64,000 nucleotides of DNA, from assembly GCA_964597035.1 (NCBI GenBank), contig CAZQWM010000008.1:12679-76678 (forward strand). The letters run 5' to 3'. Positions 1 through 64,000 of the stretch are shown one piece after another. The DNA comes from an uncultured Pirellulales bacterium. Its GTDB lineage: Bacteria > Planctomycetota > Phycisphaerae > Sedimentisphaerales > Anaerobacaceae. How positions within the stretch are numbered: position 1 is the stretch's first letter; each line of letters begins with the position of its first letter. The translations under genes and the position numbers were made by a program. The notes under the pieces are model-generated. The model was given only the letters and a program-made list of their open reading frames with translations. It was not told where the DNA came from and did not search any database.

Positions 1-627
1 TCTGGCTTTCAAGTTGGCTTTGGGGCCTTACCCATAGTCCACAAAGGCACCTTTAATTTAAATGCCCCGATTCTTTTTGTCCTATAAAATTCCAGTTGCA
101 TTTCAACTGCGGTCTGTGAGCAACGAACCAACCGTGTTAGATGACCTGTAACCGTGATTATACTTGATTTGGCTCAGCAAGTTAGCTAAAATAGGTTCAA
201 ACAAGGGGGTTCGACTATATGCCGGAGACCATTCCATGCACGGTTGTCAGGACTATGCGGTTCTGCAGAGTTAAAAGTCCGTATTGGCATGTTTCGTCGG
301 ACTTACCTCGTGGTTCTATTAGAACACGGTGTGAAGTGCTGTTGTTGATGTATAAACCCGTAAATGGTTCTGCAAAGATATTTACTAATCCGGGGCAGGA
401 AAGCGGAATACTTGATTGCTGTGCCTGAAGTTGACGGCGGGTATTCTGCACACAAGATGAAAATGCTTCTGCGTTGCCATTGTTTTCGAGCAGCAATAAA
501 AACGGCGAGGTAAGGTAACTGGGTTGGGGAAGCCCTGTATACATTTCCTCGCCGACTTGCCAATCCATTATGCCTTTATGCCGACCCTCCGTGGCCGACC
601 TTGGACACAGCAGTTTATCTATCGGTG

Positions 628-912
628 TTATATACCAAACGTGATGATGTTGGACGCGGCCTCTCTAATGTTTGCCGGATTATCAAGCTGGCCCGATTCC
701 AGAAGCTCTCGTGCCCGCTGGACGGCGCCGGCATCGGCGGGTGTTGCCTTGGCCGCCTCAATCAGGCGGTCATAGTTGATTTGAAGCGTGGCGTCTGCCT
801 GCTCACTTGAAGCGGCTTTCGAACGGCTTGCCTTGCCGGCCGGTTGACCGTCAAAAGGGTCCTGAATTTGATTTGTGTCTATCTTGTCTATCATTGCTTC
901 GCTACCGGACAA
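628..912 (-). CDS. flgM: anti-sigma-28 factor FlgM-like protein
   Basis: 94-aa ORF with TTG at 912 and an in-frame ATG at 894. The C-terminal AVQRARELLESGQLDNPANIREAASNII matches by eye the conserved FlgM C-terminal helix pattern. It is the last gene of the minus-strand string that contains fliA. Confidence 0.6.
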   Translation of the reverse strand: MSGSEAMIDKIDTNQIQDPFDGQPAGKASRSKAASSEQADATLQINYDRLIEAAKATPADAGAVQRARELLESGQLDNPANIREAASNIITFGI

Positions 913-995
913 TATTTATCGTTCTGCTTTTTTCTCGTGTATTCCTTGAATAACTTAAGGGCTTCAGCCAAAATTTTTCATTTTTCTTTTAAGGT

Positions 996-1027
996 AGCCG
1001 TTTTTTTAGGACGATAACGGCTTTTTG
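996..1027. terminator. hairpin AGCCGTT-N13-AACGGCT followed by a T-run on the + strand
   Basis: 7-bp inverted repeat at 996-1002/1016-1022, read directly. It lies between the lipoprotein gene stop (1047) and the flgM start. The T-run is on the + strand, so a role as a minus-strand terminator is doubtful. Confidence 0.25.
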
Positions 1028-1046
1028 AAACTCCTGTCGCCTAATT

Positions 1047-1727
1047 TTATCCCGGGTGCAACGACTCGGCCACTTCATACGTCACAAACCTCACAAAATT
1101 TATGGTGCTTAACACGGCCAACTGCTCGCCCAGGGGCGAAAAATCCGGCCGCAGTTGACGTTCAAAAAACCTCTTTATCCGTTGTTCCGTGGATTTGTCG
1201 GCACTGTCCCAGATTTGTTCGATTGACCAGACCGTTTTCCCGTCTCTTAAGTCTATAAGCTCCAGCTCCAATCCCAGTGCCATATGGGGGTATGGTTTGT
1301 AAGACGTAACCGTGCCCATCAGCACGGCGTCAACACCGAGCGTTTTTCGCGTGGCCAGCAATTGTTCGAGCGTGTAAGGCGAATCCGGCTGAATCTGAAG
1401 GTTTCGCCAGAGGGTGTTGCCCTGGCCCAGCGGCGACAAGTCGAACAGTTGCTTTTTCTGAAGCGCCTGGTATAGCGAATCGGTCACGTCGCCGGATATC
1501 TGGGGATACGCCGTATTGTTGTGCAGTTCGACAAGGCAGACCGTTCGAATTGTCATATTCGTCGCCATATTCGGATAATGGCTTTGGCCCAGGCCCGCGG
1601 ATGTTCTGTGCCAGGAGCACCCGGCCGAGATGATTGCAAGGTTTAATCCGATTGCCAGGGATACGCGCGCCGCGCGAGCCGCATTACAGTGTGACTTGCG
1701 TGACTGGATTGTTTTTTCGCAGTGCAT
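1047..1727 (-). CDS. putative lipoprotein (LpoB/FlgO/DUF799-like signature)
   Basis: N-terminal hydrophobic stretch ending in the lipobox IISAGC. The segment GVDAVLMGTVTSYKPYPHMALGLELELIDLRDGKTVWS resembles the G-x-D-A-hydrophobic...hydrophobic-D-x-x-x-G motif of small envelope lipoproteins. The true start may be an internal Met. Confidence 0.55.
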   Translation of the reverse strand: MHCEKTIQSRKSHCNAARAARVSLAIGLNLAIISAGCSWHRTSAGLGQSHYPNMATNMTIRTVCLVELHNNTAYPQISGDVTDSLYQALQKKQLFDLSPLGQGNTLWRNLQIQPDSPYTLEQLLATRKTLGVDAVLMGTVTSYKPYPHMALGLELELIDLRDGKTVWSIEQIWDSADKSTEQRIKRFFERQLRPDFSPLGEQLAVLSTINFVRFVTYEVAESLHPG

Positions 1728-1730
1728 TTT

Positions 1731-2267
1731 TCATTTCTCCGGGGTAGAATCTTGCTCAGGAGCCGATTCGTTTGCTTCGGGCACTTCGCCGCCGAGCAGC
1801 TTTAAAATTTTAAGCAGCGCCTCTAACTGGGCCTTGTCGGCTTCACGTATTTCCCCGCGGAAACCGAGAACGTCGCTTTTCCAGTTATTCAGCTCAATCC
1901 GCATTTCGAGCAGCAGGTCGTTGGCTTCACCCAGCTCTTTTTCCGCCCTTTCCAGCCGGGACCGGCAGCTCTGCATATCATCCTTCAACTGCAGGTTTTC
2001 ATCGTTTAGGTTTTGTGCCTTCTGCCTGAGACCCGATGCCTCCTCGGAAAGTTTTGCGTATTTTTCCGAGAGTTCTATCGCGGATTCGACTGCGGAAGGT
2101 CTCTGTGCCTGCGCCGGCTGGAGTCTCTGATAAGCGGTATTGCCTGAACCAGAAGGACTGTCGAATCGCAAGTCTGAGCCGGCGGGGCCTTTGAAGCCGC
2201 AGCCCATAAAAGGCAGCAGCATTGCAGATGTGGCTATAAATACGATTACTTTTATTCTGGTTTGCAT
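1731..2267 (-). CDS. coiled-coil lipoprotein
   Basis: Signal peptide with lipobox LLPFMGC. The rest is heptad-like and rich in E/K/L/Q (LRQKAQNLNDENLQLKDDMQ...ELGEANDLLLEMRIELNNW). Its stop is 4 nt from the downstream ORF. Confidence 0.6.
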   Translation of the reverse strand: MQTRIKVIVFIATSAMLLPFMGCGFKGPAGSDLRFDSPSGSGNTAYQRLQPAQAQRPSAVESAIELSEKYAKLSEEASGLRQKAQNLNDENLQLKDDMQSCRSRLERAEKELGEANDLLLEMRIELNNWKSDVLGFRGEIREADKAQLEALLKILKLLGGEVPEANESAPEQDSTPEK

Positions 2268-2281
2268 AATTTTATCTCCGC

Positions 2282-2647
2282 CTAAGTTTTCTTTTTCGGT
2301 TCGCGGTTTGGGGTGCCATCCGGCTTAGTAGTCGGCTGTGTGCTTTTTGCTGTCGAGGTATCGTCGTATTCGCACCTGACAACGCTTTTTCTTCCACAGG
2401 AGCAGGTAAGTTCCATTAACGCATATTCCGGCCGGCTTTCGAGAATTTTGACACTGGGCGCTGCTGTGCCGACGCTTCTTGTCTTTGGTGTAGTTGGGCC
2501 TGTAGCCCCAAGTTCGAGGCGGAACCGGCCTTCAATCCTGACCTCGTCGCTTTTCAGAATCCGGCCTGTTGTCTGCAGCATAATTATATGTTTCCTTTCG
2601 TTGTTATGCACTCTCAATTCGTTGTTTAAATTTGTCTGATTGCTCAA
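2282..2647 (-). CDS. hypothetical protein
   Basis: 121-aa ORF whose start overlaps the upstream ORF stop by 4 nt (translational coupling). I recognise no family. The C-terminus is low-complexity and rich in T/P/K. Confidence 0.4.
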   Translation of the reverse strand: MSNQTNLNNELRVHNNERKHIIMLQTTGRILKSDEVRIEGRFRLELGATGPTTPKTRSVGTAAPSVKILESRPEYALMELTCSCGRKSVVRCEYDDTSTAKSTQPTTKPDGTPNREPKKKT

Positions 2648-2871
2648 GCCCGATAGTCTATGGAGTCTTTACCTGCCTGGCCGTTGTCTGCCTTGCCGGT
2701 GTCATTCTGTTGAGTGTCAGAAAGGTCCTGCTGTTCGGAGGGTGTGCTGTGCTGTCGTTGTTGTCGTTGCTGTCGTCTTTTCTCCGCGCGTCGGTCAATC
2801 GGTGCCAAAGCACCAACGTTTTGCGGGTTTTCCACAGGTTGTATTATGTTGTAATCATTGTCCGGTACCAT
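2644..2871 (-). CDS. hypothetical small basic/Q-rich protein
   Basis: 75-aa ORF overlapping the fliA 3' end by 17 nt and the next ORF by 4 nt. Contains RRAEKRRQQRQQRQ. No family recognised. Confidence 0.35.
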   Translation of the reverse strand: MVPDNDYNIIQPVENPQNVGALAPIDRRAEKRRQQRQQRQHSTPSEQQDLSDTQQNDTGKADNGQAGKDSIDYRA

Positions 2872-3700
2872 CGTATTGCCTCAATTTTACGGAAAGATTA
2901 AAAATCGCAGTTGCGTGTAGCTGGCTGACCCTTGGCTCGGTAATGCCGAATACTTCCGCAATCTGCTTCATAGTGAGGTGTTGCTGATAATAGAGCAGAA
3001 CGACTTCCCGCTGGCGCTGGTCCAGTTGCTGAATGGCTTCCGCAAGCCTGTCAATAAGCTCGGCCCGTTCAAATTCTTCATCGGGGGTTTTGGTATCTGG
3101 TGCGGCGAGTATGTTGCCCAGCGCCGGGCCGTCTTCGCCATATCCGTCGATGGATAGAAATTGCTGCGCTCGTGCGCTTTCGAGAGTCTCATATACCTGA
3201 GAAACAGTTATCCCGAGTTTTTCGGCCAGTTCTGTTTCGGATGGGGGCCGACCTGTTTGCTTTGCTATCTCAACGCTGAGGTTCATTGCCCGGCGAATCT
3301 GCTTGTTGACGGTGGGAGGTATAAAGGCCCATCCCCTGAGCTCGTCGAGTATGGCTCCTCTGATTCTTATGTAGGCATAGGTCTGAAATTCTGCGAAGAA
3401 AGAAGGGTCATAATCCCGTGCGGCCTTAACCAGACCCACTGTACCTGCCGATACGAGGTCCTCGTAGGTAAGCGGCGGACGCAGGTAGCTGGCGGCTCGC
3501 TGGGCAATCTTGTGGACCAGAGGCAGAAACTGGGCGATTTGCTGCTCGTCTAAGCGCTGCTTTTTCTGTCCCGCATAGGCGCGCTTGGCGGCCTTGAGAT
3601 GCCCGCGGGCATCCTTTTTAGTCGCCTGTTCCTGCTTGATAAGGCCTTTGGTCTCAGCCGACACTTTCTGTTTCCTTTCGTTTGCTTGTGTGGCTTTCAA
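2855..3700 (-). CDS. fliA: flagellar sigma factor FliA (sigma-28, WhiG family)
   Basis: Region 2 (LVSAGTVGLVKAARDYDP...FQTYAYIRIRGAILDELR) and region 4 HTH (LLYYQQHLTMKQIAEVFGITEPRVSQLH) are typical of FliA. Confidence 0.9.
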   Translation of the reverse strand: MKATQANERKQKVSAETKGLIKQEQATKKDARGHLKAAKRAYAGQKKQRLDEQQIAQFLPLVHKIAQRAASYLRPPLTYEDLVSAGTVGLVKAARDYDPSFFAEFQTYAYIRIRGAILDELRGWAFIPPTVNKQIRRAMNLSVEIAKQTGRPPSETELAEKLGITVSQVYETLESARAQQFLSIDGYGEDGPALGNILAAPDTKTPDEEFERAELIDRLAEAIQQLDQRQREVVLLYYQQHLTMKQIAEVFGITEPRVSQLHATAIFNLSVKLRQYDGTGQ

Positions 3701-3893
3701 TGATTGCTCTTATCAGAACAGCATTTACGACCTTTACGGCCAGCGATGCCGCTATATACGCCAGGGCTGCCCCGACACAGGCCCTTTTGCAGCACGTATA
3801 AGGCGACAGACCGTAGAACAGTCCTACGATGCTTAGCACAAAAAAAGACAAGACCGCAAAACTTGCCGCTATTGAACGAACGTGTATCAGCAT
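3654..3893 (-). CDS. small two-TM membrane protein (hypothetical)
   Basis: 79-aa ORF with two hydrophobic segments (FAVLSFFVLSIVGLFYGL and VGAALAYIAASLAVKVV). It overlaps the annotated fliA start by 47 nt, so one of the two starts may be wrong. Confidence 0.35.
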   Translation of the reverse strand: MLIHVRSIAASFAVLSFFVLSIVGLFYGLSPYTCCKRACVGAALAYIAASLAVKVVNAVLIRAIIESHTSKRKETESVG

Positions 3894-3937
3894 AGCCGGT
3901 TGTCTCTGTTTGTCTGGTTAGTGTTCATTTTGTTTGG

Positions 3938-6070
3938 CTACTGAACGGCTCCAACTAACTGGTGGTTACCCGGGACCTGAAGCTGCTGTTGCTCGATGGA
4001 GACGGTCTCGAGCGGCTCAACTTCGGTTCCGAGGACGATTTCATCGTAAGTAGCCACGGGCAGATTTGGCACGGTTCGCGACAGCATATCAGCCAGAGCC
4101 GCTCGCAGGCGCGGGTCGCAAAGTAATACGACCTTGTCTTTGCCCTTGTCCATCGCACTACGCCAGGCCTGTGCCGTTTTTCTGCTTAGTTCCATTGTCA
4201 TATCCGCCGGCAAAGCCAGGTTTATCGTGTCTGCTTCCTGTTTGAGCGAGTTCAGCATCTGGTGCTCAAGCGAGGCCTCAAAGGTTATCGCCTGTATCTT
4301 CCCGTTTTCGTCTTTGATTCGGTCGGTGATTGTTCTGCTTAGTGCCTTGCGAACCATCTCCGTCAGAACCGCGGTGTTTTTGCTCTTGGTGGCATACTCG
4401 GACAGTGTTTCGATTATTTTTGTCAGCTCACGGATGGGTATCTCGTCTTTCAGCAGGTTTTTCAGGACGCGCTGCAGCAGCCCTATTGATACGGGGCCAT
4501 CGGCTGCGAGGACTTCGCCTACCAGGGACGGCTGCAGCTTGCGGAGTCGGTCGACCAGCAGTTGAACGTCTTCCCGGGTCAACATCTCGTTGGCGTGGCG
4601 CTTAATGGTTTCTGACAGATGCGTTATAAAAACCGATTCCGGGTCAATAACGGTGTAACCGTTTAGTTCCGCTCTTTCCTTTTCCTCCGGTTTAATCCAC
4701 AGTGCCGGCAGGCCGAAGACCGGTTCGATGGTTTCAATTCCTTTTATCTTTGTCCGCACGGCCCCGGAATCCATTGCCAGCAGCATATCCGGTTCGAGCC
4801 GGCCTCTCGCAACGGGCAAATCAGACAATCTAATTTCATAGGCGTTCGGTTCGAGATTGATATTGTCTCGCAGGCGAACCAGCGGAATGATAATACCTAA
4901 CTGCTGTGCGAATCTTCGCCGAAGAGCGCCTATCCGGTCGAAAATACTGCTGTCTTTTCGTGGGTCAACCATTGCAATTAAACGCACGCCGACCTGCACG
5001 CTGATTCTGTCCAAGTCAAGCAGTTCTTCAACAGGTTGTTCCTGGGCCGATTTCTTTTCACCGGCTGGGGTTGACTTTTTTGGTTTCGGTTTTTCACCCT
5101 TTGCTGCGAGCCGGCCGAGCATGGCGGTGCCGACAGCCAGAAGGATAAACGGCACCTTTGGCAGTCCCGGCACAAGGGCCAGTGCTGCAATCACCAGTGA
5201 CGCAACCGATAACGGCTCACGGGCCTTGAGAAATTGCCTGCCTAAGTCCTGGCCGACGCTGTGCTGTGATGAAATCTTTGTTACAAGAAAGCCGCTGCTT
5301 ATAGCGATTATCACTGACGGTATCTGGTTGACGAGGCCGTCGCCGATGGACAATGTGGAGTATGTCTTTATCGCCGCCAGCACGCTCAGGCCGCGGGAGT
5401 AGCCTATTGCGATTCCGGCGATTATGTTCACGGCGGTAATGATAAGTCCCGCCTTGGCGTCGCCTCGGATGAATTTGCTGGCGCCGTCCATCGCCCCGTG
5501 AAATTCGCTTTCCTTGACGATTTTTGTTCGTCGCTCATTGGCCTGCTGTTCGGTGATAAGTCCTGCGTTCAGGTCTGCGTCGATGGCCATTTGTTTTCCT
5601 GGCATAGCGTCCAGTGTGAAGCGGGCAGCAACTTCGCTGATTCTCTCGGCGCCTTTGGTAATTACTATGAACTGGATAATTACGAGAATGAGAAAGATTA
5701 CCACGCCTACGACAAAGCTGCCGCCCGTGACGAAATTGCCGAAGGTCTGGATGATTTTACCGGCGTTGCCCTGCAGCAGTATCAGACGCGTCGAGGCAAC
5801 ATTAAGGGACAGTCGAAACAGCGTGGTAAACAGCAGAAGCGATGGGAAAGTGGACAACTCCAGGGCCTCTTTGGCAGACAGTGTGATTATAAGGATTGAG
5901 ACCGCCAGTGAAACGCTGCAGGCCAGCAGGATATCCAGCATAGCCGTCGGCAGGGGGATAATCAATGTTGCCAGAACGGTTACCAGACCGCCTGCAATGA
6001 TAATATTGCTGTGCGACATAATGGGAGTATCGAGCGCCGTCGGCAGCGTTGGTTTAGTGGCTTGGACCAT
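3938..6070 (-). CDS. flhA: flagellar export gate protein FlhA
   Basis: Full-length match by eye to FlhA: FPSLLLFTTLFRLSLNVASTRLIL, DAMPGKQMAIDADL, FIRGDAKAGLIIT and the C-terminal cytoplasmic domain. An alternative start is Met18 at 6019. Confidence 0.97.
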   Translation of the reverse strand: MVQATKPTLPTALDTPIMSHSNIIIAGGLVTVLATLIIPLPTAMLDILLACSVSLAVSILIITLSAKEALELSTFPSLLLFTTLFRLSLNVASTRLILLQGNAGKIIQTFGNFVTGGSFVVGVVIFLILVIIQFIVITKGAERISEVAARFTLDAMPGKQMAIDADLNAGLITEQQANERRTKIVKESEFHGAMDGASKFIRGDAKAGLIITAVNIIAGIAIGYSRGLSVLAAIKTYSTLSIGDGLVNQIPSVIIAISSGFLVTKISSQHSVGQDLGRQFLKAREPLSVASLVIAALALVPGLPKVPFILLAVGTAMLGRLAAKGEKPKPKKSTPAGEKKSAQEQPVEELLDLDRISVQVGVRLIAMVDPRKDSSIFDRIGALRRRFAQQLGIIIPLVRLRDNINLEPNAYEIRLSDLPVARGRLEPDMLLAMDSGAVRTKIKGIETIEPVFGLPALWIKPEEKERAELNGYTVIDPESVFITHLSETIKRHANEMLTREDVQLLVDRLRKLQPSLVGEVLAADGPVSIGLLQRVLKNLLKDEIPIRELTKIIETLSEYATKSKNTAVLTEMVRKALSRTITDRIKDENGKIQAITFEASLEHQMLNSLKQEADTINLALPADMTMELSRKTAQAWRSAMDKGKDKVVLLCDPRLRAALADMLSRTVPNLPVATYDEIVLGTEVEPLETVSIEQQQLQVPGNHQLVGAVQ

Positions 6071-6120
6071 TATCCTTTGATATCCCTAATTGAGATTTTA
6101 TCTGTCATAGCCGGTCTCGT

Positions 6121-6510
6121 TTACTGTTCTTTGTCCGATTGTGATTCACCGAGGCCGAGTATCTGTTTGATTCTCACTGCAAACCGTCCATCCACAACGA
6201 CCACGTTACCGGTTGCGAATTTTGTGTCTTTCAGATACAGGTCCATCGGTGCGTCCACGGGTTTGTCCAGTTTTATCACGGACCCCGGACCGAGATGGAG
6301 CAGGCGACGTATGGGCATCTGCATAGTGCCGATTGTTATGGTCACGGGGATGCTCATATCGAGCAGTATATCGATGCTTCCACCGGCGCTTGTGGCGCTG
6401 GTTTCGGCGGCCTCGGGAAAATCAGCCGACTGAGCTTGTTTTTTCGAATCGGCAGCAGCTTCCTGATTTTTCTCGACCTTTTCTTCTACGGCTTGGGCTG
6501 ATTGTGGCAT
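6121..6510 (-). CDS. fliN: flagellar motor switch protein FliN
   Basis: C-terminal SpoA/FliN domain: ILLDMSIPVTITIGTMQMPIRRLLHLGPGSVIKLDKPVDAPMDLYLKDTKFATGNVVVVDGRFAVRI. Confidence 0.9.
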   Translation of the reverse strand: MPQSAQAVEEKVEKNQEAAADSKKQAQSADFPEAAETSATSAGGSIDILLDMSIPVTITIGTMQMPIRRLLHLGPGSVIKLDKPVDAPMDLYLKDTKFATGNVVVVDGRFAVRIKQILGLGESQSDKEQ

Positions 6511-6549
6511 TTTTCAAGTTCCTTCAATATGTTGCATCCTGTTCCTTGT

Positions 6550-7527
6550 TTATTTTTTTTCGAAAGCGGCTTCCGTTATTGCCACAGCGTATTTGCCGCC
6601 TGATTGTGCGCAGCGACCGCGAAAAAGCGTCCGGCCGGCGGCAAGCAATAGCACCGGCTCATCGATTTTTTTATCCAGCAGCAATATGTCATCGGCAGAG
6701 AGGTTCAGTACCTGCTCGACCGTTACGGCAACACTTGCCAGTTGAGCAGTAATCGGAATTGATATTTCTTCAATGTGATTCTGAATCGCACGGGCAATGT
6801 CCTTGGCGGAAAGTTTGTCCGCTGCCTGCGCCGATTCAGCGACTATCGGTGCAAGCTTATCGCAGAAAATGAGGATATGGGCCTCCGAGCCGGTCTCGGA
6901 GTCACTTTCTCTGACCTGGAAGGTGATTTTGCAGAACTCTTCAGCGCCCTTGAGCTGAAGCGGCAGACTGTCCGTAATAGCGTCGTCGGCCGGATGGAAA
7001 CCGCACTTGTCGCCGGCCTCGGCAACCGCCTCTACTATAAGCGAAGCCATATCGAACAGAAGCGAGGCCTCAAGCTCGGATATATGCCTGTTCGCATCCT
7101 CTTTCGATTCCGTGTCACCGAGAAGCTGAGTCGTCCAGAGCTTGGCGGTCTGCGGCGGTATGCTGACAAAGCCGCAGGGTTCTCGCTCGTCCGTGCAGAA
7201 AGACAGGTAATAGTTGACGGGGCCTTTTCCCTGGCTTGCTGTATCCTGTCCGAGAAACTGCCCCGCGAAGTGTTCGCTGGTCGAGCTTATCTTCACCTCG
7301 AAACTGTGCTGGCACAAAGCGGCGAATTTCTCCGCAATCAGCTCCGCTAAGCTGGAGGCCAAAGCCGTCAGCTTTTTCATTTGCCGGCTGTTGAAAAAGT
7401 GAGGCTGATGCCAGTCGTATTCGCTCGCCTCTATCTGTTTGCTGTCATCGGGGGCCTTGGAGCCGATGACAGCAAGAAGCTGCTGTATCTTTGCTCTTCC
7501 TGGATTGTTATCAGTCATCCGGGTCAT
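6550..7527 (-). CDS. fliM: flagellar motor switch protein FliM
   Basis: YDWHQPHFFNSRQMKKLTAL corresponds to the FliM YDFxxP...L motif, and the C-terminus is SpoA-like (LLLAAGRTLFRGRCAQSGGKYAVAI). The start is placed at Met 7527 (or 7518), next to the fliL stop. The longer ORF to 7608 would overlap fliL. Confidence 0.85.
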   Translation of the reverse strand: MTRMTDNNPGRAKIQQLLAVIGSKAPDDSKQIEASEYDWHQPHFFNSRQMKKLTALASSLAELIAEKFAALCQHSFEVKISSTSEHFAGQFLGQDTASQGKGPVNYYLSFCTDEREPCGFVSIPPQTAKLWTTQLLGDTESKEDANRHISELEASLLFDMASLIVEAVAEAGDKCGFHPADDAITDSLPLQLKGAEEFCKITFQVRESDSETGSEAHILIFCDKLAPIVAESAQAADKLSAKDIARAIQNHIEEISIPITAQLASVAVTVEQVLNLSADDILLLDKKIDEPVLLLAAGRTLFRGRCAQSGGKYAVAITEAAFEKK

Positions 7528-8102
7528 TGCACGGCGAATTCCTTTATCAAAATCCTTTCGATAACCGGCTTGCCATCGGGGAACAGTCGCTCGTTGAATG
7601 TGTCGCAAAGCTCCATTTGTATTCTCTTGAGGTTTTTGTCGCCCCTCGTTGCCTCCACGTTCAGTCCTGCAAGATATATGGTCAGCAGGTTTGTCAGGAG
7701 CGGCTTTTTCTGTTCGAGAAATGCATTGCCCTTATCGGGTGCAAGTCCGGCGCCAATCTCGAGTGTCAGGGCCGCTCTGACATAGCGTGTCGCGCCCGGT
7801 TCATCGAGATTGGCCACAACCGGCTCCAGGTCGTAAAACCATGTATTACCCGCTGCAACGTCGGGAGCGTTGCTCGCTGGCTGTTCGGTGGCGGCTGTTT
7901 CCTCGGCCGGCGGGACGGTTGTTGTAGTTTCAGTGTTACCGCTGCCTGCGAACAACCGACCCAGCCCGAGTCCGGCGCCGGCACAGACGACTACTACCGC
8001 CGCGATAATTATCATCGGGACAATCGAACCCGACTTTTTCTGTGCAGCAGGTTCGTCCGCTGCGTTTTCCTGTGGATTTGCTTGAGCTTCTTCTTCAGCC
8101 AT
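7524..8102 (-). CDS. fliL: flagellar basal-body-associated protein FliL
   Basis: One N-terminal TM segment (IVPMIIIAAVVVVCAGAGLGLG) and a FliL-type C-terminal domain (YVRAALTLEI...LLTNLLTIYLAG...LKRIQMELCDTFNERL...ILIKEFAVQ). Confidence 0.85.
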   Translation of the reverse strand: MAEEEAQANPQENAADEPAAQKKSGSIVPMIIIAAVVVVCAGAGLGLGRLFAGSGNTETTTTVPPAEETAATEQPASNAPDVAAGNTWFYDLEPVVANLDEPGATRYVRAALTLEIGAGLAPDKGNAFLEQKKPLLTNLLTIYLAGLNVEATRGDKNLKRIQMELCDTFNERLFPDGKPVIERILIKEFAVQ

Positions 8103-8144
8103 ATCTGCTCTCTTGTCTAATCTTAAACCATATTGTTTTATTCG

Positions 8145-9647
8145 CTAAACCGGCTGCAGGCTTCCTTGCTGCCGGTACCTTTTAATCTTGTCGCGCAACG
8201 TTCTGTCGCTGATGCCCAGTGCCTTTGCGGCCCTGGTCTGATTACCGTCTGTTTTCTTGAGTGTTTCGAGGATGGCTCGGCGTTCCAGTTGGGCAAGCGG
8301 CACGCCCGCCAGGCCGATGTGCGGCTGTGTTGTTAAATCCGGTTGCTGAACGCTGCCATCCACTAATTCCGGAAGTGGCTGCAGCTCGTTAAAAAGCCAG
8401 GATACGTCGGCTAATGATAGCGTCTCACCCACGCCGAGTATCAACGAGGTCATTACGACGTTTCGCAACTGGCGGACGTTTCCAGGCCAGTGATATTTAG
8501 AGAACATCTCCATCATTGCCGGGTCCAGACGGGTTATGCGACGATGTGATTGCCCCGCGTGGAGATTTATAAAATGCCAGACTAGCTCCGGCAGGTCCTC
8601 GCTTCGCTGCCGCAGTGGAGACACAATCAGACGAACTCCGCAAAGTCGGTAATAAAGGTCCTGACGGAACCTCTGCCTGGCGACCTCCTGCAACAAATCC
8701 TTGTTTGTCGTGCTTATGATACGGACGTCGACTCTTATGTTTTCGTTGCCGCCGACGCGCTGAAGGTCCTGCTGTTCGAGCACCCGAAGGAGCTTTGCCT
8801 GAAACCTCAAAGGCGTTTCGCTGATTTCATCGAGAAGCAATGTCCCCCCGTGTGCCGACTCGAACCGCCCTTTGCGCTGGGCGTAAGCTCCCGTGAATGC
8901 TCCTTTCTCGTGTCCGAACAGCTCGCTTTCGAGCAGTGTCTCGCTAAGCGCCGCACAGTTTATCTTCAAAAAAGGCCCCTGGACGCGCCTGCTGTTGTAA
9001 TGCACAACGTATGATACGAGTTCTTTTCCCGTTCCGCTTTCGCCGCTTATCAGAACGGGAACACTTGTCGGTGCGACTTTTCTGGCAAGGTTTACCGTCT
9101 GCATAAGCCCGGCACTTCTGCCGACGATTTTGTAAAGGCATCCGGTGCCCTCTTCGGTTGATGCAATGGTTCTTATGGGCCTGTTGGGTACGACTGTATC
9201 GAGCAGCTTTTCCAGCCGGTCGTGGTTTATCGGCTGAGGCAGGAAATCGCGGCAGCCGGTGTGCACTGCTTTAACGGCTGTTTCGACTATCTGTTGTTGC
9301 GTGCTTCTTCCGGGCACGTCATTGCATGCAATCATAACTATAGGCAGTTCCGGCCAGAGGCTCCTGATTCTTGTTACTAATTCAAAGTTATGGTCCTTCT
9401 GCGAGGGCCTGCCGTTTTGGGCAGTTATCGTTTCCTCCGTCAGCACAAGCCCGCAGTCGTTCTTGTCCAGCAAATCGAGGGCGACTTTTTCGTCGCCGGC
9501 AACCATCGCCTGTATTGCCTTGCGGGCAAGTGTCTCCAGAACAGGCCGAATAATGTCGGGTGACTGACTTATCAGTAAAACGTTTGTTGATGGGGCTGTC
9601 CTGCCGTCTGTTTGTGAGTTTGTCGCCGATGTTTCAGTCACTTGCAA
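8145..9647 (-). CDS. sigma54-dependent transcriptional activator (NtrC family) with degenerate receiver domain
   Basis: AAA+ core with Walker A GESGTGKE, GAFTGA (EKGAFTGA) and ESELFGHE, plus a C-terminal Fis-type HTH (GNQTRAAKALGISDRTLRDKIKRY). The N-terminal receiver-like domain lacks the usual DD/D/K residues. Confidence 0.95.
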   Translation of the reverse strand: MQVTETSATNSQTDGRTAPSTNVLLISQSPDIIRPVLETLARKAIQAMVAGDEKVALDLLDKNDCGLVLTEETITAQNGRPSQKDHNFELVTRIRSLWPELPIVMIACNDVPGRSTQQQIVETAVKAVHTGCRDFLPQPINHDRLEKLLDTVVPNRPIRTIASTEEGTGCLYKIVGRSAGLMQTVNLARKVAPTSVPVLISGESGTGKELVSYVVHYNSRRVQGPFLKINCAALSETLLESELFGHEKGAFTGAYAQRKGRFESAHGGTLLLDEISETPLRFQAKLLRVLEQQDLQRVGGNENIRVDVRIISTTNKDLLQEVARQRFRQDLYYRLCGVRLIVSPLRQRSEDLPELVWHFINLHAGQSHRRITRLDPAMMEMFSKYHWPGNVRQLRNVVMTSLILGVGETLSLADVSWLFNELQPLPELVDGSVQQPDLTTQPHIGLAGVPLAQLERRAILETLKKTDGNQTRAAKALGISDRTLRDKIKRYRQQGSLQPV

Positions 9648-9667
9648 TGCTCCCTTTGTCGTTGACT

Positions 9668-10630
9668 TTAGTGGTTAAGCTCCCGGATTAGTTTGCCGGG
9701 CTGGTCCTTCTGGTACCAATCGATAACGCTGTGCCGGGCCTTTGCGATTTGGGCCCAGGGCGAATCAGGATGCACCCTTAAAAGCTCTGCGTAACTTTCC
9801 CGGGCGGTGTTGGGGTCGTCATGCTTGAGACAATTGCCTATCTGGAAAAGTATCCACGCCCTTTCGCCGGCCATGTTTGGGTCGTCCGCGGGTATTGAAA
9901 CAAGGGCCTGTTTGTAGCATAATCCCGCCGCACGGGGCTGGCCGCTTTGAAACAGAACCTCTGCGAGTTGCAGAGGTTCTGCAACGCGGTTGGGCTCTAT
10001 GACTGCTTGTCGTACCATTTGGAGCGTCTCGTCGCTCATCGATTTTGTGGACGTTTCTGACTGAGTTGGTGTTGCGTCGGATAATGGAGCTGGTTCATCA
10101 GGGGCGATGCCCGGTTCAGGTTCAGAGGTATCACTTGCTATGGCCTCGGCTGTCTCCTGAGATTGGAATCGGACGGAGTTGATTTGCGAAATCAGACGTT
10201 TTAAATCCTCGCTTTTGTCGTCGGCGGAGCTTGAATCCAGCGGGCTTATTCTGCTTTTCCTCAGTTCCGATTCCAGTTGTTGTGCGGACGCCTCAGTGCT
10301 ATTGGCGAAACTGTTCGTGTGTGGCGCTTCTTTTACGGTCGACGCCAGATTTGCTGAAAGACTATCGCCCGGCTGGGGTGCTTCAAGATTGACTGGGCCG
10401 GCGTGCACGGGCATTTGGATATTGAGCGAGTTTGATTCCCCTCCGATTTGCGCCGAATCGACCGCCAGCAGCATGGCAGGATTAAGCTCTTCGATGCTAA
10501 ACTCGTCTGCAATTGAGAGTCCGTGTAAAAAATACGCTATTATTAACGCAAATGCGCATACTCGCAGATATCTGCCTCGGGCCGACATTTGCCCTTGCTG
10601 TGGGTCTGCATTTTTGATTATTACGTTCAT
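9668..10630 (-). CDS. signal-anchored protein with C-terminal TPR-like domain
   Basis: N-terminal hydrophobic segment YLRVCAFALIIAYFLHGLSIA, an acidic/Ser-rich middle and a C-terminal TPR-like region (AEVLFQSGQPRAAGLCYKQAL...ILFQIGNCLKHDDPNTARESYAELLRVHPDSPWA). Its start overlaps the upstream ORF stop by 4 nt. Confidence 0.6.
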   Translation of the reverse strand: MNVIIKNADPQQGQMSARGRYLRVCAFALIIAYFLHGLSIADEFSIEELNPAMLLAVDSAQIGGESNSLNIQMPVHAGPVNLEAPQPGDSLSANLASTVKEAPHTNSFANSTEASAQQLESELRKSRISPLDSSSADDKSEDLKRLISQINSVRFQSQETAEAIASDTSEPEPGIAPDEPAPLSDATPTQSETSTKSMSDETLQMVRQAVIEPNRVAEPLQLAEVLFQSGQPRAAGLCYKQALVSIPADDPNMAGERAWILFQIGNCLKHDDPNTARESYAELLRVHPDSPWAQIAKARHSVIDWYQKDQPGKLIRELNH

Positions 10631-13539
10631 TTTTCCGTCGTATCGCTCCGGTTTGATGCCATCAGCAGCGCCAGTGCCGCCTTGTCATAATTTTGTTGCT
10701 TGCTGTAGGCCGCGGCCAGCGTTCTTGAGGCCTGCTCTTTTATCTGTGTCGAAGCCGATGATTCCATAAGTTTTGTGCAGATGGAAATGGCCTGCTGAAT
10801 GTCGTTTAGTTTGAGGCACACACCGGCAAGTTCGAGTGAGACCTGATGGGCAATGGGGCCCGGCTCAACTAATGAAAGCACCTCTGTCAGATGTGCCCTC
10901 GCACCGACGTGATTCTGTATCGCAATTTCGCATCTGGCCAACTCTAAAATTATGCTGGCTCTCAGGTGGGGCTCGGTAAGGTATTGTGCTCTTTCGGCAA
11001 GCACCGTTGTTGCGTCTTCGGCAAGCCCTATTGCGCGCAGGGTCTTGCTTTTCAGCAGCAACAGCGTTGTTACCTGTTCCTGAGAAAAGGGCCAGGAGCG
11101 TATGTTTTCGATAGCGCCGAGGGCCGCAACAAAATCATCTTGCTTAAGCTGTGCCTCCACAAGGGCCGAGACCGCGTCGATACACTGACTGCTTGATGCT
11201 GCTTTTCTTGCGGCGATATCCAGTGCCTCACAGGCCTGCTGCGTTTTGCCCAGAGCTAGATTTGCCCTGCCCAACAGAAGATAGGCCGTATAAAGCTCAG
11301 CTTCTGCGGGTTGCGACATTTGTTGTTGCCGGACGGATTGGAGATATCGCGCAATCCATTCTGCCGCAGATTTGTAATCTTTTGTCTGATAAAAGCACTT
11401 CCCTGCCCCGAACGCGGCAGCGGCCCTTATTTCCGCTGAAAACCCGAGACTATGTGCTTTTTTGTATAGTGAGCAGGCATCGTCATATACCTCAAGTTTC
11501 ATCGTTGTATCGGCGAGGTCCAGATGGGCCTGGCCAATCAGCTCGTTGTCCGGGTATTGTTCGATAAGCTGCTGGAGGTCGCTGCCGGCACCGGTGTAAT
11601 TGCGCAGGGCTGACTTGAGCCGGCTTGAACGCAACAGAGCACAAGGTGCCAGTGGCGTTTGTGAATAACGATTAGCTACCAGTTTGTATTCGGCGATTGC
11701 CTCCACCACCTGCCCCCTGCTTGCCTGCAGGACTCCGAGTGCAAAGTGAGCGTTTGTCACACGCGGGTCGTCGTTGTATATCAGCAGCCAGTTTCTCCAT
11801 AGCCATATCGCATGTTCGCTGAGCATCCGTGTATGTTCGGACAACGATGAATACTCTGTTGGGTCGGTTACAATTACGGTCCCGGCTTCGTCAATAAGTG
11901 CAAGCAGCCCGACAGTTCCGGCGGTGGTTGTTACTATCTGCTCGGTTGTCGCCGCGGTTAAATATACCGTAACGGAGCGGTTTCGCAGATGCGATTGCTG
12001 CCCGGCTCCACTTGTACCTTCGCTCTGCCACGCCCATTTGACGTCAATTCCGGAATTGGCGGCGAATCTCGCCATTAGCTCCTCGATACTTGGTCCGTTG
12101 CAGACCACGGACCAGCGGCTCAGTGTTCCCGTTCGTTCGGCCGATGAAACCTGCGGGGCCAACAGCCCACTGTTTAGCCGTTCGATACCCGAATTCAAAA
12201 GGGCCGTTAGCTCGGTTTCGTTGAGTCCTGCCAGTGGGTCTTCGTCCGTCGGGTGGAACCATAGCTGGTCCGGCAGCTCGCTATCTGCGTCGCATAGCGA
12301 CAGCACTTGTCTTGTCAGCGCCTCGGCGACGACAAAAAGACAGTCTCGCTCCAGCTCAAGTGCCCATTCATGCTCGGTCGTCAACACGCCGGTCAGTGCG
12401 ATGGTCTTGTATGCATTTGTCCGGGCCTTGAGGTACTGACCTGATTCGAGTTCGAGCAGCGAGCAGTGGAAATTTGCAAGCGTCCTTACAACTACCGAAC
12501 TGCTTTTAGCGGCTTCTCTGAACAATTTACCGGCCCGGTCGAGCTTCATTTGCTTCTCAAGACAAAGGGCCATTCGCAGCTTGAGAAAGTCCTTCATCAG
12601 TTCGAAGTCCCCACCGTAGAGATTCAGGTACAAGCGCTCATAGCTGCGGCACGCCGCTTCATAATCGCCGCCCGCGTAATAACTCTCGGTGGTCTGGAGA
12701 GATACCGCCTCGGTCTGCACAACATCAGAAGATGAAGGTTCTATTATGTGCCTGTCCTGGTTTCCCTGTTCGGTTGCCAACCTGTTCGCGTCTGCAGTTG
12801 CCGGAAATTCCTGTTCCGCATATACCGGATATGGCACTCGTTGCACGGGTGGGGAGTGGAAAATCGAATAGCTCAAAAGTCCTGCACTAATAAGGATGCT
12901 GATGATAAGAACAAGTTGCACTAATGAGAATATGCGGCTGCGAGAGTGCTTCAGGACAGGTTCGCTGTCTGTAATTGCGGCCTCGGTGGGCTCAGGGCCG
13001 GTGTAGCTTATTTCCGCAGTCTCCTCCGCAGCAATCTCCTCTGTTTCCTTGGTATCTATAGCCGGCTGTGTGGCAACAATATCTTCACTAGGCGGTTCAA
13101 TTTGCATCGCGGGCTGTAATGGACTGTCCGTTTCTGCGCCCGAGTCTTCCATTTCTCCGCCCGCGGACACGTCGGTGGGCATATCGGTAGTGTCGGCAGG
13201 TTCGTTTGCCGGCTGCTCGGCAGTCTCACTCGAAACCGCTGGCTGTATGGCTGGTTCCGTGGTAACCTCTTCGGTCTTGGCGGGAGTATCTACCGGTGTA
13301 TCAGTTGCGGTGTCCGATTCGTTTGGTGGGTGCTTTATAGCTTCACTGGGCCGCTCAGGTTGCGCAGCCGCTTCTGCGGTTTCGGCTTTGACCTGCGAAG
13401 ATGCATCCTTGGGAACCTCGGTTTCGACCGGTAACTTGTTCTGCGGCTCAACAGGTTTTTCACTCCCTGCCGGTGCCTTGGCTGCCGGGCTCTTGCGGGT
13501 TTTTTTTCTTCGCGTTACTTTTTTCTTACGCTCTACCAT
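10627..13539 (-). CDS. 970-aa single-pass membrane protein with a very large TPR-repeat domain
   Basis: Basic N-terminus (KKKVTRRKKTRK), a roughly 190-aa acidic P/E/T/A-rich region, one TM segment (IFSLVQLVLIISILISAGLLSYSIF) and then about 740 aa of TPR-like repeats (many A-x-x-x-Y/F-x-x-A-x-x-x-G patterns). Confidence 0.75.
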   Translation of the reverse strand: MVERKKKVTRRKKTRKSPAAKAPAGSEKPVEPQNKLPVETEVPKDASSQVKAETAEAAAQPERPSEAIKHPPNESDTATDTPVDTPAKTEEVTTEPAIQPAVSSETAEQPANEPADTTDMPTDVSAGGEMEDSGAETDSPLQPAMQIEPPSEDIVATQPAIDTKETEEIAAEETAEISYTGPEPTEAAITDSEPVLKHSRSRIFSLVQLVLIISILISAGLLSYSIFHSPPVQRVPYPVYAEQEFPATADANRLATEQGNQDRHIIEPSSSDVVQTEAVSLQTTESYYAGGDYEAACRSYERLYLNLYGGDFELMKDFLKLRMALCLEKQMKLDRAGKLFREAAKSSSVVVRTLANFHCSLLELESGQYLKARTNAYKTIALTGVLTTEHEWALELERDCLFVVAEALTRQVLSLCDADSELPDQLWFHPTDEDPLAGLNETELTALLNSGIERLNSGLLAPQVSSAERTGTLSRWSVVCNGPSIEELMARFAANSGIDVKWAWQSEGTSGAGQQSHLRNRSVTVYLTAATTEQIVTTTAGTVGLLALIDEAGTVIVTDPTEYSSLSEHTRMLSEHAIWLWRNWLLIYNDDPRVTNAHFALGVLQASRGQVVEAIAEYKLVANRYSQTPLAPCALLRSSRLKSALRNYTGAGSDLQQLIEQYPDNELIGQAHLDLADTTMKLEVYDDACSLYKKAHSLGFSAEIRAAAAFGAGKCFYQTKDYKSAAEWIARYLQSVRQQQMSQPAEAELYTAYLLLGRANLALGKTQQACEALDIAARKAASSSQCIDAVSALVEAQLKQDDFVAALGAIENIRSWPFSQEQVTTLLLLKSKTLRAIGLAEDATTVLAERAQYLTEPHLRASIILELARCEIAIQNHVGARAHLTEVLSLVEPGPIAHQVSLELAGVCLKLNDIQQAISICTKLMESSASTQIKEQASRTLAAAYSKQQNYDKAALALLMASNRSDTTEK

Positions 13540-13642
13540 CGTTTTAATAGCAAATGACCCAGCTCGGCCAGTCTCCGTTTTACGCCGGTTGCTGTTGAAA
13601 TTGCGAGCCAGCGGCCCTTAAGCTTTTTTATGGTGGAATAGG

Positions 13643-13658
13643 TGCAACAGCTATGCCA
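13643..13658 (-). promoter_or_regulatory. sigma54-type promoter (TGGCAT-N5-TTGCA)
   Basis: The reverse complement of 13643-13658 reads TGGCATAGCTGTTGCA. It lies about 105 nt upstream of the 970-aa ORF start at 13539. Confidence 0.65.
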
Positions 13659-13822
13659 ACTACACTTGGTTGCCGTTTCAGGCGTTGAAATTGCCGATTA
13701 CCGGCGTAGAACCCCGTTTTTTTACTGTTAGAGGAAGTTTTTGCATCTTTAAGGTGTCAGGATTCTAAACGGCCCGATGGATTTTCTTACAGCTACTTAG
13801 GCGGACCATTCCTACTTTCGCC

Positions 13823-15265
13823 TCAGCCGGCGTATACGGCTTCAGATACGGCAAGATTGGAAGATTCGTCTTCAGGGGGTCTGGGGATGTAGGTGCCTCT
13901 TTGAATATTATGCTGTTTTACCTTGGCATACAGCGTGGCGCGAGTTATGCCCAGCAAAGCAGCCGCCTTGGTCTTCTGCCAGCCACTTTCCTGTAGAGCA
14001 CGCGCAATAAGCTCACGTTCCGCCTTCTCGAGCGAGAAATTCTGGATGCTGCTGGTGGCAGTCATAGTTAGGCCGGTTCCAGGCGTCTCGAAAGGGTCTT
14101 CAGATTCAATCATGATACTGCTTAGCCCGATTTTTTCGGTGTTCTCAAGCAATATTGCCCGTTCGATTACGTTACGAAGCTCACGGACATTGCCTGGCCA
14201 GTTATGCTTTTCCAGTGCCTCCAGGGCCATTTGGGTAAGTGCAGTGATATTGCCTGCCTTTGCCGGGCAGACCGTTGATGTCTTTATGAAGTATTCGGTT
14301 AATAGCCGGATGTCGTCTTTTCGGTCGGAAGACCTCAGCGCAGTAATAGCGATAGGGAATATGTTCAGCCGATAGTAAAGGTCTCGACGGAAGCGATTGG
14401 CCTTGACCTCCTCTCTAAGGTTGCGATTGCTCGATGCGATTATTGTGGCTTTGCAGGTCAAATCCGCGGTGCCGCCGACCTTTCTGAAGGTCTTTTCCTG
14501 TAAGACACGGAGAAGTTTCGCCTGCAGCTCCAGTGGCATCTCACTGATTTCGTCGAGAAAGATTGTGCCCTCGCCGGCCAGTTCGAGTAGGCCCGTTTTG
14601 TCCCTGTCGGCACCGGTGAAGCAGCCCTTAACGTGCCCGAACAGCTCGCTTTCGAGCAGGGTAGCCGTCAGCGCAGCGCAATTGACGGCGACAAATTTCT
14701 CATTTGGATGACGAAGAGTGTGAACAGCTTTGGCGGCCAGTTCCTTTCCAGTTCCTGTTTCACCGGTTATTAACACGGGATTGCAGTTACTGCCGGCAAC
14801 AAGTCTTATCATTTTCAACGTGTTGAGGATGGCTTTGCTTTTGCCGGCCATTGAAACCGATATAGCAAGCTCGTCGCCGAAAAAACAATTCTCGCTGCTA
14901 TCGCCGGAACGTTGCCCAAAACGAATTTCATTAAGTATCTCACTCAACCGGTTATCGTCGCAGGGATGGGACAGGTAGTAAGGCGCCGTGACCTTCTTAA
15001 GCTGTTCAAACCAGGCAGGTGGGTTGCTGTTACTGCCTATGACCAAAGAAGCGATTCGCGAGATTTTATCGGTCCGTAATAAGAGCAAGTCGATTTCTGC
15101 CGGCTTGAGAAGGTCATCGAGAAGAATAAGATCAGGAGCAACAGTTTCGAGTATGTCAGTGGCCTCGGCGGCGTCGTCTGCTACGAACACCTCCTCCGCG
15201 ATACGGCGCGCGAACTGATGGAGTTGAGTTTGCCTGCTCAGTACAACAACTCTGCGGAGAACCAT
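13823..15265 (-). CDS. sigma54-dependent transcriptional activator (NtrC/Fis family) with atypical receiver domain
   Basis: Walker A GETGTGKE, GAFTGA variant GCFTGA (VKGCFTGA), ESELFGH, and a C-terminal HTH (WQKTKAAALLGITRATLYAKVKQH). The N-terminal receiver-like domain keeps a candidate Asp (LILLDD) but lacks the DD pair and the Lys. Confidence 0.95.
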   Translation of the reverse strand: MVLRRVVVLSRQTQLHQFARRIAEEVFVADDAAEATDILETVAPDLILLDDLLKPAEIDLLLLRTDKISRIASLVIGSNSNPPAWFEQLKKVTAPYYLSHPCDDNRLSEILNEIRFGQRSGDSSENCFFGDELAISVSMAGKSKAILNTLKMIRLVAGSNCNPVLITGETGTGKELAAKAVHTLRHPNEKFVAVNCAALTATLLESELFGHVKGCFTGADRDKTGLLELAGEGTIFLDEISEMPLELQAKLLRVLQEKTFRKVGGTADLTCKATIIASSNRNLREEVKANRFRRDLYYRLNIFPIAITALRSSDRKDDIRLLTEYFIKTSTVCPAKAGNITALTQMALEALEKHNWPGNVRELRNVIERAILLENTEKIGLSSIMIESEDPFETPGTGLTMTATSSIQNFSLEKAERELIARALQESGWQKTKAAALLGITRATLYAKVKQHNIQRGTYIPRPPEDESSNLAVSEAVYAG

Positions 15266-15737
15266 TTGTTAATTTGCATAATCAGTGTTGTCCCCCACGG
15301 TTCAATTGGGTGTCCCCATAGATGTCCGGTAAATCGACACTTTTGTGTAACCTTCTTTAATTTTTATTGGACGGACTCATAATATCCTGAGCCCTCGATT
15401 TGTTTTACTAACAGGTTCACAAAGTGTGCTTAGAGCAGATCTTTTAATGTATGATGAAGATGCGTGTAGGTCCTTGATTTTTATGGGACTTCAATATCAC
15501 AGATCTGTTTATCGGACGCTTGGGGATTAAGAAATTTCTCTTTTGAACTTCGTTTTTTTCGTTTTCATATCGAAAGGCAGGCGGCAGATTTTTCCGCTCA
15601 GGAAGTAATCTCCGCGGTAATTTACTTAATGATGTCTGTTACCTCGAATCTATGTTAGCGGGATGAGGATGTTGTGTGTTCATAACATATTCTGCTGCAA
15701 ACAGTTATGAGTGAAGCGGAGAATCCTCAATTAAGTT

Positions 15738-15753
15738 TGGCACGGCGGTTGCT
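15738..15753 (+). promoter_or_regulatory. sigma54-type promoter (TGGCAC-N5-TTGCT)
   Basis: Reads TGGCACGGCGGTTGCT directly. It ends 76 nt upstream of the flgD ATG at 15829. Confidence 0.75.
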
Positions 15754-15828
15754 TAGTAATTTGTTCAGTCCGGCTTGCCAGCGATAGCATCAAAGGTTTT
15801 GAGTATGAATTTGACGGAGAACTGAACA

Positions 15829-16242
15829 ATGGCTGATTCGAGTACGGTGACGAGCGCAAGTCAGATTCAGATGGATTATATGAATCTTCTTGTCGCACAA
15901 CTGCAGAATCAAAATCCTCTTGAACCGATGGACAATAACGAGATGGCCTCGCAGCTTGCTCAACTTTCACAACTGGGCCAGCTCGAATCTCTTGGCAGCA
16001 GCTTTAAGGAGGTAATGGCTAACACTCAGCGCAGTTATGCCAATTCACTCATCGGAAGAAATGTGACTTTCTTCGCGGAAAATGAAGTTACTGGTGAGTT
16101 GGAGAAACTAAACGGGAGCGTCGATTCGGTTTTCAATGACCCGGAAACCAGAGATTGCCTTTTGGGCGTGATCGTCGGAGAAGGTGACCTGGCCCAGGAA
16201 TACACGCTCGGACTCGCTGCCGTCGTTCTGGTCCAGAGCTGA
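15829..16242 (+). CDS. flgD: flagellar hook capping/assembly protein FlgD
   Basis: N-terminal FlgD motif DYMNLLVAQLQNQNPLEPMDNNEMASQLAQLSQL. Confidence 0.9.
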   Translation: MADSSTVTSASQIQMDYMNLLVAQLQNQNPLEPMDNNEMASQLAQLSQLGQLESLGSSFKEVMANTQRSYANSLIGRNVTFFAENEVTGELEKLNGSVDSVFNDPETRDCLLGVIVGEGDLAQEYTLGLAAVVLVQS

Positions 16243-16275
16243 AACTGAAAATTAAGATATAAGGAGAAGCCGAAA

Positions 16276-17955
16276 ATGAGTTTTGCCTTGTCTTCCGGAG
16301 TTACCGGCCTGCAGGCGCATCAGCAGATGCTGGATGTAGCGGGCAACAATCTTGCGAATGTTAACACGACCGCATTCAAAGCCAGTAGAATTCTGTTCTC
16401 GGAGCTTTTGAGTGAGACTATCAAAAAGGCGTCACAGCCAACGACGAATACAGGCGGTACAAATCCCGTACAGATGGGTAGCGGTGTCGGCGTATCGGGT
16501 ATTACGCCGAATATGTCGCAGGGAAACATTGTCAACACCGGTAATCCGCTCGACCTGGCGATAGAAGGTGAGGGATATTTCGTCCTCAGCGACGGCCAGC
16601 AGTACGTTTACACGCGTGCGGGTGCATTTGCAGTAGACCAGGATTCGGTGCTGGTTGACCCCTCAACCGGATACCGTGTGCAGCGTATCGGTTCTGAAGG
16701 CGAGGCGGATGGATTCCAGGTGGCCGGAGATAGTAACGTGCACGTGCCGTACGACATTGCAATGGCGGCCAAAACGACCAGTGAAGTTATAGTCGCCGGA
16801 AACCTCAGTGCCGATGCAACCCTTACGACGACACAGACAAATGTCCTCGCGTCGAATATTAAATTTACCGTAAGCAGCGGAACCTCTGCAACCACTTCGG
16901 ATGAGCTTGATACCCTTGACCAGTTTACCGCCGGCACGCTTAGCTCGGCTACGATTACAGTGTCGGGTTATGACCGTGACGGCAACCCTCTGGTCGATGC
17001 AGCCGGCTTGAGCGTTATCGATACGACGACAGTAGGCGAACTGATTACACACATAAACAGCGTCCTTGGAACGAGCGGCACGGCCTCGCTTGTCGATGGG
17101 AAAATCCAGATAACCGATACACAGAGCGGTTACAGTTTGTCGGACGTGCGCCTTACGTTTGCCAACTCAGGAGATGCTCAATTGCAGATGCCGTCGTATT
17201 TCGAGGTTACAACCGTCGGGGGCGAAGAGGTTAAAAACGTCAACATCACGGTCTATGACAGTCAGGGCGGCAAGCACGTGCTAAGCGGTGCACTTGTCCG
17301 CACCGATACGACTAATACCTGGGATATGATTCTCACCTCGATTACCGGGGATGTGCAGGAGCTGACATTGGATAATCGAAGGATAAGAGGGATTGAGTTC
17401 AATGCTTCCGATGGTTCTTTCTCGGGGCTGAACACTACGATAGGCGATACCGCTGAGTTTGTGATAACCTTTGCACACGACACCACAAATCCGCAGACGA
17501 TTGCAATATCGATGGGAACCGCCGGGCAGCTAAATGGCCTGACTCAGTTTGCAGGTAATTCCACCGCGGTAGCCAGAGAACAGGACGGCTACACCGCGGG
17601 GCGATTGTCCACCGTCTCGGTTAACAAGGAGGGCATACTCATTGGTGCATTTTCGAACGGAGTAAAAAAGGATATCGCGACGCTGCAAATAGCGCTGTTC
17701 CAGAATACCTCCGGTCTGGAAAGCATTGGGGGCAGCTATTTCATCCCGTCGGCTAACTCCGGCGGAGCGGTTGCCACTCAGGCCCTGACCGGCGGTGCCG
17801 GCTCTATCCACGGCGGCTCTCTGGAGAAATCAAATGCCGATGTTGCTACCGAGTTTATCAACCTGATTCAGGCACAGAATGGTTTCCAGGCAAATGCCAG
17901 GACCATTAGAGTTGCAAATGAAATATTGCAGGAACTGTCAACTCTAATCAGGTAA
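16276..17955 (+). CDS. flgE: flagellar hook protein FlgE
   Basis: N-terminal SGVTGLQAHQQMLDVAGNNLANVNTTAFK, an internal GYFVL...YTRAGAF segment, and a C-terminal LEKSNADVATEFINLIQAQNGFQANARTI. Confidence 0.92.
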   Translation: MSFALSSGVTGLQAHQQMLDVAGNNLANVNTTAFKASRILFSELLSETIKKASQPTTNTGGTNPVQMGSGVGVSGITPNMSQGNIVNTGNPLDLAIEGEGYFVLSDGQQYVYTRAGAFAVDQDSVLVDPSTGYRVQRIGSEGEADGFQVAGDSNVHVPYDIAMAAKTTSEVIVAGNLSADATLTTTQTNVLASNIKFTVSSGTSATTSDELDTLDQFTAGTLSSATITVSGYDRDGNPLVDAAGLSVIDTTTVGELITHINSVLGTSGTASLVDGKIQITDTQSGYSLSDVRLTFANSGDAQLQMPSYFEVTTVGGEEVKNVNITVYDSQGGKHVLSGALVRTDTTNTWDMILTSITGDVQELTLDNRRIRGIEFNASDGSFSGLNTTIGDTAEFVITFAHDTTNPQTIAISMGTAGQLNGLTQFAGNSTAVAREQDGYTAGRLSTVSVNKEGILIGAFSNGVKKDIATLQIALFQNTSGLESIGGSYFIPSANSGGAVATQALTGGAGSIHGGSLEKSNADVATEFINLIQAQNGFQANARTIRVANEILQELSTLIR

Positions 17956-17964
17956 TGTTTTGGA

Positions 17965-18996
17965 GTGAATAAAATGAATGCACCGGCTCTTATCGCCATC
18001 TGGTTAGCGGAGGGTGTACTGGGGCTTACTGCGAGAGAAAGATGGCAGGCAATGCAGCAGGTCGAAAGTGGTTCAGCAAACAACAGATGGTTTAGCATCG
18101 GTATGGTGCTTCTGCTTGTATTTTCTGCTGTTGCACTGGTGGTTGTGACTCTGCTCAGGAAGGCCCGGGAAGTCAAGAAAGCAGAAAAGGCATTTTCTGA
18201 TAACGCTGCTCGAAAGGGCTTGACCGAATCCGAATCCGACCTGCTTATGGCCGTTGCAGTCAAGGCCGGCCTTATTAAGGCCGAGGCTATTTTCAGTTCC
18301 GGTGCCGCTTTCGACAGTGGTTCTGCGGCGTTGCTTAAGGAGAGTCTTTCAGCGGGCAAGCCGACCAGCGAAACGAGTCGATTGGAAAAGCAACTTGCCG
18401 ATTTGCGAAATAAAATGGGCTTTCGCAAGGCGGCTTCGGCTCCTGCTGGGGCTCCGGCGCGACAGAGCGCTTCGGTGCCTGCAAAGGCACCGATGGCTGC
18501 AAAACCAAAGGCATCCGATTCGCGACCGGGTGAAACATCGTGGCACGAGACGGCTTTTGTGGCATTGTTTCCGTTTTCCACCAAATCGGATTCTGTTTCG
18601 CAGGTCAATTCTCAACTTCCGCAGTTCGTACCTGCGGTTGTCACCGGACTGGTCGGTCGCGTTGTCTCCCTCGAAACAACACTGCCGGCAAATGTCGGCG
18701 ACAGGGTTCTGGCTGTGATTGGGCCGACAGGTACCCGCAGTAATGGCGAACAGGTCGAATGGCTCGAAGATGTCGGACTTGTCCAGCAAAGTGCTCAGCC
18801 GGCTCAGTCAATGAAGGAAGAAAAAGCGCGTCGTCTGTCAATAGCGCTTGTCGGGCTTGAAGAAGCACAGATTGCTCAGCTTGCACAGACTACAGGAAGT
18901 ATAAAGAAAGAAAAGGTACCACAAACAGATACGCAACCTCCTGAACAGACACAAGATAAATCCCAACCCGTAGCTGCAAAGGAGCAGACGAACTAA
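17965..18996 (+). CDS. hypothetical membrane protein embedded in the hook/rod operon
   Basis: 343-aa ORF with GTG at 17965 or ATG at 17974. Two N-terminal hydrophobic segments and an A/S/P-rich linker. No family recognised. It is tightly packed between flgE and flgF, and its stop overlaps the flgF start. Confidence 0.55.
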   Translation: MNKMNAPALIAIWLAEGVLGLTARERWQAMQQVESGSANNRWFSIGMVLLLVFSAVALVVVTLLRKAREVKKAEKAFSDNAARKGLTESESDLLMAVAVKAGLIKAEAIFSSGAAFDSGSAALLKESLSAGKPTSETSRLEKQLADLRNKMGFRKAASAPAGAPARQSASVPAKAPMAAKPKASDSRPGETSWHETAFVALFPFSTKSDSVSQVNSQLPQFVPAVVTGLVGRVVSLETTLPANVGDRVLAVIGPTGTRSNGEQVEWLEDVGLVQQSAQPAQSMKEEKARRLSIALVGLEEAQIAQLAQTTGSIKKEKVPQTDTQPPEQTQDKSQPVAAKEQTN

Positions 18997-19727
18997 TGGA
19001 GCCGACGACACAGGTCAGTGCCAGTATCGATGCGTTAACGCGGGAGCTTGAGATAATCACCCACAATCTGGCCAATGCAAGCACCGCCGGATTCAAACGC
19101 AGATGCAATGCTTTCTCTAAGGCCCTCGATGCGCAGCAGGGCACAGCGGAAACGTATGAACCCGGCAACATAGACTTGGAATCGGCCTTCGATTTTTCAC
19201 AGGGCAGTCTCGTTCAGACCGGCAGGAATCTGGATTTCGCCCTGATGGGCAACGGCCTGTTTGTCGTAGAGACACCTGAGGGCCCTCTGTATACACGCAA
19301 CGGAACGTTTCAGACAAATCAGAATGGTCAGATAGTTGATTCGATGGGCAGGACCGTTGCCGGCGAGGCAGGTCCAATCACGGTGCCGGTTTCTGTTGGC
19401 CTTGCGCAGCTTCAGGTCTCGGCGGACGGCCGGGTAACTGCAGGCGACATCAACATAGGAAAGCTTCAAGTGGTGGACTTTCAGGAAAACCAGAGCAAGC
19501 TTGTCCCCGCCGGCGCGAATTGTTTTGTGATGCCTGATAAGGATATTCGACCTGAGCCCGCTGATAACGTCGTAATCAAGCAGGGTTATCAGGAAGCGTC
19601 CAACGTCATGATAGTCGATGAGCTGGTTGATATGATAATGGTTACCCGCCTCTATGAAGCCAATATGAGATACGTATCGGCCCAGAGTGAAACCTCCAGC
19701 AGCATTATGGGCGTTGCGATGGGTTGA
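18996..19727 (+). CDS. flgF: flagellar basal-body rod protein FlgF
   Basis: N-terminal rod motif LEIITHNLANASTAGFKR, internal GLFVVETPEGPLYTRNG, and C-terminal QGYQEASNVMIVDELVDMIMVTRLYEAN. Confidence 0.85.
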   Translation: MEPTTQVSASIDALTRELEIITHNLANASTAGFKRRCNAFSKALDAQQGTAETYEPGNIDLESAFDFSQGSLVQTGRNLDFALMGNGLFVVETPEGPLYTRNGTFQTNQNGQIVDSMGRTVAGEAGPITVPVSVGLAQLQVSADGRVTAGDINIGKLQVVDFQENQSKLVPAGANCFVMPDKDIRPEPADNVVIKQGYQEASNVMIVDELVDMIMVTRLYEANMRYVSAQSETSSSIMGVAMG

Positions 19728-19815
19728 CGCTTGGACTTTTTACGCAGGTGGGTGATGAGAAACGAAAAAGCTGAATCTTTTGTTCACATCAGTTAGTTTT
19801 GAGGAGCTTATTGTT

Positions 19816-20601
19816 ATGTTAAAAGCATTTTCGACGGCCGCGACGGGTATGACGGGCCAGCAGATGATGGTGGATGTTATTGCGAACAACCTCGCCAACA
19901 TCAATACCACCGGTTTCAAGCGGAGCCAAATCAATTTCCAGGACCTGCTCTATGTTAAGATGAGCCAGGCCGGCGCCGAAGTTGCTTCCGGTATAAACTC
20001 GCCGACCGGGCTTGAGATAGGCAGCGGCGTACGGGCCTCTGCAACGGTAAAAGTATTCACCGTCGGAGAGCTGGACAATACAGGCAGACCTCTGGATATC
20101 GCCATTTACGGCGATGGATTTCTTCAGGTTACGATGCCTAATGGTGACATAAGATACACGCGCGACGGGGCTTTGCAGGTAAATGCCAACGGCCAGCTTG
20201 TAAACACGGCCGGCTATTCCATAGAGCCGGCAATCACGCTGCCGACCGATGCCGTGGCTGTTGATATAGGCAAAGACGGAACGGTAAATGTAACCGATGT
20301 CGGGGGGACAACCTCGGTGGTCGGCACTTTGCAGCTTGTCCGTTTTCCGAACCCCGCCGGACTGTCGAACGAAGGGGACAACCTCTTTTCCGAAACCGAG
20401 GCCAGCGGCACGGCTGTAACGGGGACTCCGGGCGAAAACGGATTCGGCGCGATTCAGTCGAGTATGCTCGAAAGGTCAAACGTCCAGATGGTGACCGAGC
20501 TTGTCAATCTTATCACGGCCCAGCGGGCCTACGAAATCAACGCACGTGCGATTCGCGCAGGAGACGAAATGCTGCGAACCGCAACGACTATTGGCAGATA
20601 G
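19816..20601 (+). CDS. flgG: flagellar distal rod protein FlgG
   Basis: AATGMTGQQMMVDVIANNLANINTTGFKR, GDGFLQV...YTRDGAL, and LERSNVQMVTELVNLITAQRAYEINARAI. Start is the ATG at 19816, preceded by GAGGAG at 19801-19806. Confidence 0.95.
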   Translation: MLKAFSTAATGMTGQQMMVDVIANNLANINTTGFKRSQINFQDLLYVKMSQAGAEVASGINSPTGLEIGSGVRASATVKVFTVGELDNTGRPLDIAIYGDGFLQVTMPNGDIRYTRDGALQVNANGQLVNTAGYSIEPAITLPTDAVAVDIGKDGTVNVTDVGGTTSVVGTLQLVRFPNPAGLSNEGDNLFSETEASGTAVTGTPGENGFGAIQSSMLERSNVQMVTELVNLITAQRAYEINARAIRAGDEMLRTATTIGR

Positions 20602-20611
20602 TTAACGTGAT

Positions 20612-21610
20612 ATGAAGATGAAACTGTTTGGCGTTGCTGTTGCTTTGTTGCTGACCTGCTCGCAGTTGTGCTGGTCGTCGGCGCCCGACGACTCAGAAGT
20701 TTCGGCGCAGCACCCCCGGCTGATTATACATCTGCCGAGGGAAACGACCGTGGAAGGTGAGAGGTTGACTTTAGGCCAGGTCGCCGTTGTCACGGGCAGG
20801 GAGCCTTTTGCATCAAAGGCAAGAGAGATTGGTCTCGGCCGAATCTCAATCCCTGGCCAGAAGGTAACCATCGACCGCTCGCTGATACTCAGCCGGCTCG
20901 CCTGCAGCGAAATAGCTGATTGTGTTCCCGTCTTGTCGGGTGCTGATTCAGTTACCGTCAGGCATAATACTACCGTTATCACGGGTCAGAGTTTCATCGA
21001 GTCAGCTTCGTTGTTTCTTTCTGATAACATCAGGGACAAGGCCATCACAGGTTGGCAGGCAGCGCGAGAGCCGGCTAAGTTGGCCCTTCCCGAAAAGGCT
21101 CTACAAATCGATATGGTTCCGCGTCTGGTATCGCGCGGCGCAAATGGTCAGGCCGTCACCGAAGTCAGCGTGGTCGCAGACGGCAAGCTGATAGGAACGC
21201 GGCAGGTCGTGTTTCGCCCCAGGTATAATATCAGCAGGGCGGTCACAGTTGCGGAAGTGTCAGCGGGAGAGACCATAACGCCGGATAACACGAGAATTGA
21301 AAAAGTTATTTCTAACGAGCCGCCTGTGCCTGATTGGACGGTTCCTTATGGGCTTGTTGCGGTTCGCAGACTACCGGCGGGAACGGTCATCAGCCCGGAG
21401 ATGGCAGTGACCCCACGGCCGGAGGTGGTCGTCGAACGCAATCAGACCGTTGTTGTTAGGGTCGAAAGGCCGGGCCTTGTTGTAACTGCGATGGGTAAAG
21501 CTATGGAGAAGGGCCGGCTCGGCGAGTGCATAAAAGTTCGAAACCTTGATTCGCAGCGGGTGATATTGGCTAAGGTCAATGAAGATGGAACCGTTGAGCC
21601 GGTTTTTTAG
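20612..21610 (+). CDS. flgA: flagellar P-ring assembly chaperone FlgA
   Basis: Signal peptide, and a C-terminal SAF/FlgA pattern (VVAVRRLPAGTVISPEM...ERNQTVVVRVERPGLVVTAMGKAMEKGRLGECIKVRNLDSQRVILAKVNEDGTVE). At 332 aa it is longer than typical FlgA. Confidence 0.8.
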   Translation: MKMKLFGVAVALLLTCSQLCWSSAPDDSEVSAQHPRLIIHLPRETTVEGERLTLGQVAVVTGREPFASKAREIGLGRISIPGQKVTIDRSLILSRLACSEIADCVPVLSGADSVTVRHNTTVITGQSFIESASLFLSDNIRDKAITGWQAAREPAKLALPEKALQIDMVPRLVSRGANGQAVTEVSVVADGKLIGTRQVVFRPRYNISRAVTVAEVSAGETITPDNTRIEKVISNEPPVPDWTVPYGLVAVRRLPAGTVISPEMAVTPRPEVVVERNQTVVVRVERPGLVVTAMGKAMEKGRLGECIKVRNLDSQRVILAKVNEDGTVEPVF

Positions 21611-21622
21611 AGGATATCGAAA

Positions 21623-22270
21623 ATGAGCCGAACTAAAGCGAATCATATTGTGAAGTCTTCGAGGCCAGGAATTGGGTTTGGTTTTCTTGTTGCTGCTCTT
21701 TGTTTAGTGCTTGTCACTGCCTGTGCACGGGGGGACTCAATCTGGGCCAAAAGAGATAAAAATAAGCCCAGCCCTTACGCCGATGATACGGCCAGAAACA
21801 TCGGCGATATATTGACCATCAAAATCACAGAAGACAGCAAGGTCGATAACAAGGCCAAGAGAGACCTCAAGAAGGATACGGACAGGTCGAACACCTTTAA
21901 CGGCAAGGTGGGCGGCTTCGCTGACCTTGGAGAATTCGGCCTGAGTGCCAAATCCACCAATGAGCTTAAGAGCAAGGCCGACTACAAGGACGAGCGCAGC
22001 TTCGAAGACAGTGTTACCGTCACCGTCGTTGATATTCAGCCCAATGGCAACCTCGTGGTTATTGGAACACGCAACCGCAACATAGGCGGCGATACTCAGG
22101 TCATTGAAATCAGCGGTATCGTTCGACCGAGCGACATCGCGTTCGACAACACGGTAGAAAGTGAAAAGGTGGCCGATTTTCGCATCGTCAGCAGAAACGG
22201 TGGTGTTTCCGAACCGTACACAAGGCCCGGATGGCTTGGCAGAATATTCGATATCATCTGGCCTTTCTGA
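21623..22270 (+). CDS. flgH: flagellar L-ring lipoprotein FlgH
   Basis: Lipobox LVTAC. FlgH motifs: ADDTARNIGDILTIKITE, VTVVDIQPNGNLVVIG...IGGDTQVIEISGIVRPSDI, and GWLGRIFDIIWPF. Confidence 0.92.
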   Translation: MSRTKANHIVKSSRPGIGFGFLVAALCLVLVTACARGDSIWAKRDKNKPSPYADDTARNIGDILTIKITEDSKVDNKAKRDLKKDTDRSNTFNGKVGGFADLGEFGLSAKSTNELKSKADYKDERSFEDSVTVTVVDIQPNGNLVVIGTRNRNIGGDTQVIEISGIVRPSDIAFDNTVESEKVADFRIVSRNGGVSEPYTRPGWLGRIFDIIWPF

Positions 22271-22314
22271 CAACCTATGAAGATTCACTGTGCAGTTTTT
22301 GAGGATAGCTGCTT

Positions 22315-23421
22315 ATGAGATACCGTTTGATTGTGCCGCTGGCAATGTTGCTTGGTTGTTCTGGTCTCGGATTATGCGAGCGCATCAAAGACGTTGTTGA
22401 TATTCAGGGTATTCGCGGCAATCCCCTTTCAGGTGTCGGCCTGATAATCGGACTGGCGGGCACGGGTGATGCCACACAGCCGTCGCGTCAGATGCTGACA
22501 AACATATTACGTGACTCAGGCCTGGTGTTGTCGCCGAAGGATTTGACCGGGGGCAATATCGCCGTTGTGATGGTTACTGCTGAGCTTGGAGCTTTCTCAC
22601 GGGTCGGCTCGCGAATAGATGCCGATGTTTCAGCCATTGGAGACGCAAAGAGCTTGCAGGGGGGAATGCTGCTGCCTACGCCGTTAAAAGGTCTCGATGA
22701 CCAGGTTTACGCCGTGGCACAGGGCGGGATTTCACTGGGCGGCTGGGCCGCTGGTGGCAGTGAGGCCTCAATCTCAAAGAACCATCAGACGGTCGGCAGA
22801 ATACCCGATGGCGCCATCGTCGAGATGGCTGAGGTTGCGACGTTCGTCGAGCGGATTGCCGACCAGAGGTTCATCACGCTCAATCTCAGGAATAGCGATT
22901 TTACAACCGCACAGCGCATCAGCAATATGGTTAATATAGCGAGCCCTGATTGTGCTGCGGTGGTCGATGCTGGCACCATCAGGGTGAGAATTCCTGACCA
23001 GGTCGAAGCTGCCGGAATAGCTGGCTTCATTGACGATATAACCCGGCTGGAGGTCGTCGTCGATGTGCCCGCAGTCGTGGTGATAAATGAGCGGACCGGA
23101 ACAATTGTGGTCGGCGAAAATGTCAGCATATCAGGAGTGGCGATTTCCCAGGGCAGTCTGGTCGTCAAAATCAAGGAGACTGAGATTGTCTCTCAGCCCA
23201 CGGCGCCTTTCTCTGATGCAGGCTCAACAGAGAGAGTGCCCGACACAATCATAGGTGTCGAAGAAAAACAGGGCTATCTGATTCCGGTCTCCCGCTCGGT
23301 TACCGTCTCGGACCTTGCCAAGACGCTCAACGCCATCGGGGCGACGCCGAGAGACCTTATCGCGATATTTAATGCTTTGAAAAAAGCCGGAGCTTTACAG
23401 GCCCGGCTGGAGATTATGTAG
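22315..23421 (+). CDS. flgI: flagellar P-ring protein FlgI
   Basis: RIKDVVDIQGIRGNPLSGVGLIIGLAGTGD, LQGGMLLPTPLKG, VINERTGTIVVGENV, and LIAIFNALKKAGALQARLEIM. Confidence 0.95.
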   Translation: MRYRLIVPLAMLLGCSGLGLCERIKDVVDIQGIRGNPLSGVGLIIGLAGTGDATQPSRQMLTNILRDSGLVLSPKDLTGGNIAVVMVTAELGAFSRVGSRIDADVSAIGDAKSLQGGMLLPTPLKGLDDQVYAVAQGGISLGGWAAGGSEASISKNHQTVGRIPDGAIVEMAEVATFVERIADQRFITLNLRNSDFTTAQRISNMVNIASPDCAAVVDAGTIRVRIPDQVEAAGIAGFIDDITRLEVVVDVPAVVVINERTGTIVVGENVSISGVAISQGSLVVKIKETEIVSQPTAPFSDAGSTERVPDTIIGVEEKQGYLIPVSRSVTVSDLAKTLNAIGATPRDLIAIFNALKKAGALQARLEIM

Positions 23422-23429
23422 GTGAATCT

Positions 23430-23807
23430 ATGGATGGCGTGAACCTCATATTGACGACGCCCGTTATGCCGCCAACACTGCTCGAAAAGATAGCGGCTGA
23501 CGGACTTAACGGTATCGCACGTAAGACCGGTTCGTCTGAAGCAGATACCGCGAAAACAGAAAAGCTGGCAAAAGACTTTGAGTCGGTCCTGCTGACAAAG
23601 CTGTTCGATGAAATGAAGGAAACCGTCGGTAACTGGGGTTTCGAGGAGGATGCTGCGTCAGGGCAGGTGCAGGGATTGTTCTGGCTTTACCTCGCACGTG
23701 ACGTTGCGGACAAGGGCGGCCTCGGATTGTGGAAAGACCTACAGCAGTTCTTTAACGACCTGCAAAATCAAAATCAATCCCCACAATCGCTGGATGAGAG
23801 TTTATGA
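23430..23807 (+). CDS. flgJ: rod-binding protein (FlgJ N-terminal-domain type, no muramidase domain)
   Basis: AKDFESVLLTKLFDEMKETV fits the FlgJ rod-binding domain motif. The ORF is only 125 aa, with no glycoside-hydrolase part. Confidence 0.8.
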   Translation: MDGVNLILTTPVMPPTLLEKIAADGLNGIARKTGSSEADTAKTEKLAKDFESVLLTKLFDEMKETVGNWGFEEDAASGQVQGLFWLYLARDVADKGGLGLWKDLQQFFNDLQNQNQSPQSLDESL

Positions 23808-24325
23808 CTGAACAGTCATCCGAATTATCACAAAAAGTTCGGGAGCTGCTCGATGTCCTCGACCGGGATATCGAACAGATAGAACGCGCAACCTCCCGGC
23901 TGAACGAGCTTCGGGAATTAGTGATAAAGCGCGACGAACAGGCGCTTGCCCGGGTTCTCGAAAAGATACGAACCGAGGCACAGGACTATCAGGCAAACGA
24001 GCAGCAACGCAGTTTGATACGTCAGCAGCTCTCAGGTCTGCTCGGCTGTAAGGGGGACAGGTTAACGCTGTCCGTGCTTCAATCGCGAATAGCCGAGCCG
24101 GCAAAGAGTGCTGTTGCTGGAATTCAACAAAAGCTAAAGACACTGGTGAGACGTTTGCAGACCGAATACGTTTCCACGGTCACATTATTGTCGGATTGCG
24201 CAAGGATAAATGCGATTCTTTTGAAAATTGTCTTCGACCGCGGTCAGACCGGCCCGATTTGCTACGATTCGACCGGCTCGGCCTCAAGAGAGTCCGACGC
24301 CGCATTTATGAATATGCGACTTTGA
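23804..24325 (+). CDS. flgN: FlgN-like flagellar export chaperone
   Basis: All-helical 173-aa protein (LLDVLDRDIEQIERATSRLNELRELVIKRDEQALARVLEKI) directly upstream of flgK-flgL, the usual FlgN position. Its start overlaps the flgJ stop. Confidence 0.6.
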   Translation: MTEQSSELSQKVRELLDVLDRDIEQIERATSRLNELRELVIKRDEQALARVLEKIRTEAQDYQANEQQRSLIRQQLSGLLGCKGDRLTLSVLQSRIAEPAKSAVAGIQQKLKTLVRRLQTEYVSTVTLLSDCARINAILLKIVFDRGQTGPICYDSTGSASRESDAAFMNMRL

Positions 24326-24352
24326 CGGGCTTTAGACGGATAAGTACAGCGA

Positions 24353-26314
24353 ATGTGGAATTTTGATATAGGATTGAGCGGACTCGATGCAGCCCGCAGA
24401 GGGCTTGACGTTGTCGGCAATAATATCGCCAACGCCGCCACCGAGGGATATCACCGCCAGAGAGTGGACCTGGTCACCGCTTTCTCGCGATGGGAAGGCG
24501 GACTGCTTATTGGTGGAGGCGTCGAGGTCGCCGGTATTACAAGGATGATAGATGAATTCCTCGAAGCTGAGATTCTCCGTCAGCAGTCTTCGCTCGGCCA
24601 GGTTTCACAGGAATCCTCAACGCTCAGCAGCGTGGAATCGGCCTTTGGAGAGCTGACGGGTAATACGGGTCTCAATGCCGCCATAGACCGGTTCTTCAAT
24701 TCCTTAAGCAGTCTTGGTGCCAATCCCGACCAGGTTGTTTACCGCAACGACGTGCTTTCCTCGGCGGATGCAATGGCCAGCCAGTTCAGAATGCTCGGCG
24801 ACTTCCTGACAAACCTCGAATCGCAAATCAGACTGCAGGCCAAAAACATCATCGGCAGGACCAACGAATTGGCTTCGCAGATTGCCAAGCTTAATGAAAA
24901 TATACAACAAGTAGAGATGGGCGGCACCGAAGCGGGCAACCTGCGTGACCAGCGAGACCAGCTCATAAGCCGGATGTCCGAGCTGATGGGGGTCCAGACG
25001 CAGCAGAGAGAATATGGCGTCGTCGATGTCGAGGCCGGCGGTATCCCAATAGTTATGGGCACAAATACACTGGAGCTTGAAGTCGGCCTTAATAATGACG
25101 GTAAGCTCGGTATTACCCCCGTCGGCGCATACAATTACCAGACTCAGATTCAGGGCGGAAAACTCGCCGGTCTTATGACTCTGCATAATACCACTCTTGC
25201 TGACATTCATAGCGACCTCGATACACTTGCTCTGGCGATAATTCAGCAGGTCAATCAGTACCACGTCGAGGGAGTCGGCTCCGACGGCTCGTTTACCGAG
25301 CTGACCGGCTGGGCGATGACAAGCCAAAACCTCAGCGATTTTGACCCGCCTATAAGCGACGGTGCTTTGTTTATTCGCGTAATCGATACCACTACCGGTG
25401 AAGTAACCCGCCATCAAATTGATATCGATGCTTCGAGTGATACATTGACCACGGTTGCATCGGCCATCTCAGCCATCACGGGGCTAAATGCAACGGTATC
25501 CGGCTCACGGTTAAGCATTCAGGCCGATTCCGGCTATGAATTTGACTTTCTTCCTGCGGTGCTGTCTGAGCCGACGGCCCAGACTTTCACCGCCGGTTCG
25601 CCGCCGAGCGTTTCAGTATCCGGTATTTATACCGGCGCCGAAAACCAGACCTTTACACTCACGGTGGTAGGCAGCGGGACCGTTGGAAATGCCCCGTTGT
25701 TGCTTGAGGTAAGAGACGAATCATTGCAGCTTGTCGATACGCTCAACATCGGCACCGGTTATGCAGCCGGTGACCTGCTTGATTTCGGCAACGGAATCAA
25801 AATAGCCGTCGGCACAGGTGACCTCAACAATGGTGACAGCTTTGAGATAGCTGCCTTTGCCAGTTCCGATACATCGGGATTACTGGCGGCGGTTGGTCTC
25901 AATACCTTTTTCTCAGGTGTAAACGCATCCAGTATGGAACTGTGCAGCGATGTCTCGGAATCGCCCGGTCGGATAGCGACCTCTCTTGGTGCGGATATGA
26001 CCGACAATGCCAACGCATTAAAATTGGCCTCGGTCAGTGAGCTGCAGATTAACGAGCTGGACTCGCTTACCGCCGGCCAGTTTTACCGCAAGCTCGTCTC
26101 CGATATCGGGCAGCAGTTGTCAATCAAGCAGATGTCGCAGGACAGCATCGAGACCCTTCTGCAGAGCTTGACGAACCAGCAAAGCGAAATCAGTGGTGTG
26201 GACATTAACGATGAAGCCGCACAGATGCTTGTCTTTGAACGGATGTTCGAGGCGATGGCCAAGTATCTAAACACCGTTCAGTCAACGATAACTACTATTA
26301 TGGAGTTGCTATAA
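24353..26314 (+). CDS. flgK: hook-associated protein 1 FlgK
   Basis: N-terminal GLSGLDAARRGLDVVGNNIANAATEGYHRQ and C-terminal SGVDINDEAAQMLVFERMFEAMAKYLNTV. Confidence 0.9.
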   Translation: MWNFDIGLSGLDAARRGLDVVGNNIANAATEGYHRQRVDLVTAFSRWEGGLLIGGGVEVAGITRMIDEFLEAEILRQQSSLGQVSQESSTLSSVESAFGELTGNTGLNAAIDRFFNSLSSLGANPDQVVYRNDVLSSADAMASQFRMLGDFLTNLESQIRLQAKNIIGRTNELASQIAKLNENIQQVEMGGTEAGNLRDQRDQLISRMSELMGVQTQQREYGVVDVEAGGIPIVMGTNTLELEVGLNNDGKLGITPVGAYNYQTQIQGGKLAGLMTLHNTTLADIHSDLDTLALAIIQQVNQYHVEGVGSDGSFTELTGWAMTSQNLSDFDPPISDGALFIRVIDTTTGEVTRHQIDIDASSDTLTTVASAISAITGLNATVSGSRLSIQADSGYEFDFLPAVLSEPTAQTFTAGSPPSVSVSGIYTGAENQTFTLTVVGSGTVGNAPLLLEVRDESLQLVDTLNIGTGYAAGDLLDFGNGIKIAVGTGDLNNGDSFEIAAFASSDTSGLLAAVGLNTFFSGVNASSMELCSDVSESPGRIATSLGADMTDNANALKLASVSELQINELDSLTAGQFYRKLVSDIGQQLSIKQMSQDSIETLLQSLTNQQSEISGVDINDEAAQMLVFERMFEAMAKYLNTVQSTITTIMELL

Positions 26315-26340
26315 CACGCGATTTTAATGAGTGATAACAA

Positions 26341-27528
26341 ATGAGCGGCATACTTAACAGCATATACAACAACGTCAGCTTCGCCCTTGCACGGCATTCA
26401 GACGCCCTTACCCGGCTGCAGGAACAGGTCTCAACCGGCTCTCGGATAAATCGTCCGTCGGACGACCCGTCGGCTGCGTATCATATACTCACGCTCAATA
26501 CCGAACAGAGTTCGCTCGAAAATTATATCCAGAAGCTGTCCGACACAATGAGCACGCTTGAGGTCAGCTCGTCTGTTCTCCAGCAAATGAGTTCGGTCAT
26601 CAGCCAGGCAAGGGTTAGTGTCACCCAGATTGCCAGCGGTGTTTACGACGAAGACGGGCGCCAAAGGGCTGCCGAGGCGATTGACGATGTGCTTGAGCAA
26701 CTGGTTCAGCTCGCCAATACAAAACATAACGGTTGCTACCTCTTTGGCGGAGCAAATACCTCTCAGGCCCCGTACGTTGTCGAGCGCACTGATGGCGAAA
26801 TCACCTCCGTCAGTTATCAGGGCAGTCTGGACCAGCGCAACGTCGATGTTGCTCCCGGCGTAACGTCAGCCGCGTATTATGTGGGTGAGGACCTGTTTCG
26901 CTCCTCGCAGCGGTCCACGCCCGAATTCAGCGGCATCACCGGTGCCGCTGCCGGTACGGGAACCTCCAATGTCACCGGAGACGTCTGGCTGACGGTAACA
27001 TTCGACGGCTCGAACTATCAAATTTCAATAGACGACGGTGCCACCTTCGTGACCGTTCCCTCAGGTGGAGACGCAAATCAGCAGGTAACGGATTCCCGAA
27101 CCGGAAAGGTCCTTTACGTTGATACGACCGGGATAGACTCTACCGGCGTCGAGCTTGTTCGTGTCCCCGGGACATACGATATTTTCAGCACGCTAATCAG
27201 TATCCGCGATATACTCAGAAACGACAGGGACCTGTCGGACCAGCAGCTAAACCAGCTTCACAGCGACTCGATGACAGCACTTGAGGAAATAGGGAATCTC
27301 GTCACTCAGAAACAGGTTTCGGTGGGGGCAAAAGTAGGATTCCTCAGTCAGCTCAATGACAGTCTCGAAAGCGTAAAGTACGACGCCGAAGACGAGGTGA
27401 GCCGCCTGGAAGAAGCGGACATTGCCCAGATTGCCATAGACCTGTCGCGTCACGAATTGCTTTACGAGATGTCACTGTCGGTTGCCGGCAAGCTTATGTC
27501 CTTGTCGCTGCTTGATTTCATTGAATAA
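26341..27528 (+). CDS. flgL: hook-associated protein 3 FlgL
   Basis: Flagellin-like N-terminus (LTRLQEQVSTGSRINRPSDDPSAA) and C-terminus (RLEEADIAQIAIDLSRHELLYEMSLSVAGKLMSLSLLDF), in the position after flgK. Confidence 0.85.
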   Translation: MSGILNSIYNNVSFALARHSDALTRLQEQVSTGSRINRPSDDPSAAYHILTLNTEQSSLENYIQKLSDTMSTLEVSSSVLQQMSSVISQARVSVTQIASGVYDEDGRQRAAEAIDDVLEQLVQLANTKHNGCYLFGGANTSQAPYVVERTDGEITSVSYQGSLDQRNVDVAPGVTSAAYYVGEDLFRSSQRSTPEFSGITGAAAGTGTSNVTGDVWLTVTFDGSNYQISIDDGATFVTVPSGGDANQQVTDSRTGKVLYVDTTGIDSTGVELVRVPGTYDIFSTLISIRDILRNDRDLSDQQLNQLHSDSMTALEEIGNLVTQKQVSVGAKVGFLSQLNDSLESVKYDAEDEVSRLEEADIAQIAIDLSRHELLYEMSLSVAGKLMSLSLLDFIE

Positions 27529-27658
27529 CGGGGGTGGGTGTTATCAGGATATTGCCGTGTCGGCGATGTCCCGTGGAAATGTTCGATATTTATACACATT
27601 TTGAGGTTTCTGCGGGTTTGATCGCCCTTGGTGTTGCCTGAGGAGCCGGTGAGGTTGC

Positions 27659-27674
27659 GGGCACGCCGTTTGCA
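27659..27674 (+). promoter_or_regulatory. sigma54-type promoter variant (GGGCAC-N5-TTGCA)
   Basis: Reads GGGCACGCCGTTTGCA. The GG and GC dinucleotides have the canonical spacing. It lies about 80 nt upstream of the ATG at 27755, the first gene of the glycosylation island. Confidence 0.5.
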
Positions 27675-27754
27675 TCGTTTTACGGCGTCAAACCGGGTGC
27701 ATAAAGTCGGTGCACCTGTGTTTTGTTGAAGGTCAGATTAGGGAGCGAAAGTTA

Positions 27755-29188
27755 ATGGAAAACACCAATAATTACTACCAGGAGGGCCTCAAGCTGGCCG
27801 AAGCCGGCCGGCACAAAGAGGCCCTGGAGTGTATGCAGTTGCACCTGAATTCTTCCCCTGACGACGCCCAGGCGATAAACGATGCCGGGGCGATTCTGCA
27901 CTGCCTTGGACGGTCCGAAGAGGCGATAGAATACTTCCGAAGGGCAAGGATTCTCGTCCCGGATTCTGCGGAGATACTCTGGAATCTCGCGGAGGCCTGC
28001 CTGGCCGTTGGAAATGCAAAACACGCCGCCGAGCTTTTCGATGATATGGCGCGCAAGGGTATTCTAAATGCCGATGTTCTCAACAGGACGGCAAACGTCT
28101 TCCTCGACCAGGGCCGCGCGGGCGATGCCATCGAAATGCTCCTTCGTTCGTTACAGGTCTCGCCCAACCAGGAGCTGCTTACGCCTATGCTGAAGGTCAT
28201 ACGAACTAAAAGGCCGAAGGTCGCGTTTTTTTGCGGCGTGAAAGGGGACGTGAAGTTCCTTTCGGACATTTACAGCTTCATCGAGCAGCGGTTCCCGGTC
28301 GAATTTTGTGAAAGCTCCGATGTCAACCGGATACGTGAGGTGATGCAGTCCAGTGATATATGCTGGTTCGAATGGTGCACCGGTATCGTTGCCGCCGCAT
28401 CGAAGCTGCCTAAGGTCTCTAAAAATATTGTTCGCCTGCACCGTTTCGAGGCCTACAGCGACTGGCCGATGAAGACAAACTGGGAGAATATCGATACGCT
28501 TATTACCGTGGGTAACTCCTTCGTAAAGGATGCTCTGTTGCGACAGGTCCCGGCTATCGAAGCTCACACCAGTCTCGTTACAATTCCCAATGGCGTAAAT
28601 CTCGAAAAGTTCAATTTTGGCGAAAAACCGCGAGGCAAAAACATCGCCTGTATCGGCTATCTGAATGTGAGAAAGAATCCGATGTTCCTGCTGCAGTGCA
28701 TGCAAAAGCTGCACTATATAGACCCGCAATACAAGCTGTTTTTCGCCGGAGTTTTCCAGGACGCGGCACTTGAGCAGTATATCCGCCATATGGTCAAAGC
28801 GCTCGACCTGTCTGACGTGGTGTTCTTCGATGGCTGGCGAGACGATGTCAGTGGCTGGCTTGCGGATAAACACTTTATAGTATCCGCCAGCATATCGGAA
28901 AGTCAGGGAATGGGTATTTTGGAGGGGATGGCCTGTGGGCTTAAGCCCGTTGTTCACAATTTCCCCGGCGCTGAGCAGATACTGCCCCCAGAGTTTCTTT
29001 TCAACATCGCCGAGGAGTTCTGCGGGCAGATTTGTTCGGATTCTTACCAGCCGCAGCGATATCGGGCGTTCGTTGAAGAAAAGTATTCGCTTAAGCAACA
29101 GCTAAGCGAAATCAACAAGCTCTTTTTGCGCTTCGGGGCCGAAATAGACGCCCGCAAATCTGCCGTAACTTGTGCTGCTGGAACGTAG
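27755..29188 (+). CDS. TPR-domain + GT-B (GT4-like) glycosyltransferase, FlmG-like architecture
   Basis: N-terminal TPRs (YYQEGLKLAEAGRHKEALECMQLHLNSSPDDAQAINDAGAILHCLGRSEEAIEYFRRA...). C-terminal GT1/GT4-type E-x7-E region (SASISESQGMGILEGMACGLKPVVHNFPGAEQIL). ATG at 27755 with GGGAG 10 nt upstream. Confidence 0.8.
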   Translation: MENTNNYYQEGLKLAEAGRHKEALECMQLHLNSSPDDAQAINDAGAILHCLGRSEEAIEYFRRARILVPDSAEILWNLAEACLAVGNAKHAAELFDDMARKGILNADVLNRTANVFLDQGRAGDAIEMLLRSLQVSPNQELLTPMLKVIRTKRPKVAFFCGVKGDVKFLSDIYSFIEQRFPVEFCESSDVNRIREVMQSSDICWFEWCTGIVAAASKLPKVSKNIVRLHRFEAYSDWPMKTNWENIDTLITVGNSFVKDALLRQVPAIEAHTSLVTIPNGVNLEKFNFGEKPRGKNIACIGYLNVRKNPMFLLQCMQKLHYIDPQYKLFFAGVFQDAALEQYIRHMVKALDLSDVVFFDGWRDDVSGWLADKHFIVSASISESQGMGILEGMACGLKPVVHNFPGAEQILPPEFLFNIAEEFCGQICSDSYQPQRYRAFVEEKYSLKQQLSEINKLFLRFGAEIDARKSAVTCAAGT

Positions 29189-29195
29189 CCCCCAA

Positions 29196-30806
29196 ATGAG
29201 CCGGACGAGCGAAACCAAAAATGGACCGATGGTTAGTGTCCTTGTGCCGACGTTCAACAGGCCCTTGTATCTGGCACAGGCACTTGATTCCGCCGTGCGC
29301 CAGACCTATGCCAATCTGCAAATCATAGTCATAAACGACGGCGGCAGTGACGTCACAAACATAGTTGAATCGTTTAACGACCCACGAATCCTGTTCATAA
29401 ATAAAAATCAAAATTGCGGCAAGGCGGCTTCGCTCAACGTCGCCCTCGAACACGCCGGGGGAAAATACGTGGCTTATCTCGATGACGACGACATCTACTA
29501 TCCGCATCATATTGAAACGCTTGTTGACACCCTGGAGAATCATACCGACTGCGGAGTTGCTTATACCGACCTCTATAAAACATATTACAGACCTGCTCCG
29601 GACGGAAGGAGAATCGCACTGAGCAAAGTCGTCAAGGTCAGCAGAGACTTCGACCGATTCCTTATGCTGTATTACAACCACGTCCTGCACGTAAGCTGTC
29701 TTCATCGTAGGGACCTGCTCGATAAGACGGGGCCTTATAACGAGACGCTCAACGTTCTGATTGACTGGGATATGACACGTCGGCTGGCCTTTTTCTCCGA
29801 TTTCTGTCACGTTCATCAAATTACCGGCGAATACTTTCAGTCCATCGGCGAAAGTGACAGGATATCAATTCAAAAGCGAAAGGACGAAAAAGAATACATC
29901 CGCAACGTGATGACTATTCGCACGACAAGGCCGGCCAGGCCCTGGCCTATGCTCGGGGATTTATCCATAATCTGCACCGCCGACCGCCTCAATCGTCAAA
30001 CAGCCCTTACAATCGGTCTTATTTGCAGACATACTTTCTATCCCAACAAGTTGTATTTGACACTGCCGGGCGAGGATATAGCTCGCCTGAGCACCGATGT
30101 ATCGAATATCGTTACAGTGCCTGTCGACCCGGCCGCAACGCAGCTTCAGCGCATTGACAGGGCGCTTGCCGATTGCGACGCTGACTTCGTAGCCGTGGTC
30201 CCGCCGGATTTTCCAATTCGCGATATGTGGCTGGAGGATTCTCTCTACGCTCTGCTCAACACATCGAATGCTTCTGAGGCGTTTGAGCTTGAGGATTCCA
30301 CGCCTGCCTGTCGTGCGGTAGTTGCGAAAAGAGAACATCTGCAGATCGCTCGCTCCGGATACCCGAATTTACCCATTGAGCAAGGTCTTGTGGCCGCGGG
30401 CGTCGGCCTGCGTCGTCTGCGGCCTGAAGAGATTCCATTCCAGTTTGACACGCTGCTTCAACAGGCACACGAAAACGAAAAGCAGGGCGACTGGAAACAA
30501 GCCGCTAAAATCTATGAGTTCATTGCTGAACATCATCAGAATCAGTTATGGATGAAATCACAGGCTGCTGCCGCCCTGTTTAACGCCGGGGATTTTGGCA
30601 GGGCGACCGAGCTTATCTCGTGGGTAAACAGCCGGCGCCCGACCGTGGATACGCTGATGCTGGAGGCACGGCTTAGACGGCGGGAAAGAGATTTCAAATC
30701 GGCCTTGGTGCTGCTCAATAGGGCCGAAGATATATTAACCTGCCACCTGTCGCCTGAAATTATTGAAGAGCAACAGGCCGCACATACAAACAGCAAACGT
30801 AAATAG
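29196..30806 (+). CDS. GT2 glycosyltransferase with C-terminal TPR-like domain
   Basis: VSVLVPTFNRPLYLAQALDSAVRQTYANLQIIVINDGGSD...YLDDDDIYYPHH is a classic GT-A/GT2 N-terminus with a DxD motif. The C-terminal ~130 aa are TPR-like (GDWKQAAKIYEFIAEHHQN...AAALFNAGDFGRA). Confidence 0.85.
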   Translation: MSRTSETKNGPMVSVLVPTFNRPLYLAQALDSAVRQTYANLQIIVINDGGSDVTNIVESFNDPRILFINKNQNCGKAASLNVALEHAGGKYVAYLDDDDIYYPHHIETLVDTLENHTDCGVAYTDLYKTYYRPAPDGRRIALSKVVKVSRDFDRFLMLYYNHVLHVSCLHRRDLLDKTGPYNETLNVLIDWDMTRRLAFFSDFCHVHQITGEYFQSIGESDRISIQKRKDEKEYIRNVMTIRTTRPARPWPMLGDLSIICTADRLNRQTALTIGLICRHTFYPNKLYLTLPGEDIARLSTDVSNIVTVPVDPAATQLQRIDRALADCDADFVAVVPPDFPIRDMWLEDSLYALLNTSNASEAFELEDSTPACRAVVAKREHLQIARSGYPNLPIEQGLVAAGVGLRRLRPEEIPFQFDTLLQQAHENEKQGDWKQAAKIYEFIAEHHQNQLWMKSQAAAALFNAGDFGRATELISWVNSRRPTVDTLMLEARLRRRERDFKSALVLLNRAEDILTCHLSPEIIEEQQAAHTNSKRK

Positions 30807-30817
30807 GAATCGGCAAA

Positions 30818-31480
30818 ATGTCTGAAAAGCAAACCACCGCAACCGATACTACGCAAAACACAATTGTCGAACAGCCCAATTCGACTCAGCACTATGAGTT
30901 GTTGATGGAGCTGGCTGACTGTCTGACGAGTGTCGGTAAATATGAAGAAGCGCAGCAGCACTACGAGAAGGCGACTTCGCTCGACCCGGATGCTGCGGGA
31001 CCTTACCTCGGCCTGGGTGTTGTCGCCCTGCAGAAAAACCTGCCCGAAGACGCTGCGATTGCCTTCAAGGTTGCCTGCCGGCTTGACCCGGCCTGTGCCA
31101 GGGCCTATGCTGGCCTGGCTATTATCGCGCAACAGCGAGCGCACTACACGGAGGCCTTCCAGATGTATCTTAAATGCCTTGAGCTTGAAAACGACAATCT
31201 GACCGCGCTGCTCGGACTGTTTCAGACATCCTGCCAGATGGGTTCGTTTGAGAAGATAATCCACTACCTTCGTGCGTATCTGAAGATGCATCCCGGCGAT
31301 ACATCGGTTATGTTCGCCCTGGCTGCTTTGTATATGAAAGACGGTCGGCTTGACGAATCCCAAAACCTCCTTCGTGACGTTCTTGCACTACAGCCGGACC
31401 ACAAAGATGCGGCAAACCTGCTCGAAGAGCTTGAACGCGGACCCGCGGAGAAGGCTCAGCCCGGAGTCAACGGCAAATGA
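30818..31480 (+). CDS. TPR-repeat protein
   Basis: 220 aa of consecutive TPRs (GKYEEAQQHYEKATSLDPDAAGPYLGLGVVALQKNLPEDAAIAFKVACRLDPACARAYAGLAII...). Confidence 0.8.
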   Translation: MSEKQTTATDTTQNTIVEQPNSTQHYELLMELADCLTSVGKYEEAQQHYEKATSLDPDAAGPYLGLGVVALQKNLPEDAAIAFKVACRLDPACARAYAGLAIIAQQRAHYTEAFQMYLKCLELENDNLTALLGLFQTSCQMGSFEKIIHYLRAYLKMHPGDTSVMFALAALYMKDGRLDESQNLLRDVLALQPDHKDAANLLEELERGPAEKAQPGVNGK

Positions 31481-31794
31481 GTGTAGAAGAAGAGATGCAA
31501 CTGCTGACTCAACTTACCGAGCTGCTCGAAAAACAGCTCGACCGGGCTCGGCGGGGAAGCTTCACGGATATGGAGCGGTTGGCTGCAAAGTGCGAACCGC
31601 TTGTAGAGAAAATAACGCAAGCCCGACTGCTTGAAAGGCCGGAATACAAAGTCAGCCGGGAGCATCTTGCTGAGCTTTATCATCAGCTTCAGCTTGTGCT
31701 TTCGGCGCAAAAAAACGTTACTGCTGAAAAACTTGGCTCGATTCGCAAAAGTAAGCGCGTTGTCTCGGCCTACCGTGACAATGCGCACCGCTGA
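31477..31794 (+). CDS. small helical protein, FlgN/FliT-like chaperone candidate
   Basis: 105-aa all-helical ORF (LLTQLTELLEKQLDRARRGSFTDMERLAAKCEPLVEKI) whose ATG overlaps the TPR gene stop (ATGA). The resemblance to FlgN-type chaperones is in pattern only. Confidence 0.45.
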   Translation: MSVEEEMQLLTQLTELLEKQLDRARRGSFTDMERLAAKCEPLVEKITQARLLERPEYKVSREHLAELYHQLQLVLSAQKNVTAEKLGSIRKSKRVVSAYRDNAHR

Positions 31795-31800
31795 TTTGAT

Positions 31801-33198
31801 ATGCAGCATAATAAGCCCAATGTCGTTGTTGTATTAGTTGATGCCCTCAGGCCTGACCACCTCTCGTGTTATGGCTATGGCAGACCGACCGGCTCAAGGC
31901 TCAATGAATTTGCAGAACAATCGGTCCTGTTTACGTCGGCTTTTTCCGCATCATCCTGTACGGTCAGCTCCATTCCTTCTATTATCACCGGGCTTTATCC
32001 GTCGTTGCACCGCACGGGTGTGGATGGGAATCTTACGACTCTTTCCGCCGATGTCCCCACCATCGCCGAGGTGCTGAACAGGTCCGGCTATTGCACGGTG
32101 GGATTCAATACCAATCCTTTGGTTTGCGGCAAACATGGTTACAGCAGGGGGTATAGTTGCTATTACGACCTTTTTCCAGAAAAGACTAATATTAAAATAC
32201 CGGCCACCATCGAGTATTCCTGGCAGGGTGTAACTAAAAGGGAGAATGTCGAATTTACTCAGCCGTATGTCTGCAGCGGGGATTTAACAAAGCAGGTCGG
32301 CGCCTGGCTGGACGCAAATGAACGGCAGCCGTTCTTTATGTGGTTGCATTATATGGACACCCACGCGCCATATCTTCCAAGACAACCTCATTTTTCCCGG
32401 TTCTCGGCCGACAAACCCAAAGCAGAGGTTGTTCGCTTTGTCAGACAGCTCAACAGCATATACGACGTACTTCACCGGGACCAGGACCGGATAAGCCCGC
32501 TGGACAGGCAATTGATAATGGACTGTTACGATTCGGAGATAGCGTATTTCGATAGCATGTTTGGCAGGTTGTTGGATTGTTTCCAAAAGCACGGCCTGCT
32601 CGAAAATACCCTCTTGATTGTTACTGCGGACCACGGCGAGGAGTTCTGGGAGCATCAACGATGGGGACATTATGTGAGAATGTTCGATATTAACCTCCGT
32701 GTGCCCCTGATTTTGAGATACCCGCAGTTGCATTCATCGAACAAAATATTATCGCAGCAGGTTCGCAATATCGACATCTTCCCGACTATCCTGGAGATTT
32801 TAAATCTCAACAGCGATTGCCGGATGTCCGGGGTTTCGCTGTTGCCTTGTATCCGCGACGAATATATGGCGGCGCCTTTGCCTGTCGTGGCGGAAGGCGG
32901 GGGGGTGATTCAACTTTTAACGAAAACAAATACTGACCGTATGTATGCACTAAGGACGCCGGAGTGGAAGTATATAAAGAACACCACTCATCCTCAGTCG
33001 CAGCTCTATGACTTGCAAAATGACCCGCAGGAGACCAGCGACCTGTCGGCTGAACCATTCGCTGACGCCACTATGAAGGCCCTTGACCGCCGGTTAACGG
33101 ATTTGTTGAGTTCCGGTGGCGAACGAAAAAATAGTATGCCGCAGCAGGAGATGGATTCCAAGATTATCGCACAGCTCGCACAGCTTGGATACGCATAA
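31801..33198 (+). CDS. sulfatase-family / alkaline-phosphatase-superfamily enzyme (no signal peptide, no C-x-P-x-R motif seen)
   Basis: PNVVVVLVDALRPDHLSCYGY, ...SIPSIITGLYPSLH and LIVTADHGEEFWEH are hallmark segments of the sulfatase/AP fold. No N-terminal signal sequence is present. Confidence 0.85.
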   Translation: MQHNKPNVVVVLVDALRPDHLSCYGYGRPTGSRLNEFAEQSVLFTSAFSASSCTVSSIPSIITGLYPSLHRTGVDGNLTTLSADVPTIAEVLNRSGYCTVGFNTNPLVCGKHGYSRGYSCYYDLFPEKTNIKIPATIEYSWQGVTKRENVEFTQPYVCSGDLTKQVGAWLDANERQPFFMWLHYMDTHAPYLPRQPHFSRFSADKPKAEVVRFVRQLNSIYDVLHRDQDRISPLDRQLIMDCYDSEIAYFDSMFGRLLDCFQKHGLLENTLLIVTADHGEEFWEHQRWGHYVRMFDINLRVPLILRYPQLHSSNKILSQQVRNIDIFPTILEILNLNSDCRMSGVSLLPCIRDEYMAAPLPVVAEGGGVIQLLTKTNTDRMYALRTPEWKYIKNTTHPQSQLYDLQNDPQETSDLSAEPFADATMKALDRRLTDLLSSGGERKNSMPQQEMDSKIIAQLAQLGYA

Positions 33199-33285
33199 AC
33201 GCCCGAGGGGTTTTTACGTGGCACAAGCAGGACGGTAGGGGATGGTTGTGCAACTGGCGGGCGAGCTGACGAGATATAGTAATTT

Positions 33286-36200
33286 GTGAAAATAGCTATG
33301 CACCGAAAGATAAGAGTATTGTTCTCAATTGAGACGGCCGACCCCTGGATTCTCCGCGTTTACAAATCCTTTTACGATGGCTTGGCATCTCTGCCTTATG
33401 AGCTGTTTTGCACGGCTTGTGACGTGAAGGAACCGGCCGGACAGCTTGATGCATACAATATTATCGATTATGCAAAGCTCCCGGATTTGGCACCGGCCTT
33501 GGCTGCCTGTGGACCTGTGGGCACGCCATCCCGGCGTCTGCTCGAACTGGCGCCCGGCTTCGCGCTTTGGGATTCACCACAGCGCCTGCTCGAACGCTTC
33601 GACAGATTCAGGTCGGCTTTTCATATTGTTCAGCCGGACTTGGTCATTGTCTGGAATGGAATGGCGGACATACGACGAATGATAAGGATTTTCCTGTCGG
33701 AGCAGAGCACACCCTTTTTCTATGCCGAAAAGGGTGTGTTGCCTGACAGTTGGTATATAGACGAGGCGGGTATAAATGCCTGTTGTTCGCTTAGGCCGTC
33801 TGTGGCAAACGCCGGCATACCTGAATCTCAGCGGGACAGAGTCGAGCAGTACCTGCAGAATGTCATTAGTTCCGGCTCAAGCGCGTGGCAGCAGCCGGCC
33901 GGAATCAGTGGTGATGCTCTTAGGCGTAAACTCTCTATCGCGGTGAATTCGCCGGTTATTTTCTTCCCGGGTTGGGTGGATGAAGATACCAGCATCACTG
34001 AGCTCTCATGCTTTAAGACCGTGGCCGAGGCGGTCGGTGCCGTCGCCGATGCGATGCCCTCCGGCGCAACCTTGATTGTCAAACCGCATCCAAAATCAAA
34101 AACCGAAAGTCGTCAGCAGCTCCAGGAACTCGCACCGCAATCGCCGAACCTGCGTATCGTAACTGATGCCGATATCTGGGACCTGATTGACGTTGCAGAT
34201 TTGGTTGTATCGATAAACTCCACGGTTGCCTTCGAGTCACTGCTTGGAAAACGTAAATTGCTTCTGTTGGGGGATAATATTTTATCAAAGGTTGGTCTCG
34301 TCGAGAAAGTAAATGTCGCTGAGCTGAAAGACGCGTTAAAGGCGTCTCTTGAGGGTTCGTTCGACAACCGGGTGAATTACTCACGAGTGCTTTCGTTTGT
34401 GAAGTTTTTGCTTGATGATTACTACCTGTTTACAGGATGCAGCTCGGTCCCTCAGTCGGTCTTGTCGAGAATTGACTCGAAGGCAATAAAAGCTTCAGAC
34501 AAAACTTTCAGCGTGGACAAACTCAAAGAAATACTCTACCCGCACGAGAACACGATTTTGCCGTCCGGGCCAGTGACAGGTGAATCGTTTGACCCTGCTG
34601 TTGCTTGTTTTCGCAAGGCAGTTGACCGGTTTGCTGCCGGCAATTTCCAGCAGGCAGTGGAATTGATGGAGCAATACCGCAGGGCAATTGATTACACAAA
34701 GCTGCCACGGACGACTAAAACCCGGAACAAGTCCTCTGATGTTCAGGTCTCGGTTATTATTGTTACGTATAACAGAACTGAAGAGCTGAAAAACTGTCTC
34801 GAATCGCTCAGCAAACAGAACGAGGAGAATTTTGAAGTAGTTATTGTAGATAACGGCGGCACCAACCTCAACGAGCTTGGCAACGACTTCGACCAGTATA
34901 TCAAATGTCCGATGAACTTCAGTCTTTCGGAAGGGCGTAACATCGGCGCCTTCTTTGCTAAGGGGGCGATACTTGCCTTCCTCGACGACGACGCTGTTGT
35001 TGGGCCGGATTATATAAGTTCGATAAGGACGGCCTTTAAAACTTATGACATCTGCGGCCTTCGCGGCAGGGCGCTGCCCAAAAGCAGCCAAAATACGAAT
35101 AATGGCACGAAGGGTTACGACCACGGTCCGAATCCCTTCCCAACGGTCTGCGACCTTGAAGGGGGCTCCGCATTTTCAAGAGAGATATTCCTGTCGATTA
35201 ATGGGATGGACCCATTGCTGTTCGGCCATGAGGGCTATGACCTGACTTACAGAATCGCAAAAAACTCCGATATGCTGAATAGTATTATTTACTGGCCTTA
35301 TACCATCATTTATCATGATGCTCCATCTACCGATTCGCAGGGACAAAAAGACCAGAGATACAGTTTTAACGAGCAGTATTTGCGCTTCAAGCACAGTGAC
35401 CACATCTTCTCCCTGCGGGATGAGATTGAGAAGTGTTATCTGCCCGGCCCTCCCGGCGATGCCTGTCCCGAGCAACCAGTGGTGGGCGAAATCGAACCAC
35501 ATCGAGGGGCCGGCAACGTGACTGCACAGCCATCCCATACCGGCCCGGCTGCGGCGCCGCAGAACGATGTCCCCGTCGCACTCGTAGTTTACAACAGGCC
35601 AAAACACACGCTCGAAGTCTTGAAATCGCTCAGAGGGCACAATGTTCAAAACCTATATATATTCTGCGATGCGCCGAAGCGACCTGAGCACGAACAGGAC
35701 GTCTCGCTGGTCAGACGACTTGTTCACAGCATAAACTGGACAACGCCTGAAATAATCGAGCGTGAGCAAAACTTCGGCCTGGCGAAAAGTATAACCAGTG
35801 CGACCGACTTTGTATTCGAACGGCACGACCGCCTGATTTTACTCGAAGATGACTGTGTTCCTCAGCAGCACTTCTTCGATTTTATGTGCACCTGCCTCGA
35901 AAAATACAAGGACAATCCGAAAGTTTTCGGTGTCGCTGGTTACTCGATATCGATGCCCGATGAACTCCTCCGTGAATATCCTTACGACCTTTACTTTTGC
36001 CCGCGCATTTGCAGCTGGGGCTGGGCCACCTGGAAAAGGGCCTGGAAATATTATGACAGGGACTTGCAAAAACTCGTTGAAGAGGCCAATGAAAGAGGAA
36101 TCGACCTCGCCCAGGGCGGGAGCGAAGTCCAGGTTTTTATCGAAAAATTCTTAAGAGGTCGGCTAAACGACGTCTGGACGCTGAACTGGATTCTTACCGT

Positions 36201-39200
36201 TTATCTTAATAATGGTTATTACGCCTATCCTACAAGTTCTCACATCAAAAACGTAGGTATGGACGGCAGCGGACTGCATTGCAGAAAGACTACGAAGTAC
36301 GACAGCGTCTGCGCCGATGCAAAACCTCATCGCTATCCGGACCGGATTATACTCAACGACCAGTTTCTTGAAAGGTTCAGAAAGCACTTTGATTTCGACG
36401 AAGAACAAAGCCGAAAGGCAGCGGTTTTTCTAAGCACTATCAAAAAACATCAGACACAGCGATTAACTTCTGAAAAGCCTGCGTTATCCGCGAACAAGCC
36501 TGCAACGCCGAGCCGGTATCTCGTTTCGGCGATAGTTTCGACCTACAATTCGCAGGAGTCAATCCGCGGCTGCATCGAAAACCTCGAAAGCCAGACAATA
36601 GCCGACAAGCTTGAAATCATTGTTGTCGATAGCGGCTCTCAGCAAAACGAGCAGGCCGTCGTCGCCGAGCTACAGCAAAAATACGATAACATTAAGTATA
36701 TAAAAACCGCACAACGTGAGACCATTTATGCCGCGTGGAACAAGGCCGTCAAAGCCGCAACCGGCAAATACATCACAAATGCCAACACCGACGACAGACG
36801 TTACGAGGATGCCCTTGAAATAATGGCTAATGCCCTTGACCGGGACCCTGATGGAGTCCTGGTTTACGGCGACAACGAAATTATTGACGCCGAAACGGGT
36901 GCCGTTGTTGGCAAAACCACGAGGAGTGATTTCACCATGGCCCGTCTGCTTGACCATTGCTTCGTCGGCCCCCAGCCGATGTGGCGAAGGGAGCTCCACG
37001 ACGAGTTTGGTTACTTTGATGAATCATTCTTCTCGGCGGGCGATTACGAATTCTGGCTCAGAATCGCCCAGAAATATGAGTTTATGTATCTCACTATGGT
37101 CCTTGGCCAGTATCAGCGCAGGTCCGACAGCATCGAACACAGCAACGGCGGCTGGGTGGGCAGGTTTGAGACGGCGCTTATCAAAAAGGCCTATCAATAT
37201 GCCAGCATTAACTCTATATTCATCGGCAGTGCCGGCTTGACCGGCACGTCGCCTTTTACTGATTGGTGCGAGACGAATATCGTAAAAAGGCAAACCGCCC
37301 AAATATTAACGGGCCGGCCGGTCGAACCGGTCGAAAAGGTTGATGACAACCGAAATCCCGACACTGTGCCTTTGCTTTCCATAATTATAGCGACATTCAA
37401 CCGCACCGATGGTTTGCTCAAATGCATCGGTGCTCTCGCCGGGCAAAGCGAATCTGATTTCGAGCTGATAGTCGTAAACAACGGCTTAACCATAATCCCG
37501 CTCGCGGATAACCGCCGGTATCCTTTCGGCGTATGCTGTATGGACCTAAAAAGCAATTATGGCCCGTCGCTGGCACGAAACATCGGGGCAGGGTTTGCGA
37601 AGGCGCCTTATATTGCTTTTCTGGATGACGATGCCATAGCCGATGAGAATTTTGTCCGAAATATCCTGAGGCACTTCAACGAAACTGACATATCCGGCCT
37701 CAGGGGCAAAGCCCTCCCCGAATCAGGCGACCGCAAGCCGGACCATTACGACCTCGGTGACGAGCCGATGCCTTTTCTTGTGGACCTCGAAGGTAACTGC
37801 GCCTTCAAAAAAGATGTTTTACTTGAAGTAGGCGGTTTCGACGAATTCCTGTTCCACACCGAAGGCCAGGAGCTTTCTTACAGAATCTTCAGGCATCAAA
37901 AAGAAAGCTTAAACGCCCTGATGTATTTTCCCGATGTTGTAATTTATCACGACCCGCGGAACGTGGACGATGCCGGCGGGATTGAAAAAACCCTTCGCTC
38001 GCAGGTAATGGCTGAGATGCTTGCACGCAAGGCCCACGGCATCAGAAAATACATCAGGTTCTTCAGTAATTTCTACCCCGCCAACAGGGCTACTCTCGAG
38101 AGTAACTTTTTCCGCCTTATGGTCAACGTGTCGTTTCTCGAAAAAAATTACCCCGACCTTGCCTTGTTCTGGGCCTTGAAGGCAATTGCCATTGAGCCGG
38201 ACAACGTTCCTTGTCGCTATGCCGTCGGCCGGATGAATGTGCGACTCGGCCGGTTCGATGTCGCCGAGAGATTCCTCGAACCCTTGAGTCGGCAGTTATA
38301 TATAGCCGTTGCACAGGATAATATTTCCTCGCTCGGCGAATCCTTCAAAGATGAAAAATCAGCAACACTTTGCTACATCGATGCCGCTATGAAGCTGGCC
38401 TTCTCCTATGCACAACAGGGTAAATCACGCCAGGCCGCCGCCGCTTATTCGCAGATTCTCAACTGCTCATTCATTACGCTGTCGGACCAGCAGAAAGATT
38501 GCATAAGCAAAGAAATCGACAGATTGACCGAGTCGCCTGTTACCGTCATGCCTCAGCAACAAGATGCCAGTGTTACTGATTCCTTGTCCCAGAAGGGGGC
38601 TTACCTCGTTTCAGCCATCGTCTCAACATACAACGCGCAAGAGTTTATTCGCGGCTGTCTCGAGGACCTCGAACGTCAGACAATAGCCGACCAAACTGAA
38701 ATTATCGTTGTCAATAGCGGCTCTCAGCAAAACGATGAGCAAATCGTAAAAGAGTTCCAGAAAAGATACAGCAACATCGTCTATATCAAAACAGAGCATC
38801 GCGAGCCCTTGTACTCTGCCTGGAACCGGGCCATCAAAGCTGCCTCAGGCCGGTTTCTAACGAATGCCAACACCGATGACCGGCACCGAAAAGATGCGAT
38901 GGAGATTATGGCCGACACACTCACCGCAAATCCTGATGTTGCCTTGGTCTATGGCGACCAGATTGTTACCGACACACCGAACGGCACCTTCGAGAATCAT
39001 CACGCCGTCGAAATGACCAAAAGACCGGAATTCAGTTGGCAGCGTTTGCTCTTCGGCTGCTGTGTCGGGTCCCAGCCGATGTGGAGAAAGTCACTGCACG
39101 ACGAGTTCGCCGGTTTCGACGAGTCACTCACTTGTGCCGCCGACTGGGACTTCTGGCTTAAAGTCGCCAAAAAGCACAGCTTCAAGCACATACCTCAATT

Positions 39201-40308
39201 CCTCGGTCTTTACTATCGCAACAAGGATGGTATCGAGCACGGCCGAAAAATTCACAGCTTGTATGAGCGATATGCCGTTGGCAGACGATACGGCAACCCC
39301 TATATATCCGTTATCCCGCTCTATCAGGCACCGGACAATCCGCTTGTCTCAATTGTGATTACCGCCTACAACTCCGCCGGCTATATCGCGAGAGCAATCG
39401 AAAGCGTACTGATTCAAAATTACAGAAACTTCGAGCTGATTGTTGTCGACGACGGCTCTACTGACAACACCGCCGACATTGTTCGCAGCTTCACAAACGA
39501 GCCGATAAAATATTTCTTCAAGGAAAATGGCGGTGTCGCCTCCGCACGTAACTTCGGGCTGAAAAAATCCACCGGCTCATTCATAGTTATGCTCGACAGT
39601 GACGATATGATGACGCCTAATTACCTCGCCGAACACCTCAAAGGTTTTGTTCAGTACCCCCAGGCGGATATGGTCTACTGCGACGAATATCTCATCGACG
39701 AACAGGACCAGCCAATCCGTGTAATCCACAGGCCTCAGTACTCAGACTCGCAGGCAATCATAGCCGATATGTTCCACTCCGGCTGGCCGGTCGTGCATTT
39801 CAAAACCTGCATCAAAAGAAGTGTCTTCGACAAAATAGGACTTTACGACGAACGTCTGATTGTCGCTGAAGATTACGATATGATGAGACGTTTCATAAAA
39901 CAAGGCCTCAAGATGCATCGCCTGCCGGAGGCGCTTTACCTGCGCCGTCTGAGGCAGGAGAGTCTCTCGAAAACATATGATACCGCCAAGGCAAAGAGTC
40001 ATTTCGATGTCGTTCATAGATTTACCGAGACATTCACCCCGGAGCAATTGTTTCCCGATGTCGTTTGGAACAAGCTGCCGGCTGGCCAAAAGCCGTTACT
40101 GGCCAAATGCAAGGCCGCACTTGTCTATCTTGATATTGGCCAGAAATACCTTGGTTCTAATGCTGCTGATTATGCGGCTGTGGCCTTCGATTTGGCCTGC
40201 ACCCAACTGGATGATTGCTGCAGAATCGAGCCGGCAAATCAGAACATCATAAATCTAAGGGGAAAATGCCGGTCCATACGCGACAGGCACCTGCAGCCCG
40301 TTGCCTGA
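33286..40308 (+). CDS. 2,340-aa multi-domain glycosyltransferase (KpsS/KpsC-like + 5x GT2 + GnT-I-like + TPR-like spacer)
   Basis: One uninterrupted ORF with GTG at 33286 or ATG at 33298. Modules read from the translation are listed under the finding at 33286-40308. Approximate nt starts of the GT-A modules: 34744, 35569, 36517, 37368, 38602, 39343. Confidence 0.9.
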   Translation: MKIAMHRKIRVLFSIETADPWILRVYKSFYDGLASLPYELFCTACDVKEPAGQLDAYNIIDYAKLPDLAPALAACGPVGTPSRRLLELAPGFALWDSPQRLLERFDRFRSAFHIVQPDLVIVWNGMADIRRMIRIFLSEQSTPFFYAEKGVLPDSWYIDEAGINACCSLRPSVANAGIPESQRDRVEQYLQNVISSGSSAWQQPAGISGDALRRKLSIAVNSPVIFFPGWVDEDTSITELSCFKTVAEAVGAVADAMPSGATLIVKPHPKSKTESRQQLQELAPQSPNLRIVTDADIWDLIDVADLVVSINSTVAFESLLGKRKLLLLGDNILSKVGLVEKVNVAELKDALKASLEGSFDNRVNYSRVLSFVKFLLDDYYLFTGCSSVPQSVLSRIDSKAIKASDKTFSVDKLKEILYPHENTILPSGPVTGESFDPAVACFRKAVDRFAAGNFQQAVELMEQYRRAIDYTKLPRTTKTRNKSSDVQVSVIIVTYNRTEELKNCLESLSKQNEENFEVVIVDNGGTNLNELGNDFDQYIKCPMNFSLSEGRNIGAFFAKGAILAFLDDDAVVGPDYISSIRTAFKTYDICGLRGRALPKSSQNTNNGTKGYDHGPNPFPTVCDLEGGSAFSREIFLSINGMDPLLFGHEGYDLTYRIAKNSDMLNSIIYWPYTIIYHDAPSTDSQGQKDQRYSFNEQYLRFKHSDHIFSLRDEIEKCYLPGPPGDACPEQPVVGEIEPHRGAGNVTAQPSHTGPAAAPQNDVPVALVVYNRPKHTLEVLKSLRGHNVQNLYIFCDAPKRPEHEQDVSLVRRLVHSINWTTPEIIEREQNFGLAKSITSATDFVFERHDRLILLEDDCVPQQHFFDFMCTCLEKYKDNPKVFGVAGYSISMPDELLREYPYDLYFCPRICSWGWATWKRAWKYYDRDLQKLVEEANERGIDLAQGGSEVQVFIEKFLRGRLNDVWTLNWILTVYLNNGYYAYPTSSHIKNVGMDGSGLHCRKTTKYDSVCADAKPHRYPDRIILNDQFLERFRKHFDFDEEQSRKAAVFLSTIKKHQTQRLTSEKPALSANKPATPSRYLVSAIVSTYNSQESIRGCIENLESQTIADKLEIIVVDSGSQQNEQAVVAELQQKYDNIKYIKTAQRETIYAAWNKAVKAATGKYITNANTDDRRYEDALEIMANALDRDPDGVLVYGDNEIIDAETGAVVGKTTRSDFTMARLLDHCFVGPQPMWRRELHDEFGYFDESFFSAGDYEFWLRIAQKYEFMYLTMVLGQYQRRSDSIEHSNGGWVGRFETALIKKAYQYASINSIFIGSAGLTGTSPFTDWCETNIVKRQTAQILTGRPVEPVEKVDDNRNPDTVPLLSIIIATFNRTDGLLKCIGALAGQSESDFELIVVNNGLTIIPLADNRRYPFGVCCMDLKSNYGPSLARNIGAGFAKAPYIAFLDDDAIADENFVRNILRHFNETDISGLRGKALPESGDRKPDHYDLGDEPMPFLVDLEGNCAFKKDVLLEVGGFDEFLFHTEGQELSYRIFRHQKESLNALMYFPDVVIYHDPRNVDDAGGIEKTLRSQVMAEMLARKAHGIRKYIRFFSNFYPANRATLESNFFRLMVNVSFLEKNYPDLALFWALKAIAIEPDNVPCRYAVGRMNVRLGRFDVAERFLEPLSRQLYIAVAQDNISSLGESFKDEKSATLCYIDAAMKLAFSYAQQGKSRQAAAAYSQILNCSFITLSDQQKDCISKEIDRLTESPVTVMPQQQDASVTDSLSQKGAYLVSAIVSTYNAQEFIRGCLEDLERQTIADQTEIIVVNSGSQQNDEQIVKEFQKRYSNIVYIKTEHREPLYSAWNRAIKAASGRFLTNANTDDRHRKDAMEIMADTLTANPDVALVYGDQIVTDTPNGTFENHHAVEMTKRPEFSWQRLLFGCCVGSQPMWRKSLHDEFAGFDESLTCAADWDFWLKVAKKHSFKHIPQFLGLYYRNKDGIEHGRKIHSLYERYAVGRRYGNPYISVIPLYQAPDNPLVSIVITAYNSAGYIARAIESVLIQNYRNFELIVVDDGSTDNTADIVRSFTNEPIKYFFKENGGVASARNFGLKKSTGSFIVMLDSDDMMTPNYLAEHLKGFVQYPQADMVYCDEYLIDEQDQPIRVIHRPQYSDSQAIIADMFHSGWPVVHFKTCIKRSVFDKIGLYDERLIVAEDYDMMRRFIKQGLKMHRLPEALYLRRLRQESLSKTYDTAKAKSHFDVVHRFTETFTPEQLFPDVVWNKLPAGQKPLLAKCKAALVYLDIGQKYLGSNAADYAAVAFDLACTQLDDCCRIEPANQNIINLRGKCRSIRDRHLQPVA
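36517..37200 (+). repeat. internal paralogous GT2 module (copy 1) of the giant ORF
   Basis: YLVSAIVSTYNSQESIRGCIENLESQTIADKLEIIVVDSGSQQNE...NANTDDRR...GPQPMWRRELHDEFGYFDE. The nt string 36622-36650 recurs at 38707-38735 with one mismatch, at an offset of 2085 nt. Confidence 0.85.
38602..39290 (+). repeat. internal paralogous GT2 module (copy 2) of the giant ORF
   Basis: YLVSAIVSTYNAQEFIRGCLEDLERQTIADQTEIIVVNSGSQQND...NANTDDRH...GSQPMWRKSLHDEFAGFDE. It is collinear with copy 1 at both protein and nt level. Confidence 0.85.
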
Positions 40309-40357
40309 GTCGCTTTCGGCCGGGCTGAGTCTTGAGTATGAAGATGCACGAAATGAC

Positions 40358-40384
40358 TAAACAACTAGTGACTTCTCTCGATAA
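40358..40384 (+). promoter_or_regulatory. sigma28-type promoter (TAAA-N15-CTCGATAA)
   Basis: TAAA at 40358-40361, a 15-nt spacer, then CTCGATAA at 40377-40384, against the consensus TAAA-N15-GCCGATAA. It lies 83 nt upstream of the fliD ATG. Confidence 0.65.
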
Positions 40385-40466
40385 TAACGTATCACGGATG
40401 CTGTATGTCCGGCACGGAGGTAAGCCCTATAAAATCTTGATTGTTTGAACGGGAAGGCCAACAAAA

Positions 40467-42809
40467 ATGTCCGTCTTGCGTCTGCCGGGTTTATATACAG
40501 GTATCGACACGGAAACATTGATTTCACAGCTTCTGGCCATTGAGAGCCGGACGATGAATCTTTACCAGCAGCGCCTCTCGCAATGGGAAGAGAAGAAAGA
40601 TGCACTCGGCACTATCGAAACTAGGTTAAGCACACTTGTCTCTGCCGTTCGTGCCTTGTCGGATGCCCAGCAGCTCCGGGCTTTCGGTGTCGCGTCCAGT
40701 GACCCTGATATAGTCACCGCTCAGGCAACCAGCGATGCCTTCGAGGGCAACCACAACGTTGTCATCGACCGTCTCGCAACCGCCGACCGCTGGGTTCATA
40801 CCGCCGGCTTTGAATACGCCGAGGATTACGTGGACGCGGGAACCTTTATCTATTCATACAACGGCAAGGAAACTGTTATTACAACCACCGACACGACGAC
40901 GCTGGAGGGCCTTGTCGGCCTGATTAACAACGATGCCGACAACCCGGGCGTCACCGCGTCTTTACTGCATTATGCCAATTCTTATCATCTTATCCTTAAC
41001 GGCAACGACGCCGGAGGCGATTATCGAATCTCAATCAATTCGGGCTCTACCGAGGTCTTGCAGGCCGACACTGCCTTCACACGCAACTCGGACAACGCCG
41101 CTTTAAGCACTCACATCACGCAGCTCGACCAGTTCGGCGACAATCCCCTCGAAGGCGGGGAGGTCATAGAGATAAAAGGAACCGACCGCTACGGCAACGA
41201 CATAACGCAGGTGGACCTTGAGCTGACTGCAAACACAAAGCTCAGCCATCTCATTGACAAAATCAACCAGGCCTTTGATGGAAACGTAAAGGCCACGCTC
41301 GAAAACGGCAAAATTGTTGTCACCGACGCTTTTTCAGATGACAGCGAACTTTCAATCAGTTTGACTTATAACGCAAATGATTCTGCTGCCATGTTGTCGC
41401 TGCCGACGATTGAACTCCTGACCGACGGCGGCACCCCTGCAACGCTGGATGGCTTCAGTCTTGCCGATTTCACAAGAACACAGGCGGCACAGGACTCCAA
41501 AATCAAAATCGATGGTTACCCCTTTCAGGATGCCGTTTCGGAGGTCCAGCAAATCGAGCATACATCCGCCGTTACCAGCGGAACGTTCACGCTTGGCTAT
41601 GGCGGTTTTATCACCGATGCTATCGCTTATAACGCCGACATTGCTACAATCCAGGCCGCTCTCGATGCCCTGCCCAATGTCAATGCAGGCGACATAGTTG
41701 TCGAGGGTGACGCTCTGAATACAAGCGGCACCTTGACTTTCACCTTCAATGACACCCTTGGCGATGTCAGTATGATACTAATTGACTCCTCGGGTCTCAG
41801 CGAGACGCTTGCCGTCACCGAGCAGACAGAAGGCGTCGATGAATACATAAGCAGAAGCTCCAACACAATAGACGATGTCATTTACGGATTGACGCTGAAC
41901 CTGCACGATGTCACCAGCGAAAGCGGCGAAAGTATCACGCTCACAAGAAACACCGAATCGGTGAAGCAGAAGCTGCTCTCGATGATAGACGCCTATAATT
42001 CCGTCATTACCTATATAAAAGAGAAAACCGGCTATAATGACGTCCTCAAGACGGCCGGCATTCTTATGGGCGATTATGTCGTCGGCACAATAAAAACCCA
42101 GCTTTCTATGCCGCTGATTAGACAGACGTCCGGATTCATTCAGGATGTCGACTCGTTCCTTACGCCTGGCCAGATCGGCCTGGAGCTCGGCAGTGACGGT
42201 ATGCTCTCGCTTGACACCAACGCCTTTGAAAAAGCAATTGCAGAGGACTATACGGGCGTTCTTGCCGTCATCGGTGCGGCCAAAACCGGAAGCTCCGACA
42301 GCAACACCATTCGCTTCTACCATGCCAGTAGCAGTTACACCACCGCCGGAACTTATGATGTCGAAGTAACTGTAGGCGGAGGCGCTATAACCGGCGCGAG
42401 AATGAAATTATCGACCGAATCGAGTTGGAACGATGCGACGTACTCCGGCAACGTTGTCACCGGAGACAGCTCATTCGACGAAAACGGCAATCCCGTATAT
42501 CCGGAAAACAGCTTGCAGTTCAGTGTGGATTTGAGTCAGGACGGAACCTACACCGCCACGGTCAGGGTCAAGCAGGGTTTTGCCGGTGCCATTGAAGATG
42601 CCCTCGATAGAATGCTCAAGGCCTCTACTGGCTCAATTGATATCGACCAGAAGCATATAGACGATACAATCAAGCTGTTGGAGGACAGAATCGAGGCCGA
42701 AAAATATCGGGTAGACCAGAAGGAACAACGCCTTATTGGGCAGTTTGCTCGTCTTGAAAAGACGCTGACGCTTTGGCAGAACCAAATGGCGGCCCTCGGT
42801 TTGAGCTAA
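40467..42809 (+). CDS. fliD: flagellar filament capping protein FliD
   Basis: N-terminal GLYTGIDTETLISQLLAIESRTMNLYQQRLSQWEEKKDAL and C-terminal KYRVDQKEQRLIGQFARLEKTLTLWQNQMAAL are FliD N- and C-terminal domains. At 780 aa it is unusually long. Confidence 0.9.
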   Translation: MSVLRLPGLYTGIDTETLISQLLAIESRTMNLYQQRLSQWEEKKDALGTIETRLSTLVSAVRALSDAQQLRAFGVASSDPDIVTAQATSDAFEGNHNVVIDRLATADRWVHTAGFEYAEDYVDAGTFIYSYNGKETVITTTDTTTLEGLVGLINNDADNPGVTASLLHYANSYHLILNGNDAGGDYRISINSGSTEVLQADTAFTRNSDNAALSTHITQLDQFGDNPLEGGEVIEIKGTDRYGNDITQVDLELTANTKLSHLIDKINQAFDGNVKATLENGKIVVTDAFSDDSELSISLTYNANDSAAMLSLPTIELLTDGGTPATLDGFSLADFTRTQAAQDSKIKIDGYPFQDAVSEVQQIEHTSAVTSGTFTLGYGGFITDAIAYNADIATIQAALDALPNVNAGDIVVEGDALNTSGTLTFTFNDTLGDVSMILIDSSGLSETLAVTEQTEGVDEYISRSSNTIDDVIYGLTLNLHDVTSESGESITLTRNTESVKQKLLSMIDAYNSVITYIKEKTGYNDVLKTAGILMGDYVVGTIKTQLSMPLIRQTSGFIQDVDSFLTPGQIGLELGSDGMLSLDTNAFEKAIAEDYTGVLAVIGAAKTGSSDSNTIRFYHASSSYTTAGTYDVEVTVGGGAITGARMKLSTESSWNDATYSGNVVTGDSSFDENGNPVYPENSLQFSVDLSQDGTYTATVRVKQGFAGAIEDALDRMLKASTGSIDIDQKHIDDTIKLLEDRIEAEKYRVDQKEQRLIGQFARLEKTLTLWQNQMAALGLS

Positions 42810-42838
42810 TCCTACTGAGACCGCGTTGACCCCGCCGA

Positions 42839-43909
42839 CTACTGTCTTTTTCTCCGCCGCAGCCGATGCAGCATCGCGAGAACCTGTGCCACCGCTACAT
42901 ACAAGCTCTGCGGTATCGCCTCGCCGATTTGCACCGTTGAGTATATCGTTCTTGCAAGCTCCGGCCTGCGAACAATAGGAACCCCGTACGCACGGGCGAT
43001 TTCCATAATCTTCTCCGCCATGTGGTCGGCTCCTTTAGCCAGCACCACGGGTGCATCCATCTGTGCCCCCTCGTATTTAAGTGCTACGGCTACGTGTGTC
43101 GGGTTGACCAGCACAACGTTGGCCTTGGGCACGTCCTGCAGCATCCGCTTCATACTCATTTGTATCTGCATTTTGCGGATTCTTACCTTGACCTCGGGCG
43201 CGCCTTCGGTGTCTCTGTGTTCCTGCTTGACCTCCTGCTTGCTCATCTTCAAATCTTCGATGTATTTCCATTTCTGGTACATCAGGTCCCCTATTGCCAC
43301 TGCAACCAGCGCGATGCACACACGGATGCACAGTCCCAGTATTATCCGGGCGGTTGTTATGATTATCTGTCCGGACCATGCCCATCGAAGACCGACTAAT
43401 GTTTCGATTTTGCTGTCGAGATAGACCCAGACGATTATCCCAAGCATCGCAAGTTTAAGTATAGAGGCCAGCAGCTTGACCATTGATTTGCCGTTGAAAA
43501 GCTGCTGCAAACCCAGAACAGGGTTTATTGCGTTGAATTTAAGTTGTATTGCTCCCGGTGCAAAGTTTGGTCCGGCGATGGCCAGTCCCGCCAGGACCGC
43601 ACTGGCTGAAAGCACCGCAAGAACGGGAATGCCGACAAAAATGGAGTCCGCTATCTTGGTATTTATAAAACCGAGAAACGTCTCAGTATTTGTGAATACT
43701 TCCCTTTGGCAGCTCATCCCTTCTCTCGCTAATGTCGCAGCCCACTCTGCAAGCCACCGGCCGAATACAGCAAGTGCCGCTATCAGCGCAAGAAGCGTCG
43801 CCAGCGACATCGCTTCCTGGCTGTGCGGAACCCTGCCGCGTTCCCTGGCCTTTCGCAGGCGACGCGCTGTTGGTTGTTCTGTTCTTTCCGCCGCGGGCTG
43901 CTCAGGCAT
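42839..43909 (-). CDS. flhB: flagellar export apparatus protein FlhB
   Basis: RTEQPTARRLRKARERGRVPHSQE at the N-terminus, the NPTH autocleavage site (VVLVNPTHVAVALKY), and AYGVPIVRRPELARTIY. Confidence 0.95.
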   Translation of the reverse strand: MPEQPAAERTEQPTARRLRKARERGRVPHSQEAMSLATLLALIAALAVFGRWLAEWAATLAREGMSCQREVFTNTETFLGFINTKIADSIFVGIPVLAVLSASAVLAGLAIAGPNFAPGAIQLKFNAINPVLGLQQLFNGKSMVKLLASILKLAMLGIIVWVYLDSKIETLVGLRWAWSGQIIITTARIILGLCIRVCIALVAVAIGDLMYQKWKYIEDLKMSKQEVKQEHRDTEGAPEVKVRIRKMQIQMSMKRMLQDVPKANVVLVNPTHVAVALKYEGAQMDAPVVLAKGADHMAEKIMEIARAYGVPIVRRPELARTIYSTVQIGEAIPQSLYVAVAQVLAMLHRLRRRKRQ

Positions 43910-44007
43910 ATTACATCTCTAAAGACTTTCTCATTGAATTACACGATTGTTTTTTTAATCGGTTCTTCGCTGTTGGCGGGTTGTCTGTCCTCGATGACGA
44001 AATACTC

Positions 44008-44760
44008 TTACAAAGGCAGCATCTTCGACATCAGTTCCGCCATTTCGCTCACAAAGTCGTTTATAAAAGGAACGCATACCGTCACTATCGCAAGCCCCAG
44101 CCCGATTCTCAGCGGAAAACTGATGAAGAATATGTTCATCTCGGGGACTAATCTCGCAAGAATCGCCAATGCAACCAGCAGAACCAGCATCGCCGCCAGC
44201 ACGGGTGCGGCAAGCCGCAATCCCGCCACGAACATCGCTGAGCTTGCCTCGAGCATTTTGCCCGCAAGGGTGGCTGCGGACGGTATATCGCCCGCAGGAA
44301 AGACCTCGTAACTGCGCTCGATAACTTTCAATAACAGGTGATGCCCGTTGGCCGCGAGAAATGCCAGTGCCAATACCATCTCTAACAAGCTCGCTATAGG
44401 CGCGCCATGTTCCTGAGTAAAAGGGTCTATTACCTGGGCCATCGACAACCCCATCTGGCGCTCTGCTATCTTGCCGCCGAGCTTGGCTGCCGAGAATAGA
44501 ACATTTGCTACTGCACCAAGGGCCAGCCCATAAGTTGCCTCACAGCCGAGCAGCAACACCGCCTGGACCGCCGACGTCTGTTCTGCTGTTACAGCCGGCG
44601 GATGTGTTATCGAGAAGAAAATTGCAAGCATCACGGGGGCGGCGACTTTTATCATCGAAGGGATGCTGCGCCATCCGAACACCGGTGCCACGAGAAAAAA
44701 AGCGGATATCCTCGTCATCACCATCACAAAACCAAGCAGCTTCTCAATCAGCAGCTCCAT
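44008..44760 (-). CDS. fliR: flagellar export apparatus protein FliR
   Basis: 250-aa polytopic membrane protein (FVMVMTRISAFFLVAPVFG...IKVAAPVMLAIF...) between fliQ and flhB. Confidence 0.9.
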   Translation of the reverse strand: MELLIEKLLGFVMVMTRISAFFLVAPVFGWRSIPSMIKVAAPVMLAIFFSITHPPAVTAEQTSAVQAVLLLGCEATYGLALGAVANVLFSAAKLGGKIAERQMGLSMAQVIDPFTQEHGAPIASLLEMVLALAFLAANGHHLLLKVIERSYEVFPAGDIPSAATLAGKMLEASSAMFVAGLRLAAPVLAAMLVLLVALAILARLVPEMNIFFISFPLRIGLGLAIVTVCVPFINDFVSEMAELMSKMLPL

Positions 44761-44763
44761 CGC

Positions 44764-45033
44764 TCAGTGCCCGATGTTCTGGATATACGCGAAAATCTCA
44801 TTGGTGAAACGCAGTGCTACTTCGAGCATCCAGCCGCCCGCCAGCAGAGCCACGACGCCCACTGCCAGAAGTTTCGGAACTATGGTCAGCGTCATATCGC
44901 GGATACTGGTTACCGCCTGGAGCAGCGTCACGGTTACACCGACTATGATACACGCCAACAGAAGGGGAGCCGACAATAGCAGGGCGGTCTCGAGTGTGTG
45001 CCGACCCAAATGCAAAGCAAAACTTCCGTCCAT
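44764..45033 (-). CDS. fliQ: flagellar export apparatus protein FliQ
   Basis: 89 aa; LLLSAPLLLACIIVGVTVTLLQAVTSIRDMTLTIVPKLLAVGVV is the FliQ signature. Confidence 0.95.
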   Translation of the reverse strand: MDGSFALHLGRHTLETALLLSAPLLLACIIVGVTVTLLQAVTSIRDMTLTIVPKLLAVGVVALLAGGWMLEVALRFTNEIFAYIQNIGH

Positions 45034-45052
45034 CTTTAATCTCCGATGAGCG

Positions 45053-45886
45053 TTATCTGAAGCTCAAACTCAGGCTTTTCGCCAGCAGCCCCCAGCCGTC
45101 GACGAGTATGAACAACATCAGCTTTATAGGCAGGGAAATCATAACCGGCGGAAGCAGCATCATACCGGCACTGAGCAGAACCCCTGCGATAACAATATCA
45201 ATCAGCAAAAATGGAATAAAAAGCAGGCATCCTATCTCGAACGCCGTGCGAAATTCGCTGATGATAAATGCCGGTATCACGATATGAAGTCCCAGCTCCG
45301 TCGGGCTGCTCGGCCGCTCAATCTTCGCCATCTGCACGAATAATGCCAGGTCTGCCTGTCTGCTCTGCCTGAGCATGAATTCCTTTATGCAGTCGCCTGA
45401 CTTCTCTGCTGCCGTCTGGAAACTTATCTGGTCCGCAAGGTATGGCTTGATTGCTGCGACATTTATTTGTGTCAAAGTCGGCGTCATCGTGTAAAGCGTC
45501 AAAAACAAGGCCAGCCCCATAATCGCGATATTCGGCGGAATCGTCTGCGTTGAAAGCGCCCGCCGCACAAACGCCAGCACAATCACTATTCTCGTAAAAG
45601 ATGTCATCATCACCAGCAGCGTCGGAAGTATCGCAAGACCGGTAAAAATGATTACCAGTTTAACCGGTGTTGACCAGTCTTTGCTTTTGTCCTGCGTCGC
45701 CTTTTCAAATGTTTTCATCAGCTCGTCGATACTTGGAACCGCGTTTGATGGACTGCCTGAGGTTTGTGTTATGCCTGTTTGCAACGCTGGCAAAACCGCG
45801 AATGTTGTGCTCGGTGCCTGTCCGGATGCAGAAGGACTGTGCATCAGGAAAATCACAGCCAATAGTAACAGGTGTTTGGCTCTCAT
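45053..45886 (-). CDS. fliP: flagellar export apparatus protein FliP
   Basis: [34 protein letters not shown] and [41 protein letters not shown]-type motifs, with a long N-terminal signal region. Confidence 0.95.
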   Translation of the reverse strand: [277 protein letters not shown]

Positions 45887-46377
45887 TCGTCCGGCGCGCT
45901 CCTTGCCTCTAACTCGGCCGCGAAGTCCGCCTCCGGCTCCGTAACGTCAGCTAACATCGTAACCGTATCGTTGGTGCTGCCTATCAGCAGGCGCCGATTG
46001 CCTACCTGAATCAGGTGTATACCCTTGCGAGGCGCGATATACGCCGTCTCCATAACGCGTATCTGTTTTCCCGGCATATTCACAAACCGAGGCAGCAGCT
46101 TCTTCGAAACGTATACCGCCGCAATAGCCAAAACAATCACCAGCGATACCGACAGCAGCATCTTGTAGAACAATTCTCGCCTGCCGAAGGTACCGAACTG
46201 CCCGCTGTTGGGTGATGAGTCAGCTTCGTTAATCTGTTGTTCTTCCTGTTGCGGTTCCAAAGGTTCGATTTCCTGCTGGTTTGTCGTGGCAAATACACGG
46301 GCCGCGATTGGCAGTAGACCGCCCGCCAATATCAAACCGGCCAGCACCGCAGCAAGTTTTATTTTGCCTCTCGACAC
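45883..46377 (-). CDS. fliO: flagellar biosynthesis protein FliO
   Basis: A single TM segment followed by IRVMETAYIAPRKGIHLIQVGNRRLLIGSTNDTVTMLADV (FliO pattern). Its stop overlaps the fliP start. Confidence 0.72.
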   Translation of the reverse strand: MSRGKIKLAAVLAGLILAGGLLPIAARVFATTNQQEIEPLEPQQEEQQINEADSSPNSGQFGTFGRRELFYKMLLSVSLVIVLAIAAVYVSKKLLPRFVNMPGKQIRVMETAYIAPRKGIHLIQVGNRRLLIGSTNDTVTMLADVTEPEADFAAELEARSAPDE

Positions 46378-46416
46378 TTCAAAACCGCCAAACGAACCTT
46401 GTCTTGTTCAGATAAC

Positions 46417-46432
46417 TGCAAAAGATGTGCCC
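46417..46432 (-). promoter_or_regulatory. sigma54-type promoter variant (GGGCAC-N5-TTGCA)
   Basis: The reverse complement of 46417-46432 reads GGGCACATCTTTTGCA. It lies about 40 nt upstream of the fliO start, inside the 220-nt gap after motB'. Confidence 0.55.
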
Positions 46433-46598
46433 GAACGCCCCAAACGCCGCCAATGGCCTTTTTGGGCCAAAATAGCGGTTAGCCGCCTTGGCATTGCTGG
46501 GGGAAAATCAGACGCTTTGTTGAAAAACTTAACGCAGTCGGTATCTGCAATCACATATTCCTGCACGAACCGAAGTTCGCAGCAGGATACTCCTGGAT

Positions 46599-47327
46599 TT
46601 AGCTGTCATTTCTGAGAATTGCAATCAGCACCTGTGGCTGTGCTGAAACTGTTTTATCCCCGTCGGACCACGTGCTCCCCGGCCCGGTCCCCCAGGAATA
46701 CATCGACCATTTCCCCGTCCCGGGCAGATTCGCACGAAGAAAATCTTCAACCGCCTTGCCCCGCTTGGCTGACAAAGCCCATTCCTTATCCCGCGGCTGC
46801 CTGTTGCTGCCCACGCACATCACGCACAACCTCACCTCCTCCGGGCTTTGGTCCTGCTGCAGACCCGTGCAGAACTGCCGAAGGAATCGTTCGGATTGTT
46901 CGTTAATTGTAACCGCCTCGCCCGAAAACTGTATATCCGTCAGGACAAAATCAATCTTGCCGGCGGTTATCGGCGACGGCATGGCGGCTCCGTATGAAGC
47001 TATCTTCTTGACGTTCCGCCTCACCCTCTCGCTTCTCGCGTCTATCGTCCTGCCTTCGGTATCGTCCTCCGGGTCGCTTACCGAATAGTAGTAGTTGGGG
47101 CTTCCGCTGCCTAAGTTTCTTTTGCCCCCGAATCCCGCTTGGAAAGACTCAAGAAACGACCACCCGCCGCCTTCACCTTCATCCAGCAGCGTATCGTCGC
47201 GGACGTGTCCCATACTCACTAAGACCACGAAAAATGCCAGCAGCAAGGCGATTAACGTCGTGAATATGACAATATATGCCGGTGCCTTTGCGACTTCTTC
47301 TACTATTTGACGATGCTGCCGGCTCAT
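46599..47327 (-). CDS. MotB-like paralog lacking the conserved TM aspartate
   Basis: The N-terminal TM region PAYIVIFTTLIALLLAFFVVLVSM aligns with PEWMVTFSDCLTLLLTFFVLLMTF of the adjacent MotB, but has Thr where MotB has Asp. The C-terminus has a weak OmpA/MotB-like trace (ALSAKRGKAVEDFLRANL). Its start overlaps the motB stop (ATGA). Confidence 0.6.
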   Translation of the reverse strand: MSRQHRQIVEEVAKAPAYIVIFTTLIALLLAFFVVLVSMGHVRDDTLLDEGEGGGWSFLESFQAGFGGKRNLGSGSPNYYYSVSDPEDDTEGRTIDARSERVRRNVKKIASYGAAMPSPITAGKIDFVLTDIQFSGEAVTINEQSERFLRQFCTGLQQDQSPEEVRLCVMCVGSNRQPRDKEWALSAKRGKAVEDFLRANLPGTGKWSMYSWGTGPGSTWSDGDKTVSAQPQVLIAILRNDS

Positions 47328-48025
47328 TTGCTTACGTTTTCCCCTAATAGAACTATCTCTATTGTGTTTTCATCTGTCCGGCTGGCGCTATCCTGCCTGC
47401 TTGTCGAAAACGCTCCAGATGCGGCCACGCTCGCCGTTGATATACCGAATCTGCTCCGCTCCAGTCCGCCTTTGGTTGTTAAGTAATCCACCACTGCCAG
47501 CATCCGTGAAGGTCCAATCTGGTCGTCAGCCGGAGACCGTGCAGCCCTGTGTTCGCCTATAATCACGCCGTTGGGCACCTTGTTCAGGTAAGCCGCAAGA
47601 ACGTCCAGAATCTCCCGGCCCTGTGGAGACAATGTTGCTGCCCTCCCCGCAAAAATCTTGCTCGATGGTATCAGAAAAACTCTCGGCGCGTATGGGTCAC
47701 GAAAACCCGTTGTCTCTTTCAGCCAGCCGCCTGGCCCCTGTTCTAATGTCGCGTGCTCACTGCCTTCCAGGGCGCCCTCGACCGGGTCCCTCTTCATAAT
47801 AGTTGCAAGATTGTTGCGGTACATCTGGTCCGCCCACTTGAACCCGGGCATTACCCTGCGAAATGCGTTGCTCAACCCCGGTATGGTCTCAACCCCTATC
47901 GATGAAAACGTCATCAAAAGCACGAAAAATGTCAGAAGCAGCGTCAGGCAGTCGCTGAATGTAACCATCCACTCCGGTGCGCCTGATGTGTCGTCTGCCG
48001 GCGGTGGCTTCTTGTTAAATCCCAT
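47324..48025 (-). CDS. motB: flagellar stator protein MotB
   Basis: PEWMVTFSDCLTLLLTFFVLLMTFSS is the MotB plug/TM motif and includes the invariant Asp. The C-terminal part is short and OmpA-like (GPSRMLAVVDYLTTKGGLERSRF). Confidence 0.85.
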   Translation of the reverse strand: MGFNKKPPPADDTSGAPEWMVTFSDCLTLLLTFFVLLMTFSSIGVETIPGLSNAFRRVMPGFKWADQMYRNNLATIMKRDPVEGALEGSEHATLEQGPGGWLKETTGFRDPYAPRVFLIPSSKIFAGRAATLSPQGREILDVLAAYLNKVPNGVIIGEHRAARSPADDQIGPSRMLAVVDYLTTKGGLERSRFGISTASVAASGAFSTSRQDSASRTDENTIEIVLLGENVSK

Positions 48026-48795
48026 TACACGTTGGCCTTTACTTCTTTGCGTCTGCTCTGCGACACGAATACCTGCATCTTCTCGCGAACTATGGTGGGG
48101 CTTTCTCCCTCGGATACCGCGCAGATTCCCTCCACAATCATCTCCTTGGCCGTAACCTCCGCCTTGGAGTAAAGTCCCAGTTTGCCCGCCAACGGAATGA
48201 AAATCAGATTCGCCGACATCGCCCCATAGAACGTCGTAATCAATGCGACTGCCATTCCGGCCCCGATTGATTCCGGCGAGGTCATGTTACGCAGCATCTG
48301 AACCAGACCGATTAGCGTCCCTATCATTCCGAACGCCGGCGCCGCCGAACCCATAAACTCCAATATCTTCTTGCCCGTCGAATGCCTGTCCTGAAGGTAC
48401 TGGATTTCCATCGACATTATGTCCCTGATTGAATCGCCGTTCTGTCCGTCGACAAGCATTTGTAGTGCTCGACCTAAAAATGCGTCATTGGCCTTGGGAA
48501 TTTCCTGCTCTAAAGCAAGTGCGCCGTCACGCTTGTTGATGGCGGCGTAGTTGACCATAAGCTGAATCAGCTCCGACTGTGAGGGTATCTTGGTCACAAT
48601 CGTTTTCTTGATGACCGAGAATATCCCCACAAACTGCGGCAGCGAAAAGTGTATCATTGTCGCGCAGAGCATCCCGCCTATGGTGATTGCCATCGCGGGA
48701 TAATCGATGAATATCTTCCAGCTTCCGCCGGATAGTATTGCCCAGCCGATTAGTAAAAAACCGAAAATTACTCCTGCTATTGTTGTAGGGTCCAT
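48025..48795 (-). CDS. motA: flagellar stator protein MotA
   Basis: MotA/TolQ/ExbB family: AAPAFGMIGTLIGLVQML...AGMAVALITTFYGAMSANLIFIPLAGKL. The start is placed at the Met at 48795, 2 nt after the upstream stop. The longer ORF to 48978 would overlap the upstream gene. Confidence 0.92.
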   Translation of the reverse strand: MDPTTIAGVIFGFLLIGWAILSGGSWKIFIDYPAMAITIGGMLCATMIHFSLPQFVGIFSVIKKTIVTKIPSQSELIQLMVNYAAINKRDGALALEQEIPKANDAFLGRALQMLVDGQNGDSIRDIMSMEIQYLQDRHSTGKKILEFMGSAAPAFGMIGTLIGLVQMLRNMTSPESIGAGMAVALITTFYGAMSANLIFIPLAGKLGLYSKAEVTAKEMIVEGICAVSEGESPTIVREKMQVFVSQSRRKEVKANV

Positions 48796-48797
48796 AT

Positions 48798-49511
48798 CTA
48801 TTTCTGCTCTACTATTTCTTTTAGTCTCTGACAGAGAACTGCCGTCAGCTTCGGTTCCGTCGCAACCAGCTCTGCGAGAAGCTTCGCCTTGGTCCTCTCC
48901 GTCATATAGAATAAAATTTTCACGGCGTCGTCCATCGCTCCGCCACGCACTCTGCCGGTCTCCACTTGACTGGCACACATGTTACGTATAATTTTGCTTG
49001 CGCTGGCCGGGTCCATCTTGTCGTAGGTGGCCGCTATACTGGCCAGGTTCGCCTTTTCACTCTCTTCTATCTGCGTCCGTGTTTCCAGCAGTAGCTTTCT
49101 CTGCTCCTTAAGGTTCACCACCAGAGTTGCCAGCTCAACGCGTATCCCGTTCAGCTCGTCGATATCGTTCTTTAACGTCTCCTGGGTCATCTGGAGTCTC
49201 GCCTCGCGAACCTCCAGCCCTCTGACCTTGCCCTGGTAATCGTTTATCTTTTCACGCACCTCGTAAACGAGACTGTTGAGCCGTTTTTCACTAAGACCTT
49301 TTTTTGTTTCCCTCCTCTCGGTAATTTGCATATCCGCGGGGAAAACGGCGGTGCTTTCGACCGTTGGCTGTTCGGGCGTTTCAGTTTGTTGGGATGCAGC
49401 CGGCTCCGGCGGTGGCGGGGCGGGACCCAGGAGCATAAACGCCGCCGCAAATGTCACCCCGAAGCTCAAAAGTCCCGCTCCGGCCGCGATTATTATCTGT
49501 TTCTTGTTCAC
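48798..49511 (-). CDS. MgtE-N-like flagellar protein (YlxF/FlbB-type)
   Basis: N-terminal TM segment, a coiled coil, and a C-terminal ATYDKMDPASASKIIRNM...AVKILFYMTERTKAKLLAEL that resembles MgtE-N repeats. Its position after fliJ matches B. subtilis ylxF. Confidence 0.6.
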   Translation of the reverse strand: MNKKQIIIAAGAGLLSFGVTFAAAFMLLGPAPPPPEPAASQQTETPEQPTVESTAVFPADMQITERRETKKGLSEKRLNSLVYEVREKINDYQGKVRGLEVREARLQMTQETLKNDIDELNGIRVELATLVVNLKEQRKLLLETRTQIEESEKANLASIAATYDKMDPASASKIIRNMCASQVETGRVRGGAMDDAVKILFYMTERTKAKLLAELVATEPKLTAVLCQRLKEIVEQK

Positions 49512-49541
49512 TTTTAGTCTCCTGTCAAACGCCCGGACGTA

Positions 49542-50030
49542 TCAAATCACGCCGTCCTGCTCTTCTATACCGCCGTCTTTTTTGTCCCTGATACTCTCAC
49601 GCGCAAAACCTACGGTCGCCATCTCGTCAAGCTGCTTCTGTTCGAGTTTGTCCTGTGCTTCAATGAAGTCCTTCTTCGCCTGTTCTCTCAGGCGTTCGAG
49701 ACTCTCCTTGAATCGCCTGATTTTCATCACTTCGGCTATCTTGCTTCTCTGTTGTTGTTCGAGCTTCTCGACGCTCGCTTTGAGCTGCTTGATTCGTTCG
49801 TCCGTTGCCGCCGAATGCCGTAGAAAAAATTCCTGTTTGCCTAATCGGTGCATCGGGTCCTCATTGGCTATTCCATCGAGTATGTCCCGCAGGATTCTCT
49901 GCTGTGAAAGCAGCTCACCGCGTTTAGCCGTAAGTTTCTCTGTTATTGCAAAGAGCTCTTGGGTCTTAATCTGTTCCTGTTTCGTCCTTATATCGAGCAC
50001 ACGCTGCAGGCGCCATACGAATCGCCTCAT
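49542..50030 (-). CDS. fliJ: flagellar export protein FliJ
   Basis: 162-aa coiled coil starting RRFVWRLQRVLDIRTKQEQIKTQELFAI, immediately after fliI. Confidence 0.78.
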   Translation of the reverse strand: MRRFVWRLQRVLDIRTKQEQIKTQELFAITEKLTAKRGELLSQQRILRDILDGIANEDPMHRLGKQEFFLRHSAATDERIKQLKASVEKLEQQQRSKIAEVMKIRRFKESLERLREQAKKDFIEAQDKLEQKQLDEMATVGFARESIRDKKDGGIEEQDGVI

Positions 50031-50048
50031 CTAATTATTCCCTGAATT

Positions 50049-51404
50049 TTAATTACCGAGCAGCCGGTCCCAAGTCTCCGTTATGGCCTTCATCTGGCCG
50101 ACGGTCTCTCGCAGTTCGGTCCTCTGCCGAACCGGCTGCACTAAAAAATTCCTTATCTGGTCAATCAGGGCGATGGCCCCGTCGATTCTACGGTTGCTGC
50201 CCGGCGAAAATGCCCCGATGTTGATAAGGTCCTCGGCGTCGGCGTAAGTGGCGTATATCTCCCGCACTTTTTTCGCCGCCGTTTTGTGCTCCTTGCTCGT
50301 CACCACCGGCATCAGCCGGCTCACGCTTGCTAAAATATCCACCGCCGGAAAATATCCTCGCTCCGCCAGTTTTCTCGATAGCACTATGTGCCCGTCTAAC
50401 AAACTCCTTGCGCTGTCCGCCACGGGGTCCGTCAGGTCGTCGTTTTCCACTAAGACCGTCAGTATCCCCGTAATGCTGCCGTTCTCGGCACGCCCCAGAC
50501 GCTCCACCAGCCGAGGCATTAGTGAAAAAACGCTCGGGCAGTATCCTTTTGTTGCCGGCGGCTCGCCCGCGGCAAGCCCTATCTCTCGCTGGGCCTGTGC
50601 AAAACGCGTCAGTGAGTCCATCATAAATAGCACGTTCCTGCCGCGGTCTCTGAAATACTCGGCAACCGTTACTGCCACAAATGCCGCCTTGACCCGCTGA
50701 ATGGGCGGTGAATCCGACGTCGCCACTATGACCACGCTGCGGGACAATCCTTCCGGCCCAAGGTCATTGTCTAAAAATTCACGAACCTCCCGGCCACGCT
50801 CGCCTATCAGCGCCACCACGTTGACGTCGGCCTCGCTCGAGTTGGCGATGTCGCCTAACAAAACACTCTTGCCGACGCCGCTTCCCGAAAAAATCCCGAT
50901 ACGCTGACCCTTGCCGCACGTCAGCAGTCCGTCTATCGACCGGATACCCAGTGGAAGCGGCTCGCTTATCTTCGTGCGGCTCAATGGCGGCGGACTGCTC
51001 GTGTCAAGCGCCCGCTTGTCGGCTCCCTGCAGCGACCCTTTGCCGTCGATTGGTTCGCCAAGCCCGTTGATGACTCTGCCGAGAATGCCTTCGCTTAGCA
51101 TAATCGTTCGCGGAGTCGTTCTCGCCGTCACTGTGTCGCCGGGCGATATACCGTCTATGTGCGCGAGTGGCAGCAGAATCAAATGGTCTTTTTGAAAACC
51201 GACGACTTCCGCCAGAACACGCCTGCCGTCGCGAATATGAATACCGCACAGCTCACCAAGACCGACTATCGGGCCGTTCGATTCAACAGTCAGCCCGGAC
51301 ACCCTTACGACCGTGCCCTGGCAGTCCAGCAGATTGATTGTATCGAGCGCCGAATGAAGCCGGTCGAAATCTATCACAAACTCTTCTATGCCTTCAGGTG
51401 TCAT
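50049..51404 (-). CDS. fliI: flagellum-specific ATPase FliI
   Basis: Walker A GSGVGKSVLLG, Walker B VLFMMDSLTRFAQAQREI, and SITGILTVLVENDDLTDPVADSARSLLDGHIVLSR. Confidence 0.97.
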   Translation of the reverse strand: MTPEGIEEFVIDFDRLHSALDTINLLDCQGTVVRVSGLTVESNGPIVGLGELCGIHIRDGRRVLAEVVGFQKDHLILLPLAHIDGISPGDTVTARTTPRTIMLSEGILGRVINGLGEPIDGKGSLQGADKRALDTSSPPPLSRTKISEPLPLGIRSIDGLLTCGKGQRIGIFSGSGVGKSVLLGDIANSSEADVNVVALIGERGREVREFLDNDLGPEGLSRSVVIVATSDSPPIQRVKAAFVAVTVAEYFRDRGRNVLFMMDSLTRFAQAQREIGLAAGEPPATKGYCPSVFSLMPRLVERLGRAENGSITGILTVLVENDDLTDPVADSARSLLDGHIVLSRKLAERGYFPAVDILASVSRLMPVVTSKEHKTAAKKVREIYATYADAEDLINIGAFSPGSNRRIDGAIALIDQIRNFLVQPVRQRTELRETVGQMKAITETWDRLLGN

Positions 51405-51407
51405 TTT

Positions 51408-51959
51408 TCAAATCGCCTTGCCCAGCGCCCTGCTGACCTGTTCGAGATGTTCCTCTATCAGTGACTCTACCTTGCCTTTCGGCGTCTCGATTACGCACTG
51501 TGCCGGTCCTATCCCGGCGTCGGCAACGAATTTCACGCCGTCGAATGTCCCACTGTCCCCCTGGATTTGTTGTAACCGGCTCAGGTCCTGGGGATTCAGC
51601 CGAACAACAATATCCTGCCGAGTAGGTGAATTGTTCAGGGCTTCCTGGACTATCGTCTCTATCTTGTAGTCGCCCTCCTGGACCTTCTGTGCGAGTATCT
51701 TTCTCGCTATCTCAACTGCCAGTTTTGCTATCGCCTGTCTGTGCTCGACTATCATCCTGTTGCATACAACCTGTAATTTCTTCGCCGTTGCTTGGAGTGC
51801 CTGTATCGCCTGGGCATACTGTTGCTTTAGCGTCTCCGGCTCGACCGCTGTCCCGCCCTCGATATTGACCTCGAAAGATTGTGGCCCTTCGAGCGTCGAG
51901 TCAATTAGCTCCACTGAATCGACAGGCCCTGCCAGTTTTATAGTGGGTGTCCCCGACAT
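51408..51959 (-). CDS. fliH: flagellar assembly protein FliH
   Basis: 183 aa. LAVEIARKILAQKV...ETIVQEALN...VVRLNPQDL...AQCVIETPKGKVES fits the FliH C-terminal domain. It lies between fliG and fliI. Confidence 0.78.
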   Translation of the reverse strand: MSGTPTIKLAGPVDSVELIDSTLEGPQSFEVNIEGGTAVEPETLKQQYAQAIQALQATAKKLQVVCNRMIVEHRQAIAKLAVEIARKILAQKVQEGDYKIETIVQEALNNSPTRQDIVVRLNPQDLSRLQQIQGDSGTFDGVKFVADAGIGPAQCVIETPKGKVESLIEEHLEQVSRALGKAI

Positions 51960-51960
51960 A

Positions 51961-52977
51961 TCATTGTCCTTCTGCGAACATCAGTTCGCCCTTTATGTTC
52001 ATCTCGCGAAAGACCTTGACGATTTCTTCCCTTGCCGCCGCCATATCCTCTTTCTTCACGGTTCCCATAAGCGATGTCTCCTCGTCCACCATCGCGTTGG
52101 CTCGCTCCGATATGTTTGACCTGATTTTTTGCTTTATTGCTTCATCAGCATCACGCAGGGCAAGCGCCAGCCGGCCGGCTTCGATGCCCCGCAGCGCCTG
52201 CTGACAGGACCTGTCCGCGACAAGGGGAATGTCCTCCCAGATTATCATCAGTTCCGCCACGCTGTCGGCTGTGGCGGCGTCCTTTTCCCTGATTGAGCTG
52301 AGCAAGCCGTCCCGGAGTTCCTGGCCTAAGTTTCGCAGAATAACCGCCACCTTCCTCAGCGACTGTTCTCCCTGTGGCCCGGCTGCCGCTGCTGCGGCTC
52401 CTGTCAGTGCCTTCAAATGTGAATCGACCATTTTTGCTATGTGCAGTCTTGCCTCCCCGCCGACCGCCTCGCGAGTCGTCATTCGACTGATAACGCTCAG
52501 CCGGACGCCTTCGCCCAGCATACTCAGCACCGCCGAGCTTTTCTTGGCATCCAGTTCCGACAAAACCACTCCTATTGCCTGGGGATGCTCGTTCTCGAGC
52601 GCCTTGGCCAGCACCTCCGGGCCGACCGACCGTATCTGCATGAACGGGTCTCGCTTATGCAGCAGGTTGCTGATTTCCTTTTGAATCTGTTGTGCCTTCT
52701 CGAAGCCCACTGCGCTTTTGAGCATCTCCTCTAAAAACGTCTTGAAGTGGAAGGTATCGCTGCCTTTTACATGGGTGCAGAATTCCTTCGCAAGTTCAAG
52801 GCTCTCTTTGCTGTTGCGATAACCCGAAGCGTCGAGATACGCAAGTTCCAGCGCAAGTTCCTGAACCGATTGTGGGTCCATTCCCTTCAGCAGCTCTCCC
52901 GCCGTATTTGCATCCAGACCCATCAGCAGCATTGCCGCCTTTTGTTTGCCTTTGAATTGGACTATTGCTGTTGGCAT
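51961..52977 (-). CDS. fliG: flagellar motor switch protein FliG
   Basis: KAAMLLMGLDANTAGELLKGMDPQSVQEL, EHPQAIGVVLSEL, and the C-terminal LALALRDADEAIKQKIRSNISERA...REMNIKGEL. Confidence 0.95.
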   Translation of the reverse strand: MPTAIVQFKGKQKAAMLLMGLDANTAGELLKGMDPQSVQELALELAYLDASGYRNSKESLELAKEFCTHVKGSDTFHFKTFLEEMLKSAVGFEKAQQIQKEISNLLHKRDPFMQIRSVGPEVLAKALENEHPQAIGVVLSELDAKKSSAVLSMLGEGVRLSVISRMTTREAVGGEARLHIAKMVDSHLKALTGAAAAAAGPQGEQSLRKVAVILRNLGQELRDGLLSSIREKDAATADSVAELMIIWEDIPLVADRSCQQALRGIEAGRLALALRDADEAIKQKIRSNISERANAMVDEETSLMGTVKKEDMAAAREEIVKVFREMNIKGELMFAEGQ

Positions 52978-53017
52978 ATTGTTCAGTTGCTCCGCTGTCT
53001 ATAAATCTTCATTACGA

Positions 53018-54523
53018 CTATGCCTTTTCTTGGAGCCAGTTTACGAATAACCTTCTTGCCTGCTCAGGGTTGCTTCGCATTACTTCCGCCAATTGCCTGC
53101 GCACCACAACCGGTTCCACGCCGCCCGCCCCGGGAAGCATACCGGCTGCCTCTGCTCCTGCCGGAAGCTCCGCTATGGCTGTCTGGCCCTCCACTTTCTT
53201 CCGCGCTTTTGTGAATACCCTCAGCACGATTAATGCGCAAAATGCCGTAATACCTAATGAGGCGTTGCGGGCAATCGTTATATAATCCAGCTTTTTCGGC
53301 TCCTCCTGCTGCTCGGCACTGACAATTGGCCGGAAGAACCTCGCCTCGACGACCTTCAGCGAATCTCTTCCGTTAAGCTCCAGCCCAAGCGCCGTCTCGA
53401 TTAATTTCTCAACGTCCGCAAGCTGCATTATCTTTGCTCCTTCTACCGTTGACTCCGTCCCGTTTACATCGGCCACTGATAAATCCACAACCGCGGCCAC
53501 TGATAGCGTTGTTACGTCGCCAGGAACAATCGCTTTTTGCTCCACTGTCTTGCCTACAACGTATTCCGTTACCACTGTTTCATCTTTCTTCACCCCGCCG
53601 GCCAATGTCCCGCCGCTTTCCGTGCCCGTAGCCGGTTCCGTCTCCGAATTACTCTTTATCTCTTCCTTGGTGGTTACCTTTCCCGTGGGGCTGTAGGTCT
53701 CCGTGACCGTGCTGACGCTGGTCATATCTACCTCCGCGCTTACCCGCACAGTGGCCCGGCCGGGACCTAACACCGCCTGCAGCATCTGTTCGACCTTGTT
53801 CGCAAGGTTCTGTTCCACCCTCTCCCTGTAATCTTGGACCGTCCCGGCACCGCCTGTCAGCGCCTGGTCCGACTGACCGTTGAGAAGTCTCCCGTTGCTG
53901 TCGACGATGGTTACGTTGTCGCTCTTGAGACCCTCAACGCTGCCTGCAACTAAATTGGCAATTGCCGCGATGTTTGAGTTGCTCAGCTTGTAGCCCGGCT
54001 TTAATTTCAGAACTACCGATGCGCTTGTCTGCTGTTCGCTCGAGGTAAATACCGTCTGGTTGCTGCTTACTATATGGACGCGTGCATTCAGCACCCCTTC
54101 AATCATCTGGATGCTTCTGGCGAGCTCGTCCTGCAAAGCACGTTTGAGATTGACGTTCTGAACAAACGGGCTTACTCCGATTTTCTCGTTGTCGAATATA
54201 CTGTAGCCGCTTTTTCCACCCGTCGGCAGCCCTTCCTTGGCGAGGTCCAGCCGGAGCTGGTAAACCATCTCTCTCGGAACGTATACGCTTTTGCCCCCGT
54301 TTCGCAATTCGTATGCGATGCCTTTCTCGCTGATTTTGTCGGTTATCTTGGCCGCCTCTTCCGGGCCAAGCTCCGAGTACAGCATTGTCATATCAGGCAG
54401 CCGTGCCCAGTAAGTTAAAAGCGCTCCTATGATGCACATCGTAATGACAATCGCCGCCAGCAGCGTTCGCTGCACTATGTTTATCTTCTGCCAAACCGCG
54501 ACAAGTTTCTCAAAAAAGTTCAT
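53018..54523 (-). CDS. fliF: flagellar MS-ring protein FliF
   Basis: N-terminal TM segment, LYSELGPEEAAKITDKISEKGIAYEL, ELARSIQMIEGVLNARVHIV, a second TM segment near the C-terminus, and a C-terminal FliG-binding tail. Confidence 0.93.
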   Translation of the reverse strand: MNFFEKLVAVWQKINIVQRTLLAAIVITMCIIGALLTYWARLPDMTMLYSELGPEEAAKITDKISEKGIAYELRNGGKSVYVPREMVYQLRLDLAKEGLPTGGKSGYSIFDNEKIGVSPFVQNVNLKRALQDELARSIQMIEGVLNARVHIVSSNQTVFTSSEQQTSASVVLKLKPGYKLSNSNIAAIANLVAGSVEGLKSDNVTIVDSNGRLLNGQSDQALTGGAGTVQDYRERVEQNLANKVEQMLQAVLGPGRATVRVSAEVDMTSVSTVTETYSPTGKVTTKEEIKSNSETEPATGTESGGTLAGGVKKDETVVTEYVVGKTVEQKAIVPGDVTTLSVAAVVDLSVADVNGTESTVEGAKIMQLADVEKLIETALGLELNGRDSLKVVEARFFRPIVSAEQQEEPKKLDYITIARNASLGITAFCALIVLRVFTKARKKVEGQTAIAELPAGAEAAGMLPGAGGVEPVVVRRQLAEVMRSNPEQARRLFVNWLQEKA

Positions 54524-54566
54524 ATCCTCTGCCCGCTTGTATTTTGCCCAATCACGCCGTTACCGG

Positions 54567-54881
54567 TTATAATGGCATATTCATAGTCTGCTTATACGCG
54601 TCGATAAGCTTGTTCCGCACGCCAACTAAAACCTTGAAGCTGATGTCCGCCTTCGCCACCGCGGCTACCACCGATGCGATGTCCTGATTTCGACCGGCTA
54701 ACAAATCCTGTATTGACATATCCGATGACTGCTGAAGCCCGTCGACCTCCGTCAGGTACTTGCCTAATGCCTTTACTGTGCCGGAAAAGTCTCCCTGCTC
54801 GCCGGCCTGGTTGCCGGCCTTTTGCGCCTGCTGGAGAAGATTGTTGGTTGCTGAACTTACGTTCGGGTCAAAGTTAATCAT
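54567..54881 (-). CDS. fliE: flagellar hook-basal body protein FliE
   Basis: 104 aa; the C-terminal AVAKADISFKVLVGVRNKLIDAYKQTMNMPL is the FliE signature. Confidence 0.9.
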   Translation of the reverse strand: MINFDPNVSSATNNLLQQAQKAGNQAGEQGDFSGTVKALGKYLTEVDGLQQSSDMSIQDLLAGRNQDIASVVAAVAKADISFKVLVGVRNKLIDAYKQTMNMPL

Positions 54882-54896
54882 TGTCTTTCACCTCAC

Positions 54897-55301
54897 CTAT
54901 CGAAGAAGTTCGAGTGTCGCATCGACCATTTGCTGATACCGCCGAAGCACTGCCGCATTCGCCTGGTATGTCCGCGTCGCCACTGTAAGGTTCATCATCT
55001 CGACGGGAATGCTCACGTTTGGCATTCGGACATAGCCGTTCTCGTCTGCATCCGGGTGCCCCGGCTCAAGCACTCTGCTAAAATCACTCATATCCTTTGC
55101 TATCCGCTCTACCTCGACTCCGCTTATACCGTCAGTTTCCGTTTTGAGTATCGCCTCAAGCCGTCGGTATGGTTCGCCTTTGCCCGCGTCGGTCGTCCTC
55201 GAATTGGAGATGTTCGACGAAATTACCTCCATCTGCTTGTTCTGCGCCCGCAAACCCGACACGGCAATGTCTATTGGCCCGAATCCGTTTTCGATTCTCA
55301 T
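54897..55301 (-). CDS. flgC: flagellar proximal rod protein FlgC
   Basis: DIAVSGLRAQNKQMEVISSNISNSRTT...GYVRMPNVSIPVEMMNLTVATRTYQANAAV. Confidence 0.95.
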   Translation of the reverse strand: MRIENGFGPIDIAVSGLRAQNKQMEVISSNISNSRTTDAGKGEPYRRLEAILKTETDGISGVEVERIAKDMSDFSRVLEPGHPDADENGYVRMPNVSIPVEMMNLTVATRTYQANAAVLRRYQQMVDATLELLR

Positions 55302-55315
55302 CTTTTGACTCCCGG

Positions 55316-55687
55316 CTATCTGATGGTGATTGCATTATCGATTTGACTGTATTTCTTGTTCAACAGGCGAATCAACGCCTTGTGCCTCAGGGCATTCTTC
55401 ACTAATTCGCCCACTTCAACTTCGAGGTTGACGTCATTGCCATCCGGTTTCACAGCCGTGTTTTTGGGACGGTACATCTGCGGCACGAACTCTTCCAGGT
55501 CCTCTAAGTCCCCTAAGTCCCCGGACTCCATCGCCTTGGCTAAAAGCTCTTCGAACTTCACGTCAAGACGCCGATAACCGGGCGTGCGCATATTGGCGAT
55601 GTTATTGGCAATCGCCTGCTGGCGCATCGCTTCAGCTCTTAGCCCCGCCTCGAGCAGTTCCACTATGCCCGTTTTGGACATCTGCAA
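55316..55687 (-). CDS. flgB: flagellar proximal rod protein FlgB
   Basis: LEAGLRAEAMRQQAIANNIANMRTPGYRR...GNDVNLEVEVGELVKNALRHKALIRLL. TTG at 55687 or ATG at 55681. Confidence 0.9.
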   Translation of the reverse strand: MQMSKTGIVELLEAGLRAEAMRQQAIANNIANMRTPGYRRLDVKFEELLAKAMESGDLGDLEDLEEFVPQMYRPKNTAVKPDGNDVNLEVEVGELVKNALRHKALIRLLNKKYSQIDNAITIR

Positions 55688-55728
55688 GCCCTGAAAAATA
55701 TGGTTAACCTTTTCTTATCCGCCTGAAG

Positions 55729-55745
55729 TTGCAACGCTCGTGCCA
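55729..55745 (-). promoter_or_regulatory. sigma54-type promoter (TGGCAC-N5-TTGCA)
   Basis: The reverse complement reads TGGCACGAGCGTTGCAA. It lies about 42 nt upstream of the flgB start. Confidence 0.75.
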
Positions 55746-56063
55746 GAAATGACTTTTTGGCTCGGCGGGATTGTTTAAGCTCGTTTTTTGTGAAAAATCG
55801 CCTGTTTTGACTCTCAAACTCGCGGTTTATAGAGATGATTACCGTTCGGTTTCTATACAACAAGCCCTGTTTCTTGACGACGAGAAAAAGGGGGCAGGAG
55901 TCTTTTTGAGATTGCCGTAAGGAAATTGTTTCCTCGCAGGCCGGAACATTTTACCGGCTTTCGATTCCGGCTCAACATCTTTACGAAAAAACACTTTTTA
56001 TATAATACTTAAGTCCTATGCTAACAAGGTCTTATGGCTGTATGTATGCGGCAGGGCCTGAAG

Positions 56064-56079
56064 TGGCATCCTGATTGCT
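56064..56079 (+). promoter_or_regulatory. sigma54-type promoter (TGGCAT-N5-TTGCT)
   Basis: Reads TGGCATCCTGATTGCT. It ends 24 nt upstream of the fliK ATG, and is divergent from the flgB promoter about 320 nt away. Confidence 0.7.
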
Positions 56080-56102
56080 AACATTCGTCTTAGTTTTGCG
56101 CT

Positions 56103-57884
56103 ATGAATATAGGTCCATTAACAACTGATTTGTTATTCGCAGCGTCTTTGGAGCGGACGCAGGATTTTGCTGCGCGCAACTCAACAGCATCAAACTCTAA
56201 AAGCCGCGATAATGGTCTTACAAAACGCCCCGAAGGCGAATTCGCTGATAGCGATTACGTTTCGATTCATAGCGAATCTGCAAAACGCTCTGCCGAGAAT
56301 ACTCAGTCCGATAAAACATCTCAGAACACACAGAAAACAACGGAAAATGCGACCGAGAACGATTTTCATGAGATTCTCGAAAACCGGCTCATAATTGCCC
56401 AACAAAATAATGGAAAACGTGAAAAATCGGATATGGATAAAACGGCAAAGACCGTCGAATCCTCAAAACAGGATATTACGCTTACACTGGATGGACTACG
56501 AGATGTTATTGGTGTTGCCACTGGTCAAAAACAACAGGGTAAAGTGGTCCTTGGCCAGGAAGGCCGGCTAAGCACGCTTAACGATAAGTGTATAGACGGG
56601 GATGCTTCGGGGCAGTCACAAGCGGTTGACAAAGCAACGAATACAGCAGCCGAAGTAAATCCCGGCCAAAACGATAAAGCCAATATAGCTCAAGCGAGCT
56701 TGCCTTTACTCGCAAAAGTTGATTCAGCCGAGACATCAAAAACAACTCAGTCGCAAACGGTTAACGCTGCTCAGGATGCCACACAGGACAAAACCGAAGC
56801 CCTTCAACAGGCGTTACTAACTTCTGCAGACCATAAAACAGCCCCTCAGCAAAATGTTCAGCCCACAAAACAAAACAATACCGCTTCTTTACTTCCGCAA
56901 AGTAAACCGGCCGGGATAGCGTTCGACGGCTCAGAAAACTCAAACGACAAGCTAATCGAGTCAGGCAGGAATGCGGAGTTGTCAAATACACTGAATAACA
57001 GCAACGCTTTGATTGCAGCAAACGTGAAAAATAATGGAAATAACGAAGCCGGCCAGGTGCAGACCGACAAGGCAGGGAAGCTGTCTGATAATTGGGAGAT
57101 AGCTCGTCCCAATAACATTCAGGTTCAGCTCACAAATGATGGGCAGGGAAGCCCTCAGCACCTGGCTGGCCAACGCTCCGGTTACGACGCAATATTCGCC
57201 CAGTCGGCTGAAAAATTCGGTATTGAATCGGCTGAGCTGTTCTCTAAAAAGCAGGGCGGTACTGACTCTAAAAAACTACAATCCAACCGTGGCCAGGATG
57301 TCGGCCTTGAGCTGACTAATGGTGTTGCCGCAAATCGTCTAATGGCCCAGACCAGCGGAACTCCTGTCGCTAAAAGTGCAACTGTCTCCGACCCTGCCGC
57401 TGCGGTAAAAGAGCAGATTCGCGAGTCAATCCAATCCTCGCTCCAGCAGGGAAACCGCCAGATTACAATTCAGCTTCATCCGCCCGAGCTTGGTAGGGTG
57501 TATGTAAAGTTCAGCCAGCAGGGTAACGAGCTTACAGGCCTGCTGGAGACAACCAATCCACAGACCAGGGGAGAGATTCAACAGGCAATCCCTGAAGTAA
57601 TGCGCGCTCTTGAGCAGTTGGGCATTGCGATAAGACGTATTGATGTCACGCTTTCGGATTCGTTTAGGCAGTCGGCCCAGCAGTCCTGGCGGGATAGTTA
57701 CTCTCACGATGCCTCGGAACAGTTTGCTCATCACAGCTTCAATGATTCCGGCTCAAATAGGCCGTGGGACGATTCGTTTGCCGCAACGGAATATCTCGCG
57801 GACGCAACTGCATTCAATTCACAAACAACCTCCGGTGCACATCAATCATCACCCTCAAACGAGTTGCTGGATGTCTTAATCTAA
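56103..57884 (+). CDS. fliK: flagellar hook-length control protein FliK
   Basis: Long Q/N/S/T/A-rich low-complexity N-terminal region, and a C-terminal Flg_hook-type domain ITIQLHPPELGRVYVKFSQQGNELTGLLETTNPQTRGEIQQAIPEVMRALEQLGI. Confidence 0.85.
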   Translation: MNIGPLTTDLLFAASLERTQDFAARNSTASNSKSRDNGLTKRPEGEFADSDYVSIHSESAKRSAENTQSDKTSQNTQKTTENATENDFHEILENRLIIAQQNNGKREKSDMDKTAKTVESSKQDITLTLDGLRDVIGVATGQKQQGKVVLGQEGRLSTLNDKCIDGDASGQSQAVDKATNTAAEVNPGQNDKANIAQASLPLLAKVDSAETSKTTQSQTVNAAQDATQDKTEALQQALLTSADHKTAPQQNVQPTKQNNTASLLPQSKPAGIAFDGSENSNDKLIESGRNAELSNTLNNSNALIAANVKNNGNNEAGQVQTDKAGKLSDNWEIARPNNIQVQLTNDGQGSPQHLAGQRSGYDAIFAQSAEKFGIESAELFSKKQGGTDSKKLQSNRGQDVGLELTNGVAANRLMAQTSGTPVAKSATVSDPAAAVKEQIRESIQSSLQQGNRQITIQLHPPELGRVYVKFSQQGNELTGLLETTNPQTRGEIQQAIPEVMRALEQLGIAIRRIDVTLSDSFRQSAQQSWRDSYSHDASEQFAHHSFNDSGSNRPWDDSFAATEYLADATAFNSQTTSGAHQSSPSNELLDVLI

Positions 57885-58035
57885 GGTATGGCGTCCCCAT
57901 GCTTGTAGTCGCAGTTGTCGCGTGACATTTTTTTGTCACCTTGAATTTCTCGGACGTTATCAACCCTGTTTCAGCGTCCCAGACGCCCATATTACAGGGC
58001 CAAAATATTGTCGCCTGCCGCATCGATTAACTCCC

Positions 58036-58062
58036 TTAAGTCCCCGTTTTCATAATCGATAA
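58036..58062 (+). promoter_or_regulatory. sigma28-type promoter (TTAAG-N14/15-ATCGATAA)
   Basis: CTTAAGTCCCCGTTTTCATAATCGATAATG. The -10 core CGATAA is exact and the -35 element matches 3 of 4 positions. It lies about 125 nt upstream of the flagellin ATG. Confidence 0.6.
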
Positions 58063-58186
58063 TGACAGTTGGAAGCTCGCTACGTGCTCGTAGCACGATA
58101 AAGGAGTTGTATCGCAGGTCTTCAATGGCCCCCGCGATGAAAGAGAGCTGAGGATTTGATGGAATGGCTTTTAAGGAGTTAGAAAT

Positions 58187-58999
58187 ATGTTAGTTATTAA
58201 AAACAACATTATGGCGGCAAACGCCGCTCGCCACCTGGGCCAGAGCTATGATGCCTTGGCTACGTCGGTCGAGAGGTTGTCGTCGGGCCTGCGCATCAAC
58301 ACCGCAAAGGATGATGCCGCTGGTCTCGCCGTCCGCGAATTGATGAGGGCGGACATCGCCGTGCTTCAACAGGGAGCACGAAACGCCCAGGACGGCATCA
58401 GTCTTCTGCAGACCGCAGAGGGTGGTATGCAGACCATCGACAACCTGCTTGTCCGTATGAAACAGTTGGCTGAACAGGCCGCCACCGGAACCTATACATC
58501 TGACCAGTTGTCCATTATGGACACCGAGTTTGATGAGCTTGCCGAGGAAATCGAGCGTATCGCCGGCTCCGCCAAGTTTAACGGAACCAGCCTGCTCGAC
58601 AGCGCAACAGGCACCGTTTCGGTCGTGTTTGGCACTGCGGACGATGCAATCACGGTCAATATGAAGGATATGACTAAGGAAGGACTTGGTATCGATGCGC
58701 TCAGTATCACCTCCGATGACAGTGCTATGACGGCACTTTCAACGCTTGACACCGCCATTGGCACCGCCACAACAGCTCGGGCGGAATTTGGTGCAAAGAT
58801 GAACCGCTTGATGACGTCGGTGGAAGTGCTCAACATTCAGGCCGAAAACCTGATGTCAGCCGAGTCACGTGTCTCAGACGTCGATGTAGCTACGGAAATG
58901 GCTGCGATGACAAGGAACCAGGTTCTTGCACAGGCCGGTGTCGCGATGTTGGCGCAGGCAAATATGATGCCGACTATGGCGCTGACTCTGCTGGGCTAA
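58187..58999 (+). CDS. fliC: flagellin
   Basis: N-terminal NIMAANAARHLGQSYDALATSVERLSSGLRINTAKDDAAGLAV and C-terminal ESRVSDVDVATEMAAMTRNQVLAQAGVAMLAQANMMPTMALTLL. At only 270 aa it has essentially D0/D1 with a short middle. Confidence 0.95.
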   Translation: MLVIKNNIMAANAARHLGQSYDALATSVERLSSGLRINTAKDDAAGLAVRELMRADIAVLQQGARNAQDGISLLQTAEGGMQTIDNLLVRMKQLAEQAATGTYTSDQLSIMDTEFDELAEEIERIAGSAKFNGTSLLDSATGTVSVVFGTADDAITVNMKDMTKEGLGIDALSITSDDSAMTALSTLDTAIGTATTARAEFGAKMNRLMTSVEVLNIQAENLMSAESRVSDVDVATEMAAMTRNQVLAQAGVAMLAQANMMPTMALTLLG

Positions 59000-59030
59000 C
59001 ACCTGGAAAACTGTGATTTGAAGTGAATGG

Positions 59031-59076
59031 GGGGAGGTGGCTGTCGCCACAGGCATAGTCGCCTCCCCATCTTTTT
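59031..59076 (+). terminator. rho-independent terminator after flagellin
   Basis: GGGGAGGTG...CGCCTCCCC stem (9 bp with one G-U pair) followed by ATCTTTTT. Confidence 0.7.
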
Positions 59077-59090
59077 AATCACGAAACCAG

Positions 59091-59119
59091 GTGGCACGGG
59101 ATTCAAACCCGTGGAAAAC
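59091..59119. repeat. REP-like hairpin element, copy A (GTGGCACGGGATTCAAACCCGTGGAAAAC)
   Basis: Palindrome CACGGG-N7-CCCGTG. A near-identical element lies at 61731-61758. Both lie shortly 3' of a terminator. Confidence 0.6.
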
Positions 59120-59171
59120 AAAACTCACTGTTTGTTAAAACGCATCGTATGATGCTTAAAGGAGCAGTCGG

Positions 59172-59531
59172 ATGAAAGGACTCGATGTATACAAGGACCA
59201 CGCCGTTAGTACCCAGGGCAAAGGCCGTCTTATCGTTATGCTATATGAGGGTGCTATCAAGTTTATGAATCTCGCAATCGAGCAGATGCAGGCCGGAAAT
59301 CTCGACGAAAAAAGCCGATACATCTCTAGGGCACAGGACATTATCAACGAGCTTAATGCCGTCCTCGATATGGATGAAGGCGGCCAGGTCGCTACAAATC
59401 TCCGCCAGCTTTACAGCTTTATGACAAGACGCCTCTCAGAGGCAAACACTAAGCAGGACACGCAAATGGTTCGCGATGTTATAAGCTTGATGCAGGAGCT
59501 GCACCAGGGCTGGAAGGCAATAACCTGCTGA
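59172..59531 (+). CDS. fliS: flagellin-specific chaperone FliS
   Basis: GRLIVMLYEGAIKFMNLAIEQM...KSRYISRAQDIINELNAVLDMDEGGQVATNLRQLYSFMTRRLSEAN is a typical FliS. Confidence 0.92.
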   Translation: MKGLDVYKDHAVSTQGKGRLIVMLYEGAIKFMNLAIEQMQAGNLDEKSRYISRAQDIINELNAVLDMDEGGQVATNLRQLYSFMTRRLSEANTKQDTQMVRDVISLMQELHQGWKAITC

Positions 59532-59632
59532 CGGATTCTTCCCTTGGAACTCGCATTTCTTTAAAAGGCAAAGGGCACTTCCCGTTTCTATTCAGCTTGT
59601 TTATGTCTGGTTCCTCTAAGGACTGGGAAAAA

Positions 59633-59662
59633 AGAAGCCGGTCTTTAGACCGGCTTCTTTGC
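59633..59662. terminator. bidirectional rho-independent terminator
   Basis: AGAAGCCGGTC-TTTA-GACCGGCTTCT: an 11-bp perfect stem, flanked by an A-run on the left and a T-rich stretch on the right. It lies between the convergent fliS and HTH-receiver genes. Confidence 0.8.
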
Positions 59663-59690
59663 TTGAAAATTGCTTGGTGTTCTGCTGTCG

Positions 59691-60263
59691 CTAATAGATT
59701 ATTGCTGTGGCCTCTTCTATCTTTCTGACGACCTCGGAAACATCGTCGGGTCTTGATACATACCCGTCAAAACCCTTCTGAATAAGTGCAGTGGCTTCGC
59801 TGGTAGTCAGATTGTTCGCAAGGGCGATAATCTTGATGGTTTGCAGCTCTTCATCTGCTCGTATATTCCTGCAGATTTCAGCCGCATCTATATCTCTGGC
59901 TAAAAGGTTCACAAGCAGAACGTGCGGTGCAAATCTCTGGACTTCGCTGCCGGTCTCAAAGTTGTTCCGGACCACTCTGACCTCATAATCCGAATTTTCT
60001 TTCAGCATGTTTGCTAGGGCCGATTCTGTGTCACCGTTGACTATCACCACGCGCATTTTGTCGACAGGCAGCGACGGCACTGGCATATCATGCTGCTTCA
60101 TAAATCGAATCAGCTCGTTGACCGGTATCCGCCTGTCCCTGCTTCCCGGTATCCGGTAACCCCTGAGCTGGCCGCTGTCGAACCATTTCGACACCGTCCG
60201 CGGCGCAACGTTGCATATCTTCGCAACGTCGCCTGTAGTCAGTACGTTTTTCCCTTTTGCCAT
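59691..60263 (-). CDS. excisionase/MerR-type HTH fused to a degenerate receiver domain
   Basis: N-terminal LTTGDVAKICNVAPRTVSKWFDSGQLRGYRIPGSRDRRI (excisionase-family HTH). The C-terminal CheY-like fold (RVVIVNGDTE...HVLLVNLLARDIDAAEICRNIR...IIALAN...YVSRP) has Asn at the phospho-acceptor position. Confidence 0.85.
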   Translation of the reverse strand: MAKGKNVLTTGDVAKICNVAPRTVSKWFDSGQLRGYRIPGSRDRRIPVNELIRFMKQHDMPVPSLPVDKMRVVIVNGDTESALANMLKENSDYEVRVVRNNFETGSEVQRFAPHVLLVNLLARDIDAAEICRNIRADEELQTIKIIALANNLTTSEATALIQKGFDGYVSRPDDVSEVVRKIEEATAIIY

Positions 60264-60567
60264 TTTAATATCCCCGTTTGTGTCCGAACGCTACGTCTGC
60301 CCATAGTTTATCGACTTGATAATGGGCCTTGTTTAGCACGTCTAATCCACTTTCAAGTCCTTTGTTTGATACGACCTTTTGCCATTGTTACTACGTCCCA
60401 TAAGCACAATTGGTTTGCGTTGCTAAAATCGACCGTTTTTCCCGCCCGGGCCTGATATGCCCTGACTTGTCTGGATTGTCAGGCCGGGTTAGAAAGTCTT
60501 TGGCTTTCTTTAGTGCCGGTAGTAAAATGGTTCTGTTTGTTTTATGCGCCTGTGATTTGATAAGGAG

Positions 60568-61692
60568 TTGCTTGTGCGAATATACCTGTCCCGGCCCGAC
60601 ATAACAGAAAAAGAGATTCAGGCCGTAACTGAAGTGCTGCAAGGCCCAAATCTTTCGCTGGGGCCGAAACTGCCGGAATTCGAACAGGCGTTTACAAGCT
60701 ACATTGGCACAAAGCGGGCCGTCGCCGTAAACAGCGGAACAAGTGGCCTGTTTTTGTGTTTGCTCGCTCTCGGTATCGGACCCGGTGATGAAGTCATCAC
60801 AACGCCCTTCACGTTTATCGCAACATCCAACGTTATAATTATGACCGGCGCCAAACCCGTCTTTGTCGATATCGACCCTGTGACTTTGAATATAGACGTA
60901 TCCAAAATTGAATCTAAAATCACGAAAAAGACCAGAGCAATCATACCCGTAGAGGTCTTCGGCAGCCCCGCCGGCTTCGACAAAGTCTCCGAGGTTGCTG
61001 ATAAGCATAAGCTCATCGTCATCGAGGATTGCTGTGAGGCACTCGGCTCATCGCTCAACGCCAAAAAGGCCGGAACCTTCGGCAAAATGAGCGTCTTCGC
61101 CTTCTATCCCAATAAGCAAATCACTACTGGAGAAGGCGGAATGATTCTCACCAACGATGACGCTCTTGCTGATATGTGTGTCTCGCTGCGAAATCAGGGC
61201 AGGGCCTCGGCGGGGGGGTGGTTGAGTCACGAACGACTCGGCTACAACTACCGCCTCAGCGACATAAACTGCGCGCTCGGAATCGCCCAGCTATCGAGAA
61301 TCGATGAAATCAAAGCCAAACGAAAACAGGTCGCAAAATGGTATCAGGAATCCCTTGCTGATGACGAAAGGTTTATTGTTCCGTCCGAGCCGCCCGGCTG
61401 CGACGTTAACTGGTTCGTTTTCGTGATTCGGCTTGCAGAACAGTATAGTCGCCAACAGCGAGATAAAATCCTGCAGCTAATGCGGGATGCGGGCATCCAG
61501 GTCAGCAATTATTTCACCCCGGTTCACCTCCAGCCGTTTATGGTCGAACAGTTCGGCTTCAAAAAAGGCGACTTCCCCGTAACCGAATCAGTCGCCGAAA
61601 GAACAATCGCTCTGCCTTTCTATAACAATCTCACAAAAGCCGAAGTTTCAATCGTCTGCGACGAGCTTCGTAAAGCCGTCGAAAAACTTTGA
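60568..61692 (+). CDS. DegT/DnrJ/EryC1/StrS-family PLP-dependent sugar aminotransferase
   Basis: FEQAFTSYIGTKRAVAVNSGTSGLFLCL, GDEVITTPFTFIATSN, SVFAFYPNKQITTGEGGMILTND (catalytic Lys context) and YNYRLSDINCALGIAQL. TTG at 60568 or GTG at 60574, after AAGGAG. Confidence 0.93.
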   Translation: MLVRIYLSRPDITEKEIQAVTEVLQGPNLSLGPKLPEFEQAFTSYIGTKRAVAVNSGTSGLFLCLLALGIGPGDEVITTPFTFIATSNVIIMTGAKPVFVDIDPVTLNIDVSKIESKITKKTRAIIPVEVFGSPAGFDKVSEVADKHKLIVIEDCCEALGSSLNAKKAGTFGKMSVFAFYPNKQITTGEGGMILTNDDALADMCVSLRNQGRASAGGWLSHERLGYNYRLSDINCALGIAQLSRIDEIKAKRKQVAKWYQESLADDERFIVPSEPPGCDVNWFVFVIRLAEQYSRQQRDKILQLMRDAGIQVSNYFTPVHLQPFMVEQFGFKKGDFPVTESVAERTIALPFYNNLTKAEVSIVCDELRKAVEKL

Positions 61693-61700
61693 TAAAAAAA

Positions 61701-61730
61701 CGCCGTCCCTTAGGGACGGCGCTTGTTTTT
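61701..61730. terminator. bidirectional rho-independent terminator
   Basis: CGCCGTCCC-TTA-GGGACGGCG stem flanked by AAAAAAA (left) and CTTGTTTTT (right). Confidence 0.8.
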
Positions 61731-61758
61731 GTGGCACGGGCTTCCAAGCCCGTGAAAA
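61731..61758. repeat. REP-like hairpin element, copy B (GTGGCACGGGCTTCCAAGCCCGTGAAAAC)
   Basis: Palindrome CACGGGC-N6-GCCCGTG. It shares the GTGGCACGGG...CCCGTG.AAAAC frame with copy A. Confidence 0.6.
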
Positions 61759-61768
61759 CTGCGATAAA

Positions 61769-63439
61769 TTACTTCACCTCGTATTCCTTCGCCGGTATCA
61801 GTGAATTTACAAGCACGGCTAGTTCTTCCTCGGTCACCGCACCGTTAACCGCTATCAGCGGGACCGTTCCGGATGGCGTCTCGACTATGTAACCAACACG
61901 GTCTTGTGCCGGCTCGAATCCGCAGTTCCTGAAACACAAGTCCGTCCAGAACGCCTCGCCGCCGATGTTTGCGTATAATTTGCAGCCATTGGCATACTCG
62001 GTGTAATTAAGTCCCTGTCCGTGTGCCTCCGCCGAGCGGGCCTGCGCCTGCTTGAACATCATTCCCATATATTTGTTATGAGTAGTGGATTGAATCAGCA
62101 GCACGTGCCGGCCGTCTTCCGCGGTGTACAGAATCAAGAACATCCTCGCCGACGGGTTCATCGGGTCAACAACGTCTACTATCATTCGCTGCTGCGTCCA
62201 GCTCGGGTCGCTTGCGAAGATATACGTCTCGAACTCTGCCCTGTCAACCATATGCCGCACTGACACGTTATCGATGGCGACATCGGATGCCACCGTTACT
62301 GCGCTTGGTGCTTGCCCTGCAAGCTCTTTGCTGCTGAGCTCCGCAAGGTTCCAAGAATATCCCGGCTCATCTACCGGTTCGCTCGCTATCCTTCGAATCA
62401 GCATCTGCTGCTGGCCCATATAGGTGTACTCAATCTCTGCGATTATCTCATCGGCACGACGCACCTTGAAAAGATAATAAGTGTTTAGCTCACCCCACGG
62501 GTCCGGGAAACCAAGCTTATATACAAGAACCGGAGTCCCGTCTTCGAGCTTGTCTTCCACTACATCTTGAATTGGCTCTGCCACACACTTGTCGCTGAGA
62601 CACTGCCGAACGCCTGCAGTTATCCCTAAAAACTCCGCTGGATTCTCCGGTGCCCTGAAATCGGACGTAACTGCCTCGCCTTTTAACTGGATTTTTCCGT
62701 CAGCGGCCGTCTCAGTAATACTTACGAATTCGCCGTCGTAAGCGTTGACAAAAATTACCTTGTCGTCTGTCTCCATTGTGCGGACAAATCGTCCCGTACG
62801 CGGCTCGTACCACGAATTGTCAAAAATCGTATATGGCTGGTTCGCGTCCCTCGACAACCTGATTTCCGTCAGACGTTGCCCTCCGTCGGCCTCCAGCGAG
62901 CACATCGGAAGCCAGTTTATCATCCAGGAGCTTACTAATTCGCGATTGAGTTTCTGCATTTCCTCGTCCGTAATTTTAGGGTCGCCGAGCTTCTCTATCA
63001 TTTCGTTTGTTTTGGGATTGTAATGGCTCCCGTAGATTGTGATTTCGTTCAGGATATGCACAATCTTGTCCCCGGTGAAAAGCGCCTGCTCGGCCGCCTG
63101 TGCCTTCGCAAGAAACTCTATCGACGTTATTGGATCAGTGTGGCCGGGTCTGAATATTGCACGGTTCAAAAAAACTGCAATGGCCACTATTGCCGCTACC
63201 GCCGCTAATTTTGTTATTCTGCTCGTGGTGAGCTTGTCGAATCCGCTTCGCATAATCGTTCTCCAGACCCCGATTTCTCCGCCTTGGGCGGGTCGGGTTC
63301 GTCTCTCTTCTTGCCATTGGCGTCGTGCAAAAGCAGCCAGCAGTTCCTTCTGTAGCTTGTTCCGGTGATGATAATCGCACTTGTCGTCGAATGTCACCTT
63401 GCTGAAAAGTTCTTCGAATTGTCTTTCATCATTTCTCAT
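61769..63439 (-). CDS. single-pass membrane protein, anti-sigma-factor candidate
   Basis: 556 aa with a short cytoplasmic N-terminus, one TM segment (ITKLAAVAAIVAIAVFL) and a large extracytoplasmic domain. Its start overlaps the stop of the ECF sigma gene (ATGA), the usual sigma/anti-sigma arrangement. No family motif recognised. Confidence 0.55.
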   Translation of the reverse strand: MRNDERQFEELFSKVTFDDKCDYHHRNKLQKELLAAFARRQWQEERRTRPAQGGEIGVWRTIMRSGFDKLTTSRITKLAAVAAIVAIAVFLNRAIFRPGHTDPITSIEFLAKAQAAEQALFTGDKIVHILNEITIYGSHYNPKTNEMIEKLGDPKITDEEMQKLNRELVSSWMINWLPMCSLEADGGQRLTEIRLSRDANQPYTIFDNSWYEPRTGRFVRTMETDDKVIFVNAYDGEFVSITETAADGKIQLKGEAVTSDFRAPENPAEFLGITAGVRQCLSDKCVAEPIQDVVEDKLEDGTPVLVYKLGFPDPWGELNTYYLFKVRRADEIIAEIEYTYMGQQQMLIRRIASEPVDEPGYSWNLAELSSKELAGQAPSAVTVASDVAIDNVSVRHMVDRAEFETYIFASDPSWTQQRMIVDVVDPMNPSARMFLILYTAEDGRHVLLIQSTTHNKYMGMMFKQAQARSAEAHGQGLNYTEYANGCKLYANIGGEAFWTDLCFRNCGFEPAQDRVGYIVETPSGTVPLIAVNGAVTEEELAVLVNSLIPAKEYEVK

Positions 63440-63978
63440 ATTGTTACCTCCTGCCCATTAGTTTGGGCCGAAGAGATATGCCTTCGCAGCTTCACTAATG
63501 CCCGCGACAACTGACTGCGGACTGTGCCGGCGCTTGTCCCGACTATCTCGGCTATTTCCTCTAATTTCAGTTTCTCGAAAAAACGCATTGTGATGATGGC
63601 CTGATACTCCGGCTTGAGCGCGAGTATTGCTCTTTTGATGATAGCCGTTTTCTTTTGCGATTCGTCTGCAAACGATTCTTCGCTGTTTTTATTGCTCAGC
63701 CACTGCCGCACCCAGGTCATAATTGCGCTTCGCCGGGTGGTCTTTCTTGTATGCTCGTTTATCGCGTTGGTGGCTATCGTGTAAAGCCAGTTGCGAAATT
63801 GCCTCTCGTCGCCGTCGAATCTCTGGAAGTTCTCCACCATACGCAGGAAAACCTCCGACGTGATGTCCTCTGCCGTGGTTCTGTTAAAGAGTCGGTGTGC
63901 ACAATATCTGAATATCGCGTCATAGTGGCGGAAATATAATCTTGTGAAGGCCCCGGGGTCGCTTTTGGCCGTCGTCAT
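63436..63978 (-). CDS. ECF-type RNA polymerase sigma factor (sigma-70 family)
   Basis: Region 2 (FRYCAHRLFNRTTAEDITSEVFLRMVENFQRFD...FRNWLYTIATNAINEHTRK) and region 4 (PEYQAIITMRFFEKLKLEEIAEIVGTSAGTVRSQLSRALVKLR). Confidence 0.9.
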   Translation of the reverse strand: MTTAKSDPGAFTRLYFRHYDAIFRYCAHRLFNRTTAEDITSEVFLRMVENFQRFDGDERQFRNWLYTIATNAINEHTRKTTRRSAIMTWVRQWLSNKNSEESFADESQKKTAIIKRAILALKPEYQAIITMRFFEKLKLEEIAEIVGTSAGTVRSQLSRALVKLRRHISSAQTNGQEVTI

Positions 63979-64000
63979 CAGGTCCGGCTCGAAGGCAAAA

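Follow-up and report, generated by a model that had tools for sequence, protein, structure and literature searches.

A conserved second MotB paralogue of Phycisphaerae flagellar loci, without the ion-carrying aspartate in some lineages

In the flagellar block of the window (the whole stretch of 64,000 nucleotides analysed here, from an uncultured planctomycete of the class Phycisphaerae), motA and motB are directly followed by a third stator gene, motB2, whose product is, as far as sequence can tell, a genuine second flagellar stator B subunit that stems from an old motB duplication common to several Phycisphaerae families and that is predicted to be made, like MotA and MotB, from one shared mRNA. 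MotB2 belongs to the MotB superfamily by its helix, its fold and its genomic context, but the Asp that defines MotB is absent, and the protein is better classed as an Asp-less paralogue of MotB than as MotB itself.

The gene order fliJ/flbB-like/motA/motB/motB2/fliO/fliP is constant across every related locus examined, where the third ORF has full-length relatives and so is no chance ORF. All of these loci that are of sufficient length show the FlbB-like gene, invariably placed after fliJ and before motA, and in the window motB2 is followed by fliO, fliP, fliQ and fliR in that order (Table 1). The stop codon of motA overlaps the start codon of motB (TAATG) and the stop codon of motB overlaps the start codon of motB2 (ATGA); the three ORFs and their overlapping junctions had been described in a first-pass annotation of this DNA, with which coordinates and overlaps agree on re-reading. 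motB2 appears to close a motA-motB-motB2 unit, the candidate boundary signals being consensus matches, and a scan for sigma-70 promoters gave nothing above chance inside the unit. The source genome (2.69 Mb, 95% complete) has a single motA, two motB paralogues and no second flagellar motA. A genome-wide scan found only two MotB_plug genes above the cut-off, those for MotB and MotB2, and the sole other MotA_ExbB gene, on contig 22, precedes an ExbD gene. MotA itself scores 190-235 bits against the NCBIfam PomA, MotP and MotA models, which is under the equivalog cut-offs.

Table 1. Features of the motA-motB-motB2 region (positions in the window)
Feature	Coordinates	Strand	Evidence or remark
fliI	50049-51404	minus	flagellar block of the window
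fliJ	49542-50030	minus	flagellar block of the window
FlbB/YlxF-like gene, directly 5' of motA	48798-49511	minus	NF047368 collar_FlbB 24 bits, far under cut-off
motA, sole flagellar stator A subunit of the genome	48025-48795	minus	PF01618 99.7 bits
motB, canonical stator B subunit, Asp kept	47324-48025	minus	PF13677 47.8 bits
Asp25 codon of motB (channel Asp)	47951-47953	minus	
motB2, 242 aa, Asp-less second B subunit, apparent final gene of motA-motB-motB2	46599-47327	minus	PF13677 26.0 bits
Thr24 codon ACG of motB2, at the position of the ion-carrying Asp	47256-47258	minus	direct sequence reading
MotB2 transmembrane helix, about residues 15-39	47211-47285	minus	predicted helix 20-41
MotB2 predicted OmpA-like periplasmic domain, about residues 121-242	46602-46967	minus	AlphaFold2 and Foldseek
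Terminator-like hairpin, about 50 nt 3' of motB2	46533-46549	minus	weak, 5-bp stem
GGGCAC-N5-TTGCA, sigma-54-type element before fliO	46417-46432	minus	consensus match only

The N-terminal transmembrane helix of MotB2, already recognized as MotB-like at first pass, matches the Pfam MotB_plug model (PF13677) with 26.0 bits over residues 9-44, above the gathering score of 24, but the alignment (residues 9-44 of 58) does not extend into the plug portion of that model. The helices of the window proteins (TFSDCLTLLLTFFVLL in MotB, IFTTLIALLLAFFVVL in MotB2) are 38% identical, and both have an FF pair at +8/+9 relative to the Asp/Thr position, which is also where other MotB proteins have it, so that the register between them is free of gaps. 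When a family profile was compared with the sequences of PDB chains, Thr24 of MotB2 fell in the column of the channel Asp of the MotB/PomB chains in 6ysf, 8brd and 9luc, which upholds the original observation that Thr takes the place of Asp. No acidic residue is present between Lys14 and Arg43 of MotB2, nor did rigorous alignment reveal a conserved one hidden elsewhere in the helix, and canonical ion carrying should hence be impossible for MotB2, just as had been proposed for this paralogue from the start. MotB2 has no match to the ExbD family (PF02472) at E ≤ 1, and its best score against the NCBIfam MotB, MotS and MotD equivalogs is 21.8 bits vs cut-offs of 250-300. Since the window MotB likewise falls under these equivalog cut-offs, with 49 bits, the low scores are a matter of lineage divergence as much as of paralogy.

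Beyond the helix, MotB2 has the complete architecture of a MotB protein, in which a short tail in the cytoplasm leads into a single MotB-type helix, followed by a linker that itself contains a conserved helix and by a predicted OmpA-like domain. The first-pass annotation had credited its periplasmic part with a faint OmpA/MotB-like trace, and by Pfam the signal is indeed weak (16.2 bits against the OmpA model, as compared to 19.4 bits for MotB and a cut-off of 27.2 bits), but a full OmpA-like fold is predicted by AlphaFold2 and Foldseek. Although the AlphaFold2 model of the whole protein, built on a 28-sequence alignment, is modest (pLDDT 62.5), its C-terminus is a beta-alpha-beta-alpha-beta-beta domain with pLDDT 70-90, for which the top Foldseek matches are the C-domains of OmpA, OprF and Helicobacter MotB (E 1e-7, target TM 0.66-0.74). 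The C-terminal domain of MotB is also predicted to be OmpA-like, with the same fold as in MotB2. Across the MotB2 alignment, the linker motif G-R-T-x-D-A-x-x-E-R-x-R-R and the arginine of L-S-x-x-R-A-x-x-V are invariant and the Asp of the GHTD motif is absent; this motif of the wall-binding pocket is missing from MotB and MotB2 alike in the window lineage. A scheme of complementary decay, in which MotB would have lost its wall-binding Arg and MotB2 its Asp, was dropped because the family alignment shows that the Arg is kept in MotB (the motif reads G-L-x-R-A-W-A-V in the family and G-P-S-R-M-L-A-V in the window).

The two-MotB unit is widely distributed. Full-length relatives of MotB2 were found in 19 of 41 related genomes and among metagenome proteins, and a scan of 1.84 billion cluster representatives returned 152 clusters at 50% identity (E ≤ 1e-30). 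The first-pass annotation had left the occurrence of the gene in related genomes to a survey, and the gene proves to be recurrent, about 50 of the 201 genomes sampled from Phycisphaerae having a strong MotB2 match, usually accompanied by a weaker match some 650 nt upstream; the upstream gene was motB in each of the 52 regions fetched. Within this sample of 201, the MotB2-positive genomes belong to the window's order and to two further families, other families having a single MotB. Among the 41 related genomes, MotB2 is present in 18 of the 21 that are FliP-positive, and the three without it all come from one family whose members have just one MotB. None of the 19 FliP-negative genomes with uncut flagellar contigs has MotB2, whereas in a twentieth FliP-negative genome (G004) MotB2 is present and the contig ends inside fliP. 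This pattern of presence indicates that motB2 travels with the flagellum. Close relatives with flagellar genes all have an undamaged motB2, and the disruption that might have betrayed a pseudogene is thus not seen in them.

How old the duplication is can be read from phylogeny. In a maximum-likelihood tree, which like the others used here rests on short, divergent proteins and has many weakly supported nodes, the MotB and MotB2 clades are reciprocally monophyletic (support 100/99 and 99/99) and cover the same genomes, pointing to an old motB duplication. Most MotB2 proteins keep the Asp, typically in a helix of the type YIVTFSDMVTLLLTFFVMLL: this is the case for 69 of 79 genome-derived sequences and for about 125 of the 129 representatives having the helix. 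In the window lineage, on the other hand, all 24 distinct MotB2 sequences, down to 42% identity, have Thr at this position, with Thr or Ser as the adjacent residue. Thr is, judging from this distribution, the derived state, MotB2 being normally an Asp-bearing family. The Asp is replaced by Ala in the MotB2 of L016/L019/L020 and P0038, by Asn in P0054, where three members of the cluster occur on eight contigs of several origins and in the same operon, and by Gly in P0148, which is less secure as it comes from one contig only. By contrast, no partner MotB among the 81 sequences read lacks the Asp (79 orthologues, with helix segments set out for 76, and two further sequences), partners of the Asn and Gly variants included. 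The tree of MotB2 itself calls for two changes to account for the Thr and Ala lineages and is compatible with a single clade (p-AU 0.58), while the tree of MotA, FliP and MotB together rejects a single Thr and Ala clade (p-AU 0.018); the closest relatives of the Asn and Gly variants bear Asp, in FastTree phylogenies with weak support. We conclude that the Asp has been replaced at least three times independently, all on the MotB2 side and none in MotB. No compensating changes in MotA or MotB common to the Thr and Ala lineages were found, the changes seen being private to one lineage (MotA K109R in five of six Thr-lineage MotAs, MotA Q166L in the Ala lineage, and MotB F43I).

Loss of the Asp did not set the gene adrift. 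In pairwise comparisons MotB2 has a dN/dS of 0.06-0.17 within the Thr lineage, where many pairs are synonymously saturated and the ratios are rough, with omega 0.12 for the best unsaturated pair (L003/L005, dS 0.92), and it is 0.14-0.21 in the Ala lineage (dS 0.11-0.19). The corresponding values are 0.10-0.22 (Thr lineage) and 0.51-0.60 (Ala lineage) for MotB of the same genomes, and 0.14-0.41 for Asp-keeping MotB2. These estimates show Asp-less MotB2 to be under purifying selection, with no apparent relaxation since the Asp was lost. Over 14 MotB2 sequences, down to 35% identity, 35 columns are invariant. The most conserved segment in the Thr lineage is the helix itself (84% mean pairwise identity vs 44-59% elsewhere), a pattern paralleled in canonical MotB (91% vs 50-59%). 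Had it turned into a mere anchor, the helix should have drifted.

The helices of the two B subunits also share changes. MotB and MotB2 helices are more alike within a genome than between genomes (0.593 vs 0.545, with none of 2000 permutations reaching the observed value, uncorrected for shared ancestry). Both paralogues of six genomes have, for example, Asn instead of Leu at +4, and both paralogues of another group have an ISFADMI-type helix, the two helices being 69-85% identical there. Distance matrices of MotB and MotB2 are correlated with r 0.94, and still with r 0.84 after regressing out MotA and FliP (again uncorrected for shared ancestry), as compared to 0.53-0.54 for either protein against FliO. 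Helix co-variation and distance correlation are suggestive of two B subunits that face the same MotA.

The reading that we put first, and to which we give a little less than an even chance, pairs MotB with MotB2 in a heterodimeric axle inside one MotA pentamer, the ion being carried by MotB alone. It has indirect support from helix conservation and co-variation, and coincides with one of the roles envisaged by the first-pass annotation, that of a non-conducting subunit mixing into stators. In such a MotA5-MotB-MotB2 unit, MotB and MotB2 would lie side by side within a single MotA pentamer. The Asp of MotB would take a proton from the periplasm and drive the MotA ring, while MotB2 would contribute the second ring-filling helix, a share of the plug and another anchorage in the cell wall. 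Its own Asp would be replaceable because it is not needed for this structural role. An axle of this kind would explain why the Asp has been lost in MotB2 alone, why motB2 is never lost by itself, why its helix is still constrained and why it is translationally coupled to motB. Heterodimeric ABC transporters with one degenerate ATP site offer an analogy. A stricter form of the proposal, that the Phycisphaerae stator is an obligate MotA5-MotB-MotB2 hetero-heptamer, which in the window lineage would turn on a single ion-carrying Asp, strikes us as more doubtful, if well within reach.

Several considerations, however, count against a heterodimeric axle. In the current rotary model the two Asp residues act alternately, and a unit with one Asp might thus not turn. 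Asp32 mutants of E. coli MotB are dominant-negative, which would speak against working mixed dimers. The Asp has been lost without a compensating change in MotA, and the finding that the MotB1 and MotB2 helices of Aquifex can each work with MotA favours alternative homodimers as the ancestral state.

The main rival, in our opinion possible but on balance unlikely, is that there are two kinds of stator on one MotA, with MotB and MotB2 forming homodimers in separate MotA pentamers, which is what is assumed for MotB1 and MotB2 of Aquifex. An Asp-less MotA5-(MotB2)2 unit would be non-conducting and torque-free, and could serve as a placeholder, a brake, a clutch, a closed store of MotA or a wall-anchored spacer setting stator number. 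The conserved membrane helix fits this arrangement as well as it fits a heterodimer, the distinct conserved linker helix and OmpA-like domain of MotB2 are what would be expected of a unit that docks differently, and retention of the Asp by most of the family leaves room for an ancestral MotB2 that served as a functional alternative stator. In addition, the closest known arrangement is the Aquifex aeolicus motA-motB1-motB2 operon, where chimeras combining the helix of either B subunit with the E. coli periplasmic domain work with MotA separately (Takekawa et al., 2015; PMC4525482). Nevertheless, units unable to make torque would take up rotor sites at the expense of working ones, yet after the loss of Asp MotB2 is under selection at least as strong as MotB. 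Moreover, at least three or four lineages have changed alike and kept the gene, which is easier to understand if the Asp never mattered to the main role of MotB2, and both the ATGA overlap, suggesting near-equal synthesis of the two B subunits, and their tight distance correlation are less readily accommodated by separate units than by a shared axle.

A more distant alternative places MotB2 outside the MotA ring altogether, as a membrane-anchored, wall-binding scaffold comparable to MotY, FliL or collar proteins, whose helix is merely an anchor. Conservation of the OmpA-like domain and of the invariant linker motif, the presence of an FlbB-like collar-type gene with motA-motB-motB2 and a Pfam match that halts before the plug portion would all be in keeping with such a role. 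We nevertheless consider it improbable, because the helix is precisely the segment that is best conserved and retains the MotB signature LLL-x-FFV, where a plain anchor should drift, because it changes in step with the helix of the same-genome MotB and because a buried Asp, which would be costly in a plain anchor, is kept by most family members. A related proposal, that the paralogue links the stators to TPR scaffold candidates, gained nothing from the window, where no connection of MotB2 with TPR proteins encoded elsewhere was found.

Still less probable is that MotB2 conducts by a non-canonical route, e.g. with the hydroxyls of Thr23 and Thr24 binding Na+ or by a proton relay elsewhere. The Ala, Gly and Asn of the other lineages could not bind a cation in the same way, the MotB2 helix offers no other acidic residue, and to our knowledge every characterised member of the MotB/PomB/ExbD/TolR group needs a carboxylate. 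On the other side, the invariance of Thr in 24 of 24 sequences, next to Thr or Ser, suggests that the side chain itself is selected, and polar residues near the Asp matter for ion handling in Na+ stators, Ser26 of PomB being an example (PMC4398553). Finally, the possibility that motB2 is the untranslated or decaying relic of a motB duplication, which loss of a key catalytic residue and NCBIfam MotB equivalog scores far under the cut-offs might suggest, is contradicted by a reading frame that is complete and undisturbed in every close relative with flagella, by dN/dS of 0.06-0.2 together with the invariant columns and the fixed Thr, and by the disappearance of motB2 with the entire flagellar set and not alone, and can be set aside.

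Models of MotAB, PomAB, ExbBD and TolQR take the two B chains to be identical, with Asp residues that carry the ion in turn while the A pentamer rotates. The MotB2 family is a natural experiment on whether a stator needs both aspartates. If the mixed axle is real, a 5:2 motor can run on one carboxylate with the second chain playing a structural part; if the hetero-heptamer is moreover obligate, alternation of two Asp residues is not strictly required and nature has repeatedly made 'half-dead' axles. If MotB and MotB2 instead form separate units, MotB2 would create a torque-free look-alike of a stator and thereby a new mode of flagellar motor regulation. Independently of these readings, the layout of one MotA with two MotB known from Aquifex turns out to be widespread in a second phylum. 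In the literature searched (on MotB1/MotB2, MotB heterodimers, Asp-less MotB-like proteins and planctomycete motors), no description was found of a conserved, selected Asp-less flagellar MotB paralogue or of a two-MotB arrangement in Planctomycetota, and a 2025 survey of MotAB diversity yielded no mention of paralogues, heterodimers or Asp32 in that context.

Among known systems, the dual stators of Pseudomonas (MotAB and MotCD), Bacillus (MotAB and MotPS) and Shewanella (PomAB and MotAB) resemble the window in having more than one B subunit per motor, with scope for a division of labour. However, in all such systems that we know of each B subunit has an A subunit of its own and every B subunit keeps the Asp, whereas in the window a single MotA must serve both. 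With the canonical MotA5-MotB2 and PomA5-PomB2 stators (6ysf, 8brd; bioRxiv 10.1101/2020.05.15.096610), in which the suffix denotes two copies of the B chain, the paralogue shares a MotB_plug-type helix with its LLL-x-FFV core, a linker helix and a predicted OmpA-like domain, besides having motA as a neighbour and a place in a flagellar operon, but it is set apart from them by the missing Asp, the missing GHTD and scores far too low for NCBIfam MotB, MotS and MotD.

Two non-flagellar members of the wider family also pair one A-type protein with two B-type proteins. In the tonB-exbB-exbD1-exbD2 operons of, for instance, Xanthomonas and Stenotrophomonas (PMC3551730; PMC11002078), an A-type gene stands ahead of two B-type paralogues in tandem within the homologous 5:2 motor family, although these belong to a Ton system and have an ExbD-type periplasmic domain. 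The AglR-AglQ-AglS motor of Myxococcus xanthus likewise combines one pentamer-forming protein of the MotA/TolQ type with two different single-helix proteins of the MotB/TolR type. For this gliding motor, the choice between homo- and heterodimer was described as open in a 2022 review (PMC9389320), and structure prediction favours a heterodimeric axle in AglR5-AglQ-AglS (PMC11761067), a precedent in a homologous motor for the arrangement that we put first. Unlike MotB2, though, the Agl proteins power gliding and not a flagellum, AglQ and AglS resemble TolR, have no OmpA domain of the MotB type and are both reported to keep the mid-membrane Asp, and the heterodimer there is also a predicted one.

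The Aquifex operon remains the nearest parallel, since there too one motA is followed by two motB genes and the B subunits differ mainly in their periplasmic part. There are nevertheless clear differences. The membrane and N-terminal regions of Aquifex MotB1 and MotB2 are 97% identical and chimeras with either of them drive rotation together with MotA (PMC4525482), so that both should be ion-competent, while the helices of the window pair are only 38% identical. Furthermore, the duplication from which the window pair derives appears old, with two deep clades, and the Asp has been lost in the window lineage and a few others.

The entire stator set is highly divergent in one subgroup of the related loci (L010, L011, L012, L071, L088 and L092), with MotA about 60% identical; L010, L011 and L012 come from genomes G022, G021 and G011, respectively, and G013 also falls in this subgroup, which takes in four genomes that share the genus code of the window. 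Within it, the membrane helices of MotB and of its paralogue MotB2 are 69-85% identical to each other, and PLWIISFADMISLLMAFFVML is found in both helices alike. The two paralogues appear to have evolved in concert or undergone gene conversion, and their likeness can be compared to that between the B subunits of the Aquifex aeolicus motA-motB1-motB2 operon.

Directly C-terminal to the channel Asp, the canonical MotB of this lineage carries a Cys that is nearly invariant (TFSDC), as seen by comparing the window MotB with its orthologues in L001-L098. MotB proteins do not usually have a Cys adjoining the ion-binding Asp; in MotB2 this column holds Met or Leu. In the OmpA-like domains, the GHTD motif of the wall-binding pocket is missing from both MotB and MotB2 of the window lineage, while the Arg is retained. 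These planctomycetes may have a mode of cell-wall anchoring other than the one described in textbooks. The only other MotA_ExbB gene of the window's genome makes up an ExbB-ExbD pair with the neighbouring ExbD gene; the surroundings of this pair are unusual and include an RCC1-repeat protein downstream.

Features of the stator region and of the second MotA_ExbB locus
Feature	Position	Strand	Remark
MotB Cys26 codon	window 47948-47950	minus	immediately follows channel Asp
OmpA-like domain, MotB2	window 46602-46967	minus	
OmpA-like domain, MotB	window ~47327-47690	minus	
Terminator-like hairpin, weak	window 46533-46549	minus	after motB2
Sigma-54-type element GGGCAC-N5-TTGCA	window 46417-46432	minus	ahead of fliO; consensus match only
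FlbB/YlxF-like protein, 237 aa	window 48798-49511	minus	NF047368 at 24 bits, under its cut-off
Locus of the only other MotA_ExbB gene in genome	contig 22, 8812-12165 (L045)		flanked by von Willebrand factor A protein and ExbD gene

No match to fliP, motB or motB2 was found in 14 of the 23 genomes coded as the window's genus (including G002, G003, G006-G009 and G014-G020), despite 80-97% completeness. It therefore seems that much of this genus has either lost its flagella or never acquired them; species with flagella are interspersed among species that have none.

The FlbB/YlxF-like protein, with one membrane helix and a coiled coil, may be a collar-type stator partner. In every related locus that extends far enough, its gene has fliJ on one side and motA on the other. 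On the other side of the stator genes, the sigma-54-type element and the weak hairpin suggest that the stator and export-gate units would be transcribed separately. In L101, a 49 kb Logan contig (SRR17021127) encoding a distant MotB2 that has Gly in place of the Asp, fliL, fliM and fliN stand in that order between motB2 and fliO. Such a gene order is the classical one of spirochaetes and firmicutes. In the window's lineage, fliL, fliM and fliN have been relocated elsewhere.
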